This document shows positions 1-64,000 of a stretch of 64,000 bases of DNA, one piece after another; the stretch's first letter is position 1, and the number at the start of each line of letters is the position of its first letter. The stretch is taken from the NCBI RefSeq assembly GCF_002854065.1, contig NZ_CP024147.1. One strand, written 5' to 3'. Made by a program: the position numbers and the translations under genes. The notes beneath the pieces were generated by a model. That model made no database searches and was not told the origin of the DNA. It saw nothing but the letters and a program-made list of their open reading frames with translations. This DNA comes from Escherichia coli. Its GTDB lineage: Bacteria > Pseudomonadota > Gammaproteobacteria > Enterobacterales > Enterobacteriaceae.

Positions 1-3000
1 TCTGATCGAAGCTTCGCTGTATGGCGGGATCTCCAGTGCCATTACCCGTTCTCTGCGCGACTACCTGTTGCCGGAAAACAGCGGCGTGCGTAAAGCGTTC
101 CAGGACATGGAAGCGGCGCTGCGTGAAAACCGCATGACGCTGGAAGCGATTCGTGTCACCCAGTCGGACCGCGACCTGTTTAAGCATCTGATTAGCGAAG
201 CCACCAACTACGTGGCGGCGGACTACATGCGTCACGCCAACGAGCGCCGTGTCCATCTCGACAAAGCCCTGGAGTTTCGTCGCGAGCTACACACTTCGCG
301 TCAGCAACTGGCGGCTGAGCAGTACAAACACGTCGATATGGCGCGTGAGCTGGCAGAGCACAACGGTGCCGAAGGCGATCTGGAAGCGGATTATCAGGCG
401 GCCAGCGATCACCTGAACCTGGTGCAAACCGCACTGCGTCAGCAGGAGAAGATCGAACGTTACGAAGCGGATCTCGATGAGCTGCAGATCCGTCTGGAAG
501 AGCAAAACGAAGTGGTGGCAGAAGCCATCGAACGCCAGGAAGAGAACGAGGTTCGTGCGGAAGCTGCCGAACTGGAAGTGGACGAGCTGAAAAGCCAGCT
601 TGCTGACTACCAGCAGGCGCTGGACGTCCAGCAAACGCGCGCGATCCAGTATAACCAGGCGATTGCTGCGCTTAATCGCGCCAAAGAATTGTGTCATCTG
701 CCGGACTTAACCGCCGACAGCGCCGCCGAATGGCTGGAAACCTTCCAGGCGAAAGAGCTGGAAGCGACTGAAAAAATGCTCACTCTTGAGCAGAAAATGA
801 GCATGGCGCAAACCGCGCACAGCCAGTTTGAGCAGGCTTATCAGCTGGTGGTGGCAATCAACGGCCCGCTGGCGCGTAACGAGGCGTGGGATGTCGCTCG
901 CGAACTATTGCGCGAAGGGGTCGATCAGCGTCACCTGGCAGAGCAGGTTCAGCCGTTGCGGATGCGCTTAAGTGAACTGGAACAGCGTCTGCGCGAGCAG
1001 CAAGAAGCTGAGCGTCTGCTGGCAGATTTCTGCAAACGTCAGGGCAAGAATTTTGATATTGATGAACTGGAAGCTCTGCATCAGGAGCTGGAAGCACGCA
1101 TTGCCTCTCTTTCCGATAGCGTATCTAACGCCCGTGAAGAGCGGATGGCACTGCGGCAGGAACAGGAACAGCTGCAGTCTCGCATTCAGAGTTTGATGCA
1201 GCGTGCGCCGGTTTGGCTGGCAGCGCAAAACAGTCTCAACCAGTTGAGCGAACAGTGCGGCGAAGAGTTCACCTCCAGCCAGGACGTCACCGAATTCCTG
1301 CAACAGCTGCTGGAGCGTGAGCGCGAAGCCATTGTTGAACGCGATGAAGTGGGCGCGCGCAAAAACGCTGTCGATGAAGAGATCGAACGTTTAAGCCAGC
1401 CTGGCGGCTCTGAAGACCAGCGTCTGAATGCGCTGGCGGAGCGTTTTGGCGGCGTGCTGCTGTCAGAAATTTATGATGACGTTAGCCTGGAAGATGCGCC
1501 GTACTTCTCAGCGCTGTATGGCCCGTCACGCCACGCCATCGTGGTGCCAGATCTGTCACAGGTAACTGAACACCTGGAGGGCTTGACCGATTGCCCGGAA
1601 GATCTCTATTTGATCGAAGGGGATCCGCAGTCATTCGATGACAGCGTGTTCAGCGTTGATGAGCTGGAAAAAGCGGTAGTGGTGAAAATCGCCGATCGTC
1701 AGTGGCGTTATTCACGTTTCCCGGAAGTGCCGCTGTTTGGTCGTGCTGCGCGTGAAAGCCGTATTGAAAGCCTCCATGCCGAGCGTGAAGTGCTTTCCGA
1801 ACGCTTCGCCACGCTCTCCTTTGATGTACAGAAAACCCAGCGTCTGCATCAGGCGTTCAGCCGCTTTATCGGCAGTCATCTGGCGGTGGCGTTTGAGTCT
1901 GACCCGGAAGCAGAAATCCGTCAACTGAACAGCCGTCGCGTCGAACTGGAGCGGGCGTTGAGTAATCATGAAAATGATAACCAGCAGCAGCGTATTCAGT
2001 TTGAGCAGGCGAAAGAAGGCGTTACGGCGCTGAACCGCATTCTGCCGCGTCTCAACCTGTTGGCTGATGACAGCCTGGCGGATCGCGTCGATGAAATCCG
2101 CGAACGTCTGGATGAAGCCCAGGAAGCCGCGCGTTTTGTTCAGCAGTTTGGCAATCAACTGGCGAAACTGGAACCGATCGTTTCGGTATTGCAGAGCGAC
2201 CCGGAACAGTTCGAACAGTTAAAAGAAGATTACGCGTACTCTCAGCAGATGCAGCGCGATGGCCGTCAGCAGGCGTTTGCCCTGACGGAAGTGGTGCAGC
2301 GTCGTGCGCACTTTAGCTATTCTGACTCGACAGAAATGCTTAGCGGTAACAACGATCTCAACGAAAAACTGCGTGAACGTCTGGAACAGGCGGAAGCGGA
2401 GCGTACCCGCGCTCGCGAAGCGTTGCGCGGTCACGCAGCGCAGTTGAGTCAGTACAACCAGGTGCTGGCTTCGCTGAAAAGTTCTTACGACACCAAAAAA
2501 GAGCTACTCAACGATCTGCAACGTGAATTGCAGGATATCGGCGTGCGTGCTGATAGCGGGGCAGAAGAGCGGGCACGTATTCGCCGTGACGAGCTGCATG
2601 CACAACTGAGCAATAACCGTTCGCGCCGCAATCAACTGGAAAAAGCGCTCACCTTCTGCGAAGCGGAGATGGACAACCTGACCCGCAAACTGCGCAAGCT
2701 GGAGCGTGATTACTTTGAGATGCGCGAGCAGGTAGTGACCGCGAAAGCGGGCTGGTGTGCAGTCATGCGCATGGTGAAAGATAACGGCGTTGAACGCCGC
2801 TTACACCGTCGTGAGCTGGCTTATCTCTCCGCTGATGATTTGCGTTCCATGTCGGATAAGGCGTTAGGTGCGCTGCGTCTGGCGGTGGCGGATAACGAAC
2901 ATCTGCGCGACGTGCTGCGCATGTCGGAAGATCCGAAACGTCCGGAGCGTAAAATTCAGTTCTTCGTGGCGGTTTATCAGCATCTGCGTGAACGTATTCG

Positions 3001-3865
3001 TCAGGATATTATTCGTACCGATGATCCGGTGGAAGCTATCGAACAGATGGAGATCGAACTTAGCCGTCTGACCGAAGAATTAACCTCCCGTGAACAGAAA
3101 CTGGCGATCAGTTCCCGCAGCGTGGCGAACATCATTCGTAAAACCATTCAGCGCGAGCAGAACCGTATCCGTATGCTCAACCAGGGGTTGCAGAACGTAT
3201 CGTTTGGTCAGGTGAACAGCGTGCGTCTCAACGTGAACGTGCGTGAAACGCACGCCATGCTGCTGGATGTGCTCTCTGAACAGCACGAGCAGCATCAGGA
3301 TCTGTTTAACAGCAACCGTCTGACCTTCTCGGAAGCGCTGGCGAAATTGTATCAGCGTCTTAATCCGCAGATTGATATGGGGCAGCGCACGCCGCAGACC
3401 ATTGGCGAAGAACTGCTGGATTACCGCAACTATCTGGAAATGGAAGTTGAGGTTAACCGTGGTTCCGATGGCTGGTTGCGCGCAGAGTCTGGTGCATTGT
3501 CGACCGGTGAGGCGATTGGTACCGGTATGTCGATTCTGGTGATGGTGGTACAAAGCTGGGAAGATGAATCTCGCCGCCTGCGCGGTAAAGATCTCTCTCC
3601 TTGCCGCCTGCTGTTCCTCGATGAAGCAGCGCGACTGGATGCTCGTTCTATTGCCACGCTGTTTGAATTGTGTGAACGTTTGCAAATGCAGCTCATCATC
3701 GCAGCGCCGGAAAATATCAGCCCGGAGAAAGGCACCACCTATAAACTGGTGCGTAAAGTCTTCCAGAATACCGAACACGTTCACGTCGTCGGCCTGCGAG
3801 GATTTGCGCCGCAACTCCCTGAAACGCTTCCAGGAAGTGACGAAGCGCCTTCTCAGGCGAGTTAA
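1..3865 (+). CDS. mukB: Chromosome partition protein MukB, C-terminal ~1288 codons; 5' end lies outside the window (reading frame starts at nt 2)
   Basis: Open frame from window edge to TAA at 3863-3865; long coiled-coil-rich translation with C-terminal SMC-like ATPase segment; track start at 68 is only an in-frame TTG. Confidence 0.93.
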
Positions 3866-3869
3866 AATT

Positions 3870-3899
3870 AAGGCGGCAGCAATGCCGCCTTTTCTTTTT
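3870..3899 (+). terminator. Rho-independent terminator after mukB
   Basis: GC hairpin GGCGGC-agcaat-GCCGCC followed by TTTTCTTTTT. Confidence 0.5.
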
Positions 3900-4125
3900 C
3901 CGAAAACTCCGTTTCTGCACTAAAAAAGTGGCACATTACGGCGCGCTTTTCTTTAAACTTCTTTACATTAGGTTATGTAAAAACGTATCGGCGTTTATAT
4001 ACTGAAGATAAGCCTGATGAGTAACAGGCTTGCTCGTCATACTTTCGTGAGTATTGGCGTTGTACAGGCAAGTCGTAAAATAACAGCCTGGCTATTCAGA
4101 GTATGATAAAAACAGGGGGCAAGGG

Positions 4126-5973
4126 ATGTTGCTTAATATGATGTGTGGTCGTCGGCTGTCGGCAATCAGTTTGTGCCTGGCCGTAACATTCGCTCCACTG
4201 TTCAATGCGCAGGCCGATGAGCCTGAAGTAATCCCTGGCGACAGCCCGGTGGCTGTCAGTGAACAGGGCGAGGCACTGCCGCAGGCGCAAGCCACGGCAA
4301 TAATGGCGGGGATCCAGCCATTGCCTGAAGGTGCGGCAGAAAAAGCCCGCACGCAAATCGAATCTCAATTACCCGCAGGTTACAAGCCGGTTTATCTTAA
4401 CCAGCTTCAACTGTTGTATGCCGCACGCGATATGCAACCCATGTGGGAAAACCGTGATGCTGTTAAAGCCTTCCAGCAACAGCTGGCAGAGGTGGCGATT
4501 GCTGGTTTCCAGCCGCAGTTTAATAAATGGGTAGAGTTACTGACCGATCCTGGTGTTAACGGGATGGCACGTGACGTGGTGCTCTCTGATGCGATGATGG
4601 GCTATCTCCATTTCATTGCAAATATTCCGGTCAAAGGCACTCGCTGGCTATATAGCAGTAAACCTTATGCGCTTGCAACGCCGCCGCTTTCGGTGATTAA
4701 CCAATGGCAGCTAGCGCTGGATAAAGGTCAATTGCCTACGTTTGTTGCAGGACTGGCACCGCAGCATCCGCAATATGCGGCGATGCATGAATCGTTACTA
4801 GCCTTACTCAGTGACACCAAACCGTGGCCCCAACTGACCGGCAAAGCAACGTTGCGCCCAGGGCAGTGGAGTAACGACGTACCGGCGTTGCGTGAAATAT
4901 TGCAACGCACAGGCATGTTGGACGGGGGGCCGAAAATTACTCTACCTGGCGATGACACGCCAACTGACGCGGTAGTCAGCCCATCCGCTGTTACTGTTGA
5001 AACAGCAGAAACTAAGCCGATGGACAAGCAAACGACGTCTCGTAGTAAACCTGCGCCTGCCGTTCGTGCCGCCTACGATAATGAACTGGTGGAAGCCGTT
5101 AAACGTTTTCAGGCATGGCAAGGATTGGGGGCAGATGGTGCTATTGGCCCGGCAACGCGGGACTGGTTAAACGTAACGCCCGCCCAGCGTGCTGGCGTGT
5201 TGGCACTCAACATCCAGCGATTGCGCTTGCTGCCAACAGAGCTTTCTACCGGGATCATGGTTAACATTCCGGCCTATTCGCTGGTCTACTATCAGAACGG
5301 CAATCAGGTGCTGGATTCGCGAGTCATTGTCGGTCGCCCCGATCGCAAAACGCCGATGATGAGCAGTGCCCTTAACAACGTAGTGGTAAACCCGCCGTGG
5401 AACGTACCATCAACTCTGGCACGCAAAGATATTCTGCCGAAAGTGCGCAACGATCCGGGATATCTCGAAAGCCATGGCTATACGGTGATGCGCGGCTGGA
5501 ACAGCAGAGAAGCGATTGACCCATGGCAGGTTGACTGGTCTACAATCACGGCCTCGAATTTACCGTTTCGCTTCCAGCAGGCTCCAGGCCCACGGAACTC
5601 GCTGGGGCGCTATAAATTCAATATGCCGAGTTCAGAGGCCATTTATTTGCATGACACGCCGAACCACAATCTGTTCAAGCGTGATACACGCGCATTGAGC
5701 TCAGGCTGTGTACGAGTGAATAAAGCTTCCGATCTGGCGAATATGCTGTTGCAGGATGCAGGCTGGAATGACAAACGTATTTCTGATGCGCTGAAGCAGG
5801 GTGATACACGTTACGTCAATATTCGGCAGTCGATTCCGGTGAATCTCTACTACCTGACGGCCTTTGTTGGTGCAGATGGTCGTACCCAGTATCGTACAGA
5901 TATTTACAATTATGATCTGCCTGCGCGATCCAGCTCGCAAATCGTATCGAAAGCGGAACAATTAATCAGGTAA
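4126..5973 (+). CDS. ldtD: L,D-transpeptidase LdtD (YcbB), 615 aa
   Basis: ATG start, N-terminal signal peptide, C-terminal YkuD-type L,D-transpeptidase region (HDTPN...SSGCVR motif). Confidence 0.9.
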
Positions 5974-6153
5974 ATGAAGTAGTTCGGGGAAATCAGTTGT
6001 CGTAATAATTAGCATGATTGGGGGCAATTCTCTGCAGCCCCCGTCACTGCTGGGGTTGAGTCATCTTGACGTCTGCTTTACGGGCGGTTAAGGTGCCTCT
6101 TGTGCGCCAGAAGTGCATATAAACGATAACATTGACCTGTAGACTTGATTATC

Positions 6154-6705
6154 ATGGACAAATTCGACGCTAATCGCCGCAAATTGCTGGCGCTTGGTGG
6201 CGTTGCACTCGGTGCCGCCATCCTGCCGACCCCTGCGTTTGCAACACTCTCTACCCCACGCCCGCGCATTTTGACACTCAATAATCTTCATACCGGAGAG
6301 TCAATCAAAGCGGAGTTTTTCGATGGCAGAGGCTATATTCAGGAAGAATTGGCAAAACTTAACCATTTTTTCCGCGATTACCGCGCGAACAAAATAAAGT
6401 CCATCGACCCAGGATTATTCGACCAGTTGTATCGCCTGCAAGGGTTGTTAGGCACGCGCAAACCGGTGCAACTCATTTCCGGTTATCGTTCCATTGATAC
6501 CAACAATGAACTACGCGCCCGCAGCCGTGGAGTAGCGAAGAAAAGCTATCACACTAAAGGCCAGGCGATGGATTTCCATATTGAAGGTATCGCGTTAAGC
6601 AATATTCGCAAAGCCGCGTTATCTATGCGCGCAGGTGGTGTAGGATATTACCCACGTAGTAACTTTGTGCATATTGATACCGGGCCAGCACGGCACTGGT
6701 GGTAA
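6154..6705 (+). CDS. mepK: Peptidoglycan L,D-endopeptidase MepK (YcbK), Tat-exported
   Basis: Internal ATG at 6154 gives MDKFDANRRKLLALGG with a twin-arginine motif; track start 6145 is a TTG three codons upstream. Confidence 0.88.
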   Translation: MDKFDANRRKLLALGGVALGAAILPTPAFATLSTPRPRILTLNNLHTGESIKAEFFDGRGYIQEELAKLNHFFRDYRANKIKSIDPGLFDQLYRLQGLLGTRKPVQLISGYRSIDTNNELRARSRGVAKKSYHTKGQAMDFHIEGIALSNIRKAALSMRAGGVGYYPRSNFVHIDTGPARHWW

Positions 6706-6728
6706 TTGCTTAACGAAACAGGGGCAGT

Positions 6729-7376
6729 ATGAACTATCGTATTATTCCGGTCACCGCATTCTCCCAGAACTGTTCATTGATCTGGTGTGAACAAACCCGC
6801 CTGGCCGCACTGGTCGATCCTGGCGGCGATGCGGAAAAAATCAAACAGGAAGTTGATGACAGCGGCCTGACACTGATGCAGATCCTGCTGACGCATGGTC
6901 ATCTGGACCACGTTGGCGCAGCGGCGGAACTGGCGCAACATTACGGCGTGCCGGTTTTTGGTCCGGAAAAAGAAGATGAGTTCTGGCTGCAAGGCTTGCC
7001 TGCGCAAAGTCGTATGTTTGGTCTGGAAGAGTGCCAGCCGCTGACGCCAGATCGTTGGCTGAACGAAGGCGATACCATCAGCATAGGGAATGTGACTTTA
7101 CAGGTGTTACATTGCCCTGGGCATACGCCGGGTCATGTCGTGTTTTTTGATGATCGGGCAAAGCTGCTGATTTCTGGCGATGTTATTTTCAAAGGCGGAG
7201 TAGGGCGCAGTGACTTCCCGCGTGGCGATCATAATCAACTGATTTCTTCAATCAAAGATAAGTTGCTGCCACTGGGGGATGACGTGACATTTATTCCGGG
7301 TCACGGACCATTATCCACACTTGGTTATGAGCGCCTGCATAATCCCTTCCTGCAAGACGAAATGCCCGTCTGGTAA
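6729..7376 (+). CDS. ycbL: Metallo-beta-lactamase-fold hydroxyacylglutathione hydrolase-like protein YcbL, 215 aa
   Basis: THGHLDH metal-binding motif typical of glyoxalase II/MBL fold. Confidence 0.85.
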
Positions 7377-7382
7377 AGGCGC

Positions 7383-7420
7383 ATAAAAAAGCCCGCTTTT
7401 CAGCGGGCTTCATTGTTTTT
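7383..7420. terminator. Bidirectional rho-independent terminator between convergent ycbL and aspC
   Basis: Hairpin AAGCCCGC-ttttca-GCGGGCTT flanked by A-run upstream and T-run downstream. Confidence 0.6.
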
Positions 7421-7425
7421 AACGC

Positions 7426-8616
7426 TTACAGCACTGCCACAATCGCTTCGCACAGCGGAGCCATATTATCTGGTGTCATCCCGGCCACGTTTACGCGACC
7501 AGAAGCAACAGCATACACGCCAAACTCTCCGCGCAGACGCAGCACTTGTTCTTTTGTCAGGCCACTGAAGGAGAACATGCCGTTCTGTTTGATGATAAAG
7601 CTGAAGTCGCGGTTTGCGCCTTTTTCCTGCAGCGTATTGACGAACAACTGACGCATACGCTGAATACGCTGGCGCATATCAGTCAGCTCTTGTTCCCAAA
7701 TCGCACGTAACGCATCGTTGCTCAGGATGGTGGCAACAACAGAAGCGCCGTGTGCTGGTGGGTTAGAGTAGTTAGCGCGAATCGCCGCTTTCATTTGGCT
7801 GAATGCGCGATCAACGGTTTCACTGTCGGCAGCAACCAGAGTACAAGCGCCAACACGCTCGTTGTACAGGCCAAAGTTTTTAGAGTAGGAACTGGCAACA
7901 ATCAGCTCTTTATGCATAGCCGCGAAAGCGCGCAGTCCTTCAGCATCTTCTTCCAGACCACGGGCAAACCCTTGGTAAGCGAAGTCAAACAGCGGTAACC
8001 AGCCTTTCTCAACGGAGAGTTGTGCCAGTGTCTGCCATTGTTCCAGCGTAGGGTCGATACCGGTTGGGTTATGGCAGCAGCCATGGAACAGCACTACATC
8101 GCCAGCCTGAGCTTCGTTCAGACTGTTAATCAGTGCATCGAAGTCAAGGGTGTGATTTTCCGCGTCATAATAAGCGTATTCACGAACTTCCAGACCTGCA
8201 GAGTTAAAGACGCTCTTATGGTTCGGCCAGCTTGGGTTGCTCACCCACACACGCTTAACGCTGGTATTTTTTGCCAGGAAATCGGCAGCTACGCGTAGTG
8301 CGCCAGTGCCCCCCGGAGTCTGTGCCGTGCGAGCACGTTTGTCATTGATCAGGGCGCTACCTTTACCAAATAGCAGTTCCTGAGTGCAGCGACCAAATTC
8401 AGGGATGCCGTCAATGCCGAGGTAATTTTTGGTGGTTTCATTTTCGAGCAGATACTGTTCAGCCTTTTTCACGCTGGTCAGTACCGGGGTTTTGCCCGTC
8501 TCATCTTTATAGACACCAATCCCGAGGTTAATTTTGCCGGGACGTTCATCGGCACGAAACAGATCGGCCAGGCCCAGAATCGGGTCGGCAGGAGCGGCGG
8601 TAATGTTCTCAAACAT
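7426..8616 (-). CDS. aspC: Aspartate aminotransferase AspC, 396 aa
   Basis: Translation [16 protein letters not shown]... with PLP-lysine motif [14 protein letters not shown]. Confidence 0.96.
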
Positions 8617-8744
8617 GACGAGGTTCCATTATGGTTACAGAAGGGAAGTCCGCTATCAGGGTAACGGGAGATTTACAAAATTCCAACTATTACTGATGAA
8701 AACGCAGGCTGTTTTTGCAAGACGTGAGATTGCTCTGGAAGGCA

Positions 8745-8776
8745 TAAAAAAAACAGGACCAACGTCCTGTTTTTTC
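8745..8776. terminator. Rho-independent terminator downstream of ompF, hairpin with flanking A/T runs
   Basis: ACAGGAC-caac-GTCCTGT with A8 upstream and T6 downstream. Confidence 0.55.
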
Positions 8777-8800
8777 GGCATTTAACAAAGAGGTGTGCTA

Positions 8801-9889
8801 TTAGAACTGGTAAACGATACCCACAGCAACGGTGTCGTCAGAACCTACGCCCAGTTTGTTGTCAGAATCGATCTGGTTGATGATGTAGTCAACATAGGTG
8901 GACATGTTTTTGTTGAAGTAGTAGGTTGCGCCCACTTCAAAGTAGTTCACCAGATCAACATCACCGATACCTTCTACGTCTTTCGCTTTAGATTTGGTGT
9001 AAGCGATGGACGGACGCAGACCGAAATCGAACTGGTATTGCGCAACTAACAGAACGTCTTGCGTTTTGTTGGCGAAGCCGCTGATGTTTGTAAATTTATT
9101 AGTGATCGGCGTAGCGTTACGGGTTTCACCGTAGTTCGCTGCCAGGTAGATGTTGTTCGCGTCATACTTCAGACCAGTAGCCCACTGTTCAGCTTTTTTA
9201 CCGTTGCCAAGAAGTTGAGCTTCTTGCAGGTTGGTACGGTCAGCTGCACCATAAGCACCAACGATACCAAAGCCTTCGTATTCGTAGCTGATAGAACCGC
9301 CAACACCGTCGCCGTTAGAGCGGCGTGCAGTGTCACGCTCGTTTTTACCCAGGTACTGAACAGCGAAGTTCAGGCCATCAACCAGACCAAAGAAGTTGGA
9401 GTTACGATAGGTAGCAACGCCGCCAACACGACCAACGAAGAAGTCATCGCTGTATGCAGTATCACCACCAAATTCTGGCAGCATATCGGTGTAACCCAGT
9501 GCATCATAAACCACACCGTAGTTACGGCCGTAATCGAAAGAACCAACGTCAGCGTATTTAAGACCCGCGAATGCCAGACGCGTTTTGTTACCAGTTTGAG
9601 CGTCAGCGCCTTCAGAGTTGTTACCCTGGAAGTTATATTCCCACTGACCATAACCGGTCAGATCGGAATTGATTTGAGTTTCCCCTTTAAAACCAAGACG
9701 GGCATAGGTCATGTCGCCATTGCCACCGTAACTGTTTTCACCGTTACCCTTGGAGAAATAATGCAGACCGACAGCTTTACCGTACAGATCTACTTTGTTG
9801 CCATCTTTGTTATAGATTTCTGCAGCGTTTGCAGTACCTGCTACTAACAGAGCAGGGACGATCACTGCCAGAATATTGCGCTTCATCAT
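8801..9889 (-). CDS. ompF: Outer membrane porin OmpF precursor, 362 aa
   Basis: [22 protein letters not shown] signal peptide, porin beta-barrel ending ...VGIVYQF. Confidence 0.96.
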
Positions 9890-10400
9890 TATTTATTACC
9901 CTCATGGTTTTTTTTATGACACCTGCCACTGCCGTCAATAATTTCTGTCAATAAAAATTTACGGAACTATTGATGAGAGTTTGGTGTCTTTATGTGTCTG
10001 CAGGCATCTTTCCATTCAAACTAACGTTTCGCTACCGTGAAAGTGATACAAAGATAAAGATTTAGTTTCAAAAAGAAAAAATATGTAACTAAAAGTAAAA
10101 ATTAAGGAACTTTGTGAACACCGTCATATTTCCATAGAGGCGTGATGATATTTACAGCAATTTTTATCTATTTATATGATTTCCTTATATTTAAATTAAC
10201 TAAACGGAAATTTTGTTTCTGATGGAAACTTTATCGACCTGGCACAAAATCCTCTTTCAGACATCCAGAATGCCAAAAAATAGTATGAAAATTGTGCTAT
10301 CAGCTAAGAAAAAACTAATCCGCAATAAGAATGCGGGTTATTTTTTGTGCGTAAATGTTGCAATGTAATATTCCGTAACAGGATGATCGTTATGGCGGGG
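9890..10400 (-). promoter_or_regulatory. ompF 5' UTR and promoter with upstream OmpR-binding region
   Basis: Reverse complement around 10081-10100 reads TTTACTTTTAGTTACATAT, matching the OmpR-box repeat I recall upstream of ompF; long AT-rich upstream tract. Confidence 0.55.
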
Positions 10401-10449
10401 TTGCAAATAGATTGATTGACTTAACAAACAGATAACTTGACAGAAAGGA

Positions 10450-10478
10450 TAAAAAAGAGCCAGCGGGTGCTGGCTCTT
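10450..10478 (-). terminator. Rho-independent terminator of asnS
   Basis: Hairpin AGAGCCAGC-gggt-GCTGGCTCT followed on the minus strand by a T-run. Confidence 0.5.
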
Positions 10479-10490
10479 ATAGACGCTAAA

Positions 10491-11891
10491 TTAGAAGCTG
10501 GCGTTACGCGGAGTACGTGGGAACGGAATCACATCACGCACGTTTTGCACACCAGTTACGTAAGCAATCAGGCGTTCAAAACCAAGACCGAAACCTGAAT
10601 GCGGAACAGTACCGTAGCGACGCAGATCGCGATACCACCAGTAATCTTCTTTATTCAGGCCCATTTCCAGCATACGCTCGTCCAGCACGTCCAGACGTTC
10701 TTCACGCTGGGAGCCACCAATGATCTCACCGATGCCCGGAGCCAGAACGTCCATAGCCGCAACGGTTTTACCGTCTTCGTTGAGGCGCATATAGAACGCT
10801 TTAATATCTTTCGGATAGTTTTTAACCACTACCGGTGCTTTAAAGTGTTCTTCCGCCAGATAACGCTCATGCTCAGAAGAGAGATCGACGCCCCAGTAAA
10901 CCGGGTTTTCAAACTTCCTGCCGCAGTTTTCGAGAATGGTCACTGCGTCGGTGTAATCCACCTGCGCGAAATCGGCCTCAATGAAGCGTTCCAGACGTGA
11001 AACGGCATCTTTATCTACGCGTTCAGCGAAGAATTTCATGTCGTCAGCGCGTTCTTCGAGAACCGCTTTGAAGACATATTTCAGCATGGCTTCAGCCAGA
11101 CCCGCGATATCGTTCAGGTTAGCAAACGCCACTTCCGGCTCCAGCATCCAGAACTCCGCCAGGTGACGGCTGGTGTTGGAGTTTTCTGCACGGAAAGTCG
11201 GGCCGAAGGTATAAATTTTGGACAATGCGCAAGCGTAGGTTTCACCGTTCAACTGACCAGATACGGTCAGGAAAGACTCTTTACCAAAGAAGTCTTTGTC
11301 GAAATCCACTTTACCCTGATCGTTACGCGGCAGGTTTTCCAGATCCAGCGTAGAAACGCGGAACATTTCGCCAGCACCTTCGGTATCAGACGCAGTAATC
11401 AGTGGCGTTGAAACCCAGAAGAATCCCTGCTCGTTAAAGAAGCGATGCAGCGCCTGCGCCAGCGTATGGCGAACGCGCGCGACGGCACCAATCAGGTTTG
11501 TGCGCGGACGCAGGTGAGCGACTTCACGCAGATACTCAATGCTGTGGCGTTTTGCCGCCATCGGGTAAGTGTCTGGATCTTCAACCCAACCAGCAACTTC
11601 AACCTTGCTGGCCTGAATTTCAAATTGTTGCCCCTGGCCCGGCGACGCCACGACTTTACCCGTCACAATGACCGAGCAACCGGTGGTCAGACGCAGGACG
11701 TCTTCATTGTAATTGGGCAGAGAATTATTGATGACAGCCTGTACAGGATCAAAGCAGGAACCGTCATAAACGGCGAGGAAGGAGATGCCAGCTTTTGAAT
11801 CTCGGCGGGTACGTACCCATCCGCGTACGGTGACTTCGCTGTCAACGGCTACGCGGCCCTGGAGTACGTCGGCTACAGGCACAACGCTCAT
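10491..11891 (-). CDS. asnS: Asparaginyl-tRNA synthetase AsnS, 466 aa
   Basis: Internal ATG (11889-11891) gives [14 protein letters not shown]...; class II aaRS ending ...[10 protein letters not shown]; track start 11936 is 15 codons upstream. Confidence 0.95.
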
Positions 11892-12026
11892 AATATTCTC
11901 TCTGTTAATAGTCGGAAAAAATAAACACTTGTCCACCCGTAAATGGGGGGGATACCTATGTTACCTGGCATCTGCAATCAGACAAGCAGAATTCGCAAAT
12001 GCAGCGAAAGATTTCGGAATTAAAGG

Positions 12027-12051
12027 TAAAAAAAGGAGCCGATTAGCTCCC
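12027..12051 (-). terminator. Rho-independent terminator of pncB
   Basis: GGAGC-cgatta-GCTCC hairpin with T-run on the minus strand. Confidence 0.45.
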
Positions 12052-12059
12052 TGATGATA

Positions 12060-13262
12060 TTAACTGGCTTTTTTAATATGCGGAAGGTCGAACGCTTTGC
12101 GCAGCGCCCGAACAAACGCTTTATCGTGGCAGATAGTTTTGCCAGGGCTGTCAGAAAGTTTCGCCACCGGTTTACCGTTACACTCTACCAACTTAATCAC
12201 AATATTCAGGGGTTTTACCTGGGGGATATCGCAGGTCAGGCGAGTCCCAATACCAAAACTTAATTGCACGCGGGAAGAGAAGTGGCGGTATAGCTCAACC
12301 GCTTTGCGTAAATCCAGATTGTCAGAGAAAACCAGCGTTTTACTCTGTGGATCAATTCCCAGCTTTTCATAATGTGCAATGGCTTTTTCACCCCATTCAA
12401 CCGGGTCGCCAGAGTCATGACGCAGGCCCTGATACCGACTTGCGAACTCGACACCGAAATCACGCAGGAAAGCATCCATAGTGATGCAGTCGGTTAATGC
12501 AATGCCAAGTTGGTCGGGATACTCTTCCAGCCAAGCAGCAAGTGCAGCTCGCTGGCTGTTGGCTAGATCCGGGCTGATTTGCTGATGTGCCTGGAACCAT
12601 TCGTGTGCCTGTGTTCCCATCGGCGTGAGGGAAAGCCGACGCGCCAGATCGTAGTTGCTGGTGCCCACGAACCAGGATTCCTGTTGCAGACGCTTAACGA
12701 TGGCTTCTTGTACTTCGCGAGAAAAACGGCGACGGGTGCCAAAATCCATCAGATGGAAGCGCGACATATCAAGACCGGCGGTTAACGCCGAGAAGTCGAC
12801 TAATTTGCTTTCCAGCGTGTCGAGGGCTTGCGCAACGTCGGCCTGCGGTGAGCGATAGCGATGTACCATTTCACTGATAACCGCCAGCAAAGGAACTTCC
12901 CAGAGGATGACTTCACGCCACGGGCCGCTTAAACGAATATCCAGCTTGCCATTATCGTTGGACACGGTGACTTGTTCCGGGTTAAAGCGGAACTCGCGTA
13001 GCCAGTTAAGATAGTCGGCCTTAAAGAAAGGCAGGGCAGAAAGCCACTGATATTCATCATCCTGCAGGCGCAGGTGCTGCATCGCCTGAACCTGTTCACG
13101 AATAGCATCGGCATAAATACCCAGCAGATCGTCACCTCGGCAACGAAACTCCGCCGCGACATGCACATCGTAATAGTGATGAAACACGGCTTGCTGCATA
13201 TGCAACTTATAAGCATCTGTATCCAGCAACGAGTGCAGAACAGGAGAAGCGAATTGTGTCAT
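12060..13262 (-). CDS. pncB: Nicotinate phosphoribosyltransferase PncB, 400 aa
   Basis: ATG at 13260-13262 gives [24 protein letters not shown]...; track start 13310 is 16 codons upstream. Confidence 0.94.
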
Positions 13263-39142: not shown

Positions 39143-39702
39143 AAAAGTGGCTAGTGACGATTGCAGCACTGTGGCTGGCCGGATGCAGCTCCGGCGAAAT
39201 TAATAAAAACTATTACCAGTTACCTGTGGTGCAGAGCGGTACACAAAGTACCGCCAGCCAGGGCAATCGCCTGTTATGGGTAGAGCAGGTCGCTGTACCT
39301 GACTATCTGGCGGGGAATGGTGTGGTTTATCAAACCAGTGATGTGAAGTATGTGATTGCCAACAACAACTTGTGGGCCAGCCCGTTGGATCAACAGTTGC
39401 GCAACACCCTGGTTGCCAACCTGAGCACGCAACTGCCCGGCTGGGTGGTTGCCTCCCAGCCTCTGGGAAGCGCCCAGGACACGCTCAATGTTACCGTAAC
39501 GGAGTTTAACGGTCGCTATGATGGCAAGGTCATTGTCAGTGGTGAGTGGCTGTTGAACCACCAGGGACAACTGATCAAACGTCCGTTCCGTCTGGAAGGA
39601 GTGCAAACTCAGGATGGTTACGATGAGATGGTTAAAGTGCTGGCCAGTGTCTGGAGTCAGGAAGCCGCTTCTATTGCACAAGAGATAAAGCGTCTACCTT
39701 AA
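39139..39702 (+). CDS. pqiC: Lipoprotein PqiC (YmbA), 187 aa
   Basis: Lipobox LAGCSS after signal peptide; start overlaps pqiB stop (ATGA). Confidence 0.87.
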   Translation: MKKWLVTIAALWLAGCSSGEINKNYYQLPVVQSGTQSTASQGNRLLWVEQVAVPDYLAGNGVVYQTSDVKYVIANNNLWASPLDQQLRNTLVANLSTQLPGWVVASQPLGSAQDTLNVTVTEFNGRYDGKVIVSGEWLLNHQGQLIKRPFRLEGVQTQDGYDEMVKVLASVWSQEAASIAQEIKRLP

Positions 39703-39724
39703 TTATAAAGATTTGTAAATATAA

Positions 39725-39758
39725 CCGTCTCCGGTATGTTGCCTGAGGCGGTTTTTTT
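39725..39758 (+). terminator. Candidate rho-independent terminator after pqiC
   Basis: CCGTCTC...GAGGCGG stem with one G-U pair, followed by TTTTTTT. Confidence 0.45.
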
Positions 39759-39957
39759 GTTTCTAACGTGCGGAAAAAGTTGTTCCTCTTCACATTTTTT
39801 GTACAACCGACATGCCCGTGTAGCTCACAAATATGACAGTGGCGTGAATTTTGCGCATTGACGGCAGTTATGATTCGCGGTATTGCTTAACTGTGATTGC
39901 ACATTTAGTAATCACTGTTTTCTTTTCCACCAGAAACCAGTATGAGGGAAACGAGGC

Positions 39958-40125
39958 ATGAAGAGACAAAAACGAGATCGCCTGGAACGGGCACATCAAC
40001 GTGGTTATCAGGCCGGCATCGCCGGACGCTCAAAAGAAATGTGTCCCTATCAGACGCTGAATCAAAGGTCACAATGGCTGGGAGGCTGGCGAGAAGCCAT
40101 GGCGGACAGGGTAGTAATGGCCTGA
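39958..40125 (+). CDS. rmf: Ribosome modulation factor Rmf, 55 aa (absent from ORF track)
   Basis: ATG at 39958 gives MKRQKRDRLERAHQRGYQAGIAGRSKEMCPYQTLNQRSQWLGGWREAMADRVVMA, TGA at 40123-40125. Confidence 0.9.
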   Translation: MKRQKRDRLERAHQRGYQAGIAGRSKEMCPYQTLNQRSQWLGGWREAMADRVVMA

Positions 40126-40143
40126 TTCTGTCTCTTTAAAAAG

Positions 40144-40175
40144 AAACCTCCGCATTGCGGAGGTTTCGCCTTTTG
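40144..40175. terminator. Bidirectional terminator between convergent rmf and fabA
   Basis: CCTCCGC-att-GCGGAGG hairpin with T-runs on both strands. Confidence 0.6.
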
Positions 40176-40194
40176 ATACTCTGTCTGATTATAA

Positions 40195-40713
40195 TCAGAA
40201 GGCAGACGTATCCTGGAACAGACCGACTTTCAGGTCGCTGGCGGTATAGATCAGACGACCATCAACCAGCACTTCGCCATCTGCCAGACCCATAATCAGA
40301 CGACGATTAACAATGCGTTTAAAGTGAATACGGTAGGTCACTTTTTTCGCTGTCGGCAGTACCTGACCAGTGAATTTCACTTCGCCAACGCCCAGCGCGC
40401 GGCCTTTACCTTCGCCGCCCAGCCAGCCGAGGTAGAACCCTACCAGCTGCCACATTGCGTCCAGGCCCAGGCATCCCGGCATAACCGGATCGCCAATAAA
40501 GTGGCATCCGAAGAACCACAGATCCGGATTGATATCCAGTTCTGCTTCAACATACCCTTTGTCGAAGTTACCACCCGTTTCGGTCATTTTGACCACACGG
40601 TCCATCATCAGCATGTTCGGTGCTGGCAATTGCGGGCCTTTAGCGCCAAACAGTTCACCGCGACCAGAGGCAAGAAGGTCTTCTTTTGTATAGGATTCGC
40701 GTTTATCTACCAT
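40195..40713 (-). CDS. fabA: 3-hydroxydecanoyl-ACP dehydratase/isomerase FabA, 172 aa
   Basis: ATG at 40711-40713 gives [23 protein letters not shown]...; track ORF extends 66 codons upstream. Confidence 0.96.
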
Positions 40714-40751
40714 GTTCTCTGTAAGCCTTATTTTATTGAAGCACGCAGGAT

Positions 40752-40787
40752 AGCTAACACGTGTACGCTGAACAAGTCCGATCAGTT
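40752..40787 (-). promoter_or_regulatory. fabA promoter operators: FabR palindrome (40752-40769) and FadR site (40768-40787)
   Basis: 18-bp perfect palindrome AGCTAACACGTGTACGCT; adjacent reverse complement AACTGATCGGACTTGTTCAG resembles FadR consensus. Confidence 0.6.
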
Positions 40788-42542
40788 CGGAATAAACCAG
40801 TTCAGCCAACGTAATGGCCATGGAAAACGGTGACGTCCTTCCTGTTGCGATGCTTGCGCGATACGTTCCTGGATGGTTTGCATCAGCGTCGTTTGGCCTT
40901 CGCCATCCCACACCAGATTTAATAATAACGGCAGTGCGTCAGTCACATCGTCTACTGCCCAGATGGTGAATTTGCCTTCTTCTACCGCTTTCACCAGTTC
41001 ACTGTGAAGACTTAAATGGCGAACGTTAGCAGTGGGGATAATGACACCTTGTTTACCCGTTAACTCACGTTGCTGGCAAATAGCAAAGAAGCCTTCGATT
41101 TTCTCATTTAAACCACCGACCGGCTGGGCGCGACCGAACTGATCGACTGAACCTGTGATAGCGATACTCTGATTCACCGGCACATCAGCGAGGGCGCTTA
41201 TCAGGGCGCAGAGTTCAGCCATCGAGGCACTATCTCCATCAACTTCACTGTATGACTGCTCAAATGTCAGCGATGCTGAGAAGGGGATCTGTTGCTCAAG
41301 CTGTAGTTCCGACATCAGGAACGCCTGCATGATCATCATCCCTTTCGCATGGATATTGCCGCCAAGCTCCGCTTTGCGTTCGATGTCGGTGAATTCACCA
41401 TCGCCAATATGCACAACGCAGCTAATGCGAGAAGGTTCGCCAAAAGCGCGTGGATGACCCGGAAATTCAATGACCGAAAGGGCGTTAATTTGCCCGATGC
41501 GTTCGCCTTCGGTTTCAATCAGGATTTGCTCCTGAAGGATCTCATCCTGCATGCGTTCAGCGAGGAAACCTTCACGCCATTCACGCTGCTGTAGCATTAA
41601 GTTTAGCTGCTCGCCGGAGAAGGTGTCGCCATCACACAGGGAGGCGACTTCTTTACACTGGCGGAGGATCCACTGCGGGCTAAGCGGAAGTGTTTCTTGT
41701 TCACCGGTGTAGCGTACTGCTTCGCGGATAAGTACCGGCCAGGAATCCGCTCCCGGTGCAGGTAAGTGATTATGTCTGGCGGTAAATGTCACCCAGCGAC
41801 ACCACTGGCTTACTGACTCCGCATCGACAATCTGCAGAGTATCTTCAAATTCGCTATAAATAGCCTGCTCTGAAAGCTCTGGCTCCATCTCCTGGAAATC
41901 AGCCAATGATTCGCGTTCGCCTACCAGAATGACTTTCAGCTTCAATGGCATCGAAGGCACAGAGACGGGGAGAGGGCGCGACTCATCAAACGCAACCCAG
42001 TCAAAACGCTCGCGGTTAACGATATTTTTCAGCCGCATCCACAGCAGAGGTTGCGCCAGCAGTGTACGCAAAGAGATGATGAGAATACCGCCATTTGCCT
42101 GATGCACCAGACCAGGCTGCAGGGTAATGTCGCCATTAAACTGGCGCAGGCAGCCAAAGAGTTGCTCCGCTTCTACCCAGTCGGCAGCGACAACTTGCGT
42201 TAAAGTCGCAAAATTATCATCTGCATTCACTGCGTGACGTAAGCGGATGCTGTGGCCGGAAACCTCATAGTGACCGCCCACCAGTTGGCCTGCATCGCTT
42301 TGTAGCGTACGCGCGGCGTCGGCAATAAGATTCAGATACTCAGACTCTTCCGGGGCCTTAGCCAGCATAAAAGAGGAGGATGCTCGCGTATGCAGCAACT
42401 GCTCCAGCGCAAATTGCAGTCGCGGTTGAGTATCACTGAATAAAGGATCGTTTTCGTCAATCAAATGTGGCTGAGCAAATATTTCCTGATAGCTATCGGT
42501 ATCAGGAACCAGGTCACGCCATGCAAGTTTCGTAATGGTCAA
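40782..42542 (-). CDS. ycbZ: Lon-like protease YcbZ, 586 aa
   Basis: AAA+-like N-terminal region and Lon protease C-terminal domain (GDSAS catalytic serine). Confidence 0.9.
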
Positions 42543-42727
42543 AGTTGATGTTTTTTAGTCTGTTGTCAAAGCCGCGATTATACCGTAACCGGCACTACAG
42601 CACACGTAGAAAGCACCGACAATACTCCTGGCATGGGCGTTAAAGCTCACAGGATGGAGATTCTTTTCTTCACTGGCCTAAAAAACTGATATTCTGTAAA
42701 GAGTTACACGGTAACATTGAGATCGCT

Positions 42728-43180
42728 ATGAAATATCAACAACTTGAAAATCTTGAAAGCGGTTGGAAATGGAAGTATCTGGTGAAGAAGCATCGCGAAG
42801 GGGAGTTAATCACCCGTTACATAGAAGCCAGTGCCGCCCAGGAAGCCGTCGATGTGTTGCTCTCGCTGGAAAATGAACCCGTGCTGGTAAATGGCTGGAT
42901 TGACAAGCATATGAATCCGGAACTGGTCAATCGCATGAAGCAAACCATTCGGGCCAGACGGAAGCGCCATTTTAATGCGGAACACCAGCATACGCGCAAA
43001 AAATCGATCGATCTGGAATTTATTGTCTGGCAACGTCTGGCTGGTCTTGCGCAGCGTCGCGGTAAAACGCTTTCTGAAACGATTGTTCAGCTGATTGAAG
43101 ATGCGGAAAACAAAGAGAAATACGCGAATAAAATGTCTTCTTTGAAGCAGGATCTGCAGGCATTGCTGGGTAAGGAATAA
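42728..43180 (+). CDS. matP: Macrodomain Ter protein MatP (YcbG), 150 aa
   Basis: [35 protein letters not shown]...; ribbon-helix-helix and C-terminal coiled coil. Confidence 0.9.
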
Positions 43181-43211
43181 CTGACGAAGTCAGTTCAATT
43201 TACTAAAGGCG

Positions 43212-43240
43212 AAAAAAAACCCCGCAGCTGCGGGGTTTTT
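43212..43240. terminator. Bidirectional terminator between convergent matP and ompA
   Basis: A8-ACCCCGCAG/CTGCGGGGT-T5 perfect hairpin. Confidence 0.65.
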
Positions 43241-43255
43241 CTACCAGACGAGAAC

Positions 43256-44308
43256 TTAAGCCTGCGGCTGAGTTACAACGTCTTTGATGCCTTTAACTTC
43301 GATCTCTACGCGACGATCCGGAGCCAGGCAGTCGATCAATGCAGCACGCTGTTTCACGTTGTCACAGGTGTTGCCAGTAACCGGGTTGGATTCGCCCATA
43401 CCACGTGCGGAGATCTTGTCTGCCGGGATACCTTTAGAGATCAGGTAATCAACAACAGACTGAGCACGGCGCTCGGACAGACCCTGGTTGTAAGCGTCAG
43501 AACCGATGCGGTCGGTGTAACCCAGAACAACTACGGAACCGTCTTTCGGATCCAAGTTGCTCAGCTGGCTGTACAGCTGATCCAGAGCAGCCTGACCTTC
43601 CGGTTTCAGGGTAGCTTTGTTGAAGTTGAACAGAACGTCAGACTTCAGAGTGAAGTGCTTGGTCTGTACTTCCGGTGCTGGAGCTGGAGCCGGAGCAACT
43701 ACCGGAGCTGCTTCGCCCTGACCGAAACGGTAGGAAACACCCAGGCTCAGCAGGCCGTTGTCCGGACGAGTGCCGATGGTGTGTGCGTCACCGATGTTGT
43801 TGGTCCACTGGTATTCCAGACGGGTAGCGATTTCAGGAGTGATCGCGTACTCAACACCGCCAGCGAAGACCGGAGAAACGCCGGTGTCGTGGTCTTTAGT
43901 GGATACCCCACCAGGTACGTTAGACTTGGTGTCTGCACGCCATACCATACCACCCAGACGAGTGTAAACGTCCAGATCGTCAGTGATTGGGTAACCCAGT
44001 TTAGCGGTCAGCTGAACGCCCTGAGCTTTGTAAGCGCCGTTGATGTTGTCGCCTTTGTACGGCATACGACCTAACCAGTCGTAACCCATTTCAAAGCCAA
44101 CATACGGGTTAACCTGGTAACCACCAAAAGCACCAGCGCCCAGTTGGTTTTCATGGGTCGGGCCATTGTTGTCGATGAAACCAGTGTCATGGAACTGGGA
44201 CCAGCCCAGTTTAGCACCAGTGTACCAGGTGTTATCTTTCGGAGCGGCCTGCGCTACGGTAGCGAAACCAGCCAGTGCCACTGCAATCGCGATAGCTGTC
44301 TTTTTCAT
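43256..44308 (-). CDS. ompA: Outer membrane protein A precursor, 350 aa variant allele
   Basis: ATG at 44306-44308 gives [21 protein letters not shown]; Pro-Ala hinge [14 protein letters not shown]; OmpA-like C-terminal domain; track ORF extends 24 codons upstream. Confidence 0.96.
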
Positions 44309-44441
44309 TTTTTGCGCCTCGTTATCATCCAAAATACGCCATGAATATCTCCAACGAGATAACACGGTTAAATCCTTCACCGGGGGATCTGCTCAATATT
44401 AACTCTACCGATATCTTCGGCTTATGCCGAGCACCCCTGGC
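44309..44441 (-). promoter_or_regulatory. ompA long 5' untranslated leader with promoter immediately upstream
   Basis: Non-coding region upstream of ompA ATG; ~133-nt leader length is from recall. Confidence 0.5.
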
Positions 44442-44664
44442 GATGTAAAGTCTACAACGTAGTTGAAAACTTACAAGTATGAACTCCGTCAGGCATATGA
44501 AAAAAAAGTCTTGTATAAGGTATGTTTAATCTTTTTTGTCAGCGACAATTTACAGAAGAAAATCGCGGAAACCGCTTCAGACAAGCCTCCGCAAGGAAAA
44601 TTAGTCACGACTGAAAGCATTGGCTGGGCGACAAAAAAAGTTCCAGGATTAATCCTAAATTTAC

Positions 44665-45174
44665 TTAATGATACAAATTAGAGTGAATTTTTAGCCCGGA
44701 AAGTTGTCTCGTTGCGTGAGAGGATGCGCTTACCGGACGCATAATAAACCCCATCGCGTTACCTTCATTTGCCGCATCAACAAGTTCAGCATGCTCTTCT
44801 TCAGTCAAATCATCTGCCAACCAACCGATCACCACACTGTAATTGCCCGTGCGTAAAGCGCGAACCATTGACTCCACAGTGTGGCAAGGGGGGAGCTGGC
44901 TAATCTGCATTACTTTCGTTAAGGGTAGCCCAGATGCCTGAACCCATTCCCGACTCAGTTTTTGTTGCGGTGTTAACCAGAGTTGCCAGCGCGATTGCTG
45001 ACCGAGTTGCTGTAACAATGGCAACAGTAGAAGTTGCGTCATCATGGGCTGATCTTCGCGATAGACAACTTCACTGATAAGCCCGGCTGTAGTGTTTTCC
45101 GTAGAGACACGCGCAATTTTACTTGCTGCGGATGAGAACGACGAAGAACGATGTGCATAGCCTGAAGTGTACAT
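44665..45174 (-). CDS. sulA: SOS cell division inhibitor SulA, 169 aa
   Basis: ATG at 45172-45174 gives [25 protein letters not shown]... Confidence 0.93.
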
Positions 45175-45196
45175 AATCAATCCAGCCCCTGTGAGT

Positions 45197-45216
45197 TACT
45201 GTATGGATATACAGTA
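45197..45216. promoter_or_regulatory. LexA operator (SOS box) at sulA promoter
   Basis: TACTGTATGGATATACAGTA fits CTGT-N8-ACAG, 23 bp upstream of sulA start. Confidence 0.7.
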
Positions 45217-45335
45217 CATCCAGTGACAACAAAGATCAACCCTATTTTCGGAAAGAGCCTCGCAAATTTTGTCGTTGGTGACGGGAAAACATAAATTAAT
45301 CTTGCCCCTTAAGAATAAGTTGCCTATTTTCGTAG

Positions 45336-45351
45336 TTAACGGATCCGTTAA
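45336..45351. promoter_or_regulatory. 16-bp perfect palindrome in the sxy leader/promoter
   Basis: TTAACGGATCCGTTAA, 42 bp upstream of sxy ATG. Confidence 0.35.
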
Positions 45352-45392
45352 TGTGAATCATTCTTTTATGTTATGATTTTAAAAGGAATTTT

Positions 45393-46022
45393 ATGAAAAG
45401 CCTCTCCTATAAGCGGATCTATAAATCACAAGAATACCTGGCAACGTTGGGCACAATTGAATACCGATCATTGTTTGGCAGTTACAGCCTGACCGTTGAC
45501 GACACGGTGTTTGCGATGGTTTCTGATGGTGAGTTGTATCTTCGGGCTTGTGAGCAAAGTGCACAGTACTGTGTAAAACATCCGCCTGTCTGGCTGACAT
45601 ATAAAAAGTGTGGCCGATCCGTTACCCTCAATTACTATCGGGTTGATGAAAGTCTATGGCGAAATCAACTGAAGCTGGTGCGTCTGTCGAAATATTCTCT
45701 CGATGCAGCGCTGAAAGAGAAAAGCACGCGCAATACCCGGGAAAGACTGAAAGATTTGCCCAATATGTCTTTTCATCTGGAAGCGATTCTCGGGGAGGTG
45801 GGGATTAAGGATGTACGGGCGTTACGTATACTTGGGGCAAAAATGTGTTGGTTGCGACTGCGGCAGCAAAACAGTCTGGTGACAGAAAAGATTCTGTTTA
45901 TGCTTGAAGGTGCCATTATCGGCATTCATGAAGCTGCGCTCCCGGTGGCACGCCGCCAGGAGCTTGCAGAATGGGCTGACTCTCTTACGCCGAAACAGGA
46001 GTTTCCTGCGGAACTTGAGTAA
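45393..46022 (+). CDS. sxy: Competence regulator Sxy/TfoX, 209 aa
   Basis: MKSLSYKRIYKSQEYLATLGTIEYRSLFGSYSL... TfoX N- and C-terminal domains. Confidence 0.9.
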   Translation: MKSLSYKRIYKSQEYLATLGTIEYRSLFGSYSLTVDDTVFAMVSDGELYLRACEQSAQYCVKHPPVWLTYKKCGRSVTLNYYRVDESLWRNQLKLVRLSKYSLDAALKEKSTRNTRERLKDLPNMSFHLEAILGEVGIKDVRALRILGAKMCWLRLRQQNSLVTEKILFMLEGAIIGIHEAALPVARRQELAEWADSLTPKQEFPAELE

Positions 46023-48138
46023 TCTGGCGTTGCAGACGACCAATCTCAGGCAGTAATGCAATCAATAACCCAACTTGTTGTACGACCAGAGGTTCTTTGC
46101 TGTCTGCCCGTGGTTCAAGTTGCTGCATCCGCTGTTTCAGGCCAGCTAATGCCTGATTGACGCGTTCTTCATCAGCAGGTTGATGATGTAACGCGTCATC
46201 AACATAGCAAACTGCGTCATCAAGAAACGCCAGAATTTCAGGATTAGTTAACTGCTCCCGGTGAGCACCGAGGGCTGAGATATAGCTGGTAAACGTATGG
46301 TTAAGGCACAGCAACCGAAACGCGGCTTCGCGAATTTGCGGGGTAACGTTCGGTTCGCTGGACATATTTGATACCACCGACGCCAGTTCAGCATCACGGT
46401 TGTGTGCATCGCGGCGGGCAATACGATACGCAAGACGGTTATCACGCCCCTGATGGTATTGCTCCAGTATGGCATCGAGATAGCGACAGTTGGCCTCTGT
46501 GGCGCGTTCGAGCATGCGCGGCAGATTGCGAAACTGCCAGTCAGGCCAGATGTAGCTCACTGCCGCCCACGCAATGGCACAACCAATCAGCGTATCGATT
46601 ACGCGAGGTAACGCTACTTCAAAACCTTCACCCAGTAAGTTAAAACACAGTAGCACCAAAAGTGTGATGAACATCGTTGCATGAGCGTATTGCACGTTAC
46701 GGAAGGCAAAAAAGAGCACGCCGGTAATAACCAGCAGCACCAGCTGCCCTTCCAGTGATGGCACAAACCACAGCACAGGAATGCCAATGGCGATACCTAC
46801 CAGCGTACCAATAATCCTTAACTTCAGGCGGTGGCGCGTGGCGTTATAGTTTGGCTGGCAGACAAACAAACTTGTCAGCAAGATCCAATACCCGTGATGC
46901 ATTCCGGTTATTTGAATGATGGCGTAGCCGAAGCACAACACCAGCGACATTCTTACCGCATGACGGAAGAGGGCGGATTCCGGCGTGAAGTGACGGCTAA
47001 GACGCAGCCAGATATCACTCAATCCGTGCGGGCTGTCATCAGCGAGCTCATTTTCGTCATTATTATGGGGCAGTGCCTGGGCCTGTTCTGATTCAATTGT
47101 TGCCAGTTGGGCATCAATGGCGCGTAAATTGTTCAGCAAAAATCCCAGTATTTTGAGTAAATCGGCAGGCGCGCCGTTATCGCGCATCCGCTCCAGGGCA
47201 GCATCAATATGCGTAAAAGCGCGCTCAAAATGCGGATCATGTTGATAAGGCTGACGCAGCAAAATACAGCGTGACAGTTGCTGGCACGCCTGGCCCTGCA
47301 TCGACATCAGCCGCTGAAAACGGAACAGCACGTCGCTGTGGCGAAAATGTTCACGCAATGTTTGATACTGAATATGAGAAGAGCTGGCACGCTCGTGAAT
47401 ATCCTGTGCGACAAAGTAATAATGCAGCGTGCGACGCGTTCCCCGTTGACCACGATCGCCACGTAAGCGGGTCAGCAGCGAGAGTTTCGTCTGATTCAAT
47501 GTCGCCATCAGCTGACCGTTGGCGAGAGCCAAATCGTACAGCGGTGCCTGGCTTTCATCTTCAATATCAGGATCAAACATGCGCGACTTGAGCTCAAGAT
47601 AACGCGCCAGTTGTTCATAGCAACGCGCCAGGTTGTCCTGCAGCGGGCGGACCGGGAACAGCAGATGACCAATAAGTGTCAGGACGTTGTACCAGACGGC
47701 ACCAGCCAGCAGATACATCGGCTGCTGATACCAGTGCTCATACAGTGATGTTCCCAACATAGTGTAAATGGCGATCAGCAATGCACCGAAGGCAATTGTT
47801 GCATAGCGTTGACCCAGACCGCCGAGCAAAATGAAGCCGCTGGTAGAGAGCGTTAAGCCAATCGCAAATAGCCAGGGCCAGGGAAACAGCAATTCTACTG
47901 AGGCCGAGGCGATAAAAAAGCAGAACAGCGTAATGATGAGGTTACGCAAACGTCCCGCCAGTCGGTCATCGAGATCGGTCAGCGCCGCTGCCACCATCCC
48001 CAGCGTCAGCGGAATCGTCAGTTTTACATCACCCAGCCACCACGGAAACGCTGTGGTTCCACAAAGCGCAATAAAAATACGCGCGTAATACAGCCAGGCG
48101 CTGTTCCATGTATAGCGTTTGAGCAAAGGACTTAGCAT
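45985..48138 (-). CDS. yccS: Inner membrane protein YccS (FUSC family), 717 aa from internal ATG
   Basis: Large polytopic membrane protein; ATG at 48136-48138, alternative ATG three codons upstream at 48147. Confidence 0.82.
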   Translation of the reverse strand: MLSPLLKRYTWNSAWLYYARIFIALCGTTAFPWWLGDVKLTIPLTLGMVAAALTDLDDRLAGRLRNLIITLFCFFIASASVELLFPWPWLFAIGLTLSTSGFILLGGLGQRYATIAFGALLIAIYTMLGTSLYEHWYQQPMYLLAGAVWYNVLTLIGHLLFPVRPLQDNLARCYEQLARYLELKSRMFDPDIEDESQAPLYDLALANGQLMATLNQTKLSLLTRLRGDRGQRGTRRTLHYYFVAQDIHERASSSHIQYQTLREHFRHSDVLFRFQRLMSMQGQACQQLSRCILLRQPYQHDPHFERAFTHIDAALERMRDNGAPADLLKILGFLLNNLRAIDAQLATIESEQAQALPHNNDENELADDSPHGLSDIWLRLSRHFTPESALFRHAVRMSLVLCFGYAIIQITGMHHGYWILLTSLFVCQPNYNATRHRLKLRIIGTLVGIAIGIPVLWFVPSLEGQLVLLVITGVLFFAFRNVQYAHATMFITLLVLLCFNLLGEGFEVALPRVIDTLIGCAIAWAAVSYIWPDWQFRNLPRMLERATEANCRYLDAILEQYHQGRDNRLAYRIARRDAHNRDAELASVVSNMSSEPNVTPQIREAAFRLLCLNHTFTSYISALGAHREQLTNPEILAFLDDAVCYVDDALHHQPADEERVNQALAGLKQRMQQLEPRADSKEPLVVQQVGLLIALLPEIGRLQRQITQVPQETPVSA

Positions 48139-48156
48139 AAAGGCCATATTAGTGGA

Positions 48157-48603
48157 TTATTCAAAACGACGACGTGCATTGGCTTCACGCGCAGCTTGCG
48201 CTGTTTCTACCGATACCACGCGACGACCAACCGGCCATAGTGCAATAGCGGCAATTTTAAAGTTCGCAATGCCGACAGGAATGCCAATGATTGAAATACA
48301 TTGTGCGATGCCCGTTGCAATGTGCATCAGGCATAACCACCAGCCAAAGAAAATCAGCCAGAAAATATTCAATACCGTACCGCCAGTATTCAGCAGCACA
48401 TTTTTGCCAGCCGGGTTCAGTTCATCGACATGAATAGCTTCATTGCCATAAGGCACCAGAGACAGTTTAGTGATCTCCCAGCAGGATCGTGTCAGCGGTA
48501 AGGTAAAAATCAGCACAATACTGACCAGAGTCGCCAACAGCCAGCCCAGAGTGGTGGCAAATCCGCCAAGCACAAAGTTCAGAATGTTCAAAACGGTACG
48601 CAT
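48157..48603 (-). CDS. yccF: Inner membrane protein YccF, 148 aa
   Basis: Small hydrophobic protein immediately upstream of yccS in the same orientation. Confidence 0.85.
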   Translation of the reverse strand: MRTVLNILNFVLGGFATTLGWLLATLVSIVLIFTLPLTRSCWEITKLSLVPYGNEAIHVDELNPAGKNVLLNTGGTVLNIFWLIFFGWWLCLMHIATGIAQCISIIGIPVGIANFKIAAIALWPVGRRVVSVETAQAAREANARRRFE

Positions 48604-48725
48604 AAAACCTCGCTTTACTGTGGTTTTCAGTAATGGGCGGCAATTGTAACGTTTTTTTGGGCTGGAGCACGTTTTCTCTGACGGTTACACTGATAAGAAA
48701 TAATTTCGTGTGGATCTACAGAGTC

Positions 48726-64000: not shown

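Follow-up and report, generated by a model that had tools for sequence, protein, structure and literature searches.

What is contained in the 601 bp that separate asnS from the porin gene ompF in a non-K-12 strain of Escherichia coli, and does that DNA encode anything beyond the control region of the porin? The chromosomal stretch that we analysed (64,000 nucleotides; hereafter 'the window') carries, at positions 9890-10490, an interval that corresponds exactly to the 601-bp asnS-ompF intergenic spacer of the species. It is flanked by two minus-strand genes, ompF (8801-9889; 362 aa) and asnS (10491-11891, with its 3' end at 10491), and aspC (7426-8616, also on the minus strand) lies beyond ompF; the gene order aspC-ompF-asnS-pncB is found in the RefSeq annotation of both K-12 and the nearest genome, NZ_CM128593. 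The product of 8801-9889 is OmpF, with two substitutions relative to the K-12 protein. An earlier inspection of the letters alone (the 'sequence-only reading') had singled out the interval as AT-rich and as the longest non-coding stretch in the window. Both descriptions held: at 601 bp the spacer tops the gaps of NZ_CM128593 (the second, from hyaA to tRNA-Ser, measures ~425 bp), and its G+C content is 0.28-0.38, versus ~0.5 for the genes on either side.

The window is collinear with NZ_CM128593 save for a 1,331-bp IS2 insertion (coding), and over 22.5 kb the two differ by four SNPs, of which a single one, at position -47 relative to the ompF transcription start, falls within the spacer (99.8% spacer identity). 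Alignment of the spacer to that of K-12 revealed 18 differences, corresponding to 97% identity over 601 bp with one 1-bp indel. In every record listed, including the curated annotation of K-12 MG1655, the spacer is without an annotated feature. Because the whole spacer is homologous to an experimentally characterised K-12 region and is shared by 5,424 of the 5,426 complete E. coli genomes, we set aside the possibility of a chance match. Judged from its resemblance to K-12, the spacer almost certainly represents the cis-acting control region of ompF together with the 5' leader, and has the asnS terminator as its upstream bound. This upstream region is already known, and the window carries an ordinary copy of it; in that copy we observed the presence, positions and conservation of its elements, their near-identity to those of K-12, and complementarity to MicF.

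The sequence-only reading had quoted an OmpR-type repeat, TTTACTTTTAGTTACATAT, upstream of ompF. This motif is located on the minus strand at 10081-10099, 192-210 bp 5' of the ATG, and corresponds to box F1, altered from the K-12 version at one base. Using the F-box coordinates of the K-12 literature, cross-checked indirectly, we assigned F1 to 10080-10099 (-100 to -81; TTTACTTTTAGTTACATATT; 191-210 bp before the ATG), F2 to 10060-10079 (-80 to -61; TTTTCTTTTTGAAACTAAAT) and F3 to 10040-10059 (-60 to -41; CTTTATCTTTGTATCACTTT), all on the minus strand and each identical to K-12 at 19 of 20 positions (57 of 60 jointly). The three differences are a G-to-A change at -91 in F1, a C-to-T change at -65 in F2 and a G-to-T change at -47 (position 10046) in F3; the first two are common polymorphisms, both in E. 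coli and between genera. The distal box F4, whose bounds are put at -380 to -351 (attributed to Huang et al. 1994), occupies 10350-10379 on the minus strand (GTTACGGAATATTACATTGCAACATTTACG), is identical to K-12 at all 30 positions and lies 251-280 bp upstream of F1.

All four boxes aligned to the OmpR sites of K-12 when that comparison was run, in agreement with the complex OmpR-regulated promoter with a distal site that had been proposed for this DNA. The spacing fits the published description of F4 as a low-affinity site ~260 bp upstream of F1-F2-F3 that loops onto F1-F3 (PMC3050692), within a four-site architecture in which the loop blocks transcription at high osmolarity (PMC3050692; PMC3050693; PMC543474). 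The positions reported to be critical for OmpR binding are A4/C5 and A14/C15 in F1, A34/C35 in F2, and the GNNNC motifs (PMC1489923); these AC dinucleotides and motifs are all kept in the window, and the three substitutions in F1-F3 fall outside them. F1-F3 are conserved in 14 Enterobacteriaceae and 16 Enterobacterales, as are the -10 region and the leader, and the sequence CTGTTAC at the edge of F4 is conserved throughout the Enterobacteriaceae.

A scan of the window with an OmpR matrix that was trained on just three ompC boxes, and was too weak for F3 and F4, ranked F1 and F2 at 96 and 166 of 127,962 positions (top 0.15%) and left F3 and F4 undetected, which indicates that sequence alone would have missed these weak sites. 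The best match of the matrix within the spacer was to a conserved block around -180 (described below), which we do not read as evidence of OmpR binding there. A literature search with the exact F1 20-mer gave no match.

The numbering used here depends on the length of the ompF 5' untranslated leader, which we take from the K-12 literature to be 110 nt; the leader would then occupy 9890-9999 on the minus strand, with +1 at 9999. Counting from F3, the hexamer AAAGAT (10006-10011, minus strand) falls at -12 to -7, and on the basis of its sequence and this start site we assign it as the -10 element of the weak, activator-dependent ompF promoter. The -10 region, GGAAAGATGCC, is invariant in the Enterobacteriaceae. 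As a second cross-check of the start site, the F1-type box of Y. pestis, mapped to -99 to -80 by primer extension (PMC3050692), aligns with F1 of the window. The ompF promoter was not detected in a sigma-70 consensus scan, as expected of a promoter that depends on an activator. The leader itself is nearly invariant across 15 Enterobacterales and matches that of K-12 at every base between +58 and the ATG, the sole difference being located at +57. It contains a conserved long-range helix between GACACC (+12 to +17) and GGUGUC (+76 to +81), which leaves the MicF target unpaired and agrees with the published leader 'signature' (PMC1489923).

The leader had also been named as the expected target of MicF, and duplex calculations substantiated this: the 5' end of K-12 MicF pairs across both the Shine-Dalgarno sequence and the start codon, in the best-scoring tile of the window. 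The target, identical in sequence to that of K-12, occupies 9879-9906 on the minus strand (+94 to +121) and spans the Shine-Dalgarno GAGG (9900-9903) and the AUG (9887-9889). The duplex between MicF nucleotides 1-33 and leader positions +94 to +121 was calculated at -27.1 kcal/mol, ranking first among 8,526 60-nt tiles drawn from the two strands of the window (tile mean -9.4, sd 3.5), with the second-best tile close at -26.4 kcal/mol. The MicF sequence was that of the annotated K-12 gene, and micF itself lies outside the window. Duplexes calculated with full-length MicF were uninformative (random tiles scored better), and the 33-nt 5' segment was used in their place. A K-12 Term-seq 3' end at 986,970 on the minus strand corresponds to window position 9877 (+123), on the border of this duplex (PMC7815308 supplement).

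If the mechanism described in the K-12 literature is transferred to the window by sequence identity, the locus would be expected to operate as follows. At low osmolarity, a small amount of OmpR-P would bind cooperatively to F1-F2(-F3) (-100 to -41), and the OmpR-P bound at F1-F3 would bring RNA polymerase to a promoter that is otherwise too weak to fire. When osmolarity is high, OmpR-P would be more plentiful and would also occupy the weak F4 site (-380 to -351); the AT-rich, bendable DNA would loop, OmpR bound at F4 would interact with OmpR bound at F1-F3, and transcription would be turned off. IHF and CRP (the latter at a probable site from -129 to -114) would modulate ompF transcription, while MicF, by pairing across the ribosome-binding site and start codon (+94 to +121), would block translation. 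From the identity with K-12, we infer that the same factors are bound and the same responses elicited in the source strain.

The probable CRP site is located on the plus strand at 10113-10128 (-129 to -114, centred at -121.5; TGTGAACACCGTCATA) and displays one mismatch to TGTGA-N6-TCACA. It is made up of a TCACA block with TATGA six bases upstream, and the TCACA half lies within an invariant block, TCACAAAGTTCC (10106-10117, minus strand; -118 to -107), which is nearly invariant even across 16 Enterobacterales. The number of CRP-consensus matches in the window is not significant alone (four sites, versus 2.0 expected). The box is orthologous, in reverse complement, to the CRP box of Y. pestis ompF at -131 to -109, which has been DNase-I-footprinted (PMC3050693), and a Genomic SELEX study of K-12 in 2011 recovered ompF among known CRP targets (PMC3105977). 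A 2007 paper based on RegulonDB lists IHF, Lrp, EnvY and OmpR as regulators of ompF and states that no direct control by CRP had been reported (PMC1905917). On the strength of the Y. pestis orthology and the Genomic SELEX listing, the conserved box at 10113-10128 is the probable location of the documented CRP-ompF interaction, its exact place being assigned by comparison.

A second block, at 10168-10194 on the minus strand (-195 to -169; TTAAATATAAGGAAATCATATAAATAG), is conserved across the Enterobacterales at a constant distance of ~50 nt upstream of the CRP-like box, and in most genera it takes the form of a near-palindrome, TATAnGAAnTTCnTATA. We regard this block as a tentative candidate for an IHF site; by eye it agrees with the IHF consensus at seven of nine positions, and it gave no match when one mismatch or fewer was allowed. 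An exact scan with the IHF consensus found no site in the spacer, and the only spacer match at one mismatch or fewer, at 10405-10417, is outside the conserved blocks. That match was set aside as evidence for or against IHF, as it is created by a SNP in the window and the nearest genome (H1) and is absent from the other alleles compared. Comparison by eye of the conserved distal blocks with marbox, Fur, RcsAB and Lrp motifs was unconvincing (the best was 11 of 15 positions of the Lrp consensus), and a paper on ompF in Dickeya contains nothing on upstream blocks.

Phylogenetic footprinting of AsnS-encoding loci, sampled at one genome per species, indicated that the synteny of asnS with a porin gene is maintained across the Enterobacterales, with a spacer of ~600 bp in the Enterobacteriaceae versus ~300 bp in Erwinia, Pantoea, Pectobacterium, Serratia and Yersinia. 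The conserved blocks of the Enterobacteriaceae comprise the leader, the -10 region, F1-F3, TCACAAAGTTCC, the block at -195 to -169, parts of a hairpin that we term hairpin 2 (see below) and CTGTTAC, as well as two further blocks at about -255 to -275 and -286 to -301. Order-wide, TCACAAAGTTCC and the block at -195 to -169 persist at fixed spacing. In the genera with short spacers, which have neither F4 nor the distal ~290 bp, the -180 block and the CRP-like box flank the asnS terminator. It is from this position of the terminator, between the two order-wide blocks, that the distal ~290 bp with F4 look like an addition specific to the Enterobacteriaceae. An F4-containing half confined to this family is consistent with the report that Y. 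pestis has no F4 and does not repress OmpF at high osmolarity (PMC3050692).

Three known porin control regions provide points of reference. That of Y. pestis ompF resembles the window in its tandem F1-F3 boxes at an equal distance from the start, its CRP-type box just 5' of F1 and its conserved leader (PMC3050692, PMC3050693), and differs in its asnS-porin gap of ~300 bp, which is without F4 and the distal 290 bp. K-12 ompF shares with the window the same locus and neighbours, the same asnS terminator and the F1-F4 architecture; it is distinguished by the single changes that the window carries in each of F1 (-91), F2 (-65) and F3 (-47), and by a hairpin 2 that is far more stable. E. coli ompC likewise contains three tandem 20-bp OmpR boxes (C1-C3) upstream of a weak promoter, but it is without a distal repressing box, responds to osmolarity in the opposite manner, has micF as a divergent gene, and is located at another locus, outside the window.

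The sequence-only reading had followed A/T tracts as far as the asnS terminator, and an intrinsic terminator is indeed found at that end of the spacer, at 10455-10478 on the minus strand, with the form AAGAGCCAGC-ACCC-GCTGGCTCTT followed by a U-run. As scanned, it comprises 10 pairs and then TTTTAT (-17.7 kcal/mol, z -5.5). Its structure is conserved across genera: the CCAGC...GCTGG portion is retained, and the flanking stem bases co-vary as pairs when the genera are compared by eye. The consensus scan reported three terminator-like sites in the spacer, namely this terminator and hairpin 2 on both strands. Hairpin 2 (10316-10340, both strands) lies on the promoter-proximal side of F4. Folding of its two strands gave -21.0 and -19.7 kcal/mol for the K-12 allele (z about -6.2) and much weaker values, -10.1 and -14.5 kcal/mol, for that of the window; in CUVM53 and LT883142 each strand came to about -3 kcal/mol, and in E. 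albertii the values are -3.8 kcal/mol for the ompF-sense strand and -11.0 kcal/mol for the other. No compensatory changes were found among the sampled alleles. As to its role, hairpin 2 could be a relic, or it could act as an auxiliary terminator or as an insulator.

Could the spacer also encode a small RNA? The candidate would be a plus-strand transcript of ~160 nt, running from a promoter-like sequence at 10151-10180 to hairpin 2 (10316-10346); an alternative would be an RNA transcribed from the minus strand and bounded by the asnS terminator and hairpin 2. The promoter-like sequence (TTTACA-18-TATGAT) scores 10 of 12, but the count of promoter-like sites in the spacer is within chance (two, versus 3.1 expected) and the -35 element, by eye, is not conserved outside Escherichia in the aligned Enterobacteriaceae. 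The hairpin is terminator-like on both strands and very stable in K-12, but certain E. coli alleles reach just about -3 kcal/mol, uncompensated within the sample. A weak plus-strand Term-seq 3' end of K-12 at 987,644, inside the 3' end of asnS, indicates some plus-strand transcription nearby. The same K-12 data contain no 3' end in the spacer, and hence none at the hairpin on either strand, although this is a weak negative in a table that also misses the terminator of asnS itself (PMC7815308 supplement). A search of the spacer against Rfam produced nothing near threshold, and the curated annotation of K-12 has no ncRNA there. Taken together, we consider a small RNA in this spacer very improbable.

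The other rival reading is a small protein. The sequence-only reading had seen no convincing open reading frame in the spacer, and that assessment stands after comparison: of the 13 spacer ORFs with a length of 15 aa or more, none came through intact when other Escherichia and Citrobacter sequences were compared. Eleven of the 13 are broken in both Citrobacter sequences, one more is without an intact counterpart in the compared genomes, and a 16-aa ORF with a TTG start that overlies F2/F3 is intact in Citrobacter and broken in E. albertii. No Shine-Dalgarno sequence precedes the spacer ORFs within 18 nt of their starts. The most plausible candidates would be a 51-aa plus-strand ORF (10213-10368) and a 26-aa ORF (10142-10222). 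Such ORFs exist mechanically, and several are intact in the sampled E. coli alleles, but they begin with TTG or GTG; the 51-aa ORF is prematurely stopped in K-12 and CUVM53, both named ORFs are frameshifted, start-less or interrupted in Citrobacter, the region carries indels across genera, and the annotation of K-12, verified small proteins included, has none in the spacer. We give this reading almost no credence. The spacer holds no supported small RNA or small protein, and nothing observed contradicts its interpretation as the control region and leader of ompF.

The G-to-T change at -47 in F3 had gone unnoticed in the sequence-only reading. At this column (window position 10046) all 13 other Enterobacteriaceae sequences carry G, and an exact-match search found T in seven of 5,250 E. 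coli genomes. Together with the window, the carriers represent three haplotypes that differ from one another at 18-19 spacer positions: that of the window strain, that of a clone from Alberta (five carriers), and that of a pig/France pair. Divergence of this extent indicates that the change has recurred independently. The two members of the Alberta clone that were examined, CT01 and CX12, also carry a C-to-T change at -107, in the invariant CRP-side block. SNPs in the asnS-ompF spacer have been used to classify 'naturalized meat-plant' strains of E. coli (PMC5007776; PMC11169474). The designation 'CX20 meat plant strain' and the Alberta origin suggest that the Alberta clone probably belongs to this 'naturalized' meat-plant/wastewater lineage; CT01, CX12 and AH02 are not listed by name in the supplements of the 'naturalized E. 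coli' paper.

These observations raise the question of whether the allele of the source strain is regulated differently from the textbook case, with altered basal OmpF or weakened osmotic control, perhaps under selection. The T at -47 is the sole spacer difference from the nearest genome (and one of just four SNPs in 22.5 kb), it occupies a column that is G in the 13 other sequences of the family and T in just seven of 5,250 E. coli genomes, and it has arisen on three haplotypes. Five of its carriers form the Alberta clone, whose CX names match those of 'naturalized meat-plant' strains. The substitution also converts GTAGCA of the F3b half-site to GTATCA, the sequence found in ompC box C3b (GTATCAC in F3b, versus GTATCAT in C3b). 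On the other hand, T is the natural base in the orthologues of Photorhabdus and Arsenophonus, as well as in a Photorhabdus paralogue (PMC1489923); the substitution leaves the GNNNC motif intact; the matrix derived from ompC scores G and T equally; and a change that arose three times in more than 5,000 genomes can be neutral. We view a regulatory effect of the substitution as unlikely, and its stronger form as slightly less likely again; in that form, selection would have favoured the recurrent -47T as a cis-regulatory change that adjusts OmpF expression by making F3 resemble ompC C3, with changed activation or osmotic repression as the outcome. The quantitative osmoregulation of the source strain may differ from that of K-12, given the substitution in F3.

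The region upstream of ompF is among the most thoroughly dissected of bacterial promoters, and its identification here changes nothing in that picture. Its main use is as a positive control, in that a reading of raw sequence correctly identified the locus, the OmpR box, the architecture with a distal site and the MicF target. Were the stronger proposal for -47T true, one promoter base would be linked to niche adaptation, for example to exposure to disinfectant, antibiotic, phage or colicin. A phenotype of the change, if it has one, would make it a concise case of outer-membrane permeability adapted through a cis-regulatory base. The comparative value of the locus lies in the division that the footprint suggests, with the F4-containing half appearing to be specific to the family, and the CRP-type box and the block at -169 to -195 conserved across the order.

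Within the 601-bp spacer between asnS and ompF (window 9890-10490), a rare base lies in box F3, one of the proximal OmpR boxes of ompF. At window position 10046 (−47 relative to the ompF transcription start) the sequence carries a T in place of the G found in 13 other Enterobacteriaceae sequences. This G-to-T change is the only difference between the spacer and that of the nearest genome (NZ_CM128593). Among the complete genomes of E. coli the T is rare, occurring in only 7 of 5,250 and on three unrelated spacer haplotypes. Owing to the substitution, the F3b half-site of the window resembles the C3b half-site of the ompC promoter.

Comparison with the same nearest genome also revealed a 1,331-bp insertion elsewhere in the window (22588-23918), which encodes the IS2 proteins TnpA and TnpB (NCBIfam, E-values of 4e-83 and 1e-219). 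The element has inserted into elfC, a fimbrial usher gene, and splits it; in the nearest genome elfC already carries a frameshift annotation.

Upstream of the OmpR boxes, window 10106-10128 holds a CRP-type site (TATGA-N6-TCACA, with one mismatch; 10113-10128), centred at −121.5. It is formed by the block TCACAAAGTTCC, which is invariant across the Enterobacterales, and is the orthologue of the CRP box footprinted in Y. pestis ompF. The Alberta E. coli strains CT01 and CX12 carry a C-to-T change at −107 within this block. Approximately 50 nucleotides further upstream, a 27-bp block (10168-10194) is likewise kept across the Enterobacterales, taking the form of the near-palindrome TATAnGAAnTTCnTATA in most genera; IHF is a speculative candidate to bind it. 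In genera with short spacers, such as Yersinia and Serratia, the asnS terminator sits between this block and the CRP-like box.

Two additional blocks, kept within the Enterobacteriaceae, lie in the loop region between F4 (the distal OmpR box) and the promoter: GGCATTCTGGATGTCTGAAAG at 10254-10274 and ATAGCACAATTTTCAT at 10285-10300 (both on the ompF-sense strand), the latter matching the Lrp consensus at 11 of 15 positions by eye. The same region contains a second hairpin (10316-10340) that is terminator-like on both strands, and within which five positions that vary in E. coli are clustered; its stability is about −20 kcal/mol in K-12 versus about −3 kcal/mol in some E. coli alleles. Published K-12 Term-seq data (PMC7815308) include no 3′ end at this hairpin; they place an ompF 3′ end 13 nucleotides inside the coding sequence, right where the MicF duplex ends (K-12 986,970, minus strand; window 9877), and a weak 3′ end lying antisense to the terminal part of asnS (987,644, plus strand; window ∼10550).

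At the level of RNA families, the window contains a PyrD leader upstream of pyrD (Rfam RF02373, 97.9 bits; 28943-29016) and, as the only other match, a tRNA-Ser (55883-55967).

A search for the spacer across 5,426 E. coli genomes returned no match in two and a partial match (less than 80% covered) in eight more, including NZ_OZ121091, where the match is restricted to the asnS-proximal 31%. These missing and partial sequence matches suggest that the ompF promoter is occasionally disrupted or deleted in natural isolates.

What the first reader, a model, noticed from the sequence alone, without database searches (positions are those of the whole stretch)
39958..40125. rmf is present but missing from the supplied ORF track
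The 55-codon ribosome modulation factor gene is clear in the sequence (MKRQKRDRLERAHQRGYQAGIAGRSKEMCPYQTLNQRSQWLGGWREAMADRVVMA). The track instead lists an overlapping 65-aa ORF in another frame (39942-40139), which is the wrong call. This suggests a minimum-length cut-off of about 60 aa that would hide other small proteins too.
Basis: partly seen in the sequence, partly recalled or inferred. Interest (0 to 1): 0.3.

Follow-up and report, generated by a model that had tools for sequence, protein, structure and literature searches.

The report
Known E. coli rmf gene
The 55-codon gene is the well-known E. coli ribosome modulation factor gene rmf, which shuts ribosomes down in stationary phase; it was missing from the ORF list only because that list drops ORFs under 60 codons, so the finding is correct but ordinary.

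Summary
It is E. coli rmf:
- It is 55/55 identical to the Rmf chain in solved hibernating-ribosome structures (6H4N, 4V8G).
- Pfam RMF scores E 1.7e-22, and the NCBIfam equivalog scores 92 bits against a cut-off of 40.
- RefSeq annotates it as rmf between pqiC and fabA, and the stretch is found in 5425 of 5426 complete E. coli genomes.

The overlapping 65-aa ORF (39942..40139) is a by-product, not a gene:
- It matches no protein family and has no Shine-Dalgarno sequence.
- Stop codons interrupt its frame in 63 of 68 orthologous loci, while the rmf frame is open in all 68.
- Substitutions fall 49/31/185 on rmf codon positions 1/2/3.

In this window rmf is the only recognisable gene that the cut-off hides. 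The other 29 intergenic ORFs of 30-59 aa match nothing, and neither the K-12 nor the PGAP annotation has another CDS under 60 aa.

One side observation: the rmf promoter and leader are strongly conserved across enterobacterial genera, including a covarying dyad or hairpin at the transcription start. Nothing here is new.

The parts
39958..40125 (+). rmf coding sequence (55 codons plus TGA), encoding ribosome modulation factor
   Evidence: Translation. 55/55 identity to PDB 6H4N_v and 4V8G_AV. Pfam PF04957 at 79.6 bits against 27.9. NCBIfam NF011162 equivalog at 92.1 bits against 40. RefSeq annotation as rmf, b0953. Frame open in 68/68 orthologues, with third-position-biased substitutions.
39944..39948 (+). 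Shine-Dalgarno sequence GAGGG for the rmf ATG. A second GAGG lies at 39953-39956, too close to the ATG to serve as the SD.
   Evidence: Duplex with the 16S 3' end is -6.1 kcal/mol, in the top 8% of 2011 ATGs in the window. It lies inside the 65-aa ORF, whose own ATG has no SD (+0.2). It is invariant in 14 of the 16 leader sequences aligned.
39942..40139 (+). 65-aa ORF in the -1 frame relative to rmf: a chance open frame, not a gene
   Evidence: Listed mechanically. No Pfam or NCBIfam match at E<=1. No SD. Stop codons in this frame in 63/68 orthologues, including Citrobacter and Enterobacter. 5-19 aa changes out of 54, against 3-8 out of 55 in the rmf frame.
39819..39886 (+). Conserved rmf promoter region, including an invariant -35-like TTGACG (39858-39863) and TATTGC (39881-39886) 17 bp downstream
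   Evidence: Alignment of 11 enterobacterial genera. The consensus promoter scan itself found no site here. The literature reports a single sigma-70 promoter with its TSS 58 nt upstream of the ATG, about 39900 (PMC6134199), and regulation by ppGpp, cAMP-CRP, ArcA, McbR, RcdA, SdiA, SlyA and FNR. The exact hexamers are my inference.
39894..39914 (+). Conserved dyad or hairpin: TGATTGC, a 7-nt loop, then GTAATCA, at the transcription start
   Evidence: Inverted repeat. 93% of cells paired across 15 distinct sequences, 5 of 7 pairs with changes on both sides, and 0/500 shuffles reach the covariation score. Folding from 39893 gives -17.8 kcal/mol (z -2.6), but folding from 39900 gives -8.9 (z -0.3). 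Whether it acts as RNA or as a DNA operator is unresolved.
39915..39957 (+). rmf 5' leader, almost invariant across enterobacterial genera. A predicted second hairpin pairs UUUCC (39924-39928) with GGGAA (39946-39950), which overlaps the SD.
   Evidence: Alignments and fold. There is no variation, so the pairing cannot be tested by covariation. No Rfam family matches, even at E<=10.
40143..40176 (.). Bidirectional intrinsic terminator shared by the convergent rmf and fabA genes: an 11-bp GC-rich stem at 40143-40167, with T-runs on both strands
   Evidence: Terminator scan on both strands. Folds of -20.2 kcal/mol (z -5.5) and -19.6 kcal/mol (z -4.9). The stem is almost invariant in 11 genera: Pluralibacter carries a compensated A-T to G-C change. 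From memory, Aiso et al. 2005 mapped rmf mRNA 3' ends to this terminator; that paper was not held.
39139..39702 (+). Upstream neighbour pqiC, followed by its own terminator hairpin at 39738-39759
   Evidence: Annotation, terminator scan, and conserved structure with variable sequence.
40195..40713 (-). Downstream convergent neighbour fabA
   Evidence: Annotation. The convergent rmf/fabA arrangement is kept in 49 of 67 gammaproteobacterial loci.

Best explanation
Window 39958..40125 (+) is the chromosomal rmf gene of Escherichia coli. It encodes the 55-residue, 6.5-kDa, basic (pI about 10.9) ribosome modulation factor. According to the literature, transcription starts about 58 nt upstream from a sigma-70 promoter. 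That promoter is switched on at entry into stationary phase by ppGpp and cAMP-CRP and is modulated by several other regulators. Translation starts at the ATG at 39958, served by the GAGGG Shine-Dalgarno 10 nt upstream. The transcript ends at the hairpin terminator at 40143-40167, which it shares with the convergent fabA gene. Rmf binds the 30S subunit next to the 3' end of 16S rRNA, where it blocks the Shine-Dalgarno/anti-Shine-Dalgarno interaction. It drives two 70S ribosomes into a 90S dimer, which HPF then matures into the inactive 100S 'hibernating' ribosome. The gene was absent from the ORF list only because the list has a 60-aa floor. The 65-aa ORF that appeared instead is a chance open frame overlapping rmf. 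Shown here: the identity of the gene, its frame, its ribosome-binding site, its terminator, and conservation of gene, neighbourhood and flanks. Taken from the literature and solved structures, not tested here: ribosome binding, dimerisation and regulation.
For: The translation is exact. It is 100% identical over 55/55 residues to 'Ribosome modulation factor' chains in E. coli 100S cryo-EM entries and the T. thermophilus 70S complex (6H4N, 6H58, 9IOT, 4V8G), and E 4e-19 to the Vibrio RMF NMR structure 2JRM. Pfam RMF E 1.7e-22 and NCBIfam equivalog NF011162 E 1.4e-26, both well above curated cut-offs. RefSeq (PGAP and curated K-12 b0953) annotates rmf at exactly these coordinates between pqiC and fabA, and the stretch is present in 5425/5426 complete E. 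coli genomes. SD -6.1 kcal/mol. Strong bidirectional terminator. 67 orthologues found in other gammaproteobacterial genomes; the frame is open in all of them, and substitutions against E. coli fall 49/31/185 by codon position. MW 6507 and pI 10.86 match the published 6.5 k basic protein (PMC8778775). Mechanism and regulation: PMC10746276, PMC6134199, PMC8778775, PMC3688515.
Against: Nothing found argues against the identification. There are three limits. Expression and function in this particular strain were not measured and cannot be with these tools. The consensus promoter scan found no sigma-70 site in the region, as expected for a weak, activator-dependent promoter, so the promoter elements listed are inferred. 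The published TSS (-58) does not fit neatly with the conserved TTGACG-17-TATTGC pair, which predicts a start near -65.
Confidence: 0.99

Rival explanations
1. The 65-aa ORF 39942..40139 is the true gene, or a second, overlapping gene translated from the same mRNA in another frame.
For: It is open, starts with ATG, is longer than rmf, and lies within the rmf transcript. The frame is also open in E. albertii, Pseudescherichia vulneris, Superficieibacter electus and Serratia bockelmannii.
Against: No Pfam or NCBIfam match at E<=1. Its ATG has no SD (+0.2 kcal/mol, worse than 80% of ATGs in the window). Stop codons interrupt the frame in 63/68 orthologous loci, including close relatives such as Citrobacter and Enterobacter. 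Its predicted product changes 2-4 times faster than Rmf, and substitutions concentrate on rmf third positions, which are its second positions. It is not annotated in K-12 or by PGAP.
Confidence: 0.01
2. The 55-codon ORF is a chance open frame or a decayed relic that merely resembles rmf.
For: ORFs of this length are common by chance: 282 ORFs of at least 55 aa in the window against about 58 genes.
Against: It is identical to the experimentally observed protein. It is conserved in 5425/5426 E. coli genomes at 99% identity or more in nearly all. The frame is intact and under purifying selection across Gammaproteobacteria. The SD, leader and terminator are conserved.
Confidence: 0
3. The gap in the ORF track signals a wider problem: several real small-protein genes in this window are hidden by the 60-aa cut-off.
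For: The cut-off is real. 409 ORFs of 30-59 aa exist in the window. Small proteins are under-represented in family libraries and annotations generally (established knowledge).
Against: Curated K-12 annotation, which includes experimentally verified small proteins, and PGAP both list rmf as the only CDS under 60 aa across the window. The other 29 intergenic ORFs of 30-59 aa give no Pfam or NCBIfam hit at E<=0.01, while Rmf, run in the same batch as a positive control, does.
Confidence: 0.1

Closest known systems
E. coli K-12 Rmf (b0953, NP_415473.1; PDB 6H4N chain v, 4V8G chain AV)
   Same: The protein sequence is identical (55/55). The CDS is found exactly in the K-12 stretch fetched. The neighbours are the same (pqiC upstream, fabA convergent downstream), as is the terminator.
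   Different: Nothing in the gene itself. The pqiC-rmf-fabA segment as a whole is not base-for-base identical to K-12, and the window is about 98-99% identical to K-12 overall. The window is closer to strain CUWW06 (99.96-100%).
Vibrio parahaemolyticus RMF (PDB 2JRM) and other gammaproteobacterial Rmf orthologues
   Same: Same family: E 4e-19 over residues 1-50. The motifs MKRQKRD...RA...GY.AG..G......CP.......WLGGWRE are conserved, and most orthologues are also convergent with fabA.
   Different: Sequence identity is 51-80% outside Enterobacteriaceae, the C-terminal tails vary (49-68 aa), and pqiC is not the upstream neighbour outside Enterobacterales.
Rmf/CrpP-fold proteins (NCBIfam NF041886, CrpP NF033696, phage Rmf-like NF041887)
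   Same: Shared small fold and core motif. Rmf scores 51 bits on the Rmf/CrpP family model.
   Different: The window protein is below the cut-off for the CrpP and phage-specific models (19.8 bits against 55; 24.1 against 40) and far above it for the Rmf equivalog. It is chromosomal and syntenic, not on an ICE, plasmid or phage.
Pseudomonas 'rmf' 5' leader RNA motif in Rfam (accession RF01755, recalled from memory)
   Same: Both are conserved structured regions just upstream of rmf.
   Different: Nothing in the window's rmf leader matches that family or any other Rfam family, at gathering score or at E<=10. The enterobacterial leader is a separate, apparently uncatalogued sequence.

Membership tests
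Ribosome modulation factor (Pfam PF04957 / NCBIfam NF011162 equivalog) | Sequence scores above the curated family thresholds over nearly the full model | tested here: met
   PF04957: 79.6 bits against 27.9, model positions 1-52 of 53. NF011162: 92.1 bits against 40, model positions 1-47 of 47.
Ribosome modulation factor (Pfam PF04957 / NCBIfam NF011162 equivalog) | Identity with a protein experimentally seen bound to the ribosome | tested here: met
   55/55 identical to the Rmf chains of 6H4N, 6H58 and 9IOT (E. coli) and of 4V8G.
Ribosome modulation factor (Pfam PF04957 / NCBIfam NF011162 equivalog) | Small (about 55 aa, 6.5 kDa) basic protein | tested here: met
   55 aa, MW 6507, pI 10.86, 12 K+R against 5 D+E. 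The published description matches (PMC8778775).
Ribosome modulation factor (Pfam PF04957 / NCBIfam NF011162 equivalog) | Orthologous genomic position (pqiC - rmf - fabA in Enterobacteriaceae; convergent with fabA more widely) | tested here: met
   RefSeq annotation. Of the 12 enterobacterial 55-aa loci, 10 have both neighbours in the stretch held. 49/67 loci overall have convergent fabA.
Ribosome modulation factor (Pfam PF04957 / NCBIfam NF011162 equivalog) | Reading frame under purifying selection across Gammaproteobacteria | tested here: met
   Frame open in 68/68. Differences against E. coli by codon position are 49/31/185, and variable sites are 20/14/47.
Ribosome modulation factor (Pfam PF04957 / NCBIfam NF011162 equivalog) | Binds the 30S subunit near the anti-SD sequence and dimerises 70S ribosomes into 90S/100S particles together with HPF | not testable with these tools
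   Taken from the solved structures and the literature (PMC10746276; PMC8778775). It follows by sequence identity but was not measured for this strain.
Ribosome modulation factor (Pfam PF04957 / NCBIfam NF011162 equivalog) | Stationary-phase, ppGpp-dependent expression | not testable with these tools
   Literature only. The upstream region is highly conserved, but no consensus sigma-70 site was found.
CrpP / ICE-associated Rmf-like proteins (NF033696) | Score above the family cut-off, with a mobile-element context | tested here: not met
   19.8 bits against a cut-off of 55. The locus is chromosomal and syntenic.

The most novel reading that the evidence does not exclude
The gene itself is not novel. 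The most novel reading the evidence leaves open concerns the rmf leader. The covarying 7-bp stem at 39894-39914, together with the almost invariant 43-nt leader that can pair with the Shine-Dalgarno sequence, may form an uncatalogued enterobacterial cis-regulatory RNA. It would contribute to the unusually long, growth-phase-dependent half-life of rmf mRNA and/or gate its translation. This requires the transcript to start near 39893 rather than at the published -58. The alternative is that the dyad is a DNA operator spanning the start site.
Probability: 0.2. Interest if true: 0.3.

Novelty: already known. Interest (0 to 1): 0.04.

Why it matters
Biologically it does not add anything: rmf has been known since the early 1990s, its product has been seen on the ribosome at near-atomic resolution, and it is annotated in essentially every E. 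coli genome. The value is methodological. A fixed 60-aa floor in a mechanical ORF list hides a real, important gene and shows a meaningless overlapping ORF in its place, so downstream readers should not treat that list as gene calls. In this window, however, rmf is the only recognisable casualty, and dropping the floor to 30 codons would more than double the list with noise. Homology or conservation filters are the right remedy, not a lower length threshold alone.

Tried and rejected
1. I assumed the window was co-linear with strain CUWW06. That was wrong for the first 23.9 kb (18003 mismatches). BLAST mapping showed an offset caused by an extra 1.34 kb in the window, and I corrected the coordinates before defining intergenic regions.
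2. I tried using within-E. coli diversity for a reading-frame test. The locus is at least 99% identical in 5407/5425 genomes, which is too little variation. I replaced it with a cross-species set from one degenerate-pattern scan.
3. The consensus sigma-70 scan found 0 sites around rmf. My attempts to place CRP, FNR or -10 elements by eye were not convincing, and I do not report them as findings.
4. The two primary papers that would fix the TSS and the mRNA ends were not held: Shimada 2013 (PMC3650541) and Aiso 2005 (PMC1064039 / its DOI). One search call failed on a syntax restriction.
5. The FNR ChIP peak and its -98.5 site could not be converted into an exact TSS.
6. Rfam at a permissive threshold gave only sub-threshold matches to the terminator hairpins and nothing for the leader.
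7. I did not use the large protein-database searches, structure prediction or fold search, because identity to solved structures made them unnecessary.

Full report
**Observation.** The sequence at window 39958..40125 on the + strand begins with ATG, ends with TGA and has 55 sense codons. Listing ORFs down to 20 aa shows both this ORF and a 65-aa ORF at 39942..40139 in another frame of the same strand. With the lister's default 60-aa minimum, only the 65-aa ORF appears. An open frame of 55 codons is not significant by itself. The window contains 282 ORFs of at least 55 aa and 409 of 30-59 aa, against about 58 annotated genes.

**Identity.**
- The product matches Pfam RMF (PF04957) at E 1.7e-22, with 79.6 bits against a gathering score of 27.9.
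- It matches the NCBIfam equivalog 'ribosome modulation factor' (NF011162) at E 1.4e-26, with 92.1 bits against a cut-off of 40.
- It is 55/55 identical to the 'Ribosome modulation factor' chains of E. coli hibernating-ribosome entries 6H4N, 6H58 and 9IOT and of 4V8G. It is related at E 4e-19 to the Vibrio RMF structure 2JRM.
- A 901-bp stretch around it is found in 5425 of 5426 complete E. coli genomes. There it is annotated pqiC - rmf - fabA.
- In strain CUWW06 and in K-12 MG1655 (b0953) the rmf CDS sits at exactly the corresponding coordinates. The CDS is base-identical to K-12.
- The protein is 6507 Da with pI 10.86, matching the published description of a 55-residue, 6.5-k basic protein (PMC8778775).

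**Which frame is real.** Four independent lines favour the 55-codon frame and reject the 65-codon one.
1. The 65-aa product matches nothing in Pfam or NCBIfam, even at E<=1.
2. The rmf ATG is preceded by GAGGG at 39944-39948. This pairs with the 16S 3' end at -6.1 kcal/mol, in the top 8% of all 2011 ATGs in the window. The ATG at 39942 has no pairing at all (+0.2).
3. A degenerate DNA pattern for the WLGGWRE motif, scanned across one genome per species, returned 120 loci. Of these, 67 encode Rmf by tblastn; all named ones are gammaproteobacterial. The rmf frame is open in all 68 sequences. The frame of the 65-aa ORF carries stop codons in 63 of 68, including Citrobacter, Enterobacter, Leclercia, Kluyvera and Pluralibacter.
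4. Among 13 enterobacterial orthologues of exactly 55 codons, nucleotide differences from E. coli fall 49, 31 and 185 on rmf codon positions 1, 2 and 3. Variable sites are 20, 14 and 47 of 55. The rmf product differs at 3-8 of 55 residues in the Enterobacteriaceae, while the alternative-frame product differs at 5-19 of 54. The pairwise counts are not phylogenetically independent, so the chi-square value printed there is descriptive only. The direction is still unambiguous.

**The cut-off and other small genes.** The ORF list is described by its own tool as purely mechanical. The 65-aa entry is therefore not a gene call that went wrong; it is simply the only ORF above the length floor.
- I checked two annotations of this chromosomal stretch: PGAP for CUWW06 (99.96-100% identical to the window) and the curated K-12 record. 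In both, rmf is the only CDS under 60 aa.
- I extracted every ORF of 30-59 aa lying at least 80% in intergenic DNA, which gave 29 besides rmf. I scanned them against NCBIfam and Pfam with Rmf included as a positive control. Only Rmf matched.

So within the reach of these libraries rmf is the only recognisable gene that the cut-off hides here. I did not screen ORFs under 30 aa or ORFs nested in annotated genes, and family libraries are known to be thin for very small proteins.

**Anatomy of the locus.**
- *Upstream.* pqiC ends at 39702 and has its own terminator hairpin at 39738-39759.
- *Promoter region.* The 255-bp spacer before rmf is unusually well conserved across 11 enterobacterial genera. 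Conserved parts include a block at 39819-39863 with an invariant TTGACG (39858-39863), TATT at 39881-39884, and an almost invariant leader from 39915 to the ATG.
- *Published regulation.* The literature places a single sigma-70 promoter with its start 58 nt upstream of the ATG, about 39900. [quoted passage not shown] CsrA affects rmf indirectly, at the level of transcription (PMC10746276).
- *Downstream.* An 11-bp GC-rich hairpin at 40143-40167 is flanked by T-runs on both strands. It scores as a terminator in both directions and folds at -20.2 and -19.6 kcal/mol, with z-scores of -5.5 and -4.9. It serves the convergent rmf and fabA genes. From memory, Aiso et al. 2005 mapped rmf mRNA 3' ends to this terminator with very short oligo(A) tails. 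That paper was not held, but a held paper confirms the short tails (PMC1636475).
- *Neighbourhood.* The convergent rmf/fabA arrangement is kept in 49 of 67 loci across Gammaproteobacteria.

**Mechanism (from established knowledge, by sequence identity).** Rmf binds the 30S subunit at the site where the mRNA Shine-Dalgarno sequence pairs with the 3' end of 16S rRNA, and so blocks initiation. It promotes dimerisation of 70S ribosomes into a 90S particle, which HPF converts into the stable, inactive 100S ribosome. The process reverses within minutes of nutrient upshift (PMC10746276; PMC8778775; structures). None of this was or could be tested here.

**A side observation that is not fully explained.** An inverted repeat lies at 39894-39900 / 39908-39914 (TGATTGC, a 7-nt loop, then GTAATCA). 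It keeps its pairing through compensatory and G-U-type changes in other genera:
- 93% of cells are paired in 15 distinct sequences.
- 5 of 7 pairs show changes on both sides.
- 0 of 500 shuffles reach the observed covariation score.
- Slid registers give 17-63% pairing.

If the transcript began at about 39893, as the invariant TTGACG-17 bp-TATTGC pair would predict, this would be a 5'-terminal stem-loop. That is the classic mRNA-stabilising arrangement, and it would fit the reported 24-min half-life of rmf mRNA. Folding from 39893 gives -17.8 kcal/mol (z -2.6), against -8.9 (z -0.3) from 39900. The published start at -58 would cut the 5' arm. In that case the dyad is more likely a protein-binding operator across the start site. 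I could not resolve this, because the primary TSS papers were not available. No Rfam family matches the leader at any threshold, including the Pseudomonas rmf leader motif that I recall being in Rfam.

**Verdict.** What is there is a textbook gene that is annotated everywhere. Novelty: already known. Interest is low. The useful message is practical: do not read the ORF list as gene calls, and rescue small genes by homology or conservation rather than by lowering the length threshold alone.

Noticed in passing
window 22605-23947: About 1.34 kb is present in the window but absent at this site in both CUWW06 and K-12. It encodes IS2 proteins: NF006928 'IS2 repressor TnpA' at 276 bits and NF006918 'IS2 transposase TnpB' at 728 bits. 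It sits inside the fimbrial usher gene elfC, which is therefore disrupted in this strain. The flanking BLAST blocks overlap by 9 bp.
   Followed up: partly
window 39894-39914: A conserved, covarying dyad or hairpin lies at the rmf transcription start: 93% paired, 5/7 pairs with double changes, 0/500 shuffles. Its position conflicts with the published TSS (-58) if it acts as RNA. It could be a 5'-terminal mRNA-stabilising stem-loop or a DNA operator.
   Followed up: partly
window 39915-39957: The rmf 5' leader is almost invariant across about 14 enterobacterial genera, more conserved than the synonymous sites of the coding region. It can fold so that UUUCC (39924-39928) pairs with the GGGAA of the Shine-Dalgarno region. 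No Rfam family matches it.
   Followed up: partly
window 40143-40176; loci L005-L124: The convergent rmf/fabA pair shares one bidirectional terminator. The convergent arrangement is kept in 49 of 67 gammaproteobacterial loci, from Enterobacteriaceae to Shewanella, Pseudoalteromonas and Vibrio.
   Followed up: partly
L018/L019, L033/L034, L106/L107, L062/L063: Three Colwellia genomes and one Alteromonadaceae MAG carry two diverged rmf copies each. In the two Colwellia genomes with enough flank (L018/L019, L106/L107) and in the MAG, fabA was found next to only one copy. For L033/L034 no fabA was found, but L033 is only 1.7 kb.
   Followed up: no
window 28943-29016 (+): The PyrD leader (Rfam RF02373, 97.9 bits against a gathering score of 47) lies immediately upstream of pyrD. 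This is the expected known element.
   Followed up: no
window 55883-55967 (-): A tRNA (Rfam RF00005, 57.5 bits), annotated as tRNA-Ser(UGA) serT in K-12.
   Followed up: no
hit H40, NZ_CP018243.1 (E. coli strain 350): The match to the rmf region starts only at query base 77 (about window 39836), and the record has two places. This suggests an insertion or rearrangement in the rmf upstream region of that strain. Also, one of 5426 complete E. coli genomes has no match, and 4 matches lie on records labelled as plasmids.
   Followed up: no
L042-L050 and L083-L089 (Rothia nasisuis, R. nasimurium): The degenerate WLGGWRE DNA pattern hits 9 and 7 separate places in these two Actinomycetota genomes. 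None is Rmf by tblastn, so this is presumably a repeated element or gene family that happens to contain the pattern.
   Followed up: no
window 39900-40180 (+): The whole predicted rmf transcript folds more stably than shuffled controls: -96 kcal/mol against a mean of -78.3, z -3.3, with 0 of 200 shuffles as stable. This is in keeping with its reported long half-life, but I did not dissect it further.
   Followed up: no

Follow-up and report, generated by a model that had tools for sequence, protein, structure and literature searches.

The FadR and FabR boxes of the Escherichia coli fabA promoter and their position at the end of ycbZ

The junction between ycbZ and fabA on the Escherichia coli chromosome raises two questions: whether the 36 bp found there are the operators of fabA, and what it means that they begin inside the upstream gene. 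The DNA analysed was a stretch of 64 000 nucleotides (contig NZ_CP024147.1), referred to here over its full length as the window. The initial annotation, made from the letters of the window, had placed FadR and FabR operators of fabA at positions 40752-40787. The fabA promoter is a textbook case in which FadR activates fatty acid synthesis while repressing degradation, and FabR tunes the unsaturated-to-saturated ratio. The FadR activator and FabR repressor sites of the E. coli fabA promoter were reportedly described by Henry and Cronan in 1991/1992 and also by Zhang, Marrakchi and Rock in 2002 and by Feng and Cronan in 2009 and 2011. McCue et al. (2001) is said to be a further primary source for the fabA operators, and the E. 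coli fabB promoter was reportedly treated by Campbell and Cronan in 2001.

The window is E. coli chromosome with the gene order pqiABC-rmf-fabA-ycbZ-matP-ompA. A 2.6-kb query taken round the site was matched by 5425 of 5426 complete E. coli genomes, with rmf, fabA and ycbZ as the annotated genes. One RefSeq record, 100% identical to the window over this 2.6-kb query (to which alone the identity refers), gives fabA and ycbZ the same coordinates as in the window. In the same RefSeq genome the fimbrial usher gene elfC (23475-26059, plus strand) is annotated as a frameshifted pseudogene. An Rfam search of the whole window returned only the PyrD leader (28943-29016, plus strand, upstream of pyrD) and one tRNA (55883-55967, minus strand), with no family at the fabA/ycbZ junction. 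The two genes that flank the site are as follows.

40195..40713, minus strand: coding sequence of fabA, the regulated gene (RefSeq annotation).
40782..42542, minus strand: coding sequence of ycbZ, a Lon-like AAA ATPase/protease homologue (RefSeq; Pfam AAA_32 and Lon_C).

On the plus strand, positions 40752-40787 read AGCTAACACGTGTACGCTGAACAAGTCCGATCAGTT. The minus strand from 40787 to 40752 is AACTGATCGGACTTGTT-C-AGCGTACACGTGTTAGCT, that is, a FadR box, a single base and a FabR box. The coordinates proposed for the operators hold. The elements of this tandem block are listed below with the evidence on which each assignment is based.

40787..40771, minus strand: FadR operator of fabA, 17 bp, AACTGATCGGACTTGTT (consensus match, published gel-shift probe, fabB, conservation).
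40769..40752, minus strand: FabR operator of fabA, an imperfect 18-bp inverted repeat, AGCGTACACGTGTTAGCT (symmetry, homology, fabB, conservation).
40784..40782, minus strand: stop codon TGA of ycbZ, bases 4-6 of the FadR box (sequence, RefSeq).

The ycbZ frame ends ...CCG AAC TGA, and the AAC and TGA triplets are bases 1-6 of the FadR box. The operators had been described as overlapping ycbZ; this is true of the FadR box, by these 6 nt, and untrue of the FabR box, which is wholly intergenic. Thus 6 of the 36 bp of the block belong to ycbZ and the remainder to the intergenic region, whose 68 bp separate the stop of ycbZ from the ATG of fabA. Sequence identity, coordinates, overlap, conservation and the absence of a terminator are observations of the present analysis.

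The FadR box was compared with the published 17-bp consensus aaCTGGTCnGACC(T/A)Gtt (PMC9329746). It matches 14 of the 16 specified positions (10/12 in the core) and is the sole site in the window within three mismatches of the consensus. In 415 kb of flanking DNA from 80 genomes, core matches of at least 10/12 are rare, at 0.048 per kb. Base for base, the minus strand of the window from 40794 to 40741 is the published gel-shift probe fabA_ec-BD-F, on which its authors marked a putative FadR site and a predicted FabR palindrome (PMC4537474); the assignment of the two boxes to the FadR and FabR sites of fabA is upheld by this identity. Probes of the E. coli fabA promoter are bound by FadR (PMC4537474, PMC4259882), which is freed from DNA by long-chain acyl-CoA (PMC4259882). 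The 17-bp consensus is common to the fabA box and the operators of the fad regulon (fadBA, fadL, fadD, fadE and others), from whose consensus the fabA box departs at two core bases (CTGATC, GACTTG). Placement differs as well: in the fad genes the box overlaps the start site and blocks access of RNA polymerase (PMC9329746), whereas at fabA it would lie at about -40 and activate. The core CTGATCGGA(C/G)TTG is kept in Enterobacteriaceae, Yersiniaceae, Hafniaceae, Budviciaceae, Morganellaceae and Vibrio, and is degenerate in most Erwiniaceae and in Pectobacteriaceae.

The FabR box had been called a perfect 18-bp palindrome, but only 14 of its 18 positions are self-complementary; seven of the nine pairs are complementary and the mismatched pairs are 40755/40766 and 40756/40765. 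The literature terms the FabR motif a degenerate palindrome (PMC4804515). Perfect symmetry is no requirement for FabR operators, so the membership of the fabA box in this class stands. By position the box is the homologue of the 18-bp FabR palindrome that PMC4537474 marks for Shewanella. It fits the type AGCGTACA-nn-TGTnnGCT and was found in 71 species, nearly all of which keep the core ACAnnTGT, in agreement with the 'ACAnnTGTnnnnT' core of PMC4804515. The 2-bp centre is variable and the arms vary symmetrically, giving a perfect palindrome in several species (for example AGCGTACAGCTGTACGCT); a variable centre and symmetric arm changes are what a dimeric DNA-binding protein predicts. Repression of fabA and fabB by FabR has been published, together with binding of FabR to the Salmonella fabA promoter by ChIP-qPCR (PMC4804515). 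The only perfect 18-bp palindrome in the window is a different one, ACCCCGCAGCTGCGGGGT at 43219-43236, between the convergent genes matP and ompA, and is probably the stem of a bidirectional terminator.

The symmetry of the FabR box was rejected as evidence because 18-mers with seven of nine complementary pairs occur at the chance rate (90 in the window, compared with about 76 expected from shuffles). This count is also what would be expected if the palindrome and the FadR-like box were chance likenesses devoid of a regulatory role, their conservation arising from the coding constraint on ycbZ, and the left edge of the FadR box is indeed coding sequence. Such a constraint, however, could act on only the 6 bp that lie within ycbZ. 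Conservation was assessed in a cross-species set of 80 species recovered with FabA, among which the Enterobacteriaceae-type loci are L002-L026 (n = 25). The alignment across enterobacteria that the initial annotation had suggested as a check agrees with it: 18 of these 25 loci carry the 36-bp block unchanged, and the other seven have one or two mismatches in it. Where the block is invariant, variation is seen on both sides of it, in the ycbZ codons immediately upstream and in the 5' UTR of fabA, and in the same 18 loci the identity of the YcbZ protein falls to about 70%. Within E. coli, 5384 of 5425 genomes carry a 66-bp stretch round the boxes with 100% identity; the surrounding 2.6 kb reaches at least 99% identity in only 3363.

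The same block also lies upstream of the unlinked gene fabB, whose promoter, taken from one E. coli genome, is identical to that of fabA at 32 of 36 positions over both boxes. The tandem layout is the same (CTGATCGGACTTGTTC, one base, GCGTACAnGTGTnnGCTAT), and fabB carries GGCGTACAAGTGTACGCT directly after its FadR box, in the place of the fabA FabR box. Unlike fabA, fabB is divergent from its neighbour (mnmC, across a 158-bp intergenic region), and no upstream gene ends in its FadR box. The fabA site thus rises above chance through the probe identity, the fabB match and the cross-species conservation, not through its symmetry. FadR binding to the exact probe has been published (PMC4537474, PMC4259882), and with the published gel-shift and reporter data the chance-likeness reading is refuted; its probability is practically nil. 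A 9-nt block, CTTACAGAG, is also common to the fabA and fabB 5' UTRs just before the start (40714-40727, minus strand, for fabA; L082:772-790 for fabB); it may be a common element for translation initiation or regulation, or be due to chance.

The regulatory reading of the two boxes leads to the anatomy of the promoter. In E. coli, FadR lies over the -40 region of fabA and FabR over the -10 region (PMC3462791). Two hexamers separated by a 17-bp spacer are proposed here.

40775..40770, minus strand: putative -35 hexamer of the FadR-dependent promoter of fabA, TTGTTC (spaced 17 bp from the -10 hexamer).
40752..40747, minus strand: putative -10 hexamer TATCCT (conservation; FabR over the -10 region, PMC3462791).

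The putative -35 hexamer shares the last five bases of the FadR box, and its TTG is kept in 71 of 71 species. The FabR box ends on the first T of the putative -10 hexamer; at the hexamer, all 71 aligned species read TAnnnT, with variable inner bases. With these hexamers the centre of the FadR box would fall at about -40, and the FabR box would cover the spacer and reach one base into the -10 hexamer, which agrees with the published placement of the two proteins (PMC3462791). From the sequence we infer a fabA start site near 40740. A consensus sigma-70 scan of 40150-42800 gave no promoter at threshold, which is expected for a weak activator-dependent promoter and lends no independent support to the hexamers. 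The known E. coli fabA promoter is the same locus, with an equal probe sequence, FadR over -40 and FabR over the spacer and -10, and nothing differs. The 36 bp are very probably the core of the E. coli fabA promoter, with its FadR and FabR boxes, and the interpretation that the initial annotation gave to the two boxes is supported. Its observation, taken jointly over coordinates, overlap and palindrome, is partly confirmed.

For the mechanism, binding, the direction of regulation and co-transcription at fabA are taken from the literature (PMC4537474, PMC4804515, PMC4259882, PMC3462791, PMC9329746, PMC4161252). In these sources, FadR without its ligand activates fabB as well as fabA, and FabR, whose binding is strengthened by unsaturated acyl thioesters, represses both genes. 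FadR free of acyl-CoA, a GntR-family dimer, would bind the 17-bp box near -40, where it overlaps the weak -35 hexamer, and activate the promoter; long-chain acyl-CoA takes FadR off the DNA. FabR, a TetR-family repressor, would occupy the 18-bp repeat that fills the spacer and touches the -10 hexamer, thereby repressing transcription. Lying one base apart, the boxes would let both regulators act on one promoter, and the same tandem boxes at fabB would place both unsaturated fatty acid genes under common control.

Transcription of fabA also arrives from upstream. Conway et al. (2014) defined ycbZ-fabA as an operon by RNA-seq, with the two genes co-transcribed, and used it as their worked example; convergent rmf transcripts stop before or within it (PMC4161252). 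No terminator-like site was found on the minus strand in 40713-40800, and the RNA fold of the ycbZ-fabA junction is ordinary (z = -1.3). The expectation that read-through from ycbZ crosses the operators is therefore in line both with the RNA-seq operon and with the lack of a terminator-like site between the genes. With no terminator after ycbZ, transcripts from the ycbZ promoters and those begun at the CpxR-dependent start within ycbZ would run across the operators into fabA.

Being transcribed in the read-through RNA, the repeat might act there instead of as an operator, as a hairpin that ends or attenuates read-through from ycbZ or gives stability to the 3' end of ycbZ, and the symmetric arm changes across species fit a hairpin as well as a protein dimer. 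Yet the repeat is followed by no T-run, and a palindrome that has no spacer and two mismatched pairs is a weak hairpin. By RNA-seq the transcripts run on into fabA (PMC4161252), and fabB has the same repeat with no co-oriented gene upstream. With no terminator-like site on the minus strand at the junction and an ordinary fold, a hairpin or terminator function was rejected and is left with a very small probability; the repeat is read as the FabR operator.

The control region extends further into ycbZ than the FadR box. Three fabA start sites have been described, S1 being activated by FadR, S2 repressed by FabR and S3 induced by acid (Xu et al., 2020; PMC7083825). Counted from the ATG of fabA, the CpxR box spans -272 to -258 and its DNase I footprint -287 to -255 (PMC7083825). 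Both S3 and this box fall within ycbZ.

40916, minus strand: approximate S3 start of fabA, in ycbZ (203 nt upstream of the ATG according to PMC7083825, converted to the window).
40985..40971, minus strand: CpxR box GTAGAagaagGCAAA, in the ycbZ coding sequence (exact single match to the published sequence).

The claim that the fabA control region lies partly inside ycbZ is thus sustained by the CpxR box and the third start (PMC7083825) in addition to the FadR box, and the published picture goes beyond what had been noted initially. A TATTAT hexamer was found at 40927..40922 on the minus strand, 6-11 nt upstream of S3. Near the CpxR box, a terminator-like hairpin with a T-rich run lies on the plus strand at 40946-40968, antisense in ycbZ. 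Internal and secondary operon promoters are common in compact bacterial genomes. The fabA promoter shares its architecture with others that lie in the 3' end of a co-oriented gene before them, read-through adding to their transcription, and no difference from them was found.

The position of the ycbZ stop within the FadR box was followed across species. A ycbZ homologue lies directly upstream of fabA, in the same orientation, in Enterobacterales, Pasteurellaceae and Vibrio (L002-L081); the linkage is old and tight. The stop falls on box bases 4-6 in 57 of the 77 loci scored (48 TGA, 9 TAA), among them most Enterobacteriaceae, Yersiniaceae, Hafniaceae and Budviciaceae and also Vibrio penaeicida. 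Most Erwiniaceae have a TAA stop at the same place and a degenerate FadR box, and two Haemophilus species have a TGA inside a CTGATCCGAC box. This recurrence, including the Vibrio and Haemophilus cases, could be taken to mean that the placement is itself selected, for example by coupling termination or read-through to occupancy of the operator. It is, however, mostly explained by shared ancestry; ycbZ ends 12-22 nt upstream in Morganellaceae and Pectobacteriaceae, and ribosomes act on RNA rather than on a DNA operator. Because fabB has the CTGATC arm with no gene ending in it, the A that forms the TGA is a feature of the box pair and not an adaptation to ycbZ. On the strength of that fabB arm, selected coupling was judged unlikely, with a slight probability at most. 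With a gap of only 68 bp, the final codon of ycbZ and the TGA also serve as the left arm of the FadR box, and the overlap reads as a by-product of this very short gap that has been widely inherited.

In many species other than E. coli, a further palindrome, CTGGTTnAACCAG (TGGTnnnACCA), lies at about -87 from the fabA ATG within the last ycbZ codons, N-W-F-N-Q/H, its centre 15 bp upstream of that of the canonical FadR box. The 15-bp shift places this candidate second box on a different face of the helix from the canonical one. The loci concerned are L029, L031, L032, L034 and L048 in Pectobacteriaceae, L040, L042 and L046 in Yersinia, and L033, L039, L054 and L056 in Erwiniaceae. Compared with the FadR core, CTGGTTnAACCAG matches at 9-10 of 12 positions in Yersinia, Serratia, Pantoea, Erwinia, Pectobacterium and Vibrio. 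E. coli retains the left half only.

40800..40788, minus strand: degenerate remnant of the second FadR-like palindrome, CTGGTTTATTCCG (7/12 core match).

In the 21 species that encode this peptide, AAC is the codon of the two outer Asn residues in 21/21 and 20/21, as compared with 43% AAC in the rest of the same genes, and Gln is CAG in 10/10, counts in which the species are not independent and to which codon bias may contribute. The central Phe codon, which corresponds to the unspecified centre of the palindrome, is free (12 TTC, 9 TTT). Five Pectobacteriaceae have an earlier in-frame ycbZ stop (TGG to TAA or TGA), and ACTGGTTnnnCCAGA is still present after it. Families whose canonical box has decayed (most Erwiniaceae, Pectobacteriaceae) have an intact upstream box, and the E. 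coli clade has an intact canonical box beside a degenerate upstream one. Taken together, the AAC bias, the persistence after the early stop and the complementary retention suggest that the DNA, and not the protein, is under constraint. It is possible, though this is put forward tentatively and from sequence comparison, that a second FadR-type palindrome outside the E. coli clade represents DNA-constrained operator duplication or turnover within coding sequence. The second palindrome concerns other species and lies outside the known control region of E. coli.

The FadR and FabR operators of fabA are real and conserved, and they were already known; all of the biology has been published, and nothing contradicts the identification of the site as the FadR/FabR control region of fabA. 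The finding therefore matters little beyond confirming the annotation. Should the second FadR-like box hold, it would add a modest case of an operator turning over inside coding sequence. For E. coli itself, the overlap and the read-through matter to work on ycbZ: a clean deletion of the gene or a C-terminal tag on its product would remove or shift the FadR box, the CpxR box and the S3 promoter and thereby alter the expression of fabA.

Follow-up and report, generated by a model that had tools for sequence, protein, structure and literature searches.

OmpA of Escherichia coli is known in several natural forms that can be told apart by their outer loops. The form most often used as a reference is the K-12-type allele (pattern I; P0A910; PDB 1BXW and 1QJP), which is defined by N25, SVE at mature positions 66-68 and the short loop 3 SNVYGKN. 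According to Liao et al. (2017; PMC5413513), the allele named ompA2 by Power et al. (2006) corresponds to patterns II and III, with P25, DNI, ANVPGGASFKD and either N or H at position 149 (N149 being pattern II). The ompA2 form has been found in Nissle 1917 and as the S. dysenteriae-type OmpA, and its loop set is that of PDB 9FZD. A further outer-loop pattern, with D25, DNI66-68, an 11-residue loop 3 at 108-114 and H149, was listed in Table 3A of the same article (Front Microbiol 8:708) for a single isolate out of 78, strain 249. Among those isolates D25 was present in 15% and DNI in 46%, while mature position 93 was a 50/50 polymorphism (I/V) and position 161 was L in 37% (Liao et al., 2017; PMC5413513).

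The loops that distinguish these alleles are also sites of recognition. As described in one study (PMC12032242), phage resistance has been assigned to mature residues 25, 70, 110 and 154 of OmpA, E89 of loop 2 is named among the contacts, and eight natural ECOR variants placed in MG1655 delta-ompA alter the host range of Gp38 phages, with type-2 Gp38 phages infecting only those variants that have particular combinations of loop 2 and loop 3. In addition, G154 has been tied to recognition by the F-plasmid TraN-gamma (PMC10516633), and further phenotypes of OmpA alleles have been reported (PMC5413513, PMC9560509). As to the distribution of OmpA patterns, most of it has been accounted for by chromosomal history (Nielsen, 2020).

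Here we describe the ompA gene found in a stretch of 64,000 nucleotides of E. coli DNA (contig NZ_CP024147.1), which is referred to below as the window. Its OmpA allele is an already known, natural and ordinary polymorphism, and what is added here is limited to a corrected polarity of the loop 3 length difference, a view of the divergent part of the gene as a cassette, and figures on its rarity. The reading that we prefer, with a probability of about 85%, is that the window carries a naturally circulating loop allele on a mosaic ompA, in which a rare published pattern is combined with a very rare Y18F substitution, and that the K-12 form is the derived one.

An Intact Chromosomal ompA Gene

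The gene is contained in an open reading frame at 43256-44380 (-), in which the ATG at 44308 is the start codon, and its product of 350 aa is 97% identical to the MG1655 reference of 346 aa (from NC_000913.3). Both domains of OmpA were recovered by Pfam, namely PF01389 (OmpA_membrane, 8-stranded beta-barrel; 268.9 bits against a cut-off of 21) at residues 23-199 and PF00691 (OmpA, peptidoglycan-binding; 85.5 bits against a cut-off of 27.2) at residues 226-321, and the barrel domain matched PDB 1BXW, 1QJP and 9FZD at E-values of about 1e-107 to 1e-117. The gene occupies the orthologous position matP-ompA-sulA and has its native signal peptide and 5' region. The Pro/Ala-rich linker and the C-terminal domain differ from K-12 by 7 synonymous changes and are identical in protein, in agreement with an earlier model-made reading of this DNA (the initial annotation), which had described the periplasmic domain as unchanged. 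Given the matP/sulA context, the two Pfam domains and the conserved upstream region (Table 1), ompA appears to be intact and presumably normally expressed; judged from its sequence, it is an ordinary chromosomal gene with K-12-like expression signals.

The closest genome, that of strain 100416, annotates this locus as ompA, with the protein WP_032280676.1, and over the 20 kb surrounding ompA both strain 100416 (human stool, Gambia) and strain CUWW06 (wastewater) match the window at 100% identity. A scan with Rfam and a scan for promoters and terminators revealed no other element in or opposite ompA. An antisense open reading frame of 139 aa (43655-44074) lies opposite the gene and was regarded as incidental, with nothing supporting it.

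Table 1. Features of the ompA locus, with positions in the window
Feature	Position	Strand	Basis or remark
ompA upstream region (promoter, 5' UTR)	44309..44668	(-)	358/360 nt identical to K-12
ompA coding sequence, 350 codons plus stop	43256..44308	(-)	Between matP and sulA as in K-12; ORF list, alignment, Pfam
Signal peptide, codons 1-21	44246..44308	(-)	Identical to K-12 in alignment
Loop 1 variant stretch, from codon 39 TTC (Y39F, mature Y18F) to codon 46 GAC (N46D, mature N25D)	44171..44194	(-)	Alignment
Divergent cassette, codons 87-139 (loop 2, strands 4-5, loop 3), about 160 bp	43892..44050	(-)	Sequence comparison
Loop 2 codons 87-89, GAC AAC ATC (DNI); K-12 AGC GTT GAA (SVE)	44042..44050	(-)	Alignment
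Codon 114 GTT (I114V, mature 93), barrel strand near the periplasmic end	43967..43969	(-)	Alignment
Loop 3 variant codons 129-139, 11 residues; K-12 SNVYGKN	43892..43924	(-)	Alignment
Four codons of loop 3 that K-12 is without, 134-137	43898..43909	(-)	Alignment
Private synonymous base, codon G134 GGG; GGC or GGT in every other allele examined	43907..43907	(-)	Codon table
Codon 186 CTG (M186L, mature 161), strand adjoining loop 4	43751..43753	(-)	Alignment
C-terminal OmpA-like (peptidoglycan-binding) domain, codons 226-321	43346..43633	(-)	PF00691; protein as in K-12

Differences from K-12 OmpA

Alignment with MG1655 OmpA yielded 13 differing columns, made up of 9 substitutions and the 4-codon length difference: Y39F, N46D, S87D, V88N, E89I, I114V, Y132P, the extra codons 134-137, N to D at 139, and M186L. 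The initial annotation had claimed a loop allele that marks the strain as non-K-12, and the alignment bears this out, with the differences located mainly in loops 1-3. Both members of each quoted pair of strings were reproduced, i.e., the 13-residue loop 1 string against K-12 SQYHDTGFINNNG, KGDNING against K-12 KGSVENG in loop 2, and the 16-residue loop 3 string against K-12 SNVYG----KNHDTGV, and the interval assigned to them, 43886-44197, correctly spans codons 38-141. The same annotation held the rest of the barrel to be unchanged and thereby missed I114V and M186L, both of which lie in barrel strands and are known polymorphic sites (PMC5413513). Loop 4, including G154, is the same as in K-12.

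The clustering of these differences in the loops is far beyond chance, as 11 of the 13 columns, all of them in surface loops 1-3, fall among the 67 loop residues of a total of 329 (P about 7e-7 by the hypergeometric distribution; the loop boundaries are approximate). At the nucleotide level, 29 of the 94 differences from K-12 found over 7 kb were concentrated in two 100-bp bins (43900-44099), against a density elsewhere of about 1 per 100 bp. Pairwise Nei-Gojobori counts between the window and K-12 ompA gave a pS of 0.20 in the loops versus 0.05 outside them; the loop pN/pS of 0.38, being below 1, is no formal signal of positive selection in this comparison. Together with the cassette structure described below, the loop divergence fits old recombining allelic classes, and not recent positive selection on point mutations. 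An AlphaFold2 model built from a 50-sequence alignment has eight strands and is of low confidence (mean pLDDT 55, pTM 0.42); it would roughly assign F39 to strand 1, at its outer end, V114 to strand 5 and L186 to strand 8.

Occurrence of the Allele among E. coli Genomes

The OmpA of the window displays all four elements of the outer-loop pattern described for strain 249. Exactly the same protein, RefSeq WP_032280676.1, is present on 183 contigs in public databases, and the sole difference between the ompA genes of the window and strain 100416 is the synonymous GGG at codon 134. A 45-mer covering loop 3, with GGC at codon 134, was detected in 23 of 5,426 complete E. coli genomes (about 0.4%). 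The native 45-mer of the window, with GGG at this codon, had no match in the same 5,426 genomes, because the private synonymous base breaks every 28-mer. The Y39F substitution, searched with a 51-mer centred on the F codon, was found in 2 of the 5,426, and an identity of at least 99% over ompA was observed in only 5 genomes in the complete-genome comparison. The same loop pattern with Y at position 39 is found in E. coli 042, FDAARGOS_943, PapM-32-1 and O157:H7 TR01.

The long gene itself is common. In 29 full-length entries sampled at regular rank intervals among the complete genomes, the long ompA (1,053 bp) occurred 12 times and the short, K-12-length form (1,041 bp) 17 times, or approximately 40% versus 60%, which agrees with the share of long ompA quoted in Liao et al. 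(2017; PMC5413513), namely a PCR figure of 43% and 41% of isolates.

The window and strain 100416 also share six ompA codons (39, 202, 210, 232, 252 and 324) that none of the 12 further E. coli alleles in the sample has. E. albertii is matched at three (39 TTC, 202 CCG and 210 CCA), and codons 252 and 324, which are rare TTG Leu codons, match no outgroup compared. These sites may be either retained ancestral states or small gene-conversion tracts.

Polarity of the Loop 3 Length Difference

Species-representative genomes were scanned with a degenerate pattern, which retrieved at least 120 ompA loci from Enterobacteriaceae; the loci listed included neither E. fergusonii nor the species representative of E. 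coli, and the outgroup sample is to that extent incomplete. Eleven outgroup genes were compared, comprising five from non-K-12 Escherichia (E. albertii, 'E. coli' SCPM-O-B-8794, E69, E1V33 and MOD1-EC7003, with flanks 88.7-96% identical to the window), one from Salmonella arizonae, three from Citrobacter, one from Intestinirhabdus and one from a Leclercia MAG. As the flanks of these genomes are overall 79-96% identical to those of the window, they count as real outgroups.

The four extra codons and L186 were present in all 11 outgroups, DNI in 10 (DNV in the remaining one), and P132 and D139 in 10 of the 11. The DNA of the extra codons was near-identical across them (GGC GYA TCC WYT), and positions 46 and 114 were polymorphic. 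Since all 11 outgroups carry the four extra codons together with DNI or, in one, DNV, the short loop 3 of K-12 is most likely the derived state, reached through the loss or replacement of 4 codons in the lineage of the K-12-type allele, and 10 of the 13 differing columns were most likely derived in K-12, not in the window strain. F at position 39 was probably derived in the window strain or is shared with E. albertii. The four codons had been reported in the initial annotation as an insertion in loop 3, a description that, going by the outgroup comparison, probably has the direction reversed; more generally, with K-12 as the standard of comparison the ancestral long loop 3 would be mistaken for an insertion.

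A Divergent Cassette Covering Loops 2 and 3

Most of the divergence of ompA is confined to the cassette delimited in Table 1, in which 22 of 147 shared nucleotides differ from K-12 (15%), as opposed to 10 of the 891 nucleotides outside it (1.1%). Every other sequence compared, those of other genera included, is 20-24 nt away from the K-12 block. The window block is only 3-10 nt away from those of the Escherichia and Citrobacter outgroups, with the exception of MOD1-EC7003, whose block differs from it by 22 nt and encodes an AHNNVTG-type loop 3. Among the at least 120 Enterobacteriaceae loci listed, none was a donor for the K-12-type block, which is about 15% diverged from every relative examined.

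Some strains pair cassette and backbone differently, which indicates recombination in ompA. In PapM-32-1, a K-12-like backbone (2 differences) is joined to a window-type cassette (1 difference), a composition that shows this gene, from its pattern of differences, to be a recombinant with exchange on both sides of the block. In SCPM-O-B-8794, the ompA at 4495-5544 (-) of NZ_JAATUR010000002.1 encodes an identical loop 3, with 1 of 45 nt different, and the flanks are 91.6% identical to the window, indicative of a divergent Escherichia lineage. Taking these two sequences as they stand, the loop 3 allele is common to both sides of a species-level boundary.

We propose that a near-invariant ompA backbone holds the cassette of loops 2 and 3, and that in E. 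coli this cassette exists as a few deeply diverged forms that have been shuffled between backbones by recombination. The cassette of the window, being close to the form in other Escherichia species, Salmonella and Citrobacter, would approximate the ancestral state, and the K-12 cassette with SVE and a short loop 3 would be the derived form. Y18F sits at the base of loop 1. It is at the loops that OmpA meets phage receptor-binding proteins, colicins and host defences, and the allele should keep the structural role of OmpA and at the same time offer a different docking surface. The selective cause of the allele, as well as any change in phage or colicin phenotype, is at this point putative. The wider proposition, that the cassette is an old, recombining, cross-species polymorphism in which the window form is approximately ancestral and the K-12 form is an outlier and a derived minority architecture, is one to which we would give even odds; if it is true, the account of OmpA as a phage receptor that was built on K-12 describes just such a derived architecture.

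Evolutionary Explanations of the Allele

Several other explanations can be set against a naturally circulating loop allele on a mosaic gene. The allele might be a neutral lineage marker that reflects chromosomal ancestry, its loops having drifted under tolerance and being of no adaptive or receptor significance. No part of OmpA is under less constraint than its loops, the loop pN/pS is below 1, the distribution of OmpA patterns has been put down mostly to chromosomal history (Nielsen, 2020), and the two genomes with the allele also match the flanking 20 kb at 100% identity, all of which make this explanation a possible one. We nevertheless regard it as rather doubtful, because the divergence is packed into a block of 160 bp (15%, against 1.1% elsewhere in ompA and about 1% in the flanks) and the same cassette is found on different backbones, as in PapM-32-1, and in a genome with flanks as distant as those of SCPM-O-B-8794; moreover, natural OmpA variants measurably alter phage host range (PMC12032242). 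The presence of the long form in 11 of 11 outgroups, with near-identical DNA in the extra codons, and the fact that the K-12 block lies equally far from all the other sequences (20-24 nt of 147), even in other genera, make it very improbable that a true insertion of 4 codons took place in the lineage of the window strain, starting from an ancestral K-12-like short loop 3, even if the gene is 12 nt longer than the K-12 reference and the 1,041-bp form makes up about 59% (17/29) of the full-length entries in the rank-based sample.

If part of ompA had recently been acquired from a different Escherichia species, such as an E. albertii-like donor, this would explain why the E. albertii type strain and the window have an identical loop 1 and why three of the six distinctive codons match this species, but such an import seems unlikely when the remainder of the gene is considered. 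Outside the cassette, fewer differences separate the window from K-12 (10/891) than from E. albertii (21/891), codons 37-60 differ at 4 of 72 nt from E. albertii and at 1 of 72 from other E. coli, the change from Y to F takes a single A-to-T change, and the TTG codons at 252 and 324 match none of the outgroups. A wholesale import from E. albertii was rejected, the ompA backbone being nearer to E. coli. Finally, the GGG at codon 134, found in the window alone among all alleles examined, could be suspected of being a sequencing or assembly artefact; since this base is synonymous and leaves the reading frame intact, and since an identical protein is encoded in independent assemblies (100416, CUWW06 and the 183 contigs), the chance that the allele arose in this way is negligible.

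Predicted Consequences for Receptor Function

The initial annotation had pointed to the OmpA loops as phage receptors, a role that is documented at the four mature residues named above (PMC12032242). The allele of the window changes residue 25 itself as well as residues adjoining 70 and 110, and replaces SVE, E89 included. As residue 25 is changed, SVE with E89 is replaced and loop 3 is remodelled beside residue 110, we predict a shift in phage recognition, whereby phages that need the K-12-type combination of loop 2 and loop 3 would be likely to recognise the allele less well, and phages of broad specificity would be likely to recognise it still. Colicins U and L depend on OmpA. Any effect of the window allele on phage, colicin or conjugation behaviour would be putative, by analogy with published variants. 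The allele is also a candidate for "variant 7" (T137 in loop 3) among the eight ECOR variants of PMC12032242.

OmpA loop alleles help to set the range of hosts open to OmpA-dependent phages and possibly sensitivity to some colicins and to neutrophil elastase. The allele described here is thus useful for predicting the phage susceptibility of the strain and, beyond strain typing, matters little. Where typing or PCR schemes have been designed from the two common alleles, this rare class, which makes up about 0.4% of complete genomes, will probably escape them. A published ompA2 PCR primer lies on ANVPGGA (as given by Liao et al., 2017; PMC5413513), and such a primer would probably miss the window allele.

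Other Features of the Window

Another surface protein encoded in the window, the porin and phage receptor OmpF (8804-9889, -), differs from its K-12 counterpart only by P226L and T269I in 362 aa. As ompF is nearly K-12-like, the divergence of surface proteins from K-12 is specific to ompA.

An IS2 element of 1,331 bp is located at 22588-23918 (+) and is absent from the genome of strain 100416, which is otherwise 99.95-99.98% identical. Its open reading frames of 136 aa and 301 aa matched the NCBIfam families 'IS2 repressor TnpA' (275.8 bits) and 'IS2 transposase TnpB' (727.6 bits), and its ends have imperfect terminal inverted repeats of 33 nt and an apparent 5-bp target duplication. The element divides the fimbrial usher gene elfC (ycbS) into open reading frames at 22123-22590 and 23882-26059. 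The zapC gene at about 30195-30737 (+) is intact and encodes 180 aa; in strain 100416 it is annotated as a pseudogene with an internal stop. The only hits in the window at the Rfam gathering level were a PyrD leader at 28943-29016 (+) and a tRNA at 55883-55967 (-), which is tRNA-Ser in the annotation of the closest genome.

Comparison with Known OmpA Forms

With K-12 OmpA, the protein of the window has in common the gene, the locus, the signal peptide, loop 4, the linker and the C-terminal domain, and alignment separates it from the K-12-type allele at all of the defining elements (N25, SVE66-68 and SNVYGKN). The ompA2 allele is similar to it in having 350 aa, DNI in loop 2 and the PGG.S.KD frame of loop 3. 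The two forms are nevertheless distinct, as the window has D25 and not P25, and a different 11-residue loop 3, with S108, V112 and T114 in place of A, A and F, combined with H149; V93 and L161 differ as well, and there are 8-9 nucleotide differences in the cassette. Recent structural entries for the OmpA barrel include PDB 9FZC (K-12-type, 173 aa) and 9FZD (P25/DNI/ANVPGGASFKD, 177 aa), which suggests that they are a solved pair of alleles, and the loop 3 of the window was in none of the PDB OmpA barrel structures matched.

Outside E. coli sensu stricto, the DNI loop 2, the long loop 3 and L186 are shared by E. albertii NBRC 107761, SCPM-O-B-8794, Salmonella arizonae and Citrobacter amalonaticus. 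SCPM-O-B-8794 has the same loop 3 as the window, as detailed above, and the E. albertii type strain has the same loop 1 (F and D). These four relatives, however, are other species with flanks of 79-92% identity, and the combination of loops is different in each. Within E. coli, all four of the outer-loop positions that define the pattern of strain 249 (Liao et al., 2017) are the same in the window, and V93 and L161 are also known from that collection; the one feature that sets the window apart is Y18F (Y39F in the precursor), which lies outside the 10 polymorphic locations listed there.

What the first reader, a model, noticed from the sequence alone, without database searches (positions are those of the whole stretch)
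45336..45351. Perfect 16-bp palindrome TTAACGGATCCGTTAA 42 bp upstream of sxy
sxy is tightly regulated at both transcription and translation. A perfect palindrome at this position could be a dimeric regulator binding site or, if transcribed, a hairpin in the leader. It contains a GATC Dam site at its centre. It does not obviously match the CRP-S consensus (TGCGA-N6-TCGCA), so its role is unassigned.
Basis: inference. Interest (0 to 1): 0.35.

Follow-up and report, generated by a model that had tools for sequence, protein, structure and literature searches.

The report
Conserved palindrome at sxy transcription start
A perfect 16-bp palindrome sits exactly on the transcription start of the E. 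coli competence-regulator gene sxy and is conserved across enteric genera, so it is probably an unassigned repressor-binding site, though no binding protein has been identified.

Summary
TTAACGGATCCGTTAA lies at 45336-45351 in the sulA-sxy intergenic region of E. coli, with its last base 42 bp before the sxy ATG. A 16-bp perfect palindrome is expected about once per 64 kb by chance, so the case rests on position and conservation.

Two independent genome-wide 5'-end data sets put the sxy start at window 45338, the third base of the palindrome. The palindrome therefore spans -2 to +14 of the promoter TTGCCC-17-TATTTT, and the known CRP-S site is centred at -81.5.

The 14-bp core TAACGGATCCGTTA is as conserved across 28 enterobacterial orthologues as the -35 and -10 blocks, while its flanks are not. 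A distant orthologue (Sxy 47% identical) carries TTAGTGGAACCACTAA at the identical position, with two dyad pairs changed on both sides.

The RNA hairpin that the mapped transcript could form is weak (-1.6 kcal/mol). It is broken in 10 of 22 orthologues and has no consensus-structure support.

My best reading (about 0.4) is an operator for an unidentified dimeric regulator that blocks initiation. The main rival (about 0.25) is a 5'-terminal or leader hairpin. No binding protein could be named. It is a moderately interesting, testable lead on how E. coli keeps sxy silent.

The parts
45336..45351 (.). Perfect 16-bp palindrome TTAACGGATCCGTTAA, spanning -2 to +14 of the sxy promoter
   Evidence: Sequence. 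Identical in K-12. Exact in at least 5414 of 5426 complete E. coli genomes.
45337..45350 (.). Conserved 14-bp dyad core TAaCGGATCcGtTA. Pairs 1, 2, 4, 6 and 7 are kept in at least 26 of 28 orthologues. Pair 5 is kept in 14 of 28 and pair 3 in 21 of 28.
   Evidence: Mean majority fraction is 0.93, against 0.71 and 0.72 in the flanks.
45342..45345 (.). Central GATC (Dam site), inside the BamHI site GGATCC at 45341-45346
   Evidence: Sequence. GATC is present in 26 of 28 orthologues and is GAGC in two Citrobacter. There are four GATC in 401 bp, where 1.24 are expected.
45338..45338 (+). Main sxy transcription start (A). This is MG1655 U00096.2 position 1,020,306, or NC_000913.3 position 1,021,083.
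   Evidence: Cappable-seq TSS, score 58.55 (PMC4782308 supplement). Romero et al. entry FWD_(II)-1020306 (PMC4681348 supplement). The coordinate mapping was checked with the sxy annotation, the ompA and sulA starts in the same table and the palindrome position in L023.
45325..45330 (+). -10 hexamer TATTTT, inside the invariant block TAAGTTGCCTATTTTC (45316-45331)
   Evidence: Geometry relative to the TSS. Shimada 2014 lists the same promoter, TTGCCC-17-TATTTT, for sxy (PMC3946193). Conservation 0.96.
45302..45307 (+). -35 hexamer TTGCCC
   Evidence: conservation 0.95.
45249..45264 (+). Known CRP-S site core CGGAA-AGAGCC-TCGCA, centred at -81.5. The proximal half is TGCGA and the distal half TTCCG on the other strand.
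   Evidence: Description of the sxy CRP-S site in PMC6728893, matched to the sequence. There are no indels between it and the -10 in 28 orthologues.
45338..45392 (+). 55-nt AU-rich 5' UTR. The Shine-Dalgarno AAGGA is at 45383-45387.
   Evidence: TSS plus start codon. Folding energy is no better than shuffles.
45393..46022 (+). sxy (tfoX) coding sequence
45412..45420 (+). Coding segment AGCGGATCT (codons 7-10), complementary to +4..+12 of the leader. It is the possible partner in the rival long-range RNA pairing.
   Evidence: MFE and centroid folds. No covariation.
45278..45278 (+). Alternative start reported in the literature: a G 115 bp upstream of the ATG, data not shown. If it is used, the whole palindrome is transcribed.
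   Evidence: PMC3330819 discussion. It is not seen in the two genome-wide sets.

Best explanation
The palindrome is a dyad-symmetric protein-binding site, an operator laid over the transcription start of the sxy promoter (-2 to +14, centre +6.5). A dimeric regulator that is still unidentified would bind the two half-sites, consensus yTAaCGGA. Binding would occlude the start site and the downstream edge of the open complex, holding down the promoter TTGCCC-17-TATTTT. RNA polymerase alone recognises that promoter, and CRP-Sxy activates it from -81.5. What is shown: the position relative to the mapped start, the promoter elements, the conservation, and the mirror-like pattern of that conservation. 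What is inferred: that a protein binds, that it represses, and that the central GATC could make binding sensitive to Dam methylation.
For: (1) Two independent 5'-end data sets place the start at 45338, inside the left arm. Promoter geometry and an independent RpoD-holoenzyme SELEX prediction agree. (2) The 14-bp core is as conserved as the -35 and -10 blocks (0.93 against 0.95 and 0.96), while the discriminator and +15..+33 are not (0.71, 0.72). (3) Conservation is mirror-like. T45337/A45350 are invariant on both arms in 28 of 28, and A45338/T45349 are kept in 28 and 26 of 28. The outermost pair varies on both arms, and reads C..G instead of T..A in Enterobacter cancerogenus and Lelliottia. 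Pairs 7 and 8 include bases upstream of the start, which are not in the RNA. (4) The centre GATC continues the dyad, which an RNA loop has no need to do. (5) The orthologue L032 (Sxy 47% identical) has CRP-S, -35, -10 and ATG at identical distances. It carries TTAGTGGAACCACTAA at the same place: 7 of 8 pairs, two of them changed on both sides. Three pairs show changes on both sides, against 1.4 expected, and 9 of 500 shuffles reach that. (6) The RNA alternative is weak. (7) A site centred a few bases downstream of +1 is the classical position for repressors. The LexA box of sulA in the same intergenic region overlaps the sulA start in the same way.
Against: No protein is known or could be found. 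RcdA binds this intergenic region, but at TTGTnnACA inside sulA. No ChIP-exo hit at sxy appears in the held supplement of a 40-candidate-TF study, parts of which were cut when stored. HicB's dyad is unrelated. The right arm decays in Citrobacter, Lelliottia and Pseudenterobacter (pair 5 is kept in only 14 of 28), so symmetry is not strictly required. The left arm plus centre, TAACGGATC, is more conserved than the right arm. Changes on both sides in L032 suit an RNA stem as well as, or better than, a co-evolving operator. The promoter gives a fairly strong Cappable-seq signal (58.6) in ordinary culture, so any repression is incomplete under that condition. Other distant orthologues have no equivalent dyad (L034, L036) or a differently built one (L033 has CAACATGTTG; L035 has ATGTT-N7-AACAT).
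Confidence: 0.4

Rival explanations
1. It acts as an RNA hairpin. One version is a 5'-terminal stem-loop starting exactly at +1 (AACG-GAUC-CGUU) that shields the 5' end from RppH and RNase E and so sets sxy mRNA stability. The other applies if transcription also starts at the reported -115 G: a 6-7-bp hairpin inside a long leader, or part of a long-range stem with codons 7-10 that encloses the Shine-Dalgarno sequence, as in H. influenzae and V. cholerae sxy/tfoX.
For: The stem begins at the first transcribed base. In L032 the two dyad pairs changed on both sides (A2-U11 to G2-C11, C3-G10 to U3-A10) lie inside the transcribed 4-bp stem, and the MFE of its leader keeps a +1 hairpin. C-to-U changes at 45346 (7 species) and A-to-G at 45339 (C. 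rodentium) give G.U pairs. With flanks, the full palindrome folds at -6.5 kcal/mol, z = -2.0. Sinha and Redfield report a -115 start and an Mfold stem-loop like those of H. influenzae and V. cholerae, plus regions of strong base pairing upstream of E. coli sxy. MFE and centroid structures of the 123- and 175-nt RNAs pair +4..+12 with AGCGGAUCU in the coding region.
Against: The hairpin of the mapped transcript is only -1.6 kcal/mol, no better than shuffles, and is absent from the MFE of the whole 55-nt leader. RNAalifold finds no consensus structure in 22 orthologues. The A2-U11 pair is broken in 10 of 22 without compensation, and no measure exceeds the shuffles for the hairpin, the long-range stem or the extended structure. 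The invariant bases T45337/A45350 and the compensated pair 8 include positions that the mapped transcript does not contain. No + strand start near -115 appears in either genome-wide set, and a start there would put the CRP-S site at -21.5, a position that does not activate. The -115 start falls in the least conserved part of the region.
Confidence: 0.25
2. The conserved unit is the first ten transcribed bases, (T)AACGGAUCYG, and the symmetry in Escherichia is a by-product. These bases could matter for start-site choice or promoter escape. Alternatively they could be a single-stranded recognition element at the 5' end of the mRNA, for example an A-N-GGA motif for CsrA working together with the AAGGA of the Shine-Dalgarno sequence, or a target for a small RNA.
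For: The left arm and centre are nearly invariant, while the right arm varies. GGAUC persists next to the -10 in L034, where there is no dyad, and that leader carries five A/C-AGGA(U/C) motifs. L032 keeps GGA at +4..+6 and has further GGA motifs. sxy (b0959) is in the Potts 2017 list of genes that are either CLIP-seq targets or differentially expressed in a csrA mutant.
Against: sxy is absent from the complete CsrA CLIP-seq table and from the enrichment list of CLIP-only genes. The motif does not fit the CsrA hairpin consensus. This reading does not explain the invariant T45349/A45350 at +12/+13, the dyad kept in Salmonella, Yokenella, Leclercia and E. cancerogenus, or the symmetric changes in L032.
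Confidence: 0.12
3. The element works through its GATC. Dam methylation, or SeqA binding to the hemimethylated site at +5..+8, would modulate initiation, tying sxy expression to replication or to methylation state, with or without a competing protein.
For: GATC lies at the exact centre and is present in 26 of 28 orthologues. GATC is mildly enriched in the region: 4 in 401 bp where 1.24 are expected, and 5 of 200 shuffles reach 4.
Against: Two Citrobacter species (GAGC) and L032 (GAAC) lack the GATC but keep the rest of the element. A 4-bp site does not explain 14 conserved bases. I found no paper linking sxy to unmethylated GATC sites.
Confidence: 0.08
4. It has no function of its own. A chance palindrome lies in a slowly evolving promoter region and is conserved only because the neighbouring promoter elements are.
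For: About one such palindrome is expected per 64 kb. A control 32-mer in the leader is also exact in 96% of E. coli genomes. No factor has been found.
Against: Conservation drops on both sides of the core, so this is not a uniformly conserved stretch. The dyad score is about 4.7 sd above other centres across non-Escherichia genera. Changes on both sides keep the symmetry.
Confidence: 0.1

Closest known systems
Repressor operators that overlap the transcription start, such as lac O1 and the LexA box of the neighbouring sulA promoter
   Same: A dyad-symmetric site of 14-20 bp placed on or just after +1 of a sigma-70 promoter and conserved among relatives. The sulA LexA box (45199-45218) in the same intergenic region also covers its gene's mapped start, 45205.
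   Different: No cognate protein is known. The sequence matches neither the LexA (CTGT-N8-ACAG), the CRP/CRP-S nor the RcdA consensus. Repression has not been shown.
Leader secondary structures of sxy/tfoX in Haemophilus influenzae and Vibrio cholerae
   Same: The gene family is the same. A stem between the 5' leader and the early coding region that limits translation is documented in those species (PMC2248739 abstract; PMC3330819). E. coli folds predict an analogous pairing of +4..+12 with codons 7-10.
   Different: The mapped E. coli leader is only 55 nt, AU-rich and not more structured than shuffles. There is no consensus structure or covariation in 22 orthologues. No Rfam family matches.
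5'-terminal stem-loops that stabilise mRNA, such as the ompA 5' UTR (established knowledge)
   Same: The hairpin would begin at the first transcribed nucleotide, with no unpaired 5' bases.
   Different: The stem has four base pairs at -1.6 kcal/mol, is lost in about half of the orthologues, and no half-life data exist.
Dam-methylation-sensitive regulatory sites, such as OxyR at agn43 and Lrp at pap (established knowledge)
   Same: A GATC lies inside a candidate protein-binding site at a promoter.
   Different: There is a single GATC, no evidence of protection from methylation, and the GATC is dispensable in three lineages.
[quoted passage not shown]
   Same: It is a symmetric 5-N6-5 layout in the same promoter.
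   Different: TTAAC-N6-GTTAA shares one of five positions per half-site with TGCGA. The real CRP-S site is at 45249-45264, centred at -81.5.

Membership tests
Transcription-factor operator (dimeric repressor site) | Dyad symmetry over about 14-20 bp | tested here: met
   A 16-bp perfect palindrome in Escherichia. A 14-bp perfect palindrome in Salmonella, E. fergusonii, Yokenella and Leclercia. A 16-bp perfect palindrome with the outer pair changed to C..G in Enterobacter cancerogenus.
Transcription-factor operator (dimeric repressor site) | Overlaps core promoter elements or the start site | tested here: met
   It spans -2 to +14 of the mapped start, 45338.
Transcription-factor operator (dimeric repressor site) | Conserved above its flanks in orthologous promoters, with a mirror-like pattern | tested here: met
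   0.93 against 0.71 and 0.72. The dyad score is 5.9 of 7 against 1.9 +/- 0.8 elsewhere. Three pairs change on both sides, and 9 of 500 shuffles reach that.
Transcription-factor operator (dimeric repressor site) | A cognate protein binds it and changes transcription | not testable with these tools
   No candidate was found in SELEX or ChIP-exo literature within reach. This needs a pull-down or gel shift.
CRP / CRP-S site | 22-bp site with core TGTGA or TGCGA-N6-TCACA or TCGCA | tested here: not met
   The halves TTAAC/GTTAA match one of five positions. The published CRP-S site is elsewhere.
LexA (SOS) box | CTGT-N8-ACAG | tested here: not met
   The motif is absent from the palindrome. The sulA box is at 45199-45218.
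Conserved RNA hairpin or leader structure | Thermodynamic stability above shuffled controls | tested here: not met
   -1.6 kcal/mol with z = -0.6 for the mapped transcript. Whole-leader z-scores are about 0. Only the full palindrome with flanks reaches z = -2.0, and that RNA needs an upstream start.
Conserved RNA hairpin or leader structure | Base pairs kept by compensatory changes across relatives | tested here: inconclusive
   None among 22 close orthologues, and one stem pair is broken in 10 of 22. Two stem pairs are compensated in the single distant orthologue L032.
Intrinsic terminator or attenuator | G+C-rich stem followed directly by a U run | tested here: not met
   The scan found none in 45100-45500. 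The nearest U run is 12 nt after the stem.
Known RNA families (Rfam 15) | Covariance-model match at or above the gathering score | tested here: not met
   Only two sub-threshold chance matches in 44300-46300.
CsrA binding site | GGA in a hairpin loop plus a second GGA at the Shine-Dalgarno sequence, and in-vivo crosslinking | tested here: not met
   ACGGA at +2..+6 and AAGGA in the Shine-Dalgarno sequence exist. However, sxy is absent from the complete CsrA CLIP-seq table of Potts 2017, and low sxy expression limits that negative result.
Dam methylation site | GATC present; methylation state regulated | tested here: inconclusive
   GATC is present at 45342-45345. Its methylation state cannot be tested here, and GATC is missing in three lineages that keep the element.

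The most novel reading that the evidence does not exclude
The palindrome is the operator of a so-far unknown, widely conserved enterobacterial repressor or sensor that sits on the sxy start site and keeps the competence regulon off in laboratory culture. Identifying that protein with the 16-bp site as bait would reveal the natural signal that switches on DNA uptake in E. coli and Salmonella. No such inducing condition is known (PMC3330819).
Probability: 0.3. Interest if true: 0.65.

Novelty: new member of a known kind. Interest (0 to 1): 0.4.

Why it matters
E. coli has a complete Sxy-inducible DNA-uptake regulon, but no natural condition that turns sxy on is known (PMC3330819). The published controls are CRP-S autoactivation and Lon proteolysis. 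A conserved dyad lying exactly on the sxy start site is a concrete handle that nobody has assigned. A 30-bp probe could fish out a regulator, and a handful of point mutations could separate a DNA role from an RNA role. If it is an operator, it would add a negative input to the competence switch and might point to the inducing signal. If it is only a 5' hairpin, it would extend leader-RNA control of sxy/tfoX to the Enterobacteriaceae. It also has a practical side: the natural BamHI site used for cloning behind the native sxy promoter (section 19) may be the one in the centre of this element, so such constructs could cut or rebuild it.

Tried and rejected
**Start-site evidence**
- The sigma-70 and terminator scan of 45100-45500 found nothing. 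The real promoter matches only 8 of 12 positions, below the tool's threshold.
- Jaskolska and Gerdes 2015 and Thomason 2015 are not held. The start site was therefore taken from two supplementary tables.
- A Salmonella transcription-unit table lists yccR (= sxy) from 1,163,078 to 1,163,693. The CDS coordinates could not be checked, so it was not used.

**Candidate DNA-binding proteins**
- RcdA binds the sulA/sxy region, but its footprint and box (TTGTnnACA) are in sulA.
- The held ChIP-exo supplement for 40 candidate transcription factors has no peak at sxy, only RNA-seq rows.
- HicB, a Sxy-linked antitoxin and repressor, has a hicAB dyad GTAAAC-N6-GTTTAC that is unrelated.
- From memory I compared the site with the motifs of CRP, FNR, LexA, LacI-family members, DeoR, GlpR, ArcA, PmrA, SlyA, MetJ, TrpR, MqsA and others. 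None fits. This comparison is a lead only, not a test.

**RNA-level ideas**
- Rfam gave no family.
- CsrA: sxy is not in the CLIP-seq table.
- The long-range stem and the extended stem proposed by Mfold in the literature show no covariation.

**Other attempts**
- Dam: the literature search found nothing relevant.
- The repeat finder reported no inverted repeat, because the arms are shorter than its 10-bp minimum.
- The motif could not be scanned across the whole genome.

Full report
**What and where.** The window is E. coli chromosome. ompA (43268-44308, -), sulA (44665-45174, -), sxy (45393-46022, +) and yccS (45985-48147, -) are recognisable from the ORFs. RefSeq annotation of K-12 confirms them, and the sxy product has the TfoX_N and TfoX_C domains. 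TTAACGGATCCGTTAA is at 45336-45351 as reported. It is a perfect 8+8 palindrome with GATC (45342-45345) and a BamHI site at its centre, and its last base is 42 bp before the ATG.

**Chance.** First-order Markov simulations of the window give about 1.2 perfect palindromes of 16 bp or more per 64 kb. At least one occurs in 72% of simulated windows. The real window has four, one of which is the ompA terminator. The bare observation is therefore not significant, and everything depends on context.

**Position relative to transcription.**
- Cappable-seq lists a + strand primary start at U00096.2 position 1,020,306 with a relative read score of 58.55, and a weak one at 1,020,352 (PMC4782308 supplement).
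- The transcription maps of Romero et al. list FWD_(II)-1020306 (PMC4681348 supplement).
- NC_000913.3 has sxy at 1,021,138 and the palindrome at 1,021,081-1,021,096.
- The offset between the two genome versions here, 777, comes from my own knowledge. Internal evidence supports it. The same Romero table gives the ompA start 134 nt before its ATG, where the known leader is about 133 nt. It also gives the sulA start inside the LexA box.
- The start therefore maps to window 45338, the third base of the palindrome.
- That fits a -10 TATTTT (45325-45330) and a -35 TTGCCC (45302-45307) with a 17-bp spacer. Shimada et al. assigned the same promoter to sxy from RpoD-holoenzyme SELEX (PMC3946193).
- The published CRP-S site has a proximal TGCGA and a distal TTCCG half (PMC6728893). 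It is CGGAA-N6-TCGCA at 45249-45264, centred at -81.5.
- The palindrome thus spans -2 to +14, and the leader is 55 nt.

**A conflicting start site.** Sinha and Redfield state, without showing data, that sxy transcription starts at a G 115 bp before the ATG (45278). They add that Mfold predicts a stem-loop like those of H. influenzae and V. cholerae (PMC3330819). Neither genome-wide set has a + strand start there. Such a start would put the CRP-S site at -21.5, and the position lies in the least conserved part of the region. I treat it as unconfirmed but keep it in the RNA rival.

**Conservation.**
- The intergenic region is present in 5425 of 5426 complete E. coli genomes.
- The palindrome is exact in at least 5414 of them: 5243 with G and 171 with T at the flanking position 45335. 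A control 32-mer in the leader is also exact in 5199, so species-level identity says little.
- I collected 27 orthologous sulA-sxy regions from Escherichia clades, E. albertii, E. fergusonii, Salmonella, Citrobacter, Intestinirhabdus, Yokenella, Pseudenterobacter, Leclercia, Enterobacter and Lelliottia.
- In the alignment the conserved blocks are the LexA box, the CRP-S site, ATCTTGCC (-35), TAAGTTGCCTATTTTC (-10) and the core of the palindrome.
- Mean majority fractions are 0.95 (-35), 0.96 (-10 block) and 0.93 (14-bp dyad). The discriminator scores 0.71 and +14..+33 scores 0.72.
- No indel occurs between the CRP-S site and the -10 in any species.

**Pattern within the palindrome.**
- Pairs 1, 2, 4, 6 and 7 are complementary in at least 26 of 28 sequences.
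- Pair 3 is complementary in 21 of 28; the others are G.T.
- Pair 5 is complementary in 14 of 28, and pair 8 in 11 of 28.
- T45337/A45350 are invariant on both arms, although the positions next to them vary.
- The outer pair is T..A in Escherichia and C..G in E. cancerogenus, Lelliottia and an Enterobacter MAG.
- TAACGGATCCGTTA is perfect in Escherichia, E. fergusonii, Salmonella, Yokenella, Leclercia and E. cancerogenus.
- The dyad centre scores 5.9 of 7 complementary pairs averaged over non-Escherichia species, against 1.9 +/- 0.8 (maximum 4.7) for all other centres.

**Distant orthologues.** Five Sxy relatives of 42-47% identity were fetched.
- L032 (47%; ompA-sxy-yccS synteny, no sulA) has the CRP-S half-site, TTGCTA, TATTTT and the ATG at exactly the E. 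coli distances. This is read from the sequence printed.
- At the same position L032 has TTAGTGGAACCACTAA: 7 of 8 pairs, with pair 4 changed from C.G to T.A and pair 5 from A.T to G.C.
- On an 18-sequence alignment, three pairs show a change on both sides against 1.4 expected, and 9 of 500 shuffles reach that.
- L033 has a different perfect 10-bp palindrome (CAACATGTTG) over its predicted start.
- L035 has ATGTT-N7-AACAT centred at the same distance from the ATG.
- L034 keeps only GGATC next to the -10, and L036 keeps only CGTTAAT.
- Dyad symmetry therefore seems to be selected in the lineage from Escherichia to Enterobacter and in L032. It is relaxed in Citrobacter and is not universal further out.

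**RNA tests.**
- From the mapped start, the RNA can form only AACG/GAUC/CGUU at -1.6 kcal/mol. That is not better than shuffles, and the hairpin is absent from the MFE of the 55-nt leader.
- Longer RNAs pair +4..+12 with AGCGGAUCU in codons 7-10 and so enclose the ribosome-binding site, but the z-scores are 0.34 and -0.47.
- RNAalifold on 22 orthologues returns no pairs.
- Pair counts for the hairpin, a second leader hairpin, the long-range stem and the full predicted structure never exceed the shuffles. A2-U11 is broken in 10 of 22.
- Rfam has no match.
- Only the full 16-mer with flanks is reasonably stable (-6.5 kcal/mol, z = -2.0), and that RNA needs the unconfirmed upstream start.
- On the other side, the two compensated pairs in L032 fall inside the transcribed stem, and the fold of its leader keeps a hairpin at +1.

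**Protein candidates.**
- RcdA selects the sulA/sxy spacer in SELEX, but its footprint and box lie in sulA (PMC3535384; PMC5934670).
- No sxy peak appears in the held ChIP-exo supplement for 40 candidate factors. There, sxy has a base mean of about 92 reads, against 192 for sulA.
- HicB's operator-like dyad is unrelated.
- CsrA was considered because of ACGGA at +2..+6 and AAGGA in the Shine-Dalgarno sequence. However, sxy is absent from the complete CLIP-seq table and appears only in a combined list of CLIP-seq or differentially expressed genes (PMC5694010).
- No paper connects sxy with unmethylated GATC sites.
- I could not scan a whole genome for further copies of the motif.

**Judgement.** Several things favour a DNA-level, dimer-binding operator that blocks initiation:
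- the element sits on the start site;
- its conservation is mirror-like and includes bases that are not transcribed;
- the dyad runs on through the centre;
- the RNA is weak.

I give this reading about 0.4. Three things keep it from being higher: no protein is known, the right arm is degenerate in many species, and the compensated changes in L032 suit an RNA stem equally well.

The rival readings are:
- 5'-terminal or leader hairpin: about 0.25.
- Conserved 5' end of the transcript with incidental symmetry: about 0.12.
- Dam/SeqA effect through the central GATC: about 0.08.
- No function: about 0.1.

**Novelty and interest.** A candidate operator or hairpin at a promoter is a known kind of element. 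This particular one is not assigned in anything I could read, although Sinha and Redfield allude to regions of strong base pairing upstream of E. coli sxy. Its interest is moderate. It offers a cheap, direct experiment on why E. coli keeps its competence regulator silent.

Noticed in passing
window 45199-45218: The sulA LexA box TACTGTATGGATATACAGTA has A at 45209 here where K-12 MG1655 has G. This is the only difference in the 212-bp intergenic region. The mapped sulA start (45205) lies inside the box.
   Followed up: partly
window 45249-45330: None of the 28 orthologues has an indel between the CRP-S site and the -10, although 45265-45298 is poorly conserved in sequence. The phasing is fixed, with CRP-S at -81.5, an unusually distal class-I-type position.
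   Followed up: partly
window 45371-45384: A -10-like TATGAT (45371-45376) precedes a weak Cappable-seq start at 45384, which is 9 nt before the ATG and just upstream of the GGA of the Shine-Dalgarno sequence. ATGATTT is conserved or nearly so in all 28 orthologues. The palindrome's right arm would lie in the -35 region of this minor promoter.
   Followed up: partly
window 45357-45378: The leader has an inverted repeat, AATCAT ... ATGATT (+20..+41). Several species have C-to-U changes that keep G.U pairs, but no double changes, so this possible second hairpin is unproven.
   Followed up: partly
window 45373-45396: A 7-codon upstream ORF, ATGATTTTAAAAGGAATTTTATGA, has a stop that overlaps the sxy ATG (ATGA). 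It has no Shine-Dalgarno sequence, and a 1-nt deletion breaks the frame in Salmonella and Citrobacter, so it is probably not functional.
   Followed up: partly
window 45414-45419: Codon 8 of sxy is Arg in nearly every orthologue and always uses a rare Arg codon (CGG, AGG, AGA or CGA); C. koseri has Lys (AAG). This gives CGGATC or AGGATC, a second copy of the palindrome core 74 bp downstream that is complementary to it.
   Followed up: partly
window 45278: The published statement of an sxy start at a G 115 bp before the ATG (PMC3330819) disagrees with two genome-wide data sets.
   Followed up: partly
window 43215-43240; 28380-28395; 40184-40199: A 26-bp perfect palindrome, AAAAACCCCGCAGCTGCGGGGTTTTT, lies just 3' of ompA and looks like a bidirectional terminator. 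Two more 16-bp perfect palindromes are GCCCAACGCGTTGGGC and TCTGATTATAATCAGA.
   Followed up: no
window 45985-46022: sxy and yccS converge, and their coding regions overlap by 38 bp.
   Followed up: no
L022; L019: A 276-bp contig with 1.1x coverage, 99% identical to E. coli sxy, sits in an Alkalicoccobacillus porphyridii assembly and is likely contamination. A 'Raoultella' MAG has an sxy promoter nearly identical to that of Citrobacter braakii and is likely mis-binned.
   Followed up: no
E. coli genome search: Four copies of the sulA-sxy intergenic region lie on records typed as plasmids.
   Followed up: no
window 45383-45396: From my memory of the ChiX sRNA sequence, its 5'-AUGAAAUUCC-3' could pair with the sxy Shine-Dalgarno and start region GGAAUUUUAU. 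This would be a possible chitosugar link like TfoR and tfoX in Vibrio. It is untested.
   Followed up: no
L034 1140-1215: In this distant orthologue the leader and first codons carry five A/C-AGGA(U/C) motifs, a pattern typical of CsrA-bound leaders.
   Followed up: no

What the first reader, a model, noticed from the sequence alone, without database searches (positions are those of the whole stretch)
45985..46022. Convergent sxy and yccS coding regions overlap by 38 bp at their 3' ends
The sxy stop is at 46022 and the yccS stop at 45985, so their transcripts must be complementary over the overlap and whatever 3' UTR follows. This leaves no room for a terminator between them and allows antisense interference or transcriptional collision affecting the competence regulator.
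Basis: seen in the sequence. Interest (0 to 1): 0.3.

Follow-up and report, generated by a model that had tools for sequence, protein, structure and literature searches.

The report
Known sxy–yccS tail-to-tail gene overlap
The ends of the E. coli genes sxy and yccS really do overlap by 38 bases on opposite strands, but this is an ordinary, already annotated and already catalogued arrangement made by two unconserved protein tails, and no effect on the competence regulator has been shown.

Summary

It is not surprising. The conserved cores of the two proteins lie only 55 bp apart, and about 81% of random 55-bp spacers would give an overlap. The overlap encodes only the unconserved tails beyond the Pfam domains. 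Its length drifts between genera (4-47 bp). Its phase is the commonest one for convergent overlaps.

The pair is already published as converging operons (Conway 2014) and as a convergent "excludon" (ExcludonFinder 2025).

"No room for a terminator" is only literally true: a conserved GC-rich stem-loop (45938-45963) lies inside the sxy coding region, 22 nt past the yccS stop, and is followed by a C-rich, G-poor stretch. This is the published anatomy of Rho-dependent 3' ends. I infer that it forms the yccFS mRNA end, which would make the RNA overlap about 88 nt or more.

Any regulation of Sxy by yccFS transcription remains untested.

The parts
45393..46022 (+). sxy (tfoX) coding sequence, 209 aa. 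The TfoX_C domain ends at residue 194; residues 198-209 and the stop lie in the overlap.
45985..48147 (-). yccS coding sequence (FUSC-family putative transporter, 720 aa from the first ATG). The Pfam match ends at residue 685; residues 709-720 and the stop lie in the overlap.
45985..46022 (.). 38-bp convergent CDS overlap, phase 123:132. No significant RNA structure (z -0.6 and -1.6).
45975..46029 (.). 55-bp spacer between the conserved protein cores (Sxy ...EL..W194 and YccS LLPEI..LQ). Its length is the same in 20 of 21 loci. It holds both unconserved tails and both stops, whose positions drift.
45938..45963 (-). Conserved GC-rich stem-loop (11-pair stem, 4-nt loop) inside sxy codons 182-191, starting 22 nt downstream of the yccS stop. 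It has no U-tract on either strand. It is the candidate 3'-end stem-loop of the yccF-yccS mRNA; the strand assignment is tentative.
45737..45924 (-). C-rich, G-poor (rut-like) stretch on the yccS-sense strand, peaking at C 40% / G 12% at 45777-45854. The composition is conserved in 12 of 13 species.
48157..48603 (-). yccF, the upstream gene of the yccF-yccS operon whose transcription converges on sxy.
46492..46660 (+). Unconserved candidate region for the sxy transcript end inside antisense yccS: a local hairpin at 46492-46527 (-17.5 kcal/mol), then a C-rich window at 46553-46660. A weaker hairpin lies at 46174-46209. There is no synonymous-site signal here, so this is speculative.

Best explanation
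This is an ordinary tail-to-tail overlap of two real genes. Shown: the conserved cores of Sxy and YccS sit 55 bp apart. Each ORF reads on through an unconserved C-terminal tail to the first in-frame stop, and the two tails with their stops need 48 + 45 nt, so they overlap by 38 bp. The arrangement is old, being present in every Enterobacteriaceae genus recovered, but the stop positions drift. Follows directly from the coordinates: any complete sxy mRNA and any complete yccFS mRNA are complementary at their 3' ends. Inferred: neither gene has an intrinsic terminator. The yccFS transcript most likely passes its stop, forms the conserved stem-loop at 45963-45938, is terminated by Rho on the C-rich tract further inside antisense sxy, and is trimmed back to the stem-loop, giving about 88 nt of obligatory complementarity (45935-46022). 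The sxy transcript has no conserved end signal and probably runs diffusely into antisense yccS. Antisense pairing with RNase III cleavage, or polymerase collision, is therefore possible. It is probably weak, as for most of the many convergent overlaps in E. coli. The confidence given applies to the whole package; the descriptive part (ordinary, chance-expected, already catalogued overlap) is near certain, and the Rho-dependent stem-loop role for yccFS is about even odds.
For: Coordinates and annotation. The locus is present in 5425 of 5426 complete E. coli genomes. The overlap lies beyond the Pfam domain ends. An overlap exists in every genus recovered: 38 bp in Escherichia (41 in E. albertii), 14 in Salmonella, 11/23/32/47 in Citrobacter, 35 in Intestinirhabdus, 44 in Enterobacter/Lelliottia and 4 in Yokenella, with a 55-bp core spacing in 20 of 21 loci. 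Null model: 81% of random spacers overlap. The phase 123:132 is the commonest for convergent overlaps of 5 nt or more, and 58 convergent overlaps were counted in E. coli (PMC2174442). There is no intrinsic terminator and no significant structure in the overlap. [quoted passage not shown] Stem-loop: -18.1 (+) and -19.5 (-) kcal/mol. It is the only helix RNAalifold predicts in an 18-species alignment. 86.9% of cells are paired against 31-63% when the partners are slid, and 3 pairs show compensatory changes. Synonymous codon identity is 0.68-0.69 at sxy codons 176-190 against 0.49 overall. The hairpin is more stable on the - strand in 14 of 18 species. It is the top hairpin in the 300 nt after the yccS stop in Salmonella, Lelliottia and Intestinirhabdus, and Yokenella has a different hairpin at the same place. 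The C-rich tract is described. The match to Rho-dependent 3'-end anatomy comes from PMC6061677.
Against: No 3'-end mapping for either gene could be retrieved; the held supplements of two 3'-end or full-length studies contain no sxy, yccS or yccF entries. The stem-loop lies in the most conserved part of TfoX_C, so amino-acid constraint explains part of its conservation. Covariation is modest (covariation term near 0; the slide -3 control has the same covariation score). The strand cannot be assigned firmly, since both strands fold stably. The C-rich tract may simply reflect G-rich sxy codons. The ExcludonFinder calls rest on a coverage threshold and may be noisy for weakly expressed genes.
Confidence: 0.5

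Rival explanations
1. A functional convergent excludon. The zero-gap arrangement is kept by selection so that yccFS transcription represses sxy, and the reverse, through polymerase collision or RNase III cleavage of the 3' duplex. This would contribute to the silence of E. coli sxy in the laboratory.
For: The overlap and the 55-bp spacing persist across all genera sampled. The pair is listed as an excludon in at least 50% of 58 RNA-seq samples. The embedded stem-loop forces the yccFS RNA to cover the sxy 3' end. There is a validated precedent in E. coli: mscL-arfA 3' overlap with RNase III (PMC10070815). No natural inducing condition for sxy is known (PMC3330819).
Against: The overlap is what chance predicts for this spacing, and its length and sequence are not conserved. 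75% of convergent operons in E. coli overlap at the RNA level without known function. No reciprocal expression data exist for this pair. Known Sxy control (CRP-S autoregulation, protein-level control) does not invoke it.
Confidence: 0.12
2. The conserved stem-loop acts in the sxy mRNA (+ strand) or at the DNA level, for example as a stability or translation-pausing element near the end of the sxy ORF. It has nothing to do with yccS.
For: The + strand also folds at -18.1 kcal/mol, z -2.1. Several G.U pairs (columns 12-21 and 14-19) pair only on the + strand. sxy is known to be controlled by mRNA structure in H. influenzae, though at the 5' end (PMC2248739). Synonymous constraint is also high at sxy codons 1-15.
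Against: The - strand is more stable in 14 of 18 species, and 91.9% against 86.9% of cells are paired. The position just after the yccS stop, followed by a C-rich tract on that strand, fits a 3'-end element. A hairpin 57 nt before the sxy stop has no obvious role.
Confidence: 0.15
3. Nothing beyond coding constraint. The hairpin and the C-rich tract are by-products of the conserved ALPxxRRQEL and glycine-rich helix-hairpin-helix protein sequence and of GC-rich codons. Both transcripts end diffusely.
For: The helix lies in invariant residues. Most stem pairs never vary, and the RNAalifold covariation term is near 0. Shuffle controls are known to be inflated by relatedness.
Against: The non-preferred codons CTC (L183) and GAG (E190) are kept in 17 of 18 species at paired positions (the codon-preference statement rests on general knowledge of E. 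coli codon usage). Compensatory changes occur at 3 pairs, including Lelliottia A.C to A-U. Yokenella lost the helix but carries another stable hairpin at the same site. Synonymous identity peaks here but nowhere comparable in the 1 kb of yccS examined.
Confidence: 0.2

Closest known systems
Convergent (tail-to-tail) overlapping CDS pairs in prokaryotes (Lillo & Krakauer 2007, PMC2174442)
   Same: The genes are on opposite strands and overlap at their 3' ends. The phase is 123:132, the commonest for overlaps of 5 nt or more. The origin is consistent with stop-codon drift. This pair is one of about 58 in E. coli.
   Different: Nothing essential. At 38 bp it is longer than the very common 4-bp class, but it is within the normal range.
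Convergent excludons / overlapping convergent operons in E. coli (Conway 2014, PMC4161252; Sanmartin 2025, PMC12288877)
   Same: The pair is explicitly shown as converging operons and is listed as a convergent excludon. It lacks a terminator between the genes.
   Different: Mutually exclusive expression and RNase III processing, which give the excludon its meaning, have not been shown for this pair.
mscL-arfA 3' overlap in E. coli and Enterobacteriaceae (Morra 2023, PMC10070815)
   Same: Tail-to-tail genes whose 3' CDS or UTR overlap, with an overlap length that varies between genera.
   Different: For mscL-arfA, antisense regulation and RNase III cleavage were demonstrated experimentally. Here nothing has been tested.
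Rho-dependent 3' ends with a protective stem-loop (Dar & Sorek 2018, PMC6061677)
   Same: A stable stem-loop without a U-tract, followed by C-over-G enrichment. Such ends may lie inside a downstream gene's coding region.
   Different: No 3' end or bicyclomycin sensitivity has been mapped here. The element sits inside the convergent neighbour's conserved domain.

Membership tests
Convergent overlapping CDS pair | Two protein-coding genes on opposite strands whose 3' ends share nucleotides | tested here: met
   45985-46022 is shared.
Convergent overlapping CDS pair | Both ORFs are real genes rather than mispredictions | tested here: met
   Pfam TfoX_N/TfoX_C and FUSC-like/FUSC_2/FUSC. Orthologues are in synteny in 22 loci.
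Convergent excludon | Transcripts of the two neighbouring genes overlap in vivo | not testable with these tools
   Taken from the literature only: PMC12288877 Table 1 and PMC4161252 figure legend.
Convergent excludon | Expression of one gene lowers the other (mutually exclusive expression) | not tested
   No data were found; only two papers in the searchable library mention both genes.
Convergent excludon | The duplex is processed by RNase III or detected as dsRNA | not testable with these tools
   p19 data were uninformative for convergent pairs according to the authors.
Intrinsic (bidirectional) terminator | A GC-rich hairpin followed by a U-tract on the transcribed strand or strands | tested here: not met
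   No hit near the overlap. The 45938-45963 hairpin is followed by GCAGCUUCAUGAAU on the - strand and UUGCAGAAUGGG on the + strand.
Rho-dependent 3' end with protective stem-loop | An energetically stable stem-loop not followed by a U-rich tract, just downstream of the gene | tested here: met
   -19.5 to -20.2 kcal/mol, below the 1st percentile of the local background. It is conserved.
Rho-dependent 3' end with protective stem-loop | C-over-G enrichment (rut-like) downstream of the stem-loop | tested here: met
   C/G up to 3.4-3.6 at 45777-45854. It falls in the top 1.5% or better of windows in 12 of 13 species.
Rho-dependent 3' end with protective stem-loop | A mapped steady-state 3' end at the stem base, with readthrough on Rho inhibition | not testable with these tools
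   Held supplements had no entry for these genes.
Known RNA family (Rfam) | A match at the gathering score | tested here: not met
   The only hits in the window are the PyrD leader and one tRNA, both elsewhere.

The most novel reading that the evidence does not exclude
The yccF-yccS operon keeps its 3'-end stem-loop and Rho-loading tract inside the sxy coding sequence. Every yccFS transcript is then an antisense RNA to the last 90-250 nt of sxy. This conserved arrangement would form a real excludon that helps keep the E. coli competence regulator silent, or couples it to an envelope signal, which is an unexplored layer of the unsolved question of what induces sxy.
Probability: 0.1. Interest if true: 0.5.

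Novelty: already known. Interest (0 to 1): 0.15.

Why it matters
As stated, it matters little. The overlap is in every E. coli annotation, the pair is already listed among hundreds of overlapping convergent transcription units, and the geometry is what chance predicts.

The modest added value is the embedded, conserved stem-loop plus C-rich tract. It shows how a gene pair with no intergenic space can still form a defined 3' end inside the neighbour's coding sequence. It also gives a concrete, cheap test of whether yccFS transcription touches Sxy, whose natural induction signal in E. coli is still unknown (PMC3330819).

Tried and rejected
- **Intrinsic terminator in or next to the overlap:** none found. 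The small hairpin inside the overlap (45991-46012) is not significant (z -0.6 and -1.6) and is not conserved.
- **Published 3' ends:** the held supplements of Adams 2021 (eLife) and SMRT-Cappable-seq contain no sxy, yccS or yccF entries and no nearby coordinates. No supplements are held as text for Dar & Sorek 2018, Conway 2014 or ExcludonFinder. Ju et al. 2019 is not held.
- **A conserved sxy 3'-end element inside yccS:** no synonymous-site peak coincides with the E. coli hairpins at 46174-46209 or 46492-46527. It is kept only as a speculative part.
- **Rfam:** no family at the locus.
- **The overlap as a statistically unusual feature:** rejected by simulation.
- **Taxa beyond core Enterobacteriaceae (Klebsiella, Yersinia, Serratia, Vibrio):** not recovered by the single genome-contig scan or among the top 120 homologues. 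I judged a second large search not worth the cost.
- **My motif search for the YccS core:** it failed in E. fergusonii and Yokenella. Their overlaps (38 and 4 bp) come from the gene calls.

Full report
**1. The observation**

The window is E. coli chromosome, with the gene order matP-ompA-sulA-sxy-yccS-yccF-helD.
- The sxy ORF is 45393..46022 on the + strand (209 aa, TAA).
- The yccS ORF is 45985..48147 on the - strand (720 aa from the first ATG, TAA).
- They share 45985..46022, which is 38 bp including both stop codons.
- RefSeq annotation of an identical chromosome has the same geometry.
- The 1-kb junction is found at 90% identity or more in 5425 of 5426 complete E. coli genomes, and at 99% or more in 5409.
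- Both frames are real. Sxy matches TfoX_N (residues 14-106) and TfoX_C (116-194). YccS matches FUSC-like, FUSC_2 and FUSC, the last up to residue 685.

**2. What the overlap is made of**

The overlap encodes Sxy residues 198-209 and YccS residues 709-720. Both stretches lie beyond the Pfam domains.

I recovered 22 orthologous loci. They cover Escherichia clades, E. albertii, E. fergusonii, Salmonella, nine Citrobacter, Intestinirhabdus, Enterobacter, Lelliottia and Yokenella.
- In every locus where both gene ends could be read, the genes are convergent and overlap.
- The overlap length differs: 38, 41, 14, 11, 23, 32, 47, 35, 44 and 4 bp.
- The last conserved residues are ...EL..W194 in Sxy and LLPEI..LQ in YccS. 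They are exactly 55 bp apart in 20 of 21 loci and 49 bp apart in C. koseri.
- Both stops always fall inside this spacer, but at drifting positions. The Sxy tail is 6-15 aa and the YccS tail is 12-17 aa. The tail sequences are not conserved.
- All overlaps in the 21 loci with a measured spacer are 2 mod 3, which is phase 123:132. Yokenella, at 4 bp, is the exception. Lillo & Krakauer found this the commonest phase for convergent overlaps of 5 nt or more (49%). They counted 58 convergent overlaps in E. coli and attributed such overlaps to stop-codon mutation (PMC2174442).

**3. Chance**

I kept the real flanks and replaced the 55-bp spacer with random sequence of window composition, or with shuffles of itself.
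- 80-81% of trials gave an overlap.
- 71% gave an overlap of at least 38 bp, and the median was 92 bp.
- Only 19% gave no overlap, and only 30% placed both stops inside the spacer.

The overlap is therefore what chance predicts once the cores are this close. If anything is under selection, it is short tails: both stops stay in the spacer in all species. The overlap itself need not be selected.

**4. Consequence for transcripts**

A complete mRNA for each gene must contain the 38 nt, so complementarity is unavoidable whenever both genes are transcribed.
- A consensus scan finds no intrinsic terminator near the junction.
- The overlap and its flanks fold no better than shuffles (z -0.5 to -1.6).
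- No Rfam family maps here.

This is already in the literature.
- Conway et al. [quoted passage not shown] They report that 276 of 370 convergent operons overlap, by 286 nt on average (PMC4161252).
- ExcludonFinder (2025) lists sxy-yccS among 165 convergent excludons detected in at least 50% of 58 MG1655 RNA-seq samples (PMC12288877).
- The same authors say that dsRNA (p19) validation was not feasible for convergent pairs.

**5.

The junction alignment shows a near-invariant GC-rich inverted repeat at 45938-45963: GCTCCCGGTGG-CACG-CCGCCAGGAGC. It covers sxy codons 182-191 and lies outside the CDS overlap. On the - strand it starts 22 nt after the yccS stop.

Stability:
- It folds at -18.1 kcal/mol on the + strand and -19.5 on the - strand (z -2.1 and -2.6).
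- It lies below the 1st percentile of 36-nt windows in the neighbourhood. It is the only such hairpin in the 700 nt downstream of the yccS stop.

Conservation:
- RNAalifold on 18 species predicts this helix and nothing else in 141 columns.
- 86.9% of cells pair, against 31-63% when the partners are slid. Three pairs show double changes, including 14-19 G-C/A-U (5 sequences each) and an A.C mismatch in one Lelliottia that is A-U in another.
- Synonymous codon identity in sxy is 0.49 overall. It rises to 0.68-0.69 at codons 176-190. No comparable peak coincides with any candidate hairpin in the last 1 kb of yccS, where the mean is 0.45 and the SD 0.09.
- CTC (L183) and GAG (E190) occupy paired positions and are kept in 17 of 18 species. 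That they are non-preferred codons in E. coli is my own general knowledge.
- Yokenella has lost this helix but carries a different -16.9 kcal/mol hairpin at the same place. In Salmonella, Lelliottia and Intestinirhabdus the conserved helix (-21 to -27 kcal/mol) is by far the strongest within 300 nt after the yccS stop.

Strand:
- The - strand version is more stable in 14 of 18 species, and 91.9% against 86.9% of cells are paired.
- Neither strand has a U-tract after the stem.

What follows the stem on the - strand:
- The hairpin is followed by a C-rich, G-poor stretch at 45737-45924, peaking at C 40% / G 12%. Only about 6% of background windows reach the cut-off used.
- The composition recurs in 12 of 13 species, in the top 1.5% or better of local windows.

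Dar & Sorek 2018 showed that Rho-dependent E. coli transcripts end just after stable stem-loops that lack U-tracts. Such ends show C-over-G enrichment downstream, and they occur even inside downstream coding regions (PMC6061677). The anatomy here matches. I therefore infer that the yccFS mRNA ends at about 45935 after Rho termination and trimming. That would give roughly 88 nt of obligatory complementarity with sxy mRNA.

This is inference. No mapped 3' end could be retrieved. The helix also lies in the most conserved residues of TfoX_C, so protein constraint accounts for part of the signal.

**6. The sxy side**

After the sxy stop, the + strand has no C-rich window until 46553-46660. It has only unconserved hairpins, at 46174-46209 and 46492-46527. 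The sxy transcript probably runs some hundreds of nucleotides antisense into yccS without a dedicated signal. This too is inference.

**7. Does it regulate Sxy?**

Nothing tests this.
- The closest validated analogue is mscL-arfA. There, a 3' overlap whose length also varies among Enterobacteriaceae mediates RNase III-dependent antisense control (PMC10070815).
- In favour of the idea, the natural signal that induces E. coli sxy is unknown (PMC3330819).
- Against it, overlapping convergent transcription is the majority condition in E. coli. The overlap is what chance predicts. Known Sxy control (CRP-S autoregulation, N-terminal contacts with CRP; PMC6728893) does not require it.
- I put a real regulatory role at about 0.1.

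**8. Verdict**

The phrase 'no room for a terminator' needs correcting. There is no room between the genes, but a probable 3'-end element lies inside the neighbour's coding region.

The feature itself is already known and ordinary. The embedded stem-loop is a small new detail of a known kind.

Noticed in passing
window 45938-45963 (with 45737-45924): A conserved GC-rich stem-loop lies inside the sxy coding sequence, just past the yccS stop on the opposite strand. It shows synonymous-site constraint and some compensatory changes, and is followed by a conserved C-rich, G-poor tract. It is probably the Rho-dependent 3'-end structure of yccFS mRNA.
   Followed up: yes
window 45393-45437 (sxy codons 1-15): Synonymous codon identity across genera is highest here (0.72-0.77 against 0.49 overall). 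This suggests a conserved mRNA element at the start of sxy, reminiscent of the 5' structure that controls sxy translation in H. influenzae (PMC2248739).
   Followed up: no
window 44665-45392 (sulA and the sulA-sxy intergenic region), + strand: Conway 2014 report a stationary-phase antisense transcription unit covering sulA. It is on the same strand as sxy and directly upstream of it, so it could read into sxy. I did not examine this.
   Followed up: no
window 45393-48603 and 43256-45180: sxy is a lone + strand gene wedged between - strand units (yccF-yccS upstream, sulA-ompA downstream). Readthrough of yccFS would be antisense to the whole of sxy and would reach the sulA promoter. The geometry resembles a non-contiguous operon, but ExcludonFinder does not list it as one.
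   Followed up: partly
L022 (NZ_VLXZ01000190.1, 276 bp): A 276-bp, coverage-1 contig in an Alkalicoccobacillus porphyridii (Bacillota) assembly is 99% identical to E. coli sxy. It is almost certainly contamination of that assembly.
   Followed up: no
window 48139-48147: The yccS start differs between annotations. The first ATG gives 720 aa here and in PGAP. Gene calls in Salmonella and E. fergusonii give 717 aa.
   Followed up: no
window 28943-29016 (+) and 55883-55967 (-): The only Rfam hits in the window are a PyrD leader and one tRNA. Both are unrelated to the finding.
   Followed up: no
L024 (E. fergusonii sxy): E. fergusonii Sxy is only 69% identical to the E. coli protein. That is less than Salmonella Sxy (76%), and it contrasts with E. 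albertii at 90%. The 38-bp overlap length is nevertheless kept. This could reflect fast evolution or replacement of sxy in that species.
   Followed up: no
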